A stretch of 63,708 nucleotides of DNA, counting the filler, from Sphacelaria rigidula (lineage: Eukaryota), in assembly GCA_964200075.2 (NCBI GenBank). It is 6 parts of 6 records of this genome, joined end to end, with 100 filler letters (N's around TTAATTAATTAA, not from the genome) between each part and the next. Parts side by side here need not be neighbours in the genome. Positions count along the whole stretch, not along the records: positions 31,908 to 42,441 come from CAXNAA020006324.1; 5 more parts are not named here. One strand, given 5' to 3'. Below are positions 1 through 63,708 of the stretch, piece after piece. Below the pieces are notes generated by a model that saw only the letters and a list, made by a program, of their open reading frames with translations, searched no databases and had not been told where the DNA came from. The position numbers were made by a program, and so were the translations under genes. Position 1 is the first letter of the stretch; every line of letters begins with the position of its first letter.

Positions 1-1057
1 GTGGTCCAAGGGAAACCCAGTGAGGCAACGAAAAAACGGGAACCGCCCCCCCCCCCTCCCCTATCGTAGGATGACTCTTGACGTTCCTTTGCCCGCTTCG
101 AGTACTGTCATGACACCGTGATATGGGTTGAATTGTTGAAAACTTAGCGGTTGTTAGTTCGTTTGATACGGAGCAAACGCGAAGTCAGAGCAGCGTAGAA
201 AGCACTCGCAAGTCTTCGACGGCCTCTAGCTACCAACCCGCCATTTGATGTAACAGAAAACCGTCGTTCACATCGAAGTGCAAGAGCTGCTTGGCGAGCG
301 CTTAAGGAGATTAGGTATTCACCGACCCCCCCTGAAACACACCGGTTTTGAACACTAGGCTCACGCGAAGACACCGGGAGTACCCGCGGGCTGGCAACGC
401 GTGGGCCATCCCGTCGGTGCCCAGGGAGTTTTGCAGGGGGTTGTAGCCACTCACTCGTGACTCACGGATATCCATGAGTCGCACCTGGAATTGTAATGCC
501 TTGGCATTGTCAGCCTTGTTGTTTATACTGTGGTCCAAAGTAGCATGTTTGTCTGGTATGACGTAGCGCCACGTACCGTACTAGAGGGTTCGCGGTTTGA
601 GATAAACATCAGTGCTATCATGTGGTCACGGCATAGCTGTGTTGGAACCCACTGGCAAATTACTTTTACGTCACAAAAGCTACGTAAACAAGTACCAGTT
701 GACACTACAGGGAATGTGCCGTGCCGTATCTGACCAATTTTTTGTCATGCTGTGCTGCAGCGTGGGGAAATGTATTTCTTCGTAATATCTTCACAAAAGC
801 TACATCTCACGAGTGCGTGTATGTGTTATCATCTGTGCTAGCACGATGACAGTGCTACGGCGTACTGGTGACTTGACTCCTTTTTTAGGAGGGGCGGGGG
901 TCACTGATGGCATTGCTTGCAAATAGTATTCTCGGTTTTTCTGCCATCTTGGTAATCCACCTATTCGAATTACAACTGGAGCTGGAGAAATAAATGCACA
1001 CAAAAATAACGAAATGCTAGGGCATGGTTGCCGGTAAGCAGTACTGAAGGATTGCAA

Positions 1058-1646
1058 GGGCAGGTCGGGTAAGGTATACCCACTCTACTCGGTATTAGTT
1101 TTCAAGTCATACTCGTAGCACCCAAAGAGTTAAGTAGAGTATTGAAGGTCGTACCCAAACTATCCAACCTTTTGGCAGAGCATTTGAGATCATACCCAAC
1201 ATACCCAGATTTGGGTAGAGTATTGAGGTTATACCGAAGATATACTCTATACCCAGGTTTTGCTGAGAGTGTTTACCCAATTTATGAGTAGAGTATTGAA
1301 GGTCGTACCCGATCTACGCAAAAAACGGGTAGCGTATTTGAGACCGTTCCGGATCTACCCCAAAGTTTGGTTGAGTGTTAGAGGTCGTACTCAATAGTCC
1401 AACCCTAACCGTAACCCAATTTTTGCGTAGAGTACTGAGGTCATACCCAAGTAATATTTTACACACGGATACCGCTGAGGGTACGTACCTAATGTTTGGG
1501 TGGTGTATATGAGGCCGTGGCGAAATATACCTTGAGTTAAGGTAAATTGTTTGACGCCGTCCTCAATCTACCCAAACCTCATGTAAAGTAAATACTCGGG
1601 TAGTTCGCCCGGGTATTGAAATTTACATACCCTACCCCATCTGCCC
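1058..1646. mobile_element. Non-autonomous TIR element (MITE-like) with TACCCAA-rich internal subrepeats
   Basis: Imperfect TIRs: GGGCAGGTCGGGTAAGGTA at 1058 and TACCCTACCCCATCTGCCC ending at 1646. A second copy lies at 2305-2637 plus 5850-5905. No clear TSD, so the superfamily is not assigned. Confidence 0.65.
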
Positions 1647-2304
1647 CTGTCTTTTTCGATCGGAAACGTGCGAAGGAAAGGTGCTAAAAGAAAGTAAACA
1701 CCTCTCTTGGAGTTCAACACACCAGATGCCGTCTGTTCACCGAAGCATGCAACACCTCACAACTCATTTGCAGCTACCACCGCAACCCTGCATAGAGCAC
1801 GAGTTGGGCACAGGGATATGTACAGTGCAGCAGTAATTGGGTATGATGTGTTTATTTTTTGTTGACGAAACCTTGAGCATTCTTTTCATGACAGGAAGCG
1901 ACAGAACTGCGTGGTAGAGTGGACGACCGACTTGCGTCCACTCATGAGCAGTGCCGGCAGTACAAAGCAGCACGTTGTACCAGGTCCCCTTCTCTTTAGA
2001 TTGTAAGCAGAGGAAACGGATACCCCTGTGCTGGCCGCACTGCACGTTGCCCGCTTCTCTTTCACACCGTACAAGTACTGTACAAAACAGGCAGACACAC
2101 TCAGGCGTATTGTATGCATGCAGCGCAGACAGTACCGCACTGTACTATACACAAGCGGCCATGTGCTCGATTTTCTCTGTCTTTTTCGATCGAAAGCTTG
2201 TAATATATTTTGGGCTCAATTCGCGAGATACGAGCGACTTTGCTGAAAGTAATCTCAGCGCACTTTTTGAACGATTGAAAATGATGTGCGAAGACACGGC
2301 CTTG

Positions 2305-2637
2305 CCCAATCTATGGGTAGAGGGTTGAAATCGTGCGCAAACTACCCTAAATTTGGGTAGAGTATTTTAGATCATACTCAACATACCCTGCTTTTGGGTG
2401 GGGTATTGAGGCCACACCCAAGTAATACTCTATTCCCAGGCATTGCTGAGGGTACTCACCCAATATTCGTGTAGAAAATGTGGGGTCGTACCCAATCTAC
2501 CCTCAATTTGGTTAGAGTGGTCGAAGTCATACCTGATCTACCCAAAGTTTGGCTAGATTATCTGAGTCCTTACTCAATCTACTCAAACTGGCTCAATTGA
2601 GGCCATAACCGATCGACGCAAACCTTTGGTAAAGTAA
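2305..2637. mobile_element. Second, left-truncated copy of the TACCCAA MITE, left part (split by the Helitron-like element)
   Basis: Similar to ~1276-1590 of copy 1. It stops at GGTAAAGTAA and resumes at 5850. Confidence 0.6.
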
Positions 2638-2707
2638 TATATATACAAGGCTCCCCTTCGGGAGGTTGGTACGGGCCACCCGGAGGTGACACTCGCAGAA
2701 GATTTGG

Positions 2708-3823
2708 TCAAGAGAGGCAGTTGTATTTCAATGTATTATAGAGATCGTTGCTGTACAAAACGTCACATGTGTTATGATATGGTGGTGCCGGATAAGGATC
2801 ACCAACTAGAGTAACACGGATGATAATGTTGTACAATTGTTGGGCAGCGACAATTTCTACATGAGTAGCATATGTGTAAGGATGCGACATGAGCTGAAGG
2901 TAATGCTGAACGCTATTGTATGTTTGGGCTTGAGAACCAGCAGTCCGTATTTGTTCGTAATGGGTTCCAGCAGACATTGAAGCATGCAGAGTCATTCCCA
3001 CAGACTTCGGAAATTGATCATGGAGGTGAGCGGACATGTGTTGGATAAGCTGCAATCTCACTAATGTGTGCGCGTTAGGGTCGTTGAAAACATGACGGGC
3101 ATTACATCGTAGCAAGCAAGCTCCGTCCCCAATTTCATTGACTAATTCCCAAGATTCTGGCGTATATTGCTGATCACCGTCAATATTAACGTCGTCATCG
3201 TTGCGGCCACGGCTGCTGTTACTGTCGTCGCTGTTGTTGATTTTGTCACCAGTGTATTTTTCACAACCACTATTATTGTCGCTTGAAGCAGTAATGTTGG
3301 ACATGTGACTGTGACGAGACACCTCAATATGAAAGACGGGAGGAGGTTGCCCTGTGGCAGCGACGATGAATTGCGAATAGACAACGATGTGGACGTGTGG
3401 GACACCACCCAAAAGGCGATCTTTGTTGATGAGGCAAACAATTTTGTCCCTGCATGTAGTTCTACTTATAGCAACATATAGCTGTCCATGACAAAACACA
3501 TGCCCCCGCAGGTCGAGGCCGACTCTTTTCAAGGGATGACCTTGAGATTTGTTTATGGTCATGGCATAACAAAGCCTAAGTGGAAATTGATAACGCTGAA
3601 AGGTAATGCCACGGGCACCTACCTGAGCTTCGAAGCAAAACCGCAGAATCTTTACTATCGGAGAATCATCGGACAATACTTCTACATCGGTGACTCTCTT
3701 AGAAATCCCGCGTATTACCCCTCTCTTGCCATTAACTATGCCGCTGTCAAAATTTATGTTTCTTATGAAGAAAACTAAAGATAGGGAAAATGTGAATTTG
3801 ACTTGAGCCCGTGGACGAGGCAT
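2708..3823 (-). pseudogene. Truncated Helitron RepHel ORF: PIF1-family SF1B helicase C-terminus, low-complexity linker and OTU-like cysteine protease domain
   Basis: Helicase motifs IRNINFDSGIVNG, QFPLRLCYAMTINKSQG and VFCHGQLYVAISR. OTU Cys motif IGDGACLLR and YATHVEIVAAQQLYN. The Rep domain and helicase motifs I-IV are absent. The His position reads DLY (CTC at 2741-2743). Confidence 0.85.
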
Positions 3824-3866
3824 TACCGGCGAGCGAACCGTCTGCGTTACTCGACTATCTCGTTAC

Positions 3867-5500
3867 CTCACCTGTTAATAGTGTGTCCTTAATACAGGAG
3901 ACTGCACTCGTATCACTGACTCATGTTCAAAAGGTGTATGTAGCTCTGCATGTAGGACTTTAATAAACTGCTGTCACCAAGGTACACTGACAGTTCAACA
4001 AATAGATCTGCATGCAGGATAAACAGTGTTTTGGTGAGCTTGAGAGTGGATATTACACAGTGAGAACGTAAAGCGGTCAATCATTGAATGGTTTATTTGA
4101 AATCGTAAATGCACTTCCACGACGCACTACATGGTATCTGTGGTAGCTTGTCACCGATGCCCTTCATATCCCTCAGTGTGATATCGACGTGTCGCTGAAT
4201 GCAAACGCCAGTGCTGTGGGCAAAGAAGAGAGCATACGAAATGAATGTTCGCCGAAGTGAAAGCGAATGATCGAAGGTACTCTCGGCATAACAGTGTTTT
4301 CGTGAGCTTGAAAGTAAATGCTACACAGTGAGAGCGTAATGTGGCCAATATGTGGGTGGTTTGTTTGAGTTGTGACAACACCTCCACAACGCACTATATG
4401 TTCTCTGTAGTAGCTTGCCACCGAGGCCCTTGATATCCCTCATTATGATGTCAACGTGTCACTGAAAGCACGTGCCGGTGATAGAGGCAAGGAAGAGTAA
4501 ACACGGAATCAATATTTGGCCAAGTGTGATCGATTGATCAAGCCACTCTCAATGGGCGCTCTACTCTCCATTTCACGAAAACGTTTTTATAGCAGTCAAT
4601 CCGACACCCGAGGAACTTTCCTCGCGGTCAGAAGTTTCTATGTACAGGACCGACCTGGTCAACGAATATGATCACGACTGTTCGCATGTCTCGTCGGCGT
4701 AGAACAACAACGGCTGTTGAGTTCACATGACCGTACAGTGTGAACTCTTTGACCACGACAGCATGTCACCTGCTGACGAGGCATGGATATCTACTCTTTT
4801 CATCCTTTCATCAACAGATGTATCCAACTTAGCTGGTTTCTTGGTTTATTCGCTGGCTCTTTGTACTATTTTTTTCAGTCCGAGTTTGAGATACAACTAT
4901 TGATAATTTCAACATACTTTCGTGGAGTGTTGGATAGATATGACGGTGGTAAATGTTTTTTCCCCAACTATTGTGATGCGTTGAACACCAAGTCAACACC
5001 CGAACAAACGTCCCTTGAAAATGACCAGCTGGGCTGTAGAATAATAGCACGGTAGGTGCAGCCTTGTCTACAGGACTGTTTTTACCTCTCACCTGTCAAT
5101 AATCTGTCCTTATTACAGGAGAGTGCATTTGTATCACTGACTCATGTCCAAAAGGTGTAGCTATGCATGCAGGACTTTTATAAACTGTAAGATTGAACAA
5201 ATAGCTCGGCATGCAGGATAAACAGTGTTTTAGTGAGCTTGAAAGTAGATACTATACGGTGAGAACGTAAAGCGGTCAATCAGTGAATGATTTATTTGAG
5301 ATCGTAAATGCGCTTCCACGACGCACTACATGCTATCTGTGGTAGCTTCTCACCGAGGCCCTTCATATCCCTCAGTATGATGTCGACGCATCGCTGAATG
5401 CAAACGCCAGTGATCGGGGTAAAGAAGAGAACATACGGAATGAATGTTTGCCCAAGTGAAAGCGAATGATCGAAGGTACTCTCAATTGGCGCTCTAATCT
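3867..5500. repeat. Triplicated 280-410 bp module inside the Helitron-like element
   Basis: 3867-4283 aligns with 5088-5483. A more diverged partial copy lies at ~4288-4570. Shared core: AACAGTGTTTT..GTGAGCTTGA...GGTAGCTT..CACCGA.GCCCTT. Confidence 0.8.
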
Positions 5501-5849
5501 CGACTCATAGCACTCATGCCGACAACCGATGAACTATATCGATAGTCTCACTGTGAAGAAATACCCCGCCATGAAGACGCTTTTGTGGTTCTAGTTCCTT
5601 TTTTGAGTTTTGCTCGATCTTGAGGAGGCTTTCGTGGTTCGGGATCGACACCCCGTGAAATTGAGCCAGTGTGGGCAACTTTCGATGCCCATAAAACGCG
5701 CCACCGGTATCACATGACACCTAAACCTGACAGGTAATGTACCGCTTCACCTTTTTCTTGCACTGCAAAACAAAGCGCGGTACAAGATGCTTTGCCGCCG
5801 GAGAAAACTCGGTAAAAGTGGTGAAAAAAGCGAAATGATACATGTACAT

Positions 5850-5905
5850 ATACCCGGGTATTTTACCCCGAGTATTCAAAAGTACAAACCCTATCCGACC
5901 TGCTC
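5850..5905. mobile_element. Right end (TIR) of the second TACCCAA MITE copy
   Basis: ATACCCGGGTATTTTACCCCGAGTATTCAAAAGTACAAACCCTATCCGACCTGCTC matches 1592-1646. Confidence 0.65.
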
Positions 5906-6460
5906 TTGAAGGATTGGTCTAGTTGTTTTTGTCATCATAATTCCACACCCCCTGCCCATATCTCGGGACAAGGTCATGGCCTGAAGGTGTCAATCCATCG
6001 TCTCCCCGGAACATGTGTGAAAGTGAAGTGTATTAGTACTGGATCGGCAGTCCCGCAGCCCATCGACTTCATCCGAGGTCTTGTTCTGCTACTCACTTTC
6101 CACTCTTGCGACGACAGAAACCGGATTCTGTGTAACTAGACCAGATTTGTTGGGAAGCGAACTCACAAATCTGTGGAGACTGGTAGTTGATTCACCCGTT
6201 CGACCCCGACGCGCGGCGGGCCGTGCACTCTTCAAGAACAGATCTTTGTCTCAGCGATACCAGACGACAACTGAAACGATTGCAGTTTTCGTTTTTTCCA
6301 AGCGCTCGTCAGCCACTAACTCAGGACCCTGTCCCGTGGGAGCATTTGCACTTGAAAGAAAGCGGTACTGCGTCGTCAATAGTAGCATGGGCACATATGG
6401 GCACCTCGTAGTCGCAAGAGTGCATTGTCTTAACATTGAGACATCCACACAGAGTTTCAC

Positions 6461-6533
6461 GTCTCGAAACTGATGCGTGGTCAATGGTCAAACGACGAGG
6501 GCAAGCAACGAATGAGCACGCCCCCCGCCCCCC
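6461..6533 (+). mobile_element. 5'-truncated 3' tip of the C-tract LINE family
   Basis: GTCTCGAAA..GATGCGTGGTCAATGGTCAAACGAC.AGGGCAAGCAAC.AATGAG.ACG followed by a C-run. The same tip occurs at 11250, 31280, 34106 and 42150. Confidence 0.75.
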
Positions 6534-6559
6534 TGTCCCGCAAATGGTGAACAGTGTCT

Positions 6560-8156
6560 CAAGCATAATCTAATCCCTCCATTCCCGACCAATCCCCAGC
6601 ACCTCCTCGATCAGTTTGAATGCCCCACAATGCTGAATTGCACCCCTAGTGCGTCAGCCATACACCGCACTCATATCCTCATTGGAAGCTTTGCTGCTTT
6701 GTGCCCACTGGAGGAAATCAGGATCGACGAGCACGCCTTGGCCAACAATCATACTCTTCAGTCACGAATTTTGCCCCTTCACGTTCACCTGTAACGCTTG
6801 GAGATCGCCATGTGCGATGATCCCGCCAGCAAAAATTTCCTATGCATGCGAAGATGTCGCCAGCCCTAGTCCACTGGCGTGCTGTGGTGCATTGGTACGC
6901 ATCGGGTCGGCCACAACTGGACGGTCCCTGGTGGGATCTACCTCGTGACACCCCCAAGTAATAGTCCAGAGATGAAGTATTTCTTATGATGCAAAACGAA
7001 TATTCTTCACCGAAACTGTCACTATCCGCTCGTGTCCAACTTGCGTCAACCTTCGCCTACAAAGAGGGCATCCTCCAATTTGTCGCCGGACTATCAGCGG
7101 CATAATATTCGGAACTATCAGCATGTGCGCTGAACCGGCTTGACTTGACAGCGGTACAGCCAGCTTTGTCGGCCGTCTTTGTTACATGAGCTGTCGGCAT
7201 GATTCCGCGCTATGAATCACGATTCAGGCTGCTTTGGCAATAAAAGCTTTCTGAGCTTGGAGTTTCTTACGGTTGGCAACTATCTCGTCATGGGCGTAGT
7301 GGAAAACGTACTCGAGAGCCATGCCCGAGTCAAGTCCTTTGACCCGACATGACACGCATTAATTATTCCCCACTACAGCATACCAATTAAGAAGAGTGCA
7401 AACGAAGCATTTGATTGAACGTGCTGTGCTTGGAGGCCATAATACCTGCCGTGGGGTGTTGAGGGGACGTGAACGTGAATATTCATTTGAGTATTACTAT
7501 TATAACGACAAACAACCTAAGCTGTGGACCTGTACACACAAGAAACTGAGTTGAGTTTTCAGATTACCGTCCATGAGCACAAAGTAAGAGGTGAAACACC
7601 AACACGAGCACTCTAGTCCAAAAGGGTCATTACCAGGCGTCTCTATATTGCTCTCGTGATATTGTGAGTGCAGGGATGGTGACCCTTTGCGCTGGATGAC
7701 GGGGCAACGTTGTTGTTGGCTGTGAACGCGTCGGGGTCCACGAAACCTGCAGCCATGTCGAAAGTGTCGAAGTGCGTAGGCGTTGCAGTAGCCCACGTTT
7801 CACTATTTGGTTCACTGTACAGGGTTTTTTTCGCAGGCGAAAGGTCACCGTGACTCGAACGCTTGAGATGCGCAAGGCGTTGGAAAAAGAAGCGGGTTGT
7901 GCTCAAGACGCATTCCCCCGTCTTGCTGTGTCAGACGCGGAGAAAACCCCGTTTGTCGAGGGAGTGTTATCGAACGTAGGTGACCCAAAAGGACGTTTTT
8001 TCATCTGTGACATCATGAATATCGAAAGAGCACAAAGCCTGAACCGTACAACTGTTCACTACAACGATCAGAATCGGTTCGAACGAGTGAAGATATCAAA
8101 AGCGAAAAGCGGGTGGTGCATACTTGTAGGACCCCCAACGACCGGTGAGCACATTA
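6560..8156 (-). pseudogene. Degenerate coding relic of unknown family
   Basis: Protein-like minus-strand frames broken by isolated stops, e.g. NVLTGRWGSYKYAPPAFRF*YLHSFEPILIVVVNSCTVQALCSFDIHDVTDEKTSFWVTYVR*HSLDKRGFLRV*. An in-register antisense ORF (7772-8383) is open. Confidence 0.3.
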
Positions 8157-10536
8157 CTCGTTCAGGATTGGTCCGGGAAGGCAGGGGGGGGCGAGGAAGT
8201 CATTATCTTGCATGCCATGGTCATGAGACCATCGACCTCGCATCTCTACAGAGCCGGGACGGAGCACGCCGGGTTTTCGCCGGACCAGGCTCGTATGATT
8301 GGTCTGGGGTGGCTTCCTTGGGAATCGTGATCGGTATCAATGTCTGTCTATTCTCGAACCTTGGGATCACCCAGAAATCGTGATAACTCGTGATAACTCG
8401 TGATGGCCGAAAAACCTGAGGAGAAATCCATTTCAAACAGAAACGATGATCAAATGTTCATTGGTATACCATATCAGGTTCACGTGAGTATGTGTGCGGG
8501 TGCGGAACTGTGTATTCGGGGCACTGCAAGGCTGATTCGTGTTCGCACAGAATGGATGTGCGCCATTATTTAGACCATTCAGGAGTGTACAGTGGCAGAT
8601 TCTGCACCCGTTTTTGTTTTTGTCGACTCAGGGTTAAGTATTCCGAACTGGACGATCGAAGCTTGGAAGACCTACACTATGATCAAATGCGTGCTAATTT
8701 CTGAATGCGTACGCACTCCTATACGCAGTATTGCGCTGATAGGGAAAAAAATAAAATCCTATGAACCGCCCGCATACAAAAACCATTGTACACCAAATGA
8801 GCTAGCACCAGCTGCAAAGTCCCCGCAGCTCGCACGGGTGACCAGCCCTACACGAAGGAGCACATGTCCAACAGGCGGCACTGGCGGGAAGCTTCGTTCA
8901 AGGCGGAGTGTCGCTGCCTTCGCTGTTTTCGGGTGAGAAGGTGATTATTTACCGAGTCGGCCGGTCTGAACGGTGTTGCTCTGTATGGGTTCCTCGTGGC
9001 CGGAATGTCGTGTGGTGGTACGCGGACTGGTGACGGCCACGACTGGTGACGGCCACGCCAGGAGTTCTCAGGCCGCACGGTGTGCATGGGGTAGTCGATG
9101 ACGCATGGAATCTATGTGAAAAACAATTGTGACGATCCGTGGGGGAACGAACCACGTAGACGCGATTGACTGCAAGCATGTTTGGGGGTAGGCAGGGGCA
9201 GTAAACAAACAAATTCAAGCATAAAAACTGATGATCCACCGGTCCGCCCTGTCTTATGTGATATGTGGTACTGTACTCGAATGTTACAGTAGTTGTTTTG
9301 TACCGCAAACCGTTACACGCGTTCAGCACGGTCCAGCACGGGATGTGATGGGATAGGATGGCTACACACATGTCACTGTTGCGTGCTGTGCTGTGCTGTG
9401 TCTGTACTCGAGTGTCACGTAGTGTACCGTCATGTACTGTGCAGTGAACTGCACGTGCCGGTGCGATGTACTGTCGGGCGACAATACTGTACACAACACG
9501 CTTTCTTGTGGAGCCGCGTGCGTACGGGTTAGGATGGTCCTCGATCACCTGCGGGGTCGTGTGCGAGGACACCAGAGAACACGCTGTAGCGTGCGGCCCG
9601 ACGGTGTTGGGTGCAGTACTCGGCTGTAATCCACTCCAATGCTATGTGCTCAAACCGATCGCGAACCGTCCACTACGGTGCTGCCCTCTATTATTGTGTT
9701 GGGCACTGGACTGCTTTCTACTTCACTGCACTGTACTTTAAAGTGGCGTGCACGGTCCCCTTTCATGTACTATTCGGTATCACCATGTGCATTTTTATCC
9801 TGTACTGCACTGTATCTTGCTGTACATCACACAACTATCCTGAACTGTACTGTATGGCTGGGTTCCGTAATAGGGTACTCCTGCGTGTTGGCCATTGCCG
9901 TGGTGAATGCATCGGTATACCAACCACCCCGGCAGTGGGAAGCTTCATGATACCCGTCTTCACCCGCTGGCGTTCGCAACTTACCTTCAGGACTGTCAAC
10001 ATGAACTCGCACTGCGAAGAACGTCGCCAGAGAGGACAGTGGTCACCCGAGGAGGGGGTACAAGGCGCTGCCACTCTGGTGAGAGGCGCCCCCCCATTAT
10101 CATGCACAAATTACCTTTCATGGTCTACCGCCGCACTCGAGATTGTGTCGAATAGGGGGGCACACCTTCGTCGGTGCGGTATTCCCTCCAACATCAGCGT
10201 GTCTTCCGTATTAATTCGACAACTACACAGTTAGGGATGCTAATCTGGGCCGGAAGAGTGACTGGGCGGTTCGAGTGCGCAGCGGATACATGTTCAGATC
10301 CTCAGCACCATCAGCGGTGGCAAGCGTTACAGACTCAGAAAGCCGCCAATTACGAAGGAAATTGAAAACGAACAGTTGGGAGGGCAACTATTATATACGT
10401 GAATATTCTCGGCTGGACTCGCGGTATCGAATATCGAGTCGTGGCACATTCCTTCATGTTGCTGCCCCCCCCCCCCATCACCTCTAGACTCTTGGGTTGG
10501 CGTCGAGTGGCAACGGCGCTGTAAAACAAGCCACAG

Positions 10537-10636
10537 NNNNNNNNNNNNNNNNNNNNNNNNNNNNNNNNNNNNNNNNNNNNTTAATTAATTAANNNNNNNN
10601 NNNNNNNNNNNNNNNNNNNNNNNNNNNNNNNNNNNN
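10537..10636. other. Artificial contig linker (44N-TTAATTAATTAA-44N)
   Basis: Six-frame-stop 12-mer within Ns; the same linker occurs at all five junctions. Confidence 0.97.
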
Positions 10637-10980
10637 AGCGAAACCTGTGGTTGGCGAGTCGCTTGCACCATGTGAACGGGATATCATTACAGACCCACAT
10701 TGAAGAAAGACAAATATTCCGGTGGTTAGCGAGGACTAGTGAACATGACTAGCGATACAGACCGCTTCGAGGTGAACGCCTCAGATACACTCATCAGCAG
10801 ATCCCTGTGGCAGCCCTCATCGAACATTTGCATACATGGCATCATACGGCCCATGGATGAATGAAGAGAGTGCCATGGCCGGAGTTTTGCTCAAGGCCGT
10901 AGTGGGCGAAAATGTGCCTCGACCAATCAGCGGCCCCCAAATTGCTCTGAAATCAAATGTATGAATTTCTTACGCGCCGC

Positions 10981-11352
10981 CGCGCCCTTGTGGCGCAATG
11001 GTCCGACTGTGATCGCTAGAGTGCAGAGGTGATAGGTTCCATTCCCGATGCGTCGGGTCTTTCGTCCCATGTATCTGATTTCCACGGTCGAAAGCGTGGG
11101 TACGTGAGCTTGACTGAGTTTATTTGACGACAGTTGACGCGGTGCGGGAGTGCTCAACCAATCCGCGAGACCAAAATGCAGGGCGTGTACTAGGGAGAAA
11201 TGGGTTGTTGATCTCTCGAGGCGACAGACTCGTCCCGAGCAAGGGACGGGGCGGGGGAGGAGCGTACTCATTTGTTGCTTGCCTTAGTCATTTGACCATT
11301 GACCACGCATCCCTTTCGAGACGGAGCAGGGGGGGGGGGGGGTAGGAGTGCG
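10981..11352 (+). mobile_element. tRNA-derived SINE, family 2 (interrupted by a LINE tip in its 3' G-tract)
   Basis: A-box-like TGGCGCAATGG and B-box-like GTTCCATTCC. The body (GCGGTGCGGGAGTGCT...GCGTGTAC) is shared with 25690-25876 and 46180-46483 and ends GTGCGAC. Confidence 0.7.
11250..11329 (-). mobile_element. 3' tip of the C-tract LINE family
   Basis: Reverse complement of TGCTCCGTCTCGAAAGGGATGCGTGGTCAATGGTCAAATGACTAAGGCAAGCAACAAATGAGTACGC, with G-runs on both sides. Confidence 0.8.
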
Positions 11353-11955
11353 ACATGTAATACACCAAGTACATGGATGAAACCCAATTTTTACTTGCTC
11401 TTCACGTGCTTCGTTTCGTAGCATCCACCATCAACTTCGGAATCTACCAGGAAAAAACACATCTGAAAACGGTTACCACGGGATCGAATACCCAAACCCG
11501 TGAAATCTCTGTCGTGTGTGGCAATAGCTTCGTCGGATTTCTTCTGATGCAATCCCTCTGGATGTTTTCGTTTGCATCTGTCGCAACAATGCTCTGATCA
11601 CCCTCGAACTTGGCAACTGGTTGGATATTGGTGCTCCAGAAGGGAACGAAATAGATTGCCAACAAACTTCCGAAGTTTCTTCGCTCTCACCGGCTTCCAG
11701 ATGTTCAGGCGGCGAGACACCCGGAAGCCGGCATAGAATGCCTAAAAGCAAGACAATATATGTGCTCGTCCGGGGCTAGTCATATGACTTCTTGTACAAG
11801 TTCGTTCCGAAACTCGATAAACTGATGAAAACCGCTCATTTCCGCGTCGAAACAGGCAATCTATGCTCAGCTGCGTCAAGCTAGGACGTTGTATCGGGCG
11901 CGGAACACTTCAGCGAGCATATCTGAAAACTTTCACACGCGTTTATGAAGTTGGA

Positions 11956-13735
11956 CTCTGAAAATTGCACAGGTGTACTTCACGTCATTACGACTTTCTG
12001 ACGACGAGGTTCTCCGATTTGCCTGTTATCGGTGGTCCCAAAACGTCACGCGATCGTCCACATCACCCCAAACCCTAGGACCTTCGGAAACCGGCGAAAT
12101 GAAGGAAATCGAACACACCCCATACACGGAAAGCTACGTGGTGACTCAAAGTACAGATGTACGACTTTCAGAATCCAACTCTAGACCCTGCGGGAAGGTT
12201 CCGAACGTCGGACGAGTCATAACTCGTCGAAACGAGTACACCCGTTGATGTTTTTGAAAACCCAACGAGCAATGACCCGAGTGCTCGCCATATTATTTTC
12301 CCTAGAACGAGTGCGGCTCGGATAATCGCCCTATTGATTTTTCCACAACGAGCAATGACTCGAGTGTTCGCCCTATTATTTTTCCCACAGCGGGCAATGA
12401 CTCGAGTGCTCGTCCTTTGAATTTTTCCATAACGAGCAGTGACTCGCGTGCTCGAGGACCTCCACAAACGGTCAACGGGCAGCCCGACGAATGCGAGTGC
12501 CACGAGCCATATCCGTGCTTGTCCGACGTGTGGAAGGTTTGCGGATGAGTGCGGTTGGGGTGGTCGCCGTGAACCAAATCGTATCTAGAAACGGTTTGTT
12601 TGGCCACAACGGGTGAGCGTCAACGACTGTATAACTGTGTGGTCTTGTGGCCTATACCCTCAAGAGCGAGACGACGAACAGTGTTCTTTTTTAGGTCGAC
12701 ATGATTCATGGCACCAACCGGCACTTTTCAAAAACATTGCGGCTTGACGATACTGATCCGAATCAAGGATGGTCGTTGTGGCACGAGGGGCAGTGTTCCG
12801 AGCCCATGAGATCCACACAAGGTCGAACGCATTCGGCCGTATTCTATGCCATCTCTTCTTAGACTCTGAAGATTACACAGATGTAGTTTACGTCATTACG
12901 ACTTTCTGACGACGAGGTTCTCCGATTTTCCTATTTGCCCATTATCGGGGTCCCAGAACGTCACGCGATCGCCCCACATCCCCCGTAACCCTAGGACCCC
13001 CGGAAACCGGCGAAATGAAAGAAATAGAAAATCCCCGTCGACGGTAAGTTACGTGGTGACTAAAAGTACACATGTACGATTTTTCAGAATCCAACTCTAG
13101 ACCCTGCGGGAACGTTTCACACATCGGACGAGTCATTACTCGTCGAAATGAGTGCCCTCGTTGATGTTTTTGAAAACACAATGAGCACGACTCGAGTGCT
13201 CGCCTTATTAATTTCGTCCACAACGAGAAATTACTCGAGTGCTCGCCCTATTAGTTTGTTCACAACGATAATTGACTCGAGTGCTCGGCCTATTCATTTT
13301 CCCACAACGAGCAATGACTCGAGTGCTCGAGGGTCTCCGAAAACGGCCAACGAGAAGCCCAACAGTTGCGAGTGCCACGAGTCATACTCGTGCTTGTCCC
13401 ACGTGTGGAAGGTTTGCGGATGAGTGTAGGTGGGGCGTTCCGCGTGAACCACATTGTATATACAAACGGTTTGTTTGGCCGAAACGGGTGAACGTCAATG
13501 ACTGTACAACTGTGTGATCTTGTGGCCTATACCCTCAAGAGCGAGACTACGGAGGGTCTTTCTTTTAGGTCTACATGATTCATGGCACCAACCGATGCGT
13601 TCAAAAACCATTGCGGCTCGAGGATATTGATCCGAAACAGGGACTGTTGTTGTGACGCGCGGGGCAGTGTTCCGAGCGTATGAGATCCATACAAGGTCGA
13701 ACGCGCTCGGTCGTATTTTTTGCCATCTCTTTTCT
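11956..13735. repeat. Tandem pair of ~0.9-kb units, each with an internal ~42-bp minisatellite
   Basis: Units start CTCTGAA.ATT.CACAG at ~11956 and ~12864 and end GCCATCTCTT. Each has 4-5 copies of AACGAGCAATGACTCGAGTGCTCGCCCTATTATTTTTCCCAC. Confidence 0.85.
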
Positions 13736-13896
13736 CTAAACAAGAAGGCGGAAATCGATTTACTTGTGAGACAGTCTATCGTTGTTCATTCGAGTGGAGT
13801 GACGAGCCACCATGAATACATAAGCCATATCAAAAGAATGGTTTCCTCAACGGCTTTCCAAAGCAGAGGTGACCACCTGTGGTTTCTCCTATTCAC

Positions 13897-14192
13897 GCTT
13901 TTGGGACCGGGCCTCCAGAACGACCAATATGGCTGGTTAGGAATGACGCGTCTGGCGTCTGCACGAATTAGGGCCCCAATGTTGCTGAAAACCCACGTAT
14001 GTAACCGCAGGGTTATGACGAAGACCGGAAGTTTCATCCAATCTATTTTCAGGTGCAAATACAAACTGTAATTCGGGTGGGATGCGCATGAGGTAATGTC
14101 CATCTGATGCAACAAGCAGTATGGGTCGCCGTAGAGAGCTTACAACAAGACACCGCCACCGGTGGGCCGGCCACCACTTGTGGCTTTGAATG
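13897..14192 (+). mobile_element. Dispersed repeat with a degenerate piggyBac-like (TTAA-CCC) end
   Basis: Matches the reverse complement of 42542-43162 once the MITE inserted there is removed. That copy ends GTCCCAAAAGGG-TTAA. Confidence 0.6.
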
Positions 14193-17100
14193 ACATTGTT
14201 GTCCCCGTCACCTACCTTGCCACACAGTCCATTGTGGTCGGGGTGGGCCGCGATTCCCCTCTTCGTTGCAAGCGGCATATATTCCCCGAAGGATGTGGGC
14301 GTTGCGGAGCACATACATGCAGTAGAGTACTCGTATAGTGCAGTACGCCTTTCGAACGGCAGCAGCAGCCGCCGCTGCATACTCCCTTGCACGTTCTGGG
14401 CAGTTCTCAGCTACCGAAATCAGCCGCCTATATACCGCTCCTGTGTCCATATCTACTTTATACATTTTTACTGTGTTCTGCAAGGCATCGGTAGAGGGAT
14501 AGGCGCAATGCCTGTGAGTAGAGCTGCATACCTGCCACGTGCTCTCATTCGTCATCCCACACGGTCTATAGAACCGAAGAACATTGCATTTCGGCTGTGC
14601 GTGGTCATCACCCATTAAGCCGGTTCCTCCTACACGACGGGAATTTCTGCTGTGGAGACGGCACAACGCCCCTAGCACGTATGCTGGACGATGAAATCGT
14701 GGGCTAACGGACGTGGGAAGCGTGTGCTAGGATGTACAAACGAAATTGTGAATCCTGTTCCTCGCTAACGTCTCTAAAGCGCTGCAGCGCACGCGGTGTA
14801 TGGAGTCCGAAACCCGCAGTGGGATTCCGCTGACCCACAGCAAGCCTGGCCGCGAAAAGGTTCCGAATTTGGCAACGAAGTTTCAATGCACACCGAGTTT
14901 GGGGCGAGGGTCATTGCCACGTAACTTTCTGTTGCTCACTCTTTTATGACGAAAGCTTACGCGCGGAAGCAAATATTGCCCAGAAAAGTGTTTTCTGCCG
15001 CCGTATCTCTCACTCGTTAAATCTACATACTTCATTGTTCAAAGCTTAGGACAGCGGGTTCGACGCACTGCAAAGTTATCAAATACGCGTACTATGAGTA
15101 GTATAGCGAAGCAAAAAACTGCTGTGGTGCTTTCGTATCTCTCTCGTATTTTGCACTCCCAACTCCTTTGTCCTAGGTCGGTTTTCGGCGTTCTTCTCGA
15201 AGGGGTGGGTGCCGTCGTCGGTGTGGCTACTTCCGCTATTCCATTTCCACCGATCGTTGTAACAAAAGAGTTGTGATTGTGAACTGAACTCTGGTGTGCG
15301 GTAAGCCGTGTAGTTTGATAATGGGTAGGGTTGTTTTGTCCTTCCTTATGTCCAGTTCACCCCAAATACTCGGGCGGTGCTTGTTGGAAAGATGGCACCA
15401 CAGTGGAGCCGTCAGTCGCACCGTTCTTGCTTTGCGGAAGGCGTCGATTTCTGAGTCCCTCCCTGCACCTCCGCGATGACTACCGAAGCTGGGATTGTTC
15501 AAATAGTCGTCTGACTTACAAGGTGTACATGAATGCATGCAGCACCCTTGCAAGTACGGTTTGCTGAGGACTGCATTTATAGTTGCAGGTGCATTCATCG
15601 TGTTGGCCCCGTAACATAAGGCACTGCAGTCTCGGAGAACGACATGCTGTGCTTCGAGCTGAACCAAGTGGCTACGACACCACCCCATGCCGCACCGCAC
15701 ACTCTGTGCCGCAGTGATACCGCCAAAATCAAGTACTGTACTGTACCGTACAGTGCAATCCTTCTCCAAACACCGTACTCGAGGACAACCCTGCAACACT
15801 CTGAAATCGAACCAGTATTTCAAGCCCTAGGTTTGAAAGTGTATGGTTGAGCCGTGAGATGAACCGACTTGGAAACCTGTTAGACATTAATAACTATGCC
15901 ATGAGTACTGGGTCACCACTCTCAGGCTATGTGGGTTCATATTTCTTAAATGGGGTTTGCAACGCCGCCCCGTTCTCCTGGCTCGAGCGCACCGCAAACC
16001 ACGCTGCCTGTGCGTTTTTGCAAACAGCCGCTATCGGAGTGACACGAGTACAAACCGCACCTTCCGTGTCGAATTGGTTCAAGACCGTGCCCACCCAGCG
16101 GCGCTGCTTTCCCACCCCAAACACGACAACAACACCCCATAGATACCTCAAATATGTCTGACGCAAAAGGATCGCCCGAAACACCATAGCCAGTCCGGTT
16201 GGGGTGGCAATTCATGTAGACCTTCAACTAATGGTTTTCCTTGAACATCCGACCCCAATATTCGAGCCTGCTGATGATCATCGGGAGGCAACAACTGCAC
16301 TATATGAACCTGGTCAAGTAGGGAGGATCCGATATAATCCTTCACTTGTTGCAGAGCATACACCGCTGAGTAAGCACGCAAGGCATGTGCACGACAAACA
16401 CGGGTTTACTAGTGCACAATCTTTCCCCTCTCGTGACTAGCATATTCCACCTGTGTTGCACTCCACATCGAAACGAAAGGCAAGGCTACAAGATGTTGCT
16501 AGAAGTCTAGCCAATCGAACTACTCCGCTCCTGTAGGAGGCCCGCAATGATCCACTGTTAGGACAAATCAAGATTTATACGAGTTGACTCCTCATGACAT
16601 GACAGGAGTCAACCTGCATTCAAGTGTTGGTCCCGCATGCACCCGACAGTGAATGACATATGCAGTACAGTCATCTCAACCGCATGCAGATTGGGAGAAA
16701 CGTACGACCGACGCAAGGCCCATGTCATGACAGGATTCAACCATGTCCCGACTCTTCGTCCCGCACGGAGACATACGCATGACATGGATGTAGATGCCAT
16801 TCACGCCTCGTGGTGAGTGTGGGTGGCATGTACAACCGATCCAGTTCGCATTTTTCTACAGGGGATCAACATGTGTTTATGACCTACCCCCTATGACCTG
16901 AACGGTAGGAAACAGATGCCGTTGACGGTGTACTGCACGACACAATAGCTCAAAATCTGTATGAATTACAAATGATGTATCAAATGATGTGCTCAAAATC
17001 TGTATGAATTACAAATGATGTATGGCCCGTATGATTTATTCGTCGCAATGATGAACATGGGTTCACTCATAATTTTATTTGTCCTAAGCGTGCAATAATC

Positions 17101-17808
17101 ATAGCTTCTGCACGGTATGAGCTTGGGGTACGCACGTTACAGCCCCTTCCTGTGAAAGATGACAGCGATTGGGTGTCGGCAATGCCACCCCGCACGCCTG
17201 CAAGGTTTGCAAATAGCCATGGAAGCAGAACACCTGAGCTGTAGGCAAGTAAACAATATACCTCGATCTGAGGGGTTTTCTATGACGGAAGATCTCGTGT
17301 CACCACAGAGATTACACGTGCATCACATGCAGGAGATCGAAGTCAACTTTACAGTTCATATATGTTCTAAACGTGCTGGTGGAGGTTGTGTTGAATCATC
17401 GAGCATCCAGTCATCACCCTACAGTGCAGTATCTCCATCAACAAGTCGTTATCACACGATTATAATACGCCTTCAGTTGCGTGTCTGTTGCCAAATCAGC
17501 GATGCGAAGAGAAATAAACAGCGACCGGCAGGCAAGCGAAGCTACTCTTGCAAGTAGTTAAAGGGGCGTTAGGAGCTCGTCAATGCCTCCGTCTCCGCAA
17601 GCCATCAGTCACCAACATTCCATAGTGCTTGTCAAAAGCATTTTAGTGTGCATAAGTAGGCTAGTATGATAGCGCTGGCCTAGCTATTGAAATCAGCAGC
17701 AGTGCACGTGACGGGATGATGAGGGAAAGTGGGTCGATCCCCCAAAGATCTAGACAGGACGGTGCGTACAGACAGACGTGCATACATGTACCGTACTCTA
17801 GATCTTGC

Positions 17809-17885
17809 CGGTCGCCCCGGTGGCTCAGTTGGTAACCTCGCAACCTTCTGACGTTTGGGTCGTGGATTCGAATCTCGATGGAGTC
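17809..17885 (+). mobile_element. tRNA-derived SINE head, family 1
   Basis: GGTCGCCCCGG-TGGCTCAGTTGG (A box) and GATTCGAATCTC (B box). Copies at 21103 and 57780-57853. Confidence 0.75.
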
Positions 17886-17969
17886 ACGCGATTCAAGAGC
17901 GGAAGATCCAGGATACTGTTCCGGAATCGTTAGTAAAAGACGCCGCGCGTTAGCTGATGCGAAACGGTA

Positions 17970-18572
17970 CGAGCTCGGCCAGCAGCAGATTCCACATTTG
18001 CATGTCACATCATAACTTATCAACTTTACCAACTCAGCCCGACTTGAGTATATCGGTGTGAGCTCCAGACCAACCTGGTAACGCACGGCACCGCCGCTGA
18101 ATGGAAAAAATGAAGAAAAAAAATGTACTGTATAATGTATGAACTTACCGACGGAACAAAGAAGTAGGAATCGGTCGAGATTCGCACTCGTGACCTCCAT
18201 AACTGGAGTCTCGTGTAACACTCGAATTAAATGTGCGCAGCGGTGCCACACGAAAAGTTGGATGCTGCGCCAAATTTCTGGAATTTTTACCGGAATTGCC
18301 TCAGGATCTCCTCCACACAAGGACGCACAACTACAATAGAGATGCCCTTGTATTTCTTCATTTTCACGGAGTTGCAACATTTTTCGAGTTTTTGCAGAAA
18401 CTTCAAATCGCTCTAACTTTCTGTTTTTTTCTTGATTTTCCTCAGCATTCCCGGAAAGGTTGTGCGTAATGATGATAAAAATGCTGTGTCAAAATTCCAG
18501 CGCCCACCGCTTCGGAATATCCGCCGCCCGGCCCGGATACATTTGCATGTCACTATCGGCTGGCCCAGCTCG
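17970..18572. mobile_element. Tc1/mariner-type MITE, family A (603 bp)
   Basis: TIR CGAGCT(C/G)GGCCAGC with TA on both sides. A homologous copy lies at 61265-61856. Confidence 0.85.
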
Positions 18573-18775
18573 TACTGTTCAGATTTACCCCGGGAATGTT
18601 CTTGCAGGCATCTCTCAATTTTTTCTCAAATTGACAAGGATGAAATGCAGAGATATCTTCTGGTGCGGAGTGATGCTACTGTAGGGGTACAGAAATAATT
18701 TCTGCGATTAGAATTGTCAGGAGCCCCTTATCTCATCCAAAATAAGGTACACAACATAATTCAGTGACTTCATTA

Positions 18776-19733
18776 CGAGCTAGGCCAGCCTTAAAACGGA
18801 TTGAAGCTCTAAAATAAATATCTCATCGACGCAGACGAGTTGGGCCGTGATCCGCATATCGAATTAATCGTCCATCAAGGGGAAGGTGCCCATCTGCTCA
18901 AAATTTTGGGCCCATATTTTCGCGTTGATTAATCCCCATGTCTAGTAATTCCTATACCTGAGGGGGATAGCGCCAATACCTTGCCAATACTAGAACCTCT
19001 ATGAAACTCCCGATCGATGCACTCAGCGGATGGCGACGAAGTTTGGTGTGGAGAACCACAAAAGAGTGCCGAATGAAAAAAAAAATGGGCCTTCATTTTT
19101 TATTCTTATAGAGAGGTTGGGGCGTTTTCGTGAAAAAATGTTCTTCACCATAGTAGAACGCCCCAAACTAGTGAAAAAAAAATCGAAAAAAAACTGACCC
19201 GCTCTCTTTTGTTGAATATGCCTTAGAGAGCGCCCATACCAAATTTCAACACGCGAAAACCAAACGTGGGCCGGTGAGTGGTCTGCGAAATACTGTTCCG
19301 AATTTTTACCGACCCGGTTTTTGATAGGCCCATGCTCTTTTGTACATTTAGAGTTGGACCCTGAAATTCGGTATGGACAGTGCGTAGGGCATGAAAAGAA
19401 CTATTACTTCGGTACCATTTTTTTTTTTTCATGAGTCAAGCCTTGGACTGCGAGATTAGTCTTCCTGAATCATGCATACTTTTTCCCACTCGAAATTGAT
19501 GCCGATTCAACAGAAGACTAACCTCGCGGTCTAAGGGTTAAGGGCAATAATCGATTTTCAGGTATCAGTAAAGTGCCCTTAACTCATGAAAAAAAAAGAA
19601 GCTTTTGGTACCGAAGTAATTGTGTTTTCATGACCTGTGCATTGTCCATACCAAGTTTCAGGGCCCAACTCTGACTGTATAAAAGAGAATCGGCCTGCAA
19701 ACTTCAAATCCGCCTCTAGGCTGGCCCAGCTCG
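18776..19733. mobile_element. Tc1/mariner-type MITE, family B (958 bp) with an internal fold-back
   Basis: TIR CGAGCT(A/G)GGCCAGCCT and a TA TSD. Inverted arms of ~115 bp at ~19325-19435 and ~19582-19696. A partial copy lies at 52703-53075. Confidence 0.85.
19440..19537. mobile_element. 98-bp hairpin mini-element with a TTAA target (piggyBac-type)
   Basis: Arms CCTTGGACTGCGAGATTAGTCTTC and GAAGACTAACCTCGCGGTCTAAGGG, flanked by TCAA and TTAA. The paralogous MITE near 52890 has the empty TTAA site. Confidence 0.8.
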
Positions 19734-21102
19734 TAGTGGTCCGATTTCTGTCCAGGTGCAGCACTTGCAAACTAAGAACTAGGCAGACATATCGTTCATT
19801 TGGGGAACAACGGACCAGTTGAACAACAAGGTCTCTCTTCTCGGCTTGTGTTGCATGACGCGGGAACCATTACTGTATCATGACAGACGGCACTATAGCC
19901 CACAGACAGTAGTGTTGACACTACGATGTAGTGATTCTGCGGAAGTACAGGTAGACACAAAACAGGACGGTGGATAACACCCTTTTCCCTTCGGAGACGA
20001 GTTCTCCAGTCTCGGTTTTCTCGTGGAACAGAGCCTCGACGAGTTTTACTAGGTGGAGTATCGAACGAGATCGATATCATGCCTCCGATGGTTCATTCTT
20101 CTATGACGTACATGTCGCACGATTCAAGACAGCAATAAGTCAGCAAATGATCCCGTGGGGGTATTATCCCCGAAACGCGTCCGATGACAACGCCAGGGAG
20201 AAGCGGCGAAGCTTAAATGGATCTCACCTTCGTAGAGAGTACACCTGAGAAGGAAACGATAATTTTACGTCCTCGCGATTGGATTGACAGTCTGATGACG
20301 CTTTCCTGTCTTACAGCCTTCGACCAACAATCTGCGGGCGGTATTTCCGTCCCCTCGAGCAGGGTAGCAGAAGCTGCCCCCAAGATTAGAACCAGTTCTA
20401 CAGCACAATTGAGCAGAACCGCTGGTCCAACCTTGATCCAACCAACATATTGATCGCTTCTCACTTTCGATCAGTCGTATCCAAGACTCTCAATCCCAGC
20501 AAACCATTGTTTAGCCTGGACCTTTGAGGGACGATTCCGCTGCTTCAAGGCATCAAGACATCTCTTCTGATAGATATACCTGGCATGTTGGTATCACGGA
20601 TTGAGTCAGCACTCCTGCTGCGCGTCGACGTTCGTCAACCTCTCGTGTTCACCTGTGTCCTCGAAGCTTTTGACGACGAGACTCGGATAATACGTGAAAT
20701 ACTCAGAAGAACGGTGTTCGAATTCAAACCCTGACAGGTGGACACTTTACTCTCGCCGCAGGGTACATGACGCTGACCTTCGCAACCGTGCGTATCGTCG
20801 CGGGTGTCAGACCTTCGCAAGATCTTGATTTTGTAAAGGTCGTACTTCATCTTGAGCATTCGAGATCCTCTAGAGGGGTGCTGTCAAAATCGAATCCTCT
20901 GGAGAGGCTGTCGAAAATTTCCCGTCCTGCTCAACTGATTTGATAGGTAGGCAAGACATGTTTTCAACGATCTCTGCAGTTCGGGTGTCATACGCTGGCA
21001 ACAGTACAGTATGTTGGATTTGAACAGCAAGGGCTGCTTGCAATCGTTCAAGGGTCGGATAAATAATGATTCGTCTGGAAATTACTTGGTTTTAGTATGA
21101 GC

Positions 21103-21172
21103 CGGTCGCCCCGGTGGCTCAGTTGGTAACCTCGTAACCTTCTGATGGTTGTGTTGGGGGGTTCGATTCCCG
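21103..21172 (+). mobile_element. tRNA-derived SINE head, family 1 (cut by the contig end)
   Basis: A box TGGCTCAGTTGG and B box GGTTCGATTCC. Confidence 0.75.
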
Positions 21173-21272
21173 NNNNNNNNNNNNNNNNNNNNNNNNNNNN
21201 NNNNNNNNNNNNNNNNTTAATTAATTAANNNNNNNNNNNNNNNNNNNNNNNNNNNNNNNNNNNNNNNNNNNN
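21173..21272. other. Artificial contig linker
   Basis: N-run with TTAATTAATTAA. Confidence 0.97.
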
Positions 21273-21806
21273 AGTGAGATACGGACAGCATGGGCCATGG
21301 TGGAAAGAAGTAAGGAGGACAGACTTAGTGATCGGGAGGGGGGGGGGGCAACGGTCAGCACATGATAAGATGAAGAAACAAGAAAATTCCTACTCGCCGC
21401 GGAGAGAAACCAATACTCCAACATGAGGGTGACGATAAAAAGGTACAGTTTGATTACGTTGTACAATCGGGTATGAACCGGTGTCCACAAGAACTACATG
21501 TTTATTTTGTTCACCCTGTTCTCTCGTCCCCCGCTCATCTTTCCTCTTCTCGGGTGTCTTTTTCGCCAGTGGCGACATTTTGTTCCCTTAGGTGTGTTCA
21601 TGTTTCACCACGGGTACATTCCTATCCATGTATGTGGCAGACGGATCACTTCATATCCACGTGCAGTGCGACCATCAATCAAGCGACCAATCATGGATTG
21701 TGCCGCAGTGCTATCCAGTAAGGTAGTACAGGGCACAATGTACATGAAGTCCATCACGGTGCCCCTCAGGACGTCCAGGCCGAACACCGTACGACTCGCA
21801 GTTCGA

Positions 21807-22571
21807 TTATGCGTTCCATGATGTGCCCATACGTCCTGCAGGATTAAACGCAACCTAGAATGACTCTATGTTGCTTTTTTCCACTTTACTTGTTCTGTTT
21901 AGTACTGTTCCGTAGGTTCAAAACCGTGCTGGATTACAGTTGACAACGCACCCATGGGCCATGGAGATGGTGGATGTGTTCTGTTGGCAGGCGCAAATGG
22001 CTTCAAATATGTGAGAAAAAAAAATGTCAAGCATTTTTGACAGCAAGATTATTGAGTGTAGACGCATTCCAGTACTGGGGGTTACGGGAAGGCAAGCGCT
22101 TGAAAAATAAAAGCAGATCATACCTTGTAAAGAACCTTGGTCAATCCAGTTACGACCAGCTTGCACATGTTGAGCCCTCCCTTGAAATACCGGCTGAGGC
22201 TATACTGCAAGAGTTTGGCAAATCGCGCAAATCGCTCCTCACTCCATCTGGCAGCTCTATTCCGAAACTCCAACTTTGAAGCAATCACATCCAGGTAGTT
22301 GTCGGGGTACCTTTGTGAACACATGCGCACAAAGTGAAGCATGGATGTGTCACATATTTTTTGCCCGTGCTGAGGTTTCTTCTCATGCATCAACACACAT
22401 GTCACTGAGAAAAAAACGGACTCTGAGGGGGGGGGGGGGGGGGGGGGGTGGGAAAAAAATGGTTTTCTGGGGAAAAAAGCCACAAAAACCCCCCCCTCTC
22501 GGGGTTCTCGAAACACATCANNNNNNNNNNACATATCTCTCTAAAGACCGAAAAAACAAAAGAACGAGGGA

Positions 22572-22609
<38 letters not shown>

Positions 22610-25074
22610 AGTTGTACAAAATTGTGTTACTGGTGAAACAAGCCACAAAGACTGCCTCTGCTCGGAATTCTCGAAGCACATCAAGTTGGGATATGTGCTA
22701 AACATGTGCCTTGAAAACACCCATGTCTTGGGAAAATGGGGGAAAACACAACACTTAACTCAAGTATTTTCAGGTCATATCCCCGAACGATGTGCCTCGA
22801 GAACTACGAGCACGAGTAGTATTTGTGGAGCGTTTCACCCGTTGCGCATCTTGTTAACGTCACCCGTCCGTGTCTCGTGTGTTAAAAAACACGGAGACAC
22901 ACGTTCCTCGATTGAACAACAAACAAAATGCTCAAACACGAAGGTGTCCTACCGTTCTACAGCATACAGTAGTACCACATCATGCATGCTATCGAGGTGG
23001 ACTAAACGTAGCAAGATATACGCGTCACAGATGCTGCCCTATGCTGCCCCAACTCCTACGCCATACAGAAGCTGCTTTCCCAATAGGAGGACTGAGCAAC
23101 TAAGGACTGCACGCCACGGACCAGCGCGTGATCTGTAATATGTAATGTACAGGCACCGACGATAGATACGATGAAACATAACGCATAGGACACGTGCAGA
23201 ATGACGGGTGACAGCACGGTAGCCGAGGAAATGCCGAGTCGTACTGCCTGTGCCCCATTATGCTCTACTGCACCATCTACATCACGGCAAATATAGTGAC
23301 AGTACAGCGTAATCATGACGAACTGTGCACTGCACAACGCTGCACCGTACCGCAGAGAACTCACTCAACATGCACTCGCCTGCAACTATTACTTGTTACA
23401 ACAGACCATGCTAATCACGCAGTGCCCCCGTTTACTCAAAAGTTGCCGCACCGGAAAACTCTTCATCACAGGCTCTGCTGCTGGCAGCGACAAGTACCCA
23501 GCTGGCAAAAAAATCTCACAATAAAATTCGCCGGCCGATACAGTGACCCCGTGCTAGAGACGCAACTTGCAGCGTTAATGCACAATTCAGGTATGAACGT
23601 TCCCCGGTATTACTTTGTTTTATCTTCATGTACTGTACATACCAAGAAAAAAAATAACGTCTCGTGTATTTGAGGTTCAATATCGACTGTTGAAGATCCG
23701 ACTTTGAGGAGATGAACTGAGTCACACCCCAACTGCCCCCCCCCCGCCCCGTCAAATTCATACCGTACCAGACGATTACAATTATACAACGACCGTCGGG
23801 ACAAACACTCTCGCATGCCAGGTAAGAATAAACTACGACTATTAGCAATATTATACTAAGGTGTTGGTCACCCTGCGAAGATCCTGCCCTCATCACCCGT
23901 GATCGACAGCATAAAAGGTTCCAAGCGACTCAGCGCCTCCTCTCCAAAGTTGCTCTGCATCTGCGACATGTGAGGCATGGACAGAAACAGCAACATGTTC
24001 CCTCGGAATTGACGTATTTTGGGGGTACAATATTGCAATATTGCCAACGGTAAGTTACGGCATGATGCTGCACCAGGGATTCTGTGTACGGTACCGTAGC
24101 CAACAGTGAGAGAGTCACCACCACCGCGGAATTGTCGTATTTGTGTAGATGTGCTGTAATTATTATCGCGGTTCAAGTGTCGCGGTGGATATTCCGAGAA
24201 CGACCCAGAAATGCTCGAGTACCTGATTTGTACCACATGCACACTGGCTGGAGCAACGAAACTGTTGCGGGATTGTTCGCTACTAGGCTGTAAAAGAAAA
24301 AATACAGTCATTGCATTTTCAGTATCTGGGTATACTAAGCATGTAAAGGTCAGCTAAAAACACACTTGTCACGAATGTCGGCTAAGGGAACTTTCATTCT
24401 GGGTATACTAAGCATGTAAAGGTCGGCTAAAAACACACTTGTCACGAATGTCGGCTAAGGGAACTTTCATTCTGCACTTCACGCCCACTTGGTGAGGTGT
24501 GACAAACCAACTTGCTAGGTGTCCGTCCATTTGAACAGCCCTTCAACACCCCATTTTCCGTCACGACAAACGCACACATCGATTCTACGGAATACTCCGA
24601 CCCTACTTTCACAGCGTCCAAAGAGCTCAGATCTACCCCACAAATAAAAAAATCGACATCAGCTTCACGGACGGATCAAATCGAGACTTGACTTACCCAT
24701 TCCGCGATAATAGCGTACGGATTGTCTTGCTCACTAATTTTTTGAATGAGCAGCTGGGACTCCACCTGTATTCCGCAAAACCGTACACCAGTCATACAGT
24801 ATGACACACACGGGGAAAGCAGGGAAGGTAACGCAGATATGACACAAAATGCTGTGAAGGAAAGACAATACCACCGGGTAAACCTGTAAATGGTTGGATG
24901 AGCTTGGACATGTTAGGACATGTTGGGACATGTTTGGATTGCCAACAGCTACAGGCTCCACGCACATGAACATTATCGGAGCTCTGCGCTCCACCAACGC
25001 AATAATACGAAGTACTCGCCAGCACAAGTTGCTCAGGTGGTATGCCAACACAGACAGCCTGGGCGATAATGTGC
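21807..25074 (-). CDS. Hypothetical protein, last five exons of a multi-exon gene
   Basis: GT-AG exons 25074-24966, 24765-24697, 23960-23872, 22310-22124 and 21854-21807 splice in phase into ~166 aa: HIIAQAVCVGIPPEQLVLAS...VESQLLIQKISEQDNPYAIIAEWMQSNFGEEALSRLEPFMLSITGDEGRIFAGYPDNYLDVIASKLEFRNRAARWSEERFARFAKLLQYSLSRYFKGGLNMCKLVVTGLTKVLYKVAFNPAGRMGTSWNA*. Family not recognised. Confidence 0.6.
24325..24473. repeat. 73-bp tandem duplication in an intron
   Basis: TCTGGGTATACTAAGCATGTAAAGGTC...GGAACTTTCAT occurs twice, nearly identical. Confidence 0.9.
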
Positions 25075-25689
25075 CTGGCACAGCACAGCAGGGTCTACTG
25101 GTATGTTTGATGTTCGGACGTGGGTTGGGCGGTCACGTAGGTGCGGACTGCATACATGAGCATATAGGAATCTTCCATTTGCAAAACGTTCCTGAATCAG
25201 GTTCAATAACCGCGATCAAGTGTAGAAGGTTGACGTTGAAGTATACACCACTCGGGAAAGCCACGTACTAGTAATGCGGTTTGGCAAGAAATCGCATGGA
25301 GGCTATTAACTGGCTGTTACAGCGTTCGAAACCCGAGTAAGAGAGCAATCGAGCAATTCTAGCGCTCTCCTCTCATGTTTGGTATAATGGCTCTTGTTCC
25401 GCTCCCATGGTGTACACGTTGCCATTTCTCCAAGATTTTGTGCATTGAGCAACGTGCTTCTTGCTTCCTGTAGGGCAAACGATACGATCGGTACGCCTCA
25501 GCAAATTTGGGCCAAAACAGCCTCAACACCCTGAATCAACGCGATGGAAGTCCGAGTATCACTCGTTAGATAGGTTTCGTTAGAGGGGACTGACCCAAGC
25601 GACAATTGAAGACAAAATACTTACCAGTACTTCTTTGGCAGCTTAGTTGATGGACACGTATGCGCCCGGATTCTTGCAGGTGACTCAAG

Positions 25690-25876
25690 TATTCGACTGA
25701 GTTTGTTTGACGTGAGTTGACGCGGTGCGGGAGTGCTGATAATCATGACCAAATCCGCGAGACCGAAATGCAAGGCGTGTACCGGGGAGAGAGGGGTTGA
25801 TTCCTTGATACTGATAGACCACGGACTCGTCCCGAGGAAGGGGAGGGGTTCAAAGTGCGACCAAAAAACAAAAAAC
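25690..25876 (+). mobile_element. SINE family 2, 3' half
   Basis: Shared body with the other copies, ending GTTCAAAGTGCGAC plus an A-rich tail. Confidence 0.7.
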
Positions 25877-26407
25877 TCGATCACTCTATGCACCCATCTA
25901 GGTAGACGCGATTTTCGTACTTACGGTTAGGCGAGGCACAATAGTAACGGAGAGTGACGTGAGTGCCGTGATGACCAGCACCATGTAAGCCGACGCGTAT
26001 ACTGTTCTAGGAAGATTCTTGGGGAGCCGCTTCCACCCCGTTCGCTTCGCCAGCCTGCATCACGAGGGTATACCAACACAGCCACACACAGGGCACGATA
26101 GAGCGGGGTATCTCAATATGATTACTACATGATTACTGGAAATCGGATACGTCACATTTCGCTCCGAAGTTACCAAATGTCCCGTTGAAACACATCTCAT
26201 CATCTCTGCAGTTGCTTTCAAGTCCACTACCGCACAGGAGATGCTTGTTCACCATTGAGACATGACGTCCTCACGACTTCTGCTGCACCACCTCGTGTAC
26301 TATATTAGTCTTGCGCTGAGGCATTCCTGCTCAGCCGCGTGTTCGGCGGAGCTGACATAGTTCTACCGGTACCGCTACCGCTACCGGTACCGCTACTGGC
26401 GTCAACC

Positions 26408-26551
26408 AAACGCTTCGCTAAACGCTTCGCTAAACGCTTCGCTAAACGCTTCGCTAAACGCTTCGCTAAACGCTTCGCTAAACGCTTCGCTAAACGCTTC
26501 GCTAGACGCTTCGCCAGACGCTTCGCTAGACGCTTCGCTAGACGCTTCGCT
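26408..26551. repeat. 12-bp minisatellite (AAACGCTTCGCT)x12
   Basis: Read directly. The last four units carry an A>G variant (AGACGCTTCGC). Confidence 0.95.
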
Positions 26552-27203
26552 TAACATAATCGCAATGCTTGCGCGGTAGTGCTCTTTCCGCGGCACTGTA
26601 CTGACAAGCGTCACTCTACAGACGTCTCGTGATGCAGATGGGCTCTTGACATGATCTTTATTGTTTGGGCGAAGTTTAGCGTGTGCCCAGCACCCGTGGG
26701 AGACGTGACAATCATTGAACGTTGATCGTTGAACGTTGGGAATCGACACCTTCTTGCCTGTTGGCATACAGCGGTATCATAAGCATGCAGACTACTGTAG
26801 TAAGTACATTCCACGTGGTCAAGAGTATAGCAGTACAATAGGGGGTTTGATTCTCAGCAAGTACAATCCTGCACGTTTCTTATCTTCGAAACATTTTACC
26901 TCCATCGCTGCCGACGAAACAACCTGTCCAGCAGTGGAAATTTCACGAAAATTGAAGCTGTGCTGGAGTGCCGATCCAGTCCGCTCTACCAAAATGCGTT
27001 GGTCTCTTGAGACTAGACTATTGAGAGTACAGGAGGGACTTATCCCGAATAAAGGGAGGAGGTGAAGAGGCTGAAAACAGGACCGAGCGAAAACACACAT
27101 GATGATATGTTGGGGTTTACAGCGATGCATGGCACGAAGGGGCATCAAGAGTATACGAGTGGGGTGACGTTGCAACATGGCAGCGTACGCACATGGAACC
27201 CAC

Positions 27204-29107
27204 CTGCTAGCACTAGCACCCCCCGCAACTTATGGTGTACAACAGCATGCACTAACCCTTTCAATGCCTTGTTTCCCTTGTCCATGGCTAGACCAATCAC
27301 GGTGTTGCCCATATACGATAGCACGAAAGTCCCCAGTATGACACTATAAAATGAGCGCAGCCTCGCAACGATCACCAGGAACATCGTCCACGCACCCAAC
27401 TGTGCACCAAGCAAACATTCACACACACAAACACACACAAACACACACAGAGACACACAGACCGAGGGGCAACACGGAATTATTGGTGTGAAGAGCGGTT
27501 CGCTGGAGCATCCAGATTACCACAACGGAGTCCCAGAACAAACCCGGAGCAGAATACACCAGCATGGCAAGATAGCAAGATAGCCCCAAGCGATCCGACA
27601 CGGAAAGCACGACACACAGTGAAACATTATCGTGACACAGGTTAGCGTAACGAAGAGACGTAAGCCAGGCATGCATGCGCTTGGCGGTTGCCAGTCAACC
27701 ATGCAAACATCATCGGCACACACGCAGGCGATGTTTCTCCACTCACAATATAGGCTAAGACCGTGAGTTCCATGTTATGGCTTCCGGTATTCGAGTGACA
27801 AGAGGATGCACGAGGATATATGGAAGCATCATGTAGTTGGGCGCATGTGAAACTGGGGCCTATCTTGGATCTTGGTGAGGTCATTCCAAGTACGCTCAAC
27901 ACGGGGCTAGCAGCATCCAAGCATCCGAACGTGTGATCCATGCTGCAGCAATGCAGCTTTTGCGTCGTGTTGGCCGTGCATCATATGCATTCATAAGTCA
28001 GAATGGAACCATTAAGTGGTAAACCACAGTAGAGTACATCAGGACATGCATACCTTTTTCGTGTCATCGGCGGCGAGAATATCCATCAAGCGATCGAGGC
28101 TTGATCTTCTTCCCTCAGGTACCGAAGGCGCGACATGAACGGCGCCAGGCGACATGTGCGCCCCCCCCACCTGCCCTGCTGCCTCATCTTCCGACTCGAG
28201 GTCCTCTGCAGTGGTGCTGTGCAACGCTCCTGTGGAAAACGCTGATTCATTCATGGGAAGGTACCGAGCGTGTTCCTCAGATGTTTTCGACTTTGGACGG
28301 GTTAGCGATGACAACAAAAGTTGGCGCCTGCTGTTGGTGAGAGGGTAAAGTATAAAAAAGCGCGGCACAAATCCACTTCACAAACGTATCAAGAAAGTCA
28401 TCAACAGTACCTACGCTATTGGTCGAGCCTTCTTCGCGCCTGTTGGCTCGGTCCATCGTGCACTACGGTAACAGGAAACGCATTTATGGTACGATGCCGC
28501 TCACATGAGCTGAGCGTCCATATATGGCATATGTTCCTTCGATGCGCCTACGTGCATGCGCAACCTGCGAAAGTGTTCTTACTCGCCCGAGCTTCATTTC
28601 GAAAGTTCCAAACACGTGGATAATGATAGATCAAATCGTGGCCAGGTCCCGTAGTTTGCCCGTCTGGAAATGGAAGGTCATTTGGCAGCTCCATTCAATA
28701 TGTTCCCCAACGCACGGCACATGCGGGCTCTGATCGTACCGAAACAAGGTATGCGTGCTCTGGAGTACAGTGAAGGTGGACAATTTTTTGCTCTTGCTCT
28801 TGTACAGCAACACATCCTAACTCACGATACGTGTGGACTGTACATGAGCACGAAGTGTACTATGTGCTATCGGCTTCGCTCCGTCGTCTTGTACTGAGAC
28901 CGGTTCCGTATGATCACGCCATTTGCTTCGAGCATGTGCCAGATTTCGCGATCAACAGGTGCCAACTCATATTTAGCAGCCCCGATCATCTCATTTGACG
29001 ATGGTGCACTGTGTTCAGAGATCGGTTACTTTGGCCACCACCTACTCTGCGCAAAAGCAATACTGTATGCGGGGACGGGCGTCATGGTCGTGTACCAAAA
29101 ATTTCAC
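27204..29107 (-). pseudogene. Decayed upstream exons, probably of the same unknown gene, including a predicted TM segment
   Basis: Exons 27343-27204 (VILGTFVLSYMGNTVIGLAMDKG...), 27594-27521 (IAWGYLAILPCWCILLRV; acceptor reads CGG, not CAG) and 28330-28054. Exon-like stretches at ~28580-28760 and ~28826-29107 contain in-frame stops. Confidence 0.4.
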
Positions 29108-30429
29108 CTGCAGCGTCCTCCTGATGTGCATTTGCGCGTTTCCACTTGGCGGGTTTCCGGAATTGCATCCATGAGAAGCGAGTGGTGCGCGGTTGGGCTA
29201 GTGGGCCGCTTTCCTCCGGCTGGAAGAACGTACTGCCGGTTGCAGCACGCGTTGCCGCCAGCCTGCCAAACCCACGCAACGAGCCACAGCATCCGAGAGA
29301 AAACGTGGCCACGAGCAGGCATTGCTATGTTGACCGCTACAAATCATATTGCTGAATGTGTTGTTTGACAGGGAGATTCATCCCACGAACCTCGCTTGGG
29401 GGTCAAACACACACCCATCACGTAGTTGGCTTTCAGCGATTGCGAGCGCCAGGTGTATTAGGTGTAAAGCTGTTACATGCAATAGCTGAGCTAAACCCGA
29501 ATTCTTGAGCTGATCCCCAGCCCTTTCCACAGCCCACGTCACCTTACGGATTCGAATTGTCCCCTGAAAATCTCGCTAGTTCCTGGAGGATGACCTTTGT
29601 AAACATAGATGGATTCGGTCGGGCATGAGCGATTAACATGATTTAATCAAACACCAAAATTGTTGAGCCAATGGGCGTGCAGAAGCGTTTTGAAATGGTT
29701 AAGAGCGCTGATACGCGCTTCTTCCCCGTTACCTATGATTCATACCATGAATGGAAGGTACGAAGGAAACTTGTACCTTCGACGGTGTACCGCACAAATC
29801 AGGAAGCCAAAACATATACGAATCACGACTTGTGTACGAATCGTATGATTGGTTCCTACAGATTTCGAATGTGAGTCGAATCACGATTTCATTTGTCCGA
29901 ACCGTGGACTGCTGTGTGCCTCACTCACACTTTTCAAGCGATTTCACGTCTGGCCTATTTTCCGGGCCATTCGTCGAGATGAGGTAACCATTTTCCGCAC
30001 ACGTGTTTGTTGAGACAAGTCCGAGGTCGCCACTGTTAATACAACGCTGATTTTACTCGTTTCTCCCGGTTTTGTAGGGTCCCCTTGCGCGTGAAGCGGC
30101 CGGGGGTTCCCGAAAAACGATGAAACCGAACGAATGTAGATAAATTGACATGGCGACCTCGGGTTTACATTCAGTAACACGTATACATTTTAGTCCGCCA
30201 TCGCTTGAAATCGGCGTGAGAAATGGCGGACGAATACATTTCTGGCGTCTTCCTCTGAGCAGTCTGTGATTCGATCCGTTCATATATCTTAGCCTATGAT
30301 GCCCATATGCATTGGGCCGCGGTTCCATCGCTTCGCATGCGTGTCAAGAGCAGTGTACTGCTCTACAGCAGAAATTATTACGCGTGCATCGACGGTCCCT
30401 ACCACCTGCAGGCGAGGCACCGCTCACGC

Positions 30430-30523
30430 CGACACCAATATGAGAGCAGAAATGGTATTGAAACCACTTGAAACGAAAGAGATATGATGATATTGGAATG
30501 GCAACATAGCGTAAGGAAAATTC

Positions 30524-30565
<42 letters not shown>

Positions 30566-31354
30566 ACAGTCATGGTAGATGGGGATGAATGGAAGAAAAT
30601 GGCGAGGAGACAGGCTGGAATAAAGTGGAAGCACGTAGTCGAGAAATAATAGAAGGGGATAGGAGGAAACCAAGACGAGATGGTGTTCATAGGTGAATGC
30701 GGGGTGTACGAGACAAAAGTGAGAGACGTGATTAAAATAAGGGGGAAATAAGTGCCATGACGGAAAGTAGACGAGGACGATCACCTAAAGACAAACGGCG
30801 GGTTGAGAGAAGGGACGGGAATTGAAACATATCCGTGTGGCCCAATGGACTCCGCGAAAAAATTGAAACTGTGATTTCGAGAAGGGGACCTGGACCTGCC
30901 ACAAACAACAAACAACAGAGACATATATCAGTAGCCCATGGAATGAGGAAGTAGATGCACAAAATTGCCCTTGTGGCGAAGCAGTAGAGTAGACACTCAT
31001 CATATAGCGGTAGATTGTGACCTATGCAAGGAGGAATCGTACGTATTGGTGTACTCATGATCATGCGTGCCATAGTCATCAGACCATTGTAATCGCACGT
31101 ATTGGGGCAGGGATGGAATCGTTTGATGATTAGACAGCAGCGAAAAAACGATGGCTGTACTAGGACATAGCTGATGGCCACAGACGGCGGAACAGGACGG
31201 GGATGAGATATGTGTGTAGTGTATATAAGAAGCGTGATGAGCGCCCAAATGTTGGAGGTCTTCATTAGTAGTAGGAACGATACTCCGTGTCGACAGGGAT
31301 GCATGGTCAATGGTCGAACAACTAGGGCAAGCAACAAAAGAGTACGCCCCCCCC
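30430..31354 (+). mobile_element. Non-LTR retrotransposon 3' fragment (ORF2 C-terminus with CCHC knuckle; RTEX-like, tentative)
   Basis: Degenerate GPMDSAKKLKL.FREGDLDLP followed by a CPCG..E...H....C zinc knuckle. A (GA)n tract has expanded inside. It ends GCAAGCAACAAA.GAGTACG plus a C-run. Confidence 0.75.
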
Positions 31355-31740
31355 AAACCAAGACGAGATTATGTAAGCATAGGTGAATATGGGGGGTACA
31401 AGACGAAAGTAAGAGACATGATAGAAGTAAGGGGAAAAGAAGCGCCAAGACGGAAAGTAGACGAGGACGAGCACCTGAAGATATACTGGGGGGTTGAGGA
31501 AGGGGATGGGGATGAAGACATATGTGCATGGCCCAATGTGCACCCAGCGAAAAAATTGAATCTGCGACTTCGGGTGGGGGACCTGGACCTGCCAGAAAGA
31601 AGAAAGAGATTCACCAGTCGTCGAGAGTAGGAGGAAGTAGATGCACGGAATTGCCCCTGGGGGTAAGCAATAAAGTAGACTCACATCATATGGTGGCAGG
31701 ATGTGAACTATGCAACAAGGAACGGAACGTGCTAGAGGGG
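31355..31740 (+). mobile_element. Second copy of the same LINE, head-to-tail after the C-run of the first
   Basis: SIGEYGGYKTKVRDMIEVRGK...RKVDEDEHLKIY...AKKLNLRLRVGDLDLPERRKRFTSRRE; parallels ~30667-31045. Confidence 0.8.
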
Positions 31741-31807
31741 GGAGCTTCGGCCGAACAATCTTAGCAGGATGCAGCTCACCCTTCATGCGAATCGCCGAAC
31801 ACATCAC

Positions 31808-31907
31808 NNNNNNNNNNNNNNNNNNNNNNNNNNNNNNNNNNNNNNNNNNNNTTAATTAATTAANNNNNNNNNNNNNNNNNNNNNNNNNNNNNNNNNNNNN
31901 NNNNNNN
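31808..31907. other. Artificial contig linker
   Basis: N-run with TTAATTAATTAA. Confidence 0.97.
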
Positions 31908-32089
31908 CCCCCCCCCCCCCCCCTCCGCCGTCGCCCAGAATGAGGTTTTCGGGAATCGGGGGCGATCTAAAACGTATTCCAGTCTGTAAGGCCACTTGCC
32001 TACGCCGACCAAACGTACAATGGCGTTCAACGTTTCCTTCAGCTCATGTTGCATCCATACGCATATGCCACACATGTCGAAATTATCAA

Positions 32090-33000
32090 GGTTGTGTTCT
32101 GTAGTTTACGGTTTTCTGTATACCCGGGGTATTGTCCCGTATATTTACCGTACCCGACACTTTCATACCGGTACCCGACAGTCCTGTAAAGTCTGTCAGA
32201 CTATCATACCCTTACCCGATAGTTCTGTGAGTTCTGTAAGCCTCCCGTACCGTTACCGGGGGCACGGGTATGCTCTTGATGAGAAACCCGGTTGCGGGTA
32301 AGGTTTTCTGTGCAGCCTTGATATCGTGCCCGACAGTTTCTGTGAGTTTTGTACGCCTCCCATACCCTTGTCCGACAGTTCTGTAAGTTCTGTACATAAT
32401 GTATGCCCGTACCCGGAGCGTGGCTACGCCCTGTGACGTGTTTAAATCGTGGGGGTTCAATCCCCGTCACTTTAAATCCGAGGAGGGCGACTCCCCCTGC
32501 CAGCGCTCTATCGACTGCCATCAGGACTTCTAGTGTTGTCCCTTCTCACCGTACCTTAGAGTTACTCGTCCCTCCCACTCGTTCCCAGAGTGTGTGCATT
32601 GGGGTCCCTAGCAGTCAACTCCACACATAGCCACCAGGCCATACCCCATCCTTTTTCTTTTCGGCCAATTTTTACAGAGGGTTTCTCTCCTCATTTTTCT
32701 TCACAGAAAGTGCGTCCGACGGGAATCGAACCAGCGACTAACTTTTGTGACGGTTTTACGAGACAACCAACTAGACTAATGACCAGTCAGCGCTGAGTGG
32801 TCAGTAGTCTAGTTGGTTGTCTCTTAAAACCGTCACAGCCCTTAAAGAAATACCCGATTGCCGGTACGGTTTTCTGTAAGCCTCCCGTACCGTACCCAAT
32901 AAGTTCTGTAATTTCTGTAAGACTTTCATACCGGTACCCGATATTTCTGTAAGCTCTGTAAGGAATCCCATACCCTACAGAACATATCCATACTCTCCAG
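32090..33000. repeat. Dispersed repeat with GTTCTGT/TACCCG subrepeats (host of the 406-bp insertion)
   Basis: Same family as 54470-54815 in the opposite orientation. That copy shows the uninterrupted ...GTACCCTTGAAGAAATACCCG site. Confidence 0.65.
32432..32837 (-). mobile_element. 406-bp solo-LTR-like element with a tRNA-type Pol III promoter and terminal palindrome
   Basis: Ends TGTGACG...CGTCACA. TSD GCCC (32428-32431 and 32838-32841). On the minus strand, A box TAGTCTAGTTGG (32767-32778) and B box GGTTCGATTCC (32722-32732). Palindrome of 92 bp at 32746-32837. Confidence 0.75.
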
Positions 33001-33003
33001 AAC

Positions 33004-33226
33004 ACAAGTTTGGAAATTATTGCCCCTCAACAATTGTACAACCTTCACATCCATGTTCCTCAAGTTGGAGAACCTTGTCCGGAGCCACCACCCGATAGCA
33101 CATGCGATGTTTTGTACAGCCACGATCACTACTGTACATTGAGATACAACAGCCTCTCTTGACCATATATTTTCGGCTTGCGTCACCCACGGGAGGTCCG
33201 TACCAACCTCCCGAAGGGGAACCATG
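33004..33226 (+). mobile_element. 5'-truncated 3' fragment of the same Helitron-like family (OTU C-terminus and hairpin end)
   Basis: Translates TSLEIIAPQQLYNLHIHVPQVGEPCPEPPPDSTCDVLYSHDHYCTLRYNSLS*, homologous to the end of the 2708 ORF. Followed by CCGTACCAACCTCCCGAAGGGGA and a TA-rich tract. Confidence 0.85.
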
Positions 33227-34105
33227 TGTATATATGTATATACATACCGTCCAGGATATTTTCCACCTCAGCTGACCGCCCACGTTGGCCAGAATTGTGC
33301 TGAGGCTTGTCGGGCTTGTCAGGAGGCTAGCTAAAAGGTTGTCAACGGCCTACCTCATCGGGTAAAGTGGTTGGGCATGTATCATTGCCGGCCATGCACC
33401 ATTGGCACAAAACACGGGAGGCGTGGCAGTGATCGGCAATCGTGATCGCTACTGCAGAACTCGCGCCGACCGGGAACAGTTGAGCCGATCGGTGAAGGAA
33501 CGCCGCTACTCTTTGAGCCCGCGAAGCCGTACCAGCCCGTATTTTGCACACCTCTGTTTATTCCGACTAGTGCCCGAGGTGTGCAATCACTGCACAACGC
33601 GGACAGCAGCAGATCGTTAGGAAACACATGGCATCCGCTTGTACTTATTCTTATGGATATAACACCCTCCGTAATTACTTTCGATGTATCCTCATGCAAG
33701 CAAGAGGGTGTTGTCTGAAGACAACCTGTCGCAGTGGTGCACAACGTCGAATGCAAGCAAGCGCATACCCTGGCTGGTGCAGTATTCTGGTCATCCTCCC
33801 CTTTATCCGTTTGCGTTATTCTGCACGCGCCGTGACATGCCGTCGTAATTATGCCAACGCCGTCGCAAAATTTCCCCCGCCGTCGCGTCCAAACCAAGAG
33901 GGGCGAGGTGCACAGTATACTGTACAGGAACAACAGAAGGTACATGTACACACCTCTCCATGGTATCGACGATGGGTACTAGAGTTGAACCAATGCGACT
34001 AGAGTAATAACCGACCGCGCCCTTATTCTACAGCGTAAGAAGTAGGACGATCAACAGCTCAAGCGCTCTGCGAGGGAAAGAGAGGACCACCCCCCCTCCT
34101 GCCCC

Positions 34106-34175
34106 TTGCTCCGTCTCGAAAGGGATGCGAGGTCAATGGTCAACCGACTAAGGCAAGCAACAAATGAGTACGCCT
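34106..34175 (+). mobile_element. 3' tip of the C-tract LINE family with a 15-bp TSD
   Basis: Flanked by CCCCCCTCCTGCCCC (34091-34105) and CCCCCCTCCTGTCCC (34176-34190). Confidence 0.85.
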
Positions 34176-34521
34176 CCCCCCTCCTGTCCCTCTTCCATCT
34201 GTGTGCGCGGGGGTCAGCGGTCACTCCTCTCGAGACTTTCGGCCGGGGTGATCAAGCATTCTCCTGGCGGATATACCAACTACATACAGTTGTTTCGTTG
34301 CTCTGCATTCTGATGGGATCTAGCCCAACGATTAGCAGAGGGATAGCTTGCATTTGCCGTGAAAAAGGACTTGGTGCGACTGAGGAACAATCGTTGTGCC
34401 ACCAGAAGGATTAGGGAGCATTTGCAGGAAACTCCAGGCCCTGCGACGTAGGCCGAAACCGCTTTGAAAGTGGTTCTGATCGTTTGTAGCCGTATTTTTA
34501 CCATAGTGGTCATGAAACACT

Positions 34522-37500
34522 TTACAGTCGAACGGTTTGCTCATGCATATAGGCAAGACAGCACCAGCAGCAGTAAACTCCAACCATCAACGCGGAAATG
34601 GCGGCGCATATCGCATACATCGCGGCTGGCCACCCCTCGTTGTTCGGTCCCAAAAGGCAGGCGATGAAGGCGGGTATCACCATCTCGCCCATGGCGCCGC
34701 CGATCACCATCCGCGAAGAGTCACTGTCCGATAAAGCATATCCTGAGTACCCACCGCGGCCATTTCATCACAGGGGGGTGAATGGACAGCGGTTAGATTG
34801 GTCAGGAGGGGGAGAGGATACGAGTAATAGTGATGAGGCCTCGACTCCATGGGACCTTTGAAAAGCCGTGATATATGAGACACATTCCCCGTGTGGCCCT
34901 GTGGCAGGTTAGGGGCGCCTCCCGATCGGTGACACCCTTTAGGTTGGGGACACACGGTTTGGGCGAGTTTACCTTTCAGAGGAGCTATTTCAAGTGCGGA
35001 ATCGCAGAGCTCTCCACGAGGGGAAGAAGCGTCTATTATGCTCTTGTTTTTCTCTCATCGAGCATGAACTTTTGGCCGGGAACACGTTTGCCTATTTATA
35101 TTTTTTTTCAAAATATTTTCTCATCCTGTCGTACGGAGTAAACGCCTGACCGTAATATTGTACAGAGACCTTGGCGTATCCTCAGGTAAGGTTGAAAATA
35201 ATTGAGACCCTCCAGTTCTGGGGTGGGCGGTAGGGCAGACAGGTGGTTAGAAGAACATACAAAGTGGGCTAACTACAAACAATCGATTGCACAATATTCA
35301 ACTTCTGATTGATGGTATCGAAATATTGAACAGCCTGGACAAAATGTGGTCAATAATTGCAATAGACCTATACATCAAGCAGTACATTTTTTTTTATTTC
35401 AACTATCGACCACATTTTGCTCCGGGTGTGGAATATTGTCGCCTGTGATAGGTTTCACTCCTCTGACTCTCAATACCGTAGGTGGCCCCGTAAAGAACCC
35501 TTCATATGTACCCTGCTGACGATTCAAGGTACAATGCACCTGTTTGTGGCTGCGCTTTCTCTCTTCAAACTCATTCAAGTGTGAGTGCGCCACTCCGGCG
35601 GAAGGCATTTCTGTACACCCTTAAAGAGGACAATAGTGGACCTCGGAAACTGCTCAGATGGGGGCATCGGTGACAAAAATACGTTCAATTTTTCAAATGA
35701 TACCAACCAGGACGTCGCCTCCAACAATCTTTCGACGGGAGTCAGGTCGGTGCCAGGAGAACGTTCCGGAAGATGGTGTGGTGAGGCCACTTTGCATTGC
35801 ACACCGCTGTGTTGCACTGTCAAACTGTTCCGTCTATGCGTGTCACTAAAGTGTGCCGCAACCCGTCGCCAACATCCCATTATTGAATATACTTGATCTC
35901 AACGTAGACGATCACTTTCGCATGTTTTGAGGGCGGACAGTCTCATGTTCTGGCCAGCGTATGCAGCGTGCGCATTTGTTCAGCTGCGCACTTTGACTAG
36001 AGAACACTTCACACTTCACACCCGCGCCGTCGAAGGGATATATTTATACGCTGCTTGGATGGGGATTTAGGGGTCTGGTTCGCCGCGGGGTTCGACGCAA
36101 ACGAGTACGCGTCAACTAGGAATTTGACGACGGGGTTAGGGATAATGTACTTCGTACCGTGCGCGGGTGGGGTTGGTATGTGAGCGTGTGCTGATGCGAA
36201 GCAGTCCACGTTATTCTCTCGAGCCTTGAGCACCCTCGACTGGAAATTTTCGAGCGACGAACTTCCCGCGGAAAAGGAGGTACCATTGTTGCTCTGATTC
36301 TCTATCGAATAATAAAATAGCTTAACTTGGAAGCGTGTATTGTGATTAATGCCATAGCACGAAGGACATCCTTTATCTTCCAACTCCGCACTTTTCACTA
36401 CTCCTCGGCTACCTCGTCTACCCCGGGCAAAGCCCCCTTTAGCGTAGCCTCCATGTATGGGATATGGGTCTTGGCGTTGAGCCAGGATATCCTGGAATGT
36501 TCTTGCTTTCGATTTACCTTTACGCAAGCTGGCAGTAACTCGTGTTCTTTGCACAGCACTTGCAGCGATGAAGGTGGGTCGGTCAAAACTGAACCGCAAT
36601 GGATTGCGGCACAGCAGTGATATTTCTAGACTCCTTCTATTAAGGCTCCGATTCCGGGGGGGGGGGGTTGGAGTAGTGTATCGCGTATTTGATACCCGTT
36701 ATCGGAACACGAAACGAAATGCAGCGTCAGCCTAACTTTTTCAGGGCCAACATATGGACAATTTTGGTCCAATCTCACACCACTTTGCCGCAGTGACACT
36801 TCACGCTGATGGGGGGCGTTGCCACCGGTGCCCCCGGCGAGCGTGTGGCAGTAGGGGCTGGAGCCTGAACTACCACGCGTTGCTGTGGAGTATCGACAGA
36901 GAGCCTACGCCAGGTTCAAGCGTGCGTCTTGAAGACCTGCCGAATTTTGCGGTGGTACCCTGGCGGGTGGGGAGTGTTTGCCCCTCCGAAACAAAGTACC
37001 AAACAAAGCAGTCGACTGTCGAGACGATGGAATTTTTCAAAAACCTTTTTTTTCGTGCGTAATCTCAGCTCATCCATTCACAGTGAGGACTAGAGGGTCT
37101 CATCCTTAAGGTCACGCGTTTCCTATATGAACCCCAACGGTTACGACGTCTTGAATAAAATGAAGAATGTCATTACACGTTCGTGCGCAGTTCTTGTGTC
37201 GACCCTTTGGGAACCCACCGACGACTTTTGTTTTCGTGAATCGGCATCATTTTGACTCGAAATGACTCGAAATGACGCCGATTCACAAGAACAGACAATC
37301 GTCAATGGGTTTCGAAAGGGTTAACGGTCTCTTGACCAATCGACGACGGTTTTCGACCGTTCTGTTGTTGTATCATTCCGAGAAAAAACACACAGTGGTT
37401 GTTATAGGTTATTGCACCACAACGTCAGCGCGTGCGTCTTATTGTGTTGGGCACTATCCTCGGAGAAGTGCCTTGATCCTCACCTGATTTTGTACTTCAC

Positions 37501-40500
37501 AGAGGAACTTGCTCAGGTCCCCAAACAGTACCTCGGCGTGTCTAAGATGACTGCAGGCGTGTAGGAGATGCCAAAGATGATAGAACCAGTATAATCGTGG
37601 GCAGCTACGGTGCTCACGACCGCCGGTACGGCTACACATATCGACTGTGGAAGGAAACCTTCAAGAATCGGCACTTCCATTCAAGACGCCGATGTTGTGA
37701 TCTCTTGCTCACAGCATCACCCCGTTCTTCACCAAAAGCAGCTCGTATCCGCACAAGAGTTGGTGCGCTGTAACCGCACGGCCCTCAGTTATCACGAAAA
37801 CTGTCGTCTAAGTCGATCTGGTAAGTGGGTGCGGAGATATCCCCACTTGTCAAGTGACGCGTATTGTGCAAGTGCGGTGCTGGCCCTAGCGATAGTTGTG
37901 GGCCACCTCAGCTGTGGAAAATGTAGCGGGGCATCGCATACCCCCTCTGTCTATACGCACTACGCAAATGCGCATACATTATCGGCGTGAGACATGCACG
38001 CTAGATGGCTTTTTGCCACCAAGCCACTTGCAGCCATACCATATTACTAGTCATCGATAGACCCACACCAACATTTAGTGATGAATGTAATGCTACACTG
38101 AACCCAAGCAATCAGATTATACCTGATGAATGCTTGCTGTGCTGGAGTACTTTGTGGCGGTAGGCACCATTGTATTAGATTTAGACAGACTTCACTATAT
38201 TTAAGTGGCGAACGATGACCATGTTTATTCCAGGAAATTCGTTGGTCCAAACCAATACAAAGTAAAAGTAGCAAGTGACACATTGCACTCGATCGAAGCA
38301 ATTGGCTGTTTAGCACTACTGTCAACTGGTCCGCCGTCATCGTCGCCGTTGTGTAGGTTTTAGCATGTCCATGCTGTATTCAAGTACTAAACAGCGGCCA
38401 CATACGATTCCAGTGATAAAGCGACCAAACTAACGGAAAATAAGGACCCAAGCGTTGTGGTGAGTTAACCCTTTTGGAACCCTCCTCTCCTTTCCCCGGG
38501 CCAAACGCCTCATTATGAAAAGCCTTGACAAAGAGGAAAAGGTGGAAGCAGAAAAGGCCGGCGACAACCATTTTATGATGGGAAACCGAAGAAGAATCCA
38601 GTGGTACGCGCGCCGGGTGCAGAAAAAATGTCCTCTCTGGAGAGGTCAGGTGAGTTTTGTCAAATCATACTCGTACCACGCAACGGATGACGTGTGTTCA
38701 ATTGTATCCGTCGACAATAATCAACAAAAACAATATGAAATATTCCATTAAAGAAAACAGCAATGGGTTCCAGGGTCTGATACGGCACATCGGTGAATAG
38801 AGAACCTTCTTTTATTCCACTTGCCACTCGCACGGGTCTGAAAATACGCATTTGGTGAGTGTTGTTGCGTCTGAGCTGTAAAGCATCAACCACATCTTGC
38901 TTAAAAAACCGTCAATTGCAAATGATCAATTTTCCATTGTGAGTTCCAAAGGGGTTAAGACCACGTGGGTTGCGGCTCAGTACTGGGATAACATTCTTCG
39001 CGGCGGCAGGCACTACTCTCCAGGATTGAGATGATTCACACTTTCTAGTGGTGATTACGAAGTGAACATCACCTATAGTGGCCAGCAAACACGAGCTGGT
39101 GGGTTCGATCGTGCAAGTTTGGACGGTCCACGCTATATTCAAGTGTGTCAAGAATCCAGCAGCCATTCAAGTCTAGGACGTGGTACCCGAAAACACCCGA
39201 AAAGAAAAATAGAAATTGAAACCACTAGGGTTTGCGGGTAGCCGCGTGAGTGCAAGACCCTGCTAGTGGTTTTCATAAACGGGGCTATGGCCGAATATCC
39301 GCAAGGCAGTCGACATTCTGAAGTCCCCCTCTGCACCAGTAGTACCCAGATACGGGAACCTCCCGAGAATACATCAGAAGTTTGGCTCACCCATTTAAAG
39401 GCCAGGGAGCAGGGCTTTTCATCGCCTATCCGCGTACCCACTATTTTTTTCTTCCAAGCGTGAGACAATAATCGATATATGGGTCTTGAGCCTCTTAAAT
39501 GCGGGTACCAGAGTGAATCGCGAAGTACGCCGGGTGGTTTGTTACCGTGCACCCCTCCTGTGTGTAACAGGACAGGATATACTGATTATTACTGTTCCTG
39601 TAATTCCTGCATTCTCTGAACTCACAACTTCTTTTCCGTGTGCCGCTTAGCCTTCCAGTACATGACAGCAGGCACAGCTAAAACTCTGTGACGTTGACGT
39701 GATAACTCACCCCGACTCGGCAGTAACGACATGGCCAGAGGAAATATGGAAGCCATGGAAACCCCGAATGCTCCACCTCCGGTAGCAGCCCACGCCAGAC
39801 TTTCCTGTGCGGAAAACGGAATGAACACCGCGGAAATGCGAATTGTCATCTCTCGGAGGGGAATGGGATTGGGGAGAACTCAGCATGGGGTGTACCACTT
39901 CGACACTATGAGGAGGATATCACACGACTGCGGAGAAAGGCAGCCCAATGTTGAAACTTCGGAGTGATTTTGCGCGAAATTTCGGGGTAAACTCAGAGTC
40001 CACAACTTTCGATTTCTGGGTGACCGACAACAGCATGTCAATAGCGTTTATTCGGGGAAAAGGGGTACAAGTTACACTGGATAGAGTGTTCGGCAAAACG
40101 AAGTGACCGCCGTGTGTGTTGTCGACAACATCAGACCTCAAACACGGAGAGGACACGGTGAAAACCGCATCACGGCAACAGCCGCCTTGTTAGATCGGGC
40201 TATGGGGCGCTTCCGAATTTCTTCTGACCTCAACCTACTCTAGAGTACTTGCACTTGAAAATCGGCCTCGGGAACGTTTATCGCTAACCGCTGTCGGCTC
40301 CTTCCACACGTCACCTGTGCTTATGGATCTTCCGAGGCGAGATGCAAGAGATACACCACTCACCCTGCCGACCGCCAACAACGCCGCTGACGAAAGCAAG
40401 CATCCCACCAGATTTGCCTTCAGCAGGGTATCCGTCGAGAACCTCACAGCAAGAGGGATAGCGAGGAGTCTCCCAACCGTGATGCCCCCCCAAAAAAGAC

Positions 40501-41702
40501 TGCCGAGTTCATGGGAGAGGAGGGCACAGTGGGCGATGGGAAGCACTGTGCTATCCTAGATTGAGGTAAAAGATGACGCGTGAATGGTCGCCGACTACCT
40601 GCACTGCCAATGTTAAATGCGACACGGCGCAGGCACATCGCGATGTAACTTGTAAAATGGCACGCAAGAGAGTTACAGGTGAATGGAAACTGGATGGCCG
40701 AAGACATTTCCGGCACGTGCGTACACGAAAGCGCGCATTACCGTCGCTTGCCGAAGCAACCAGACGTTCGTTTCCTTCCTTTCGTGGCGAGCTTTTCGGC
40801 ATAATCACATTCCAGACGAGGACTTTCAAAACTCCCGTGCCATGAACGTGTACAGAGAGAATGTTACGATGCGTTCAACAAACTAGAGTAAGTCCTGACT
40901 GGCCCAACGGCTCAGGGGCCGATGTGCTGCGCACACGGATTAGAAATCCGCGTGAATTTCTTCCTTTGATTCAAATACCACTCCTCACGGAAACAAATTG
41001 CTGTATTGTACACGCAGAACGACCATCGAAAAGAGACACCGCACACCGTAACAACCGTCTGCGCATGCTCTGAATAAACGAAAAACAAATGGTATATCCG
41101 CGTCCGCGTCAGCGGTATACGCCCCATCTGCCTAGCACCGTGTTTCATCCCCTCGCGAACGCCGTACCTTGCCATCAAAGCAGCTCCAGCTTCGGTAGCC
41201 AAGTCATCCCTCAGCACCACAACGGCGACCCACGCGCCAAAGCCCACTTCCGCCCCAACATAAAGGAAAAAAAAGAGCACCAACATATTGACTAGAGCCG
41301 GTGGCGAAGGCTGCGCTGATACAACGGGGTCTGCATGGCTACCGTTCTTTTCCGCCATAGGCAGCGCCAGCCCTGCTTCCTCCGTGGAAGTTTCATGGCC
41401 GTCGCACGGTTCAGTTTCATGCGCATCGGTTCTTTCCACAAAGGGCACACGGGTCCTGTTCTCGTATGATGATGATGCTGATGTCGGCGTGGTAAAGGCA
41501 ACCAAGCGGGCGGTCTCTGCGGTCGTTGGTGATATGACGTCTTCTGCCACGTCTTCGGCTGCCTCGGCTTTCGCATCGTCGACAGTAACTACCGGCGCCG
41601 TCGTCCTGGTATTCTCCCCATCGGCTGCTTCGTCGGCCCCTGTTCTCCGTCGTATAGCTACTGCTTTTTCTGTTGCTTCTTGTTTTCGCGAACTCGTTTC
41701 AC
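34522..41702 (-). CDS. MFSD4: MFS transporter, MFSD4/NaGLT1 (FucP/FHS-like) family; C-terminal half, 5' end off-contig
   Basis: Exons 41702-41168, 40499-40364, 39804-39711 and 34742-34522 splice in phase with GT-AG. Motifs FFFLYVGAEVGFGAW, SLFWGGITVGRLLAIPL, FGVSMASIFP and VIGGAMGEMVIP (TM7-12). Confidence 0.88.
37203..37320. mobile_element. 118-bp fold-back mini-element (piggyBac-type end)
   Basis: Imperfect ~50-bp arms CCCTTTGGGAACCCA...GTGAATCGGCATCATTT and AAATGACGCCGATTCAC...TGGGTTTCGAAAGGG, then TTAA. The left flank reads TCGA. Confidence 0.7.
38469..38954. mobile_element. piggyBac-type MITE (486 bp)
   Basis: TTAA-CCCTTTTGGAAC at the left end and GTTCCAAAGGGG-TTAA at the right end. 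Confidence 0.7.
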
Positions 41703-42124
41703 CTGCCCGATGAAAAATAGGGAATATTTTCTACGGTTGCTCTGTGATTTCGAGGGTATATATATATATATATATATCCCTGTCCTAAATACCTTCACTC
41801 TCGTACTTGGGATACTGTCTCCTGCGCGTGGGCCCGCGCAGGCTCGTCTGGAACGGACGTTCCGCCTTGGAACAACACGTTCCGTCACGTCGAGCTATTG
41901 CCGGTTCAATCACCAAAGTATTGCTATACTCCAAGGAGAGGAGCAGCTCACCACAGTTTTATCTCCCTCCTCTTTAGTCCTTGTCCTGATCAACTTACAC
42001 ACACACAAAATGAATGAGCATCCTAGCCGGAGTGGCTCAAACTTGCGACCCACGAAGCTACCGTCTCCCGGGTCCGAGGGCGGTAGCTTCATTTGGCATC
42101 GATAGTAAGACACGAACCGATGAG

Positions 42125-42441
42125 TAATACTGTAGTAGGAGTAGGAACGGTGCTCCGTCTCGAAAGGAATACGTGGTCGATGGATAAACGACTAAGGCAA
42201 GCAACAAATAAGTACCGCCCCAGAGAAAGAGGTTGCCAGCTATAGTTGATAAGGCTGTATGGAAGAAAAGTACGAAATGGAAGGCTGGTATAAGGTAGGA
42301 TGGCGAAGTCGAGAAAGTGTGGAAGGAGATGGGAGGAAGTCAAGACGAAAAACTGTCCATAGGTGAAGACGCGGGGTACAAGGCAAAAGTAAGAGATATG
42401 ATCAAAATGAGGGGAAAAGGAGCGCTCAGGCGCAAAGTAGA
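42125..42441 (+). mobile_element. LINE 3' tip (to 42220) followed directly by another copy of the same LINE (cut by the contig end)
   Basis: ...GCAAGCAACAAATAAGTACCGCCCC is followed by AGAGAAAGAGGTTGCCAGC..., homologous to ~30560-30770. Confidence 0.75.
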
Positions 42442-42541
42442 NNNNNNNNNNNNNNNNNNNNNNNNNNNNNNNNNNNNNNNNNNNNTTAATTAATTAANNN
42501 NNNNNNNNNNNNNNNNNNNNNNNNNNNNNNNNNNNNNNNNN
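42442..42541. other. Artificial contig linker
   Basis: N-run with TTAATTAATTAA. Confidence 0.97.
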
Positions 42542-43162
42542 TCATCCAAAGCCACAAGTGGCGGGCGGCCCGCCGGTCGCCGCATCCTGTCGGAAGCTCT
42601 CCACCGCGACACATACTGCTTGCTACATCATCAGATGTACACCATTGCACCTGTGCACCTGAAAATAGACTAGATGAAACTTTCGGTCTTCGTCATAACC
42701 CTGCAGCAACAGACGTTACCAACTGGTCGGAAAAAATGGTTGAAGTATAAACATACTCGTTTTAGTGTTAGTCGGGGTGATGGATGAAACCACCAACAGA
42801 TACAGGTGAGCAGTGGTGAGCAGTAGACCCAGCTTGTCCAGAACGTGTTTTGGTCCAAAATCGGCTGAAAGGCGTCGATTTGAGCTCTGGCAACGCACAC
42901 TTTTGCCTGGAGAATACTCTGCACCCCCTTGCCCGAGTGTTCTCGGTATGCCTTGGTCGGGGTTAGGGTTAGAGTTGGCGTTCGTTAGGGTTGGCGGCAT
43001 CTCCATAGTGCGTCAACCATTTTTTCCGACCAGTTGGTAAAGAGGCCTGCCGTGTAGTCACATACGCGGATTTTCAGCAGCACGCCACTATTTTGTTTGG
43101 ACGCCAGACACGCCATTCCTGACCAGCGCCTTGGTCGTTCTAGAGACCCGGTCCCAAAAGGG
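42542..43162 (-). mobile_element. piggyBac-like non-autonomous repeat end, carrying a nested MITE
   Basis: Ends GTCCCAAAAGGG-TTAA. Homologous to 13897-14192. A similar end lies at 63180. Confidence 0.6.
42719..43037. mobile_element. TA-target MITE (319 bp)
   Basis: Near-perfect ~25-bp TIR CCAACTGGTCGGAAAAAATGGTTGA with TA on both sides. Absent from the paralog near 14000. Confidence 0.85.
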
Positions 43163-44912
43163 TTAATGGGGGTTTTAGATTGGAAAAATTTAGCAAAAAT
43201 CGAATCGCAAAAATCAATCTGCAAAAAAACGTGAATGTAGTCGAATTCTTCACCCGGAGCAGAAACCAAATTCACTATATGAAATGAAAATTGCAGTGCG
43301 GGGCGTCTGGTGCGGAAGCCTTCCGTGGTCACAGTACTGCCCAAAGTGAGGGTATGAGGGCATCAAAATCAAGGGCAAATAAGTTACACCGAGGAAAAAT
43401 GACACAGACGCGATACGAAAAATACTGCTACCTTCGTAAAATCTGGTGCCTCAGGTGACCATTTGGACTACGGGGGGCAGAGCCCATTGTTCCCACTCAA
43501 CACGCGGAGTCAAACAAGAACAGAGCTAGCCTCTAATCGTTGTGGTGAATTTCGTATCGTGGGTGATATCGGTACGCTCTAGTACGTGGAATCTGAGTGT
43601 TAAGGCTGGTCAAGACGTTGGTCAGCTCCTCTATGTGGCCCGATATCGTTGGTGTTGATGACTCCTTCGGCGTGGTCGCGGCGGCGTCATCACCTCTTGT
43701 ACCGTAGAAGGAACATAGGTGGCCACAAGCATGTAGCCCGTCGTCTCCGTTAGACGTGGCCTGATGTGCCGTTCATGATTTTACGGGTGGGATGATGATC
43801 AACGGGAACCCGTGTCGCTTGGAAAGAAAAAATGATCGAATGATGGAAAACTTCCTGCAACGTATCGTCTCGACCCCACTGCACGCATAGTTTGGGAGAA
43901 GAAACAACCGGTGCGCGTACGGGGCATGTGTATGTGGTTTGCCGGCGGTTGCTCTGTCCGTACTTTGCCTCATTACTTCAACATATGTCTTCCTTTGAAA
44001 TACGTCCTGCACCTGTTATACAACAAAACAGCCCCCAAGTGTTCTTGGCGCTCGAGCAACACCTCACGCGTGAAAATCCACAATCGGCGGCAGCGGCAGC
44101 GGGTTCACCTTTCTGACAATACAACAAATACAGATACAGTGAAGGTATGGTACGCCACGTCAAGGAGGCATATCGTATGTTTATCCGAATTGCCGTGGAC
44201 TTCCCTCACTCTATTAGCAAAACAAGCTGACAAAGGGATGCGATGGGCATACGTCATATCATCTTGGCACCGTAACTTCAACCTTTGACCGCCAGGGGGA
44301 GCCCTCTGATGAATTGGACTTACCTTTGCTTGTCGTCAAATGTACTCAAGATCTGGAAGACCTACCCTGGTCATCACAAGAGTTACCGAACACCTTTCCC
44401 AACCTCACAGACTGCCCATACCTTGTTGCCCACCTCCCGGTCAACAGCGCAAAGGTACTAAAACATTTAGATCACCAACGTTCATCAAAACATTCCTTCC
44501 AAACCCCCACACAACTGTCCGGACGGAATATACAATTGCAGGCCGCTGCATCGCTTCTCAGCGTCCTCGTCTTTTCCCTGAACGAGTTTATCACACGACA
44601 TGCTGTAATCAACGGCCAGGTGCTCCAGGTTGCTGTCCAAACTCATCAGGCAGCTTTCTCTGGAGGAACACCCCGAGGAACACCCCGAGGAACACCCCGT
44701 GGAACAACTACGAATACCATATCCATTACTGCTGTACTCCTGTGCGCAGCGCCATCGTGCGAATGTTAGATACAGAGCTAATTGCAAGTCAGACGACAAA
44801 AGTCGTGAGCGATACTCGCTGATCGAGCATACATGAAGGCAGGAGAGTCAAACACTCGCTGATCTCACGAGTGATGTCCCATCCATTACGCCGGCGATCG
44901 ATGCCCAGCGAA

Positions 44913-47900
44913 CTACAAGATCGTGTGTTGGCCGGTGGACGCCACGGAGGCGAAGGACTTATCGTCTGCAGCGGATCCCGCCATTTCCACCTTCGCGCCA
45001 GACAGAACAGAGCCACATTTGGCACAAACGGAGAACGCCACGGCAAATAAAACGCAACGGTAAAACGAGTAGGTCAATCAGCACATGATAGTACAGTCAA
45101 GGAGCGAAGCATGGCTATACGCGATCTCGGTCTGGCTCTTGTCTCTGTGTACGCGTGCGTGCGTGTGTTGCCGTCGAAAAGCCGGCAACGAAAAGTGTAT
45201 TTGTTCGAGCACCCAACCCATCAGGAGAACCAGGTGAAGAGATAATATTCCAGGCTCAAATATCAGACAGCAGACATGACGGGCCTGCGCGAAATATCAT
45301 GTACAAGAGAATGCCTTACATTGGAAGGGGAGTTAAGATCGCGGTACGCCATGCCAACCGGCGTGTAGAGGAATGCCAAGAAGAGGACGTAGATGTTGAA
45401 CATACCGTAGAAGAACACCAACACCTTGGATCCATGCTGCAAAGGAGGTGAGCACAAATCAAATGTGAGGACAGGACGCACGGCGAGGAAGAACTTATCA
45501 GCGTCACGGCATGTACCAGGCCAGACGAGGCACATAGAGAGAGGAAACCTCGCCGGCTGCATCGGACAAATGATGGGTGACACGTTGCAACACGCCACGC
45601 GAAGTATTGAGGAGATTGCGGAGTTCAGTTGCCAGCGCGAGCGGGCACACGTAGTGGGGAAGCACAAAGTCCCTACTCGTTGTGAGAGAATCTTCAGAGC
45701 TTGCCCGATAGCAGTTCGAGATACTCAACCTGACCACAACTTTTTCCAAGATGTGTGTATCCGCTGTGCAATGAACCCTGAAGACGGGCAAGCCGGGGTA
45801 CACTCTCCAATCCTATGATCATAACAACTCCACTCAAAACAAACTTAGGATGGACCCTCACTCGGATACTGTTCACACTAGAGGAATATGCAGCTGCACG
45901 CACCTGGTCCGGGGCAAAAGCACCAGTGAAAATCGCTGACATTGCACCGAAAATGGTCACCAGCGTGATCACCGTAACGAAGATGTACTCGATGTTCATC
46001 TGCCGCACGCGTCGGATGGTCTGCTCCACTAGAATTCCCAGCCATACGAAATATACCATGTAGAGTATAAGCCCGCCAACCTGTACCGCGCATACAAAGA
46101 AAGTAGTCAGAAGCAGCGCGCCCGCCTACTGTAGGTATTACGGTAGTTCACAGCATCCCAACGAAAATATCGGCGACATGGGGTGCTCGGGTAGTCTAGT
46201 GGTTCGACTGCCACCGATAGGGTGCAGAGTTCGATCCTCGATGCATTGGGTTTTTTCTTTCAAGTATCTGATTTCCACCACCGAATTCGTGAGTACGTGA
46301 GTAAGTGAAAGGCGGCTGAGTTTGCTCGACGAGTGTCGAAGCGGTGCGGGAGTGCTGATCCAAACCGCGAAACCGAAATGTGAGGCGTGTACCGGCGCGA
46401 GATTGGGTGGTCTCTTGAGACCATTGGACCACGGACTCATCCCAAGGGGATAGGGGGGGTTCAAAGTGCGACTAATAAAAATAATCACGTGACAATCCAC
46501 GTCCACTGTCCACTGTGCTGTAGATGTCTTGTGATACCCCGACGGCGCACGCAAACCGTTGTAGCCCTTTACCACCAACCGAAAGACACATGGAGCTCCG
46601 AAATCCAACCGCGTTCGCATTTCGAAATTTACGGATGCTTGTGGAGGCGAAGGGGGGGGGGGGACTGCTGCAACGACTGCTGCAACGACTCCTAAATACG
46701 AGATTGCCGTATGTCAGGCATTACAGTATGATCGATAGCAAGGCTTCTTGCGATCTGCTGATGTGGATTTCTGTCGAGGTTTTCAAGGGACATGCCTCAC
46801 GGATAGCGAGGTGCGCTGCCTTTCGATAAGTCAGTTAGGTGATGCATGGTGACGACGCACCGCGGTGGTGAAGCGTTTGACGTTGCGCAAGCGTTCTCGA
46901 CATCCGCAGAGCGGAGTGTGCTCGAACAGGGATAGGGACCACAATACCTGCACGACTGTATTTTTCTCCTTCGCCATTTCACAGGTAGAGTCCATGAGTG
47001 CTGAGCATGCTCCAGGAAAAAGTTGCTGTCCTAGTGCAAAATACTCGTACCACCTCGTATATGGTACAAAACTGCCAGGTATGCTCGACCACGTCAAGTA
47101 CAAAACTGCCAGGAATGCTAGACCTGTGCACTTCAGGGGAGAAGGAGATGGATGCTGCGGTCGCAGCCTTGCAAACTACAATGGAGGCATGTATCGGTAA
47201 CCGTTGTCAGTTTTCATGTACAGTAGGCTCGTTTCTGATTTTCCGTGAAACTGTCTGCCGAGTAACTGATGGAAAATTGATCACAGATCTCAAGATAGAG
47301 GCTGCCACTCACGCAACATAACTCGTATACCACACGAAAACATAGATGACAAAGTTTAGTACAAAGTGTTTTGGCTCTTGCGCACACAAGTGTCGTTTCG
47401 CACAAACGCTACGGTAACTTCGCCAACGCCTCCCCCATCAGACGGTTGTTTGATTCCTGCTCTGTATCACTACTCCCGTACCTAATCCTTACTTTATACG
47501 CTCAACCACAATGATTCGGAGTACCTGGTGAACAGCTATCACCTCACCTTGATACTCGTGTATGACCTCAAGTCGTCCACGGTGCTGTATGAAGGGTCTC
47601 CTGCCTGCTTGACCCGTACGTAGCTGGAGTGGGTTAGGGTACGAACCACACACATGATAAAAAAGGCGGGTATGATGCACGTGATTACATGTGGAGAAGC
47701 TGCGCATTCTTGTTGCCGAAAGTAGTGGGATCCAACACCGCCTTGGGTCGAAGGCCTACGAGCGAGTGAATATGCTTGCAACACATGTCGCAGTATCCAA
47801 AATACAGTACAAGCGTGCTCTGAGTATACGAGATGCCACACACGTACAGCAACCTTTGAACCAAAAGGGTACCTGAAAAAACATGACCGGACGTACAGGC

Positions 47901-50900
47901 GGTTTGTGGATGTCGAACAATATAACACCGCTAAACTGCCATTCCAACGGCTTCGCCTTCTTGCGCACCTTACAGTTACAGAAGTCGAGAGTATGACAAA
48001 GGAGATGCGGTGGTGGTAGCTCACATGTAGACAAGGAGAGTGGTGATCCAAATTAACCCGACGAGAATCAGCTTCGGCAAGTATTCCCTAAGCGCCTTGG
48101 ACCGGTTTCGCTCCCACTCTTGCGCGGCATCGGTCCCCTGCGCCGAATACACGACGTTGATGAGAAGCCACGGAAATGTATCGCAATGCCGGGGTTGGAC
48201 CATCGTATATATATGATATGTGTCACCACCTCCCAGATACCTGGGTTGTACACGAAAAGCGGCCTCGACTAACAAGCAGGTCATGGCCCAAAGTACTGGG
48301 CGCCTCAACTATTTTATGTTCAAATATTTTTTCTCCCGACTACTCTTGGATGGACCTCCGAAGTGCTAGCGTCGGTAGATTTTGGTAAAATGAACAGATC
48401 GTCCCTCCCCCCCAGTGCCCAAGTTAGTGTCAGTGAGCTTTATCGGGCGATACGCGTAGATACCCCGTCTATCAGGAGGGTGTTTTTGATCATGAAATAC
48501 AGCTTTTCGGCTCTAGTGCAATGAATAGGTATAATTTCAGAAAACACGCATTTGTAAATTTCTTCACATATACGATCGGGACACGCTCGATCAACCGAGA
48601 ATATCAAGGAGTCATCAGCATCTGGGCCGAAACTTGAGTCAGGAACCCCGATGACCTGTCCGCCTCTAAGTCACTCAAGGTTGAGTACAGATGACTTTCT
48701 TTTACTGGAATGTGGGGCGGATACATGTACCTTGAGATCCTCAATGTGATGGGTGACGGCAAGCGAAACAGCCTAAGTGAACCGTCAATTACGAAAAAGT
48801 TACGAAATGAACAGTTCAGGCGCCCTCTACGGTATATAACTTCATCGTCATCACGCCTCGGCGATAAGATATGCATGCTCCCAATGAACGTGAGTCACAG
48901 GTGAGCTGCATGGTCGACCAAAGGACATGACGCCGAACTGCCTGTGGTTTGTAAGATGAAAAACCATACGGGTCCCCGTAGAGTGCCCGTTTCGGTCGGC
49001 ATGAATTCGTGTCGGGCTTCTGTTACACAGCGATTCAACCACTTGCTCCAGCATGGAATGAGCACAGCGTTCATCGCGGGCATGGGAAAACTGTGCTGTA
49101 TAGATGTGCTGGGATCTAACCTGCATGTTGCCGCTTGCTAGATCCGAAAACAGTTCCAGCCAAAAGAACATAATGGCAGCCAGAAACGTGACCAGCATCA
49201 CCATATAGAAGCTGCGTCACAGGGGTTCACACCAAACAGGAGGAAACGAGACAGAAGCAGAAGCAGAGACGAGAAATGGAGCTGTGATTACGCTGGATCC
49301 AACGCACTGTGTGCCACACTCACCCGCAATTTCACTCTTAGAGAGTGACATGAGGAGAGCAAATACACGTTCTTGCCACTGGATGTGTGCTTGCCTTCAA
49401 TTCCTTAGATCTGCCTAGGCAAACACCATGGTGAGCTCGGCACATGAAGACTTCCAAGTCCTTGCTCATGCGCGTGCACTGCCGATTTAGCATAAATAAT
49501 AGCCTGAACGACAGTATCAGACTGGAGCAAATATCAACGATCCGATCCCCGAAAAAAACGGTGGAGACGCAGACACCCTGCAGTTCAACTGCATAATCTA
49601 CGCGATGTGCTGCAACTTAGGGAAAGCTCCGCGGTATTTCGTGACGATCCTCACCTGAAAAACGTGCGGGGAAATGAAGAAAATATCTGGCCAGCAAAGA
49701 AGATGTTGTTGAAGAACAGGAGAGACCCGAGGAGTACCCCAATTCGAACCTGCGTTTTGAATAACGATCGCAAGGGGACGATTTGCATCCCGAACTGGAG
49801 TAGGCAATTGAGTCATAACTTCTCCATGATTGATCGTGAGTGATTGGTTGGTTGGTTAATTGATTGTCGCACCTTTGACCAACCACTAGGGATCTAGCCT
49901 TGGTCCCACGATAGACGTACCCAAGGCAAAACAAGACTGAAAGACTTGCTGAAGAAAAAGAAAGAAGAGAAAAAGTCGAACAGGACGACAAAATGTGAGC
50001 GGCAACAGTAAAACAAACTCCCCGGGTCATATCTCTCACCCACGCTCTCAGGAGTCCACGCCCTTTGATAATGCAAGGCTCAGGTTGTAGATCCTCTACT
50101 CAAAGGCTTAAAAAAACTCAAGAACTGTTCGCCTTCCAAAAAATGCGCGCTAGATTACCCAAGACCAACACCTTAGGGAGAGGCACAGAGCCATGGGTGT
50201 TACATACAGCGGTATTGGGGCCCCGCGCTAGTTGTCGCGCATGCTCTATTAATACTTTCGGAAACGGATACAGCTGCCATATAACGTCCGGATCAGGGAG
50301 CGACAATCTCTGGGTTGAGATCTCGCAAGACGAGATGGCGTATGCTTGACGATGAGACGGCTGCCCGAGAGCTCACGCGTTCTAAGCGAGGATCTTGCAG
50401 TGTTACTGAGAGTCTCGCAGTCAGTGCTACCGAGGGTCTTCAAGTGCCAATACGAGTCCCCCCGCATGCGATACGCAGGCTGAAGCTCCTTCTGATTGAA
50501 AAAACAAATCACTGAGCTACCGGTTTGACAGTAACGTGATCTGCGTGGAAATTTCGACACAGCGATCCGCTTGAGAAGAGGAATCCGCTTCGGACTGCTG
50601 CCGAGATAGCCCCCCCCCCAAAACCGGCCAAAAACGTGCACGGAGGCGATGATCATAACTGCCGTTAAAGCTGGTTTCGTGNNNNNNNNNNTGTGGGCGA
50701 AGTTGCTGCAAGCGAGCCCAATAGTGGGATCGCAGCCGGTTCGTTGGATGGTGCCGGCGCACTTTTTGTGGGGGGGCTATCTCGGCATTAGTCTTCGGCA
50801 ACTGCCATAGTACGCACCACAAACGGTCAACGTCGCGGTGAAGCGGCTACTGGTTGGTCGTTCTGTCGCATCGATATTCGCTCCCCTACCGTTCTAAGCT

Positions 50901-51133
50901 TGTGGTGGTGCGTGCCCGCGTACCTGTTGTCGGGACCAGAAGTTCTTGTGCAGCTGCATCATTTCGTAAAAGAAACCGACCTTGGGCAAGAACATAAACA
51001 TCAGCGCCAAAAGAACCCACGTGTAGTGCATCTTCATCTGAAACTTGGTGAACGACTTGCTCATGTACACCATCTCGAACCCCAGGGTGAAGTAGTCGTC
51101 AGCATCGAACACAGCCGGCTCTTCCATGGTCAC
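44913..51133 (-). CDS. TMEM181: TMEM181/GPR178-like (Wntless-related) multipass membrane protein; 5' end not found
   Basis: Exons 51133-50924, 49749-49655, 49211-49121, 48137-48025, 47623-47548, 46080-45904, 45436-45320 and 44990-44913 all splice in phase. Family motifs FTKFQ, W..QQ..I.VLL..LLFFNNIFF, IMFFWL, YLPKLILVGLIW, GDPSY and FFYGMFNIYVLFLAFLYTP. Confidence 0.88.
46180..46483 (+). mobile_element. tRNA-derived SINE, family 2, near full length, intronic
   Basis: A box TAGTCTAGTGG, B box GTTCGATCC, shared body, GTTCAAAGTGCGAC and an A-rich tail. Confidence 0.8.
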
Positions 51134-51289
51134 CTGCCGGTTGTTCGAAGCACAGCGCAGCAATCCGCGGCACGACAAAGGCATATATTTTCTGAGTGAT
51201 TTACGCTTGGAAACTCGCCCTGCAGCAAGACGCACAGGGCGATGGGGAACTTTCGCCGACCGTGCCCTGTCCCGGTAGCAATTGTGCAC

Positions 51290-52350
51290 TGCAGTCGGGT
51301 ATTGTATACCGCACAACTCAATCCGGTCGTTTCAACAACACAGCAGTCCATCGCTACAATGATTGCCGTAGTAGCTGTGACCTGCCAGGAGCTCGGATTG
51401 ACGGTATCGTAGAAGAAGACGTCGTCCATGCGTCTGCGGTCAGCATCCAGCTCCACAGTGACCGCGCTCCACATCAAGGCGGGCGGTCAACGGTATAAGC
51501 ATGTGGCCAAGCTTGTCTACCTCGGTGCTATCAGGGCGAATGCGAAAATATCCACTGACATCAAGCGCCGCATCAGCTTCACAAGGGCACGTCTCCGAAA
51601 GTATGATTCCCAACTCTACGATAGATCCAACGCCCAGCTGACATTGAAAGTCCGCCTGATTAAAATCGGAGGTGCTGGAAGCTCTCTTGTACGGACGTGC
51701 GACATTGGCGTTTCGTTCTGAGGACTTGCAACAGCCTGCGCATTGCCCATCACTAGCTTTTGCGACGAGTGGTTGGACTCCGCAGGAAATATCGAACGGG
51801 CTACAAGACTCTTTCGTACGGTGCTGTGCTCGAGATGACCAACTGCGAACGTGTCGAGCAGATAATTCGCAAGCGTCAACTCTAGTTCGCACGAGCCCTG
51901 TTCCGACCGGACGAAATATGCCTTCCCAAACGCAGTCATACACGGACGGTTAGCCGCACAAGGGCCCAAGGAGGCCGGCCGCCCCCCCAAACACTGAGCG
52001 GACAACCTCCACGAGAAACTACGTGCAGTAGGGGCTCTTCAACGCGAAGAAGCGCAACAAAATTGTTCGTTTGCGGTGTAGACGTTGACGACGCACACGA
52101 TAGGGTCACGCCGGAGAAGAACATGGGCAAATGGCATCTTGGAGTCCAGAAAGGGGCGGAAGCGCTCGAGAACAAATGGCGACGCGACGCGAAGACAAAC
52201 GAGAATCGGACCACCGTCACAAACGAGAGGCTGCTGCGTCGAGGGTCGCCAATCAGAGAACTGCCCCCACTAGCGCAACGGCAACAGCTCCCCAGGAACA
52301 CAAGATGGACATGAGGGAGAGAATGGCCAGCTTTGTACTCGACGAGGGAT
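51290..52350 (+). mobile_element. RTE-clade LINE relic (RT C-terminal part and thumb), with stops and frameshifts
   Basis: TCQELGLTVS*KKT...GQRYKHVAKLVYLG...DIKRRI...LTLKVRLIK/EVLEALLYG, typical of RTE ORF2 after the YADD motif, which is degenerate here. Confidence 0.85.
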
Positions 52351-52702
52351 GAATGCTAAAAAATTGGCCAACACAGAAAATGACATTCCCATGTCCTTTC
52401 CTATCGTTTGTTGATTTTGTCCTTGGTAAATGGTCTTGCGGTGCTCCCGGGTGTTGAGCACCTGCTCTATCATACCGTGTCCTACGGGTTTCATCACTTC
52501 TGCAGCCTCCTCCTCCGTCCTCTCTTTCTTTCACCGTCTCCATGTATCTTCTCGCCTTCCGGTGTGAGCAAGTAGCAGTTTGGTGCCTCGCTTCCGTAGG
52601 GCTCATAGATGAGAGCTTCATGCCCAAAATATTGATATCGAAAATGATGGACAGCAATCTCCTGTCCTGCCACGTATTTCTTGATTTTTTCACGATTGGG
52701 TA

Positions 52703-53075
52703 CGAGCTGGGCCAGCCTAGAGGCGAGTTTGAAGTTTGCAGGCCCATGCTCTTTTATACATTTAGAGTTGGGTCCTGAAATTTGGTATGGACAATGCATA
52801 GGGCATAAAAAAAATATCTTACTTCGGTACCAAAAGTACTTTTTTTTCTCCATGAGTTAAGGGCATTTTACTGATACCTGAAAACCGATTATTGCCTTTA
52901 ACTCATGAAAAAAAAACACGTTTGGTTCCGATTTTTTTTTTTTTATGGCCTGCGCAATGTCCATACCAAATTTCAGGGCCCACCTCTAAATGTATAAAAG
53001 AGCATGGGCCTATCAAAAACGGGGTCGGTAGAAATTCGGAACAGTATTTCGCAGGCCACTCACCGGCCCACGTTT
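52703..53075. mobile_element. MITE family B, partial (cut by the contig end)
   Basis: TA-CGAGCTGGGCCAGCCTAGAGGCG. Reverse-complement match to ~19262-19733 without the 98-bp insert. Confidence 0.85.
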
Positions 53076-53175
53076 NNNNNNNNNNNNNNNNNNNNNNNNN
53101 NNNNNNNNNNNNNNNNNNNTTAATTAATTAANNNNNNNNNNNNNNNNNNNNNNNNNNNNNNNNNNNNNNNNNNNN
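53076..53175. other. Artificial contig linker
   Basis: N-run with TTAATTAATTAA. Confidence 0.97.
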
Positions 53176-53723
53176 TCAACTTATTATACTAAAACCAAGT
53201 AATTCCCTGACGAATCATTATTTGTCCTAACTGCGAAAAATTCCGTTTCAACATGCTGGAAAATGTCCCACCAATAATAATACTTGTGGGGGAACTGTCC
53301 CGTTCAATAAGCGGGGCGTGATCGTGTAGAGCTTGATTGCGTGCGAACGAAAATAGACGGATGAGTCGAAGAGTGAGTGATGTGGTACAGGAGCCTGTTT
53401 CAAGCTTGAAAAATGTCGGAATACACTATTTGAGCCTGGTTTGTTCGCTAGCTCTTTTTTTTTCTTCTCCAAAAGTCTATGAGAACGTAGTGTAAGTGTC
53501 AGTTCATTTTGCCTGGGCTCGTCACAAGTGTATATCTTTGGAGAGTTTTGGAAAACGCTCATTTGTCGTTTTAGAGAGCAAATATCTCGGGATCAGAGTG
53601 CAGAAAAAAACACATGTCATCGAAAAAACGTTGAGGGGAAAATACGTTTTCGTTCCACTCTGATCCTGAGATATTTGCACTCTGAAATGACGAAAAAGCG
53701 TTTTCCAAGACTCCCTTTTATTC

Positions 53724-53732
53724 TTGTTGTCG

Positions 53733-53779
<47 letters not shown>
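53724..53779. repeat. (GTT)n microsatellite, possibly an (ACA)n retro-element tail on the minus strand
   Basis: On the minus strand it follows CCTGTGATCACGGAAGGCATCCGCAT. That motif also occurs at 58221 (with an ACA tract at 58302-58336) and at ~43312-43333. Confidence 0.7.
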
Positions 53780-54469
53780 ATGCGGATGCCTTCCGTGATC
53801 ACAGGTTAACTGCCCATAATAGGGTATAAGGGAATCAAAGAATAGAGTGACCTAGAGAAAATCGTTGTATAGTGCGTGGAGAGGTGTGTAATATGGAGAA
53901 GATATGGGTGCAGGAATACTTGCATCCGCGACTCGGATCTCCTCGTTAGGTGATCTTTCATCGGGAGATTGGATATTTTTCATTAGACTTGGGACATTTG
54001 ACATGGTTTTTCGCCCGAAAGTGGGATATATATACATATATAGATATAGATATAGATATAGATATAGATATTCTCAGCACGTGTCTCCAGCACTCGTGCA
54101 GCACCTCACTGACACAGACGAGTCTATTTATGGCTCATGTTCCGATTTTTCTTGGCTGCGAGGTTTCGACAACAGACACCCTCTGTGAAAAAATCGAACT
54201 GGAAATGAAGAATTGTGAATGAAGATGGGAACGTTATGAACATATCACTACCGTACAGACGTGACATAAATTTCGTCATTTTCCAGCCGGATTGTTGTTC
54301 AGAGACTTATCTCGGAACCGCGGAGGCGAGCAAATTGGGAGAAAAATGGACTGAACCCGTCTGTCTCGGTGATGTGATGCATACTTCCCAATATATGCAT
54401 TGACGATATTCATTCTCCGTTTTCGGGGCCAAAAACTATGTGGAAGAATTTTCCTAACTGAAAAATCCA

Positions 54470-54815
54470 AAGTTGTGTTCGGTAGGGTACACGGGTACAT
54501 TTGGTAGGGTATGGGATTTATTCCGGAACTTACAGAAAACTGCAGCACCTGTATGGAAGTCTTACAAGAGCCACATAATCTGTTGGGTACGCAAGGTATG
54601 GATGGAGGTTGTACAGAAATCCACCCTTGCCCGCAACCGGGTATTTCTTCAAGGGTACATACCCGTACCCCGGGCAGGTGTATAATATTTCGTACAGATC
54701 CTACAGAACTAGCTGTCGGGTATCGATATGAGGATTCAAGAACTCATATGACTGTCGGGTACGGGTAATATCCGAGAAAATACTACAGGTATTCAAAATA
54801 TCATACCCTACAGAA
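54470..54815. repeat. Dispersed GTTCTGT/TACCCG repeat (same family as 32090-33000)
   Basis: Shared blocks such as CTTGCCCGCAACCGGGTATTTCTTCAAGGG. Confidence 0.65.
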
Positions 54816-55599
54816 GGCAACATCGAAAACATCCAACAACAAACAAAAACAGACTCTCCATATGTCAACTGACCTTAGATGGCTAGATTTTACAAGGTAG
54901 AACTTCGATAAATAGAAGAAGGCTCTGTACGAGCAAACACTCGATGATTGTTGTCCTCTATCTGGATGGCCCCAATTTACATCGTTGTTGCCCAACCATG
55001 TGAAGCGCAGCGTGCGCCCGTTGATCGAAGATTTGGTGACACAGACACATACCCTCGAAGAGAAAAGAAGACCGTGAAGAGACCGCCAATAATACTGACG
55101 CTTGACGACAGAAGAAAATAAATCTCGGGACATTGATCACGCCGTGTAGAGATGTTTCTCCGACAAGCATGAGTTATTCACGAAACCCTGCCGAATTTCA
55201 ATCGCTCCCTTTCTCCCATTTGGTTGATGCATGCACTTTTTGTTCGTGATGTTATCGCCATCACTTCCGTAAAACGAAATGAAAAATAAATTCCTCAGGA
55301 GGGCGTTTCCCGGCGGGGGTGGACCGGCGATATCCTCGCAAAAGCCTGTACCCTGGCGTTTTGGATTTTTACCGAGAAATGGATCTTGGCACTAACGGTC
55401 CCAGCGAGTGGCCTAGCGATGCGGTGCGTTATGTTGCATGAGATCAGAAATGTAGGCGCGTGTACTTTTGTATAGTAATAGATATCTACCTCGTGATGCG
55501 TTACCGCTTTTGTCGTTTGCACTTTGCGGGGGGTAGGGATGGTTATGATCGTATTCGTTGTACGGTGCTTGGATTATCCCTTCCTCACTGTTGTATTCA

Positions 55600-55710
55600 A
55601 TTTCCATTTCCATTTCCATTTCCATTTCCATTTCCGTCGTCATTTCCATTTCCATTCTCATTCTCACTGTCACTGTCACTCTCATTGTCATTCTCATTCT
55701 CATTCTCATG
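55600..55710. repeat. Compound hexamer microsatellite (TTCCAT/TTCTCA/CTGTCA)
   Basis: Read directly. Confidence 0.9.
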
Positions 55711-57489
55711 CTCTATTTTTTTTCTGTGTAGTTGTAATAGTGTTCGGAAATGCGCCACGGAAGGACTGCCGTAGATATGTTGCGCCGTCCAACGGCACGG
55801 TGAAACATCCCTGTTGCCATGTATCGTATTGTATGGTTGAAGTTGAACTTGACACGGACAATGCCTCCTCATTTGTTATGTTCCATACATTTTTTTGTAC
55901 TCCATACGTGCAACATATATTAGTTTGTTTTTCACTCTATATATCAAAATACTGTATTCTAAACGACCTGATGATTATATTTTTCTTGATGCCGTTGCTA
56001 TTTCCTCCCAGAGAGCTGGCTTGTGGATAGCCGTGATCATGTTCATTTTTCTCCGAAACCTGTTTGTGCAAAATAATGCAACCGGAAAAGGCAACGTTAA
56101 CAAAAACATGTGCCATGTATATCATGAATGACAATTAAAAACTAGTGCGTATGGAGTAACAAACGTACGAGCACGTTGAGTTGAGAGAGCTGCGGGAGTG
56201 TCGATCCCATGCTTGACGCTATAACAAGTTGGGGGCATATCATAGAAATAAAATACACCAAAAGAGGAGGGGGTGAACTACGAACAATAAAAATACCGTG
56301 AAAAACAAAATTATCCCCTTGCGGAATAAGAGGTAAGTGTCGTACGTACAAGAGCAGTAAAATGAATCAGGGTCATGATCCAAAACCACAGTCTCGTGGG
56401 GGGGGAGGGGGGGGGGTAAGGAAGACACGTGTAGAGCCTGTGCAAAAAGTTTTTCAATTATGCATACAAATGTTTCAAACTTAGCGGACACCACCATCTG
56501 CTCGGCCTCCCCCTCGTGCCGTATTCGCTGCCGTTTGTTCTGGACTTCGCCAGCTTGGAAATCTAGTATTCTTATCCGCGCGCCCCCACGTGTACAAAGA
56601 TGTGTCGGAGTCCCAGAGCTACGCCAAGTTCAAGAAGCTTCAGGTTGGTGGCTGGCGAAAAACAACCGAATTTGTTCAGTTTGTTGTGTGAAAATGTGCT
56701 ATTATAGAGTCTCGTTCTCTCAATATACAACGCTCGCAAGCTGGAAAAAAAAAAAAAAAAAATACCAGTATTTTTGTAGCAGCTGCAGGTCCCTTCGAGG
56801 GTTGTGTACTGGTAACGATATTTTGCCGATACGTCGAACCTAACACCGATCCGATATATCGTGAGTCGTATCATACCGTATCGTACCATGTCGTTCGTAT
56901 CGTATCGATCATGTTGCATCGTATGAATAATTGGCACCGATATCACTCGCCCATTCGTCGAGTCTCCCTACGAGAGTATTGCCGTTTTGATTTCTCGGGT
57001 ACGTGTCTTCCGTAACCCTGGCTGGGCTCGTCCGGGTTCAGTCAATATGCGATCAACCCAATCGATCAATCAATCGCCAATTTACTGTTGCTGGCTATCT
57101 AGTAAGGTATATAGGTCTGTTTGTCGTTATTTTGTTGTTATTACCGTTGTTTGTCGTTGTCGTCGTTGTTCTTGTTCTTGTTCTTGTTCTTGTTCTTGTT
57201 TTTGTTGTTATCGCTGCTCCCTTTCTTTCCTTTCTGAGGCCGTTGCTTTTCTCTTCTTCTGTTGCTTTCTTTTTCTTTTTTATTGTCATGTCCTTCTTTT
57301 GCTGCTCCTGGTCACGGGCTGGATTGTTACAAGCAGCTAATGTAGCATAATCAATCAATCAATCAATCAATAGGTCTCTGCCCGTTACAGCGGATACTGG
57401 GATGGTCTAGGTATAATTGAATTTGTGTCTTAGCCCGGCGCCTTCAAGGCGCAACTACCGGTGTCCGATATAATCACGGGATTATACAT

Positions 57490-57853
57490 TTTTTGTGTGT
57501 ATGTGTTGACGTCCCATCTATTCTGAGCGCCGGTCTACACGTTTCGGTATATGTTGGCGCACCAACCGGGGTCACACAGGAAGGAGGTCAACACAGGAGC
57601 TTTTTTCGTTTTTAGTTGTTTTTAATACCCCATCTCCCTTCTGCGGTGCTTGCCTTTATTTCTTATCGCGAGAGGGGTTTAGCAGTCCCTTTCCCTCGTC
57701 GACCGTTGAGTCGAATTCTGTGTACCCAATACATAGTCGCTCTCCACTGTCGGGTGTGGTGTGAGAAAAAATCCCAGGTCGCTCCGAGAATTGAACCCAC
57801 GACCCAACCGTCACAAGATTACGAGGTTAACAACTGAGCCACCGGGGCGACCG
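57490..57853 (-). mobile_element. tRNA-derived SINE, family 1, long copy
   Basis: Head GGTCGCCCCGGTGGCTCAGTTG...GGTTCAATTCTC on the minus strand, a ~290-bp body and an A-rich end. Confidence 0.75.
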
Positions 57854-60541
57854 ACTACTGTGTGGTCAGTAGTGGATACTGGCTTTACCAAGGCTGTCAA
57901 GCACGTTTTGACGTCAAGCTGCTGAAAAGAGTATCCCCCTCATGTCGCGTTATTTCACTGGCGGCATGACGTGGCATGGACGTAATCCAGTTAACCTCTT
58001 TGCGATAGACCGCTGCTAAATCCTTCATCACGTGTATCCCTTCGGTGTCTCAATAGACTACATAGCACGAAGAGTTTCTCCATTCGAAGTGATACCAAAA
58101 GGCAGGCGCCGCGGCACAACGAAGAGTCAGATGCGATTTTTGGCCCACATTTCGATGTATACCCTGTTTTGCTTGTATCGCGTTTTGTGAGTTTTAATCT
58201 AGATCTTTTTTTTTTGCCAGCCTGTGACCACAGAAGGCGTCAGCATCAGAAGCCCAGTACGAATGTACCGCGCAGATATCGGAACGGTTTTTAATGTGAA
58301 GACAACAACAACAACAACAAAAACAACAACAACAATGAGTATTCTACTTCAATCAAGGTATTCAGCGGACGAGATTTGTGTGAGCCCGCCAAACCTTTGC
58401 AGCAAGCCGCTGGTAATCTCAAGGTTACGGGCGTTGCGTCAGTGGCTTGGGAAACGATAGAAGCAATGTAATGTAGCACAACGGCGGGGGTCTCTCGCAA
58501 CACCATAGAGCTCATCCGCGCGACAGGGTAGTGAAACAGCAAAGCAGTGATGAACTCCACCCTCTGTCGTCCCGAACTCCCTATCGTGCTTGAGAACGTT
58601 GGTCAGACGTTGCCCTTTACCTGTCAGATACATTGCAGTCATCCTCGCAAGTTCACAAGCTAAGCGGGTGTGCCCGCTGGGTACTGTAGGTTGCCCTGAC
58701 CAATGGGGCTCAAGACCACCACGTTCAGCCCCAAACCCGGAGGTGCTCGTTATGATCCGACTGACTTCCGAGATGCTTAAAATGGCACAAGAAACGTGAA
58801 TGGCCGACGCAACACTACATCCGGCTTCTGTCGCTTTGAACGGCCTCCGGGTACGAGGAGCTGATGGATGTATATCATCAGGTTCGATCATGAACTTCCA
58901 CAGGGATGTATTACAGGGGCGATCGCAACAGTCGCTGGTGGGAAACTTGCACAGAAAGCCGACATCAGAAGAGGAATGCACTAGTCAATCGAGTTGGGTA
59001 GACGTCTAGTTGTGCGATGTGTGCCAGCCCGCAAGCAAGACCAATGCACCACAATGAGCACGTTGTGTGCAACGAACTCGGCACGGCACACACATGCACA
59101 AAAGCACCTTCAACCATCCTTGACAAAGGTTCGTCTCTCGATTCGCTTGCTCAGCGAAAAGCAACAGTCGCGCGTGTACCACATTGAGCAGTTGATATCC
59201 ACAGCAACAAGCCATGTGACCGGCGCCGCCCGGTGAGCCGGCATATTTGACACGGGCGATCAAGTCGAACAAGTTTCGAGATGTTGTGATAACTTTCAAG
59301 TTCGCGGGACATTTGAGATTCCTGACGTATCCAGCAAGGTACAGAGGGGTACAAGTTTGATCCGCTCGTCGGGCTAGAGGGCTATTCATTTGGTTTTTAC
59401 CCATATCACGTTCACAGAACGGACGCCCCTGTACTGTGTATTCTGAAAGGTAACACAGTGTGACGATATAAAATGTTAAAACAGCGGGGAACAATGCGCA
59501 CTGGCGAGCACATGGGTAGGTGGTGAGTAAAGCTACACTATACTACAAAGTACAGCGTGGTTAGCATAACAGGAGACTCCGTTTATGTGACATCCCCTCA
59601 TTCTGAAGGCTGTATTATTATTATACTCTGTCGTACTAGTTGTATGTACTTCGCTGCGAAGGGAGGCATCCTCTCGCACGAACATGATGCCCAGACGAGA
59701 TTTTTCATGTATCACTTGGAATTCTGCTCGAGATTTTCGTTGATGAAAACCGGGAATCGGTTCCTTTTGATTGATCAAAAATGAGGCCTTATGTTGACGT
59801 TGCCTGCCACCGCGGGTCGTTGACATATTCAAGTGTCGGGTGTTTCGGACCTTCAGACGTCGGAGGTGCTTGATCCTTGATGCAGTCCTTCAATGTATGC
59901 GTGCCAGTAAAGCACCGCGCTGTACTGTACAGCACAGTATATTTACTGATTAGCAGCAAGCATGACGTCATGTATCATGCCGTAACTGACTGAACAAGAG
60001 TAGTCGTAGCTCTGCTATTTGTACTTCGCCATAGTGTACCCCGCGCATGGTATTTTGCTGCTTCGACTTTGGTGTGATGGTGTGACGCTGTGGTGCTGTG
60101 ATGCTGTGATGAATGAGGGATCAGCCAAGCTGTTGCGACTGGGTAGGTGTCCTTGACAGTGCGTGCAAGAGCGGCTTCGGCCGTAGCTCCGGAACCGCAC
60201 GAAGCACTGATGAAGCAGGTCCTTCGCTTTGTGGAAGTCGAAAAGGCGTTCAAGTGTCACAACCCAGACTAGGAGGCGGGGAGGGCGGGGGGAAGCGTGA
60301 TCTTGTGTCGATGGACCCCTGAATTTTTCGCAGAGGGAATGTAGGAATAGTTAGCTCTCTTGGCTACGACGAACATGCCTCGAACAAACTCGAGTGACCG
60401 AAGAAGATCGTTGATGCGTGCGTATCTCATGCACAAGGTACATGCTGCACTTACTTTGCAGTCCGACTCTACACTTCTACACCGAGTGTCGACCGCTAAC
60501 CCAGACATGGTTCATGTTGTCGCTGTTTGGACAAAGCACAG

Positions 60542-60718
60542 GTGTACTTCAGCAACCGCAGCGCCGCCTACCTGAAACTCGGGGACGCGAAGAGTAAGGC
60601 CCTAAAAGACGCCGAACGATGCATGGAGCTCGCGTCTGACTGGTCTAAATCCTACAGCCGCCTTGGCGCAGCGCAGCACGCCTTACGCCGCTTTGACGCC
60701 GCGGTTCAAACCTTCAAG
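60542..60718 (+). CDS. Internal exon of a TPR protein (STI1/HOP-type co-chaperone TPR domain)
   Basis: CAG|GTG...AAG|GT, 59 codons: VYFSNRSAAYLKLGDAKSKALKDAERCMELASDWSKSYSRLGAAQHALRRFDAAVQTFK. Flanking exons not found. Confidence 0.85.
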
Positions 60719-61264
60719 GTGAAGTGTAGTTTCTCCAGCCATCTCAAGTTCCCGGGGCGATTATTTCGGGGGGTAAACTGTCGCAGCGCATTCACATTTG
60801 TCTTGTGTCCAAGACATATCACAGGGACGACGACAAAAGTTGAGACTTTTGGGCGTCACTCTGGCAAACCAATTACATCGACGATGGGGCCTTGGGCGAA
60901 AACAACCCGTAGTCGGAGATTCCTGGCTTCGCGGTGAGCGTGTTGTTACATCACACTCTAACATCCTTATTATAACCCAGGTCATGTGTAGGGGCATTCT
61001 CCGTGTTCCTCGGTCGGTTGCTGAACGAGTCTTCTCTGGGGATATCTTGAAATATTTGCAGTCCAGGAGGTCCACTAGCCGTCGTGATGTTTTGCAACAT
61101 ATGTAGCCGAAATAGCACGTACGGCACGACGGTACAGTGCATGAAGACAATGCGAGCAGAGTTCGTGGGTTCGAATCTCATCAGTGGAGTATCTTATATA
61201 CAAATTTGTCTGCCTCCCGTCGCCCGAAAACTCCCAAACGGCAGTCGTCGAAACTAATGAAGTA

Positions 61265-61856
61265 CGAGCTGGGCCGGCAGTAAATCCCGAGTCCGCTTTC
61301 CACCCCACAACTTGTCAAGTTTCCCAAATAAGGGCGACTTGAGCATATCGCTGTGAACTGCAGACCAACCTGGTACCACACGGCACCGCCGCTGAATGAA
61401 GAAAAAAATGTACTGCATGATATATGACGTTAACCACGAAACGAAAAAAAGAGAATCAGTCGGAATTTGGACTCATCACCTCCATAACTGAAGTCTCCTG
61501 TATCACTTGGATCCAAGGGGCGCGGCCATGTCACACGCGAAGTGCGATGCGGCGCCCAATTTGAGGTATTTTCTGCCGAAACTTCACCAGGATCTCCTGG
61601 ACAGGAGTGGCCTTAACATTGTTCGGGTTGCAGCCGTATTTATAATTTTTTCATGGATTCATAGCGTTTTTCTTGTTTTTGCTGAAGATTCAACTCGCTT
61701 CAACTTCCTCTTTTTTTTTCTTTCCTCTGCACCCCCAATGATGTTGCGTGGGTTGATGATGAAAATGTCGTGTCAAAATAGCAGCGCCTAACTCTTCGAA
61801 TTACCAATCACATCGCCAGGATTCAGTATAAAATCACCGTCAGCTGGCCCAGCTCG
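61265..61856. mobile_element. Tc1/mariner-type MITE, family A (592 bp)
   Basis: TA-CGAGCTGGGCCGGC...GCTGGCCCAGCTCG-TA. The body is collinear with 17970-18572. Confidence 0.85.
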
Positions 61857-63708
61857 TATTGTGAAGTGATTCCTTGAAAATCGATGGGATGCGGAATATG
61901 GTGCTGATAATCATGATCCAACGCTTGATAATGAAATCAAGGCAAACATATTGACCGAAAGATGGGTTAATTCCTTGGAGCTACAGTATGGACTCGCCAT
62001 AGGGGGGTGTACTCATGATTATGCATATAAATCATCACGGTGGAAGGTGGGAAGGGAGGGTACGGTAAGGTTACGACCAAAACAATGATCGTTGGTGAAG
62101 ATATAAAATTGCACCTACAGCCTGTACATATGGTGTGCATAAAACCAACTGCATGTGATGTAGGATCGTAAAATGTTCTGTTGCGCAAGTTATGCAATGC
62201 CCGTCATGGCGGTCCATGTGTCGAGCATGTGTCGAGTGCGCAGTTGAAACGCCACAAAAATAGTGAATTGACGTACGTAGCATCAGTATCGGGGTTGTCG
62301 GTTGTCAATGGTTGAGCATCTGTCCCTGAGTTGTATATTTTTTCTCCAGCCCTGGTACAACTGAAATGAGCCGATCATAAATTGGGGCGATTGGAGTTGT
62401 ACGCACACGCACATGATGAACGTTGAGATCTACCGAAGAATGGAGAAAAAAAGCAAGCCGGCGCACGAGCTTCTGTACCTTTTGCAGAACTAAAATTTTG
62501 GGGTGACCGTCGCTATCGTATCACAGATATGTACTCTGCAATGGATAACAGTACAGTACTGTACTAGCCTGTAGAAAGCAAGCTGAAACCCCCGAAACGA
62601 AACTGAAAAGCAATCACCGCATACACGCGCACCTCTGCACTCTTTACTTCGAGATTCAGTGGCATTATTATTATTATTATTTTAACATATCCATCGCTGG
62701 CACAACCGCATCACCCACGTCAAACGGCGCGGCGTGAGGTTCTTGAAATGATGTACCCTGCCTTGAAACCGTAGATGTGGTTCGCAATGATGGTCGAAGC
62801 AGCGTGAGATGCTAGTTATTTTGGGGACGAAGCTGAGACGGCAGGGGGGGGGTCCAAATCCTCTCAAAACTATTATCCCGAGATCTTGACGCACTTCACA
62901 TCCTGTACTGTACTGTACTGTACTGTACGTCAAGGCATAACCGCGGCGAAACAGGAGAAATCACCGAGAGACCCCAAGAACAGAGACCCAAAAACACATG
63001 GCCAGAGCCCCGCTTTCGAGAACACTAATATTTTGGTGATTTGAGACATCGATGTTTCACAACAAGATATATCGCGCGGTTCGTTTCGTGTGCTCTCTGT
63101 AAGCTGATTCAGTGTATGTGCAGTCCACATTTTTGTTGTCCACACATTTTCGCCATCGATATATAATAACGAACCTCCATTAACCCTTTTGGGACTGAAG
63201 CTCACCAACACCACGTTCACGACGTGTTGGTCAAATAATAATAAACAAGTCTGGGAGCGACCTATCCAATCAGGGCGGGGCGAAATATATCGACCACATC
63301 AGAACGACCGGTGGTGGGGGGGGCTGTTGCCGGGAGTGATGTCTCTGCAAAGTTGGTGTACCCTGTCCCTGGCCCCCAGAAAAGCCTTCGAANNNNNNNN
63401 NNTTCCCGATTTTTTCATCATTTACTTGCATTTTATGTAGGCCCGACCTCCCGACCCCCGAATTTTTGTTGGATCACCATCCTATAGTAAACCCTAGTTG
63501 ATAGCACTAACATGTAGTGCTTGGGGGAAATTCGGGAAGGAATGTACCCCGCTATATATGTGGTCATGTTCAAAAGGCGACTGAATCTGGCAACGCTGGG
63601 GACAAGAAACGGAGGTAGAGGCATGAGTTCTGCGTATCCCTCGGTCGAAGCGGTACAAGCGGCGGTGCTGTCGTATGTCGTCGACGGTAACGAACTTGTT
63701 GTGTATAG

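Follow-up and report, generated by a model that had tools for sequence, protein, structure and literature searches.

The window analysed here is a stretch of 63,708 nucleotides of Sphacelaria rigidula DNA (assembly GCA_964200075.2); it is made up of six pieces of about 10.5 kb with spacers of the form N44-TTAATTAATTAA-N44 between them and does not represent one locus. One of the pieces contains a 406-bp element at positions 32432-32837, oriented on the minus strand, which is the sense strand of its tRNA-like module. On direct reading the element begins with TGTGACG at 32432 and closes with CGTCACA at 32831-32837, and it is bracketed by two copies of GCCC at 32428-32431 and 32838-32841, both apparent from direct reading and from contig joints and the left one also from a paralogue. 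The surrounding DNA (32164-32974) is a 41-bp satellite which, in agreement with the preliminary description of this locus, is interrupted by the element, as TRF detects the satellite on both flanks (arrays at 32164-32257 and 32871-32974). A paralogous satellite stretch that lacks the element lies on the minus strand at 54583-54723, on another chunk of the window.

The element is non-coding. No match to a reverse transcriptase, integrase or transposase was obtained for the 197 window ORFs of at least 90 aa and five shorter ORFs overlapping the element; Pfam returned no family for the five overlapping ORFs or for a 113-aa ORF at 32207-32545, and a protein search with the 76-aa ORF spanning the left end gave no candidate. 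The protein matches in the window are limited to a sub-threshold Helitron-type helicase and to Wntless-like exons.

The left terminal inverted repeat, TGTGACGTGTTTAA(A) on the plus strand at 32432-32446, is complementary to the right end at 13 of 15 positions, the outermost seven being perfect (7/7). Read on the minus strand, the element starts with TGTGACGGTT and finishes with ...GATTTAAACACGTCACA, followed at once by the target-site duplication (TSD), and direct reading of the 406 bp reveals neither a poly(A) nor a simple-repeat tail, as had been claimed. The target reads ATGCCCTTGA, of which the letters GCCC are duplicated. Logan contigs of four public runs were compared with the sequence at 80% likeness; three of the runs are DNA, and the fourth (X6), likewise used in the form of contigs, is RNA by guess only, its depth saying nothing on expression. 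The runs that contain element sequence are labelled either organism A or algae, protist and marine-sediment metagenomes, and none of those listed is recorded as RNA. Contigs representing paralogous sites, 8-10 of them in each DNA run, join 32427 straight to 32838, a joint that omits 410 bases (406 + 4) with five ambiguous letters (GCCCT on both sides), while 10-11 further contigs join 32420 to 32838 and loose contig ends at 32420 read ...GCCCTTGAAGAAATACCCG. The 410-base skip together with the joints and loose ends at 32420 means that element-free satellite copies carry a single GCCC. The empty site previously proposed near 54650 is indeed continuous across the corresponding position, with one (A)CCC near 54655-54670, but it is a paralogue on another piece of the window and not the same locus, and the contig joints constitute much stronger evidence for the empty site. 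The proposed TGTGACG...CGTCACA ends and 4-bp TSD are thus borne out by direct reading and by the 410-base joints: the element is a precise insertion with a TSD and exact termini.

Downstream of its minus-strand start the element carries a tRNA-derived module without cloverleaf (32711-32785, minus strand). Its A box, TAGTCTAGTTGG, occupies 32767-32778 (element positions 60-71) and its B box, GGTTCGATTCC, 32722-32732 (element positions 106-116), with a gap of 34 nt or 46 nt from start to start, which corresponds to tRNA spacing. Recomputation reproduced the positions given for this pair in the preliminary description. The composite A+B pattern occurs at two sites in the window, in the element and at 21115, and since just two of 300 simulated windows contained it at least once, the A and B boxes of the element are not a chance occurrence and the module is truly tRNA-derived. 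The boxes make up a putative Pol III promoter. ARAGORN predicted no tRNA genes in the window or the element, Rfam gave no tRNA match at E values up to 10, and the tRNA-like stretch folds no better than its shuffles (z +0.66). A permuted tRNA across the abutted ends of the element was considered and discarded, as ARAGORN reported it only at the 80% threshold and alongside an implausible tRNA on the opposite strand. As an idea suggested by the arrangement of motifs, abutting the ends in a circle or tandem would bring an A box and a B box together on the plus strand, the A box lying 55 nt upstream, so that a complete Pol III promoter might exist only at the junction.

The first 92 bases of the element on the minus strand form a spacerless palindrome of 46+46 bases. 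The inner arm (32746-32791), identified from computed repeats and folding, begins on the plus strand with a third copy of TGTGACGG; the outer arm (32792-32837) includes the right terminus ...AAAACCGTCACA, which according to the repeats and contig flanks is a family boundary. The arms are complementary at 43 of 46 positions and meet 13 nt ahead of the A box on the minus strand, so that arm length, number of mismatches and position of the centre were all recovered as first reported. Folded as DNA the palindrome reaches -44.8 kcal/mol (z -14.5), a value that none of 200 shuffles equalled. The three mismatches trace to 32759 (C>A), 32779 (A>C) and 32797 (G>C), and in each case the majority letter of the family restores the pair, so the family majority is a perfect 46+46 palindrome. 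The palindrome is therefore a feature of the family and not the one-off 5' inversion that the preliminary description had named as a possible counter-explanation. A separate insertion of the 92-bp hairpin was also considered and rejected, as its flanks, CTTT and GCCC, provide no TSD and its depth is at most twice that of neighbouring bins. Contigs from one arm also fit the other, as the arms have their words in common; one example of variation among subfamilies is a T run shorter by one base at 32754, with its mirror at 32826-32829. The one notable Rfam match was of the hairpin to mir-5615 (41 bits, gathering score 82), a family that appears in mouse studies according to a literature listing; it was treated as a generic hairpin match.

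Towards the other end of the element, a second motif resembling a T arm or B box, GGTTCAATCCCCGTC, is present on the plus strand at 32454-32468 as an inverted repeat of 32718-32732 (13/15). The corresponding pattern GGTTCRANNCC occurs five times in the window, against 1.08 expected, with two of the five occurrences inside the element. The terminal motif TGTGACGKKTTTAA is found three times, once at each end of the element and once where the inner arm begins. When the two ends are aligned in inverted orientation they match in collinear blocks (1-12 with 1-12, 13-19 with 82-88, 20-36 with 103-119 and 37-42 with 126-131), with an alignment score of 39.2 compared to 20.6 ± 4.0 for shuffled sequences, of which none in 1000 reached 39.2. 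Judged by this alignment, the left end resembles the right end minus its hairpin. Part of the similarity is a generic T-arm motif, which also matches an unrelated module at 21157-21172.

The T runs of the element had been presented as strand-specific, and the counts stand: between the palindrome centre and the end the minus strand has no run of four T, and the plus strand has six runs of at least four, four of which fall into a T-rich tract at 32650-32705 (A-rich on the minus strand). The absence is uninformative, however, because base composition predicts just 0.59 such runs on this minus-strand stretch. Within the tract, the bin 32655-32691 is the part of the family with the lowest depth and the highest variability in the contigs. 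The left-end fold GTGACG-GGG..CCCC..CGTCAC did not withstand comparison with shuffled sequences, being no better than these (z -0.9 and -1.3), and the structure of the putative Pol III RNA running from the palindrome centre to the end is not unusual (z -0.91).

In the three DNA runs the contig depth summed over the element amounts to 1e5-1e6, whereas the individual long contigs listed have depths of about 10-90; summed depth is not equivalent to copy number, and we estimate that the element exists in very many copies, roughly on the order of 1e4. Such an abundance would be compatible with the one copy present in these 63 kb of a large genome. At position 32828, 49-68 contigs per DNA run read CCGTCACA and then continue into sequence unlike the window (agreement 0.52-0.54). 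These contigs do not stem from the inner arms, because the inner arms run into conserved AAAGTTAG, and their unlike continuations therefore mark the right end as a family boundary with many different flanks. The plurality letters that follow the right end in other copies begin with GA, not CC. At the left end, the contigs showed no loose-end cluster matching that of the right end. The copy in the window deviates from the family majority at no fewer than 17 of its 406 positions, nearly all depth there carrying another letter. A blastn search of the element against the window returned only the element itself and its own palindrome, and scans with exact patterns yielded no hits in metagenome contigs (first scan), in genome contigs (0 in both scans) or in viral contigs. 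Two metagenome matches from the second pattern scan share just 19-21 bases and were dismissed as chance.

Taken together, these data support a non-coding element that is mobile, duplicates 4 bp of its target, terminates in integrase-type (TGTNR..CA) ends and contains a tRNA-derived A/B-box module. Its ends indicate, in all their features, a DDE enzyme of the integrase family, probably of the retroviral type. The preliminary description had offered two options, a solo LTR of a tRNA-promoter TRIM or a single-unit parasite, and stated that neither was known to have been described. For the first option this no longer holds, as such elements were published in 2024 as Helenus/TRIMp3. In the part of that work used here, Helenus denotes TRIMs with tRNA-derived sequence, including boxes A and B, in their LTRs, and is grouped with Cassandra and Ajax as TRIMp3 (Kojima, 2024; PMC10886601). 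Helenus is known from fungi, animals and one lycophyte; its TSDs measure 4 bp in animals, where it was probably moved by Gypsy elements, and 5 bp in fungi and plants, its longest LTR is 323 bp, TSD-flanked solo LTRs are frequent, and a single fish family comprises 5575 LTRs (PMC10886601). The motif TGTGACG occurs 11 times in the consensus file of the Helenus supplement, nine of the 11 occurrences being the first bases of bivalve and wasp LTR consensuses, and several of the LTRs starting with TGTGACG begin with TGTGACGG or TGTGACGGTT (PMC10886601).

We consider it most likely, at a tentative probability of roughly 0.42, that the element is a solo Helenus-type LTR or an LTR-only derivative of such a family. 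A retroviral-type DDE integrase would then have pasted the unit into the satellite, leaving the TG..CA ends and the 4-bp duplication, and the minus strand would display the layout of a Helenus LTR, with the TGTGACGG terminus, a 46-nt upstream part, the A/B module and about 280 nt ending in ...CGTCACA. The solo state would be due to LTR-LTR recombination, unless the unit is an LTR-only derivative. The outer palindrome arm would correspond to a U3-like part and may go back to a single event in which the first 46 transcribed bases of the head were copied in inverted orientation; the arm would mimic an integrase end because the anticodon-loop-like CCGTCACA of the head resembles an LTR end. Once in place, the arm could have been inherited via the 3' LTR in the normal LTR cycle and would thus require no fold-back in each generation. 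In favour of a Helenus-type LTR we count the terminus, which matches that of published animal Helenus exactly, the like position and orientation of the tRNA-like module, the very high abundance (summed depth 1e5-1e6), the GC-rich, non-palindromic GCCC target, which fits neither of the two preferences reported for Ginger elements, and the combination of a non-chance A+B module with precise 4-bp-TSD insertion in a non-coding unit. Against it we count the collinear inverted similarity of the ends beyond the termini, which is more usual in elements with terminal inverted repeats, the finding that the window ORFs (197 + 5) gave no match to a reverse transcriptase or integrase partner, and the departures from Helenus in length, T run, CGTCACA end and two-LTR structure that are set out below. 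Among the published consensuses inspected by eye, Helenus-2C_CGi seems to carry at its 5' end its own tRNA-like 3' half in inverted form. Two further LTR-based arrangements were examined and rejected: the 406 bp do not constitute a complete two-LTR TRIM, as the sole direct terminal repeat is 13 nt long and by eye no PBS lies beside the CA ends, and a possible internal LTR end, CTTCACA at 32699-32705, is a 5-mer match expected by chance.

A reading that we rank second and regard as unlikely, and that the preliminary description did not consider, is a non-autonomous cut-and-paste MITE whose mobility would depend on a DDE transposase related to integrases, of the Ginger1, Ginger2/TDD or IS481EU kind. 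The terminal TGTGACGKKTTTAA motifs would here serve as transposase sites, the tRNA-like head and the palindrome would be SINE-derived cargo, and the left end would represent the right-end version without the hairpin. TGTNR termini are common to Gypsy LTRs, Ginger1 and Ginger2 (PMC2836005), and together with 4-bp TSDs they define Ginger in the sections of the literature drawn on; the element has TGTGA at both ends. The 16-bp terminal inverted repeat of published Ginger2-derived MITEs, TGTTACGGTAAAAGTA, agrees with TGTGACGGT of the element at eight of the first nine bases, leaving a single mismatch, and with 531 and 651 bp and 4-bp TSDs these MITEs are of compatible size (PMC3845634). The inverted collinear blocks that no shuffle in 1000 could match and the threefold terminal motif would likewise suit a transposon. 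However, the perfect inverted repeat extends over just 7 bp (13/15 when extended, with degenerate collinear blocks to about 50 nt), compared to 40-270 bp in autonomous Ginger elements and 16 bp in the Ginger2 MITEs, and the extended similarity is largely the generic T-arm motif also found at 21157-21172. The target is also discordant, as Ginger1 inserts with TSDs of CCGG (75%) or CCGT/ACGG (24%; PMC2836005) and Ginger2 is described as preferring AT-rich targets (RTATAY / TATA), so that GCCC is neither of the CCGG/CCGT nor of the TATA type. The published families are moreover small, in Ginger1 generally, with about 40 to more than 120 copies for the Ginger2 MITEs (PMC3845634) and 376 for the largest IS481EU family (PMC10045372), against a summed depth of 1e5-1e6 for the present element. 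IS481EU elements have TGT..ACA ends, terminal inverted repeats mostly below 50 bp and TSDs of 4, 15 or 25 bp, and the part of the source considered places them in parabasalids only (PMC10045372); GingerRoot has 6-bp TSDs (PMC6839031). No transposase match was obtained for the window ORFs searched.

A different explanation takes the position of the palindrome as its starting point. Under the second option of the preliminary description, the element would be a one-piece retroelement whose Pol III transcript starts at the palindrome centre and lacks the outer arm; in each cycle a snap-back of the cDNA 3' end would rebuild the 46-nt arm, and an LTR-type (Gypsy-type) integrase would trim the DNA at the CA recreated by the arm and insert it. 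We know of no snap-back mechanism that rebuilds an arm in this way. A literature search did not find one either. The centre, 13 nt before the A box, does lie approximately where Pol III would start, and by a rough estimate a random centre within about 400 nt would come within 6 nt of the start in about 3% of cases; the TSD flanks the unit directly, and the palindrome is perfect in the family majority. A perfect majority palindrome is equally expected from one amplified master copy, however, and a priming site for reverse transcription is not visible for such an element, because the 3' flank differs in each copy. With the T-run argument within chance and the putative RNA not unusually structured (z -0.9), the fitting position of the centre is the part of the proposal that stood, no other positive evidence having emerged, and we judge this course of events improbable.

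The least probable of the readings is a LINE-dependent tRNA-SINE, the master copy of which acquired a 5' inverted duplication and whose TG..CA ends and TSD are incidental. The tRNA-derived head with A and B boxes and the A-rich tract behind it on the minus strand are what a SINE would offer, the second tRNA-like module in the window suggests that SINE-like families exist in the genome, and the TSD has been read from one copy only. Yet the inverted ends (7/7, extended 13/15) coincide exactly with the boundaries defined by empty sites, a tail of poly(A), simple repeats or LINE-like sequence is absent, and the outer arm, although family-wide, would be lost from transcripts of an internal Pol III promoter. 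The strong-stop-DNA origin of tRNA-SINEs, reportedly put forward by Ohshima and Okada, is not used as evidence here. It was not found by a term search within the part of PMC3747384 that was covered, nor in a literature listing.

Should the element be a Helenus-type LTR, it would extend a class described only in 2024 to a further lineage, in which copies are far more numerous and the unit ends in a palindrome that has the Pol III start at its centre. Annotation of this genome, for tRNA genes as well as for repeats, would be affected by very many scattered tRNA-like promoters. The palindrome further suggests that a tRNA-like head can imitate an integrase end with its anticodon-loop-like part, which would give SINE-like elements a concrete way of merging with LTR-like ones. 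Rebuilding of the arm by fold-back, if true, would amount to a new way of completing retroelement ends.

Among known systems, the LTR of Helenus offers the closest comparison. The element shares its first 7-10 bases with nine animal Helenus LTR consensuses in the supplement portion covered, it has TG..CA termini and a 4-bp TSD (in one copy), and it contains tRNA-derived sequence with boxes A and B. In bivalve LTRs inspected by eye the tRNA-like part lies in sense orientation tens of bases past the 5' terminus, and the A box of the element begins at base 60. No functional tRNA is predicted from the element, and the same applies to most Helenus; both are non-coding, occur as solo units with TSDs and can reach thousands of copies. 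The element differs in its length (406 bp, whereas Helenus LTRs do not exceed 323 bp), in having only TTT where the LTRs inspected by eye carry a T run just past the tRNA-like part, and in its CGTCACA end, which has no occurrence among the supplement consensuses in the part of the source used (PMC10886601). It is further set apart by the terminal palindrome of 92 bp, which has no spacer, has its centre where the tRNA-like part starts and lacks a counterpart among the LTRs inspected, by the second, inverted T-arm-like motif at its other end, and by satellite on both flanks where a second LTR, PBS and PPT were not seen. Cassandra likewise has an internal promoter of Pol III type in an integrase-ended repeat unit (PMC10886601), but this promoter is of the 5S and not the tRNA type, and Cassandra is confined to plants and always described with two LTRs. 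SINE2 elements resemble the element in their tRNA-derived head with A/B boxes, A-rich tract, short length and high copy number, but they lack inverted TG..CA ends and depend on a LINE tail or poly(A), neither of which the element possesses. With Ginger it has the TGTNR ends, the 4-bp TSD and the near-identical first bases of the MITE repeat in common; it departs from Ginger in target preference, in copy number and in its tRNA-like module, for which the sections of the Ginger literature drawn on report no equivalent. The element most resembles the repeat unit of Helenus mini-retrotransposons and does not form a wholly new class: it is a TRIMp3/Helenus-like or Ginger-like integrase-ended element, distinguished by a family-wide palindrome centred on the predicted Pol III start.

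The window is made up of six pieces of about 10.5 kb each, with spacers of the form N44-TTAATTAATTAA-N44 between them (10537-10636, 21173-21272, 31808-31907, 42442-42541 and 53076-53175), and any spacing or neighbourhood that spans one of these spacers is not genomic. Distinct from the spacers are N10 runs at 22521, 50682 and 63393, which look like assembly gaps. On the minus strand, a 384-aa open frame at 2711-3862 gives matches to Pif1/Herpes-type helicase domains that stay below threshold (22.4 bits, where the cut-off is 27); this frame is probably the remnant of a Helitron-type helicase. Three further open frames at 45266-51331, also on the minus strand, show weak, sub-threshold matches to PF06664, a Wntless-like transmembrane domain, and match consecutive parts of it one after another; they are probably exons of a single gene.

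The 41-bp satellite, the tandem repeat interrupted by the 406-bp non-coding element (32432-32837), is found at 32164-32257, 32871-32974 and 54504-54723, and so in two of the six window pieces. It is also very abundant in the public sequencing runs whose contigs were placed on the window, reaching a summed depth of 2e4-6e5.

On the plus strand at 21104-21172 lies a second tRNA-derived module, which carries an A box (TGGCTCAGTTGG) at 21115, a B box (GGTTCGATTCC) at 21160 and a stem resembling an anticodon arm, and which is truncated where its window piece ends. Upstream of this module, neither a hairpin nor TGTGACG is present. Its occurrence suggests that this genome holds more families of SINE-like or Helenus-like type, Helenus (TRIMp3) being TRIMs with tRNA-derived sequence in their LTRs (PMC10886601).

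As a model of a circle or tandem, the ends of the 406-bp element were joined in silico (32805-32837 to 32432-32464), which puts an A box on the plus strand and, 55 nt downstream of it, a B box on that strand too. With default settings, ARAGORN reports zero tRNA across these joined ends, and a call is obtained only at the 80% threshold.

In two oyster LTR consensuses from the PMC10886601 supplement, Helenus-2C_CGi and Helenus-1_SaGl, the first ~30 bases resemble, by eye, an inverted copy of the 3' half of the tRNA-like part that the LTR itself carries. On this visual comparison, an LTR whose 5' end is made from an inverted piece of the tRNA-like module would have a possible precedent in these Helenus LTRs.
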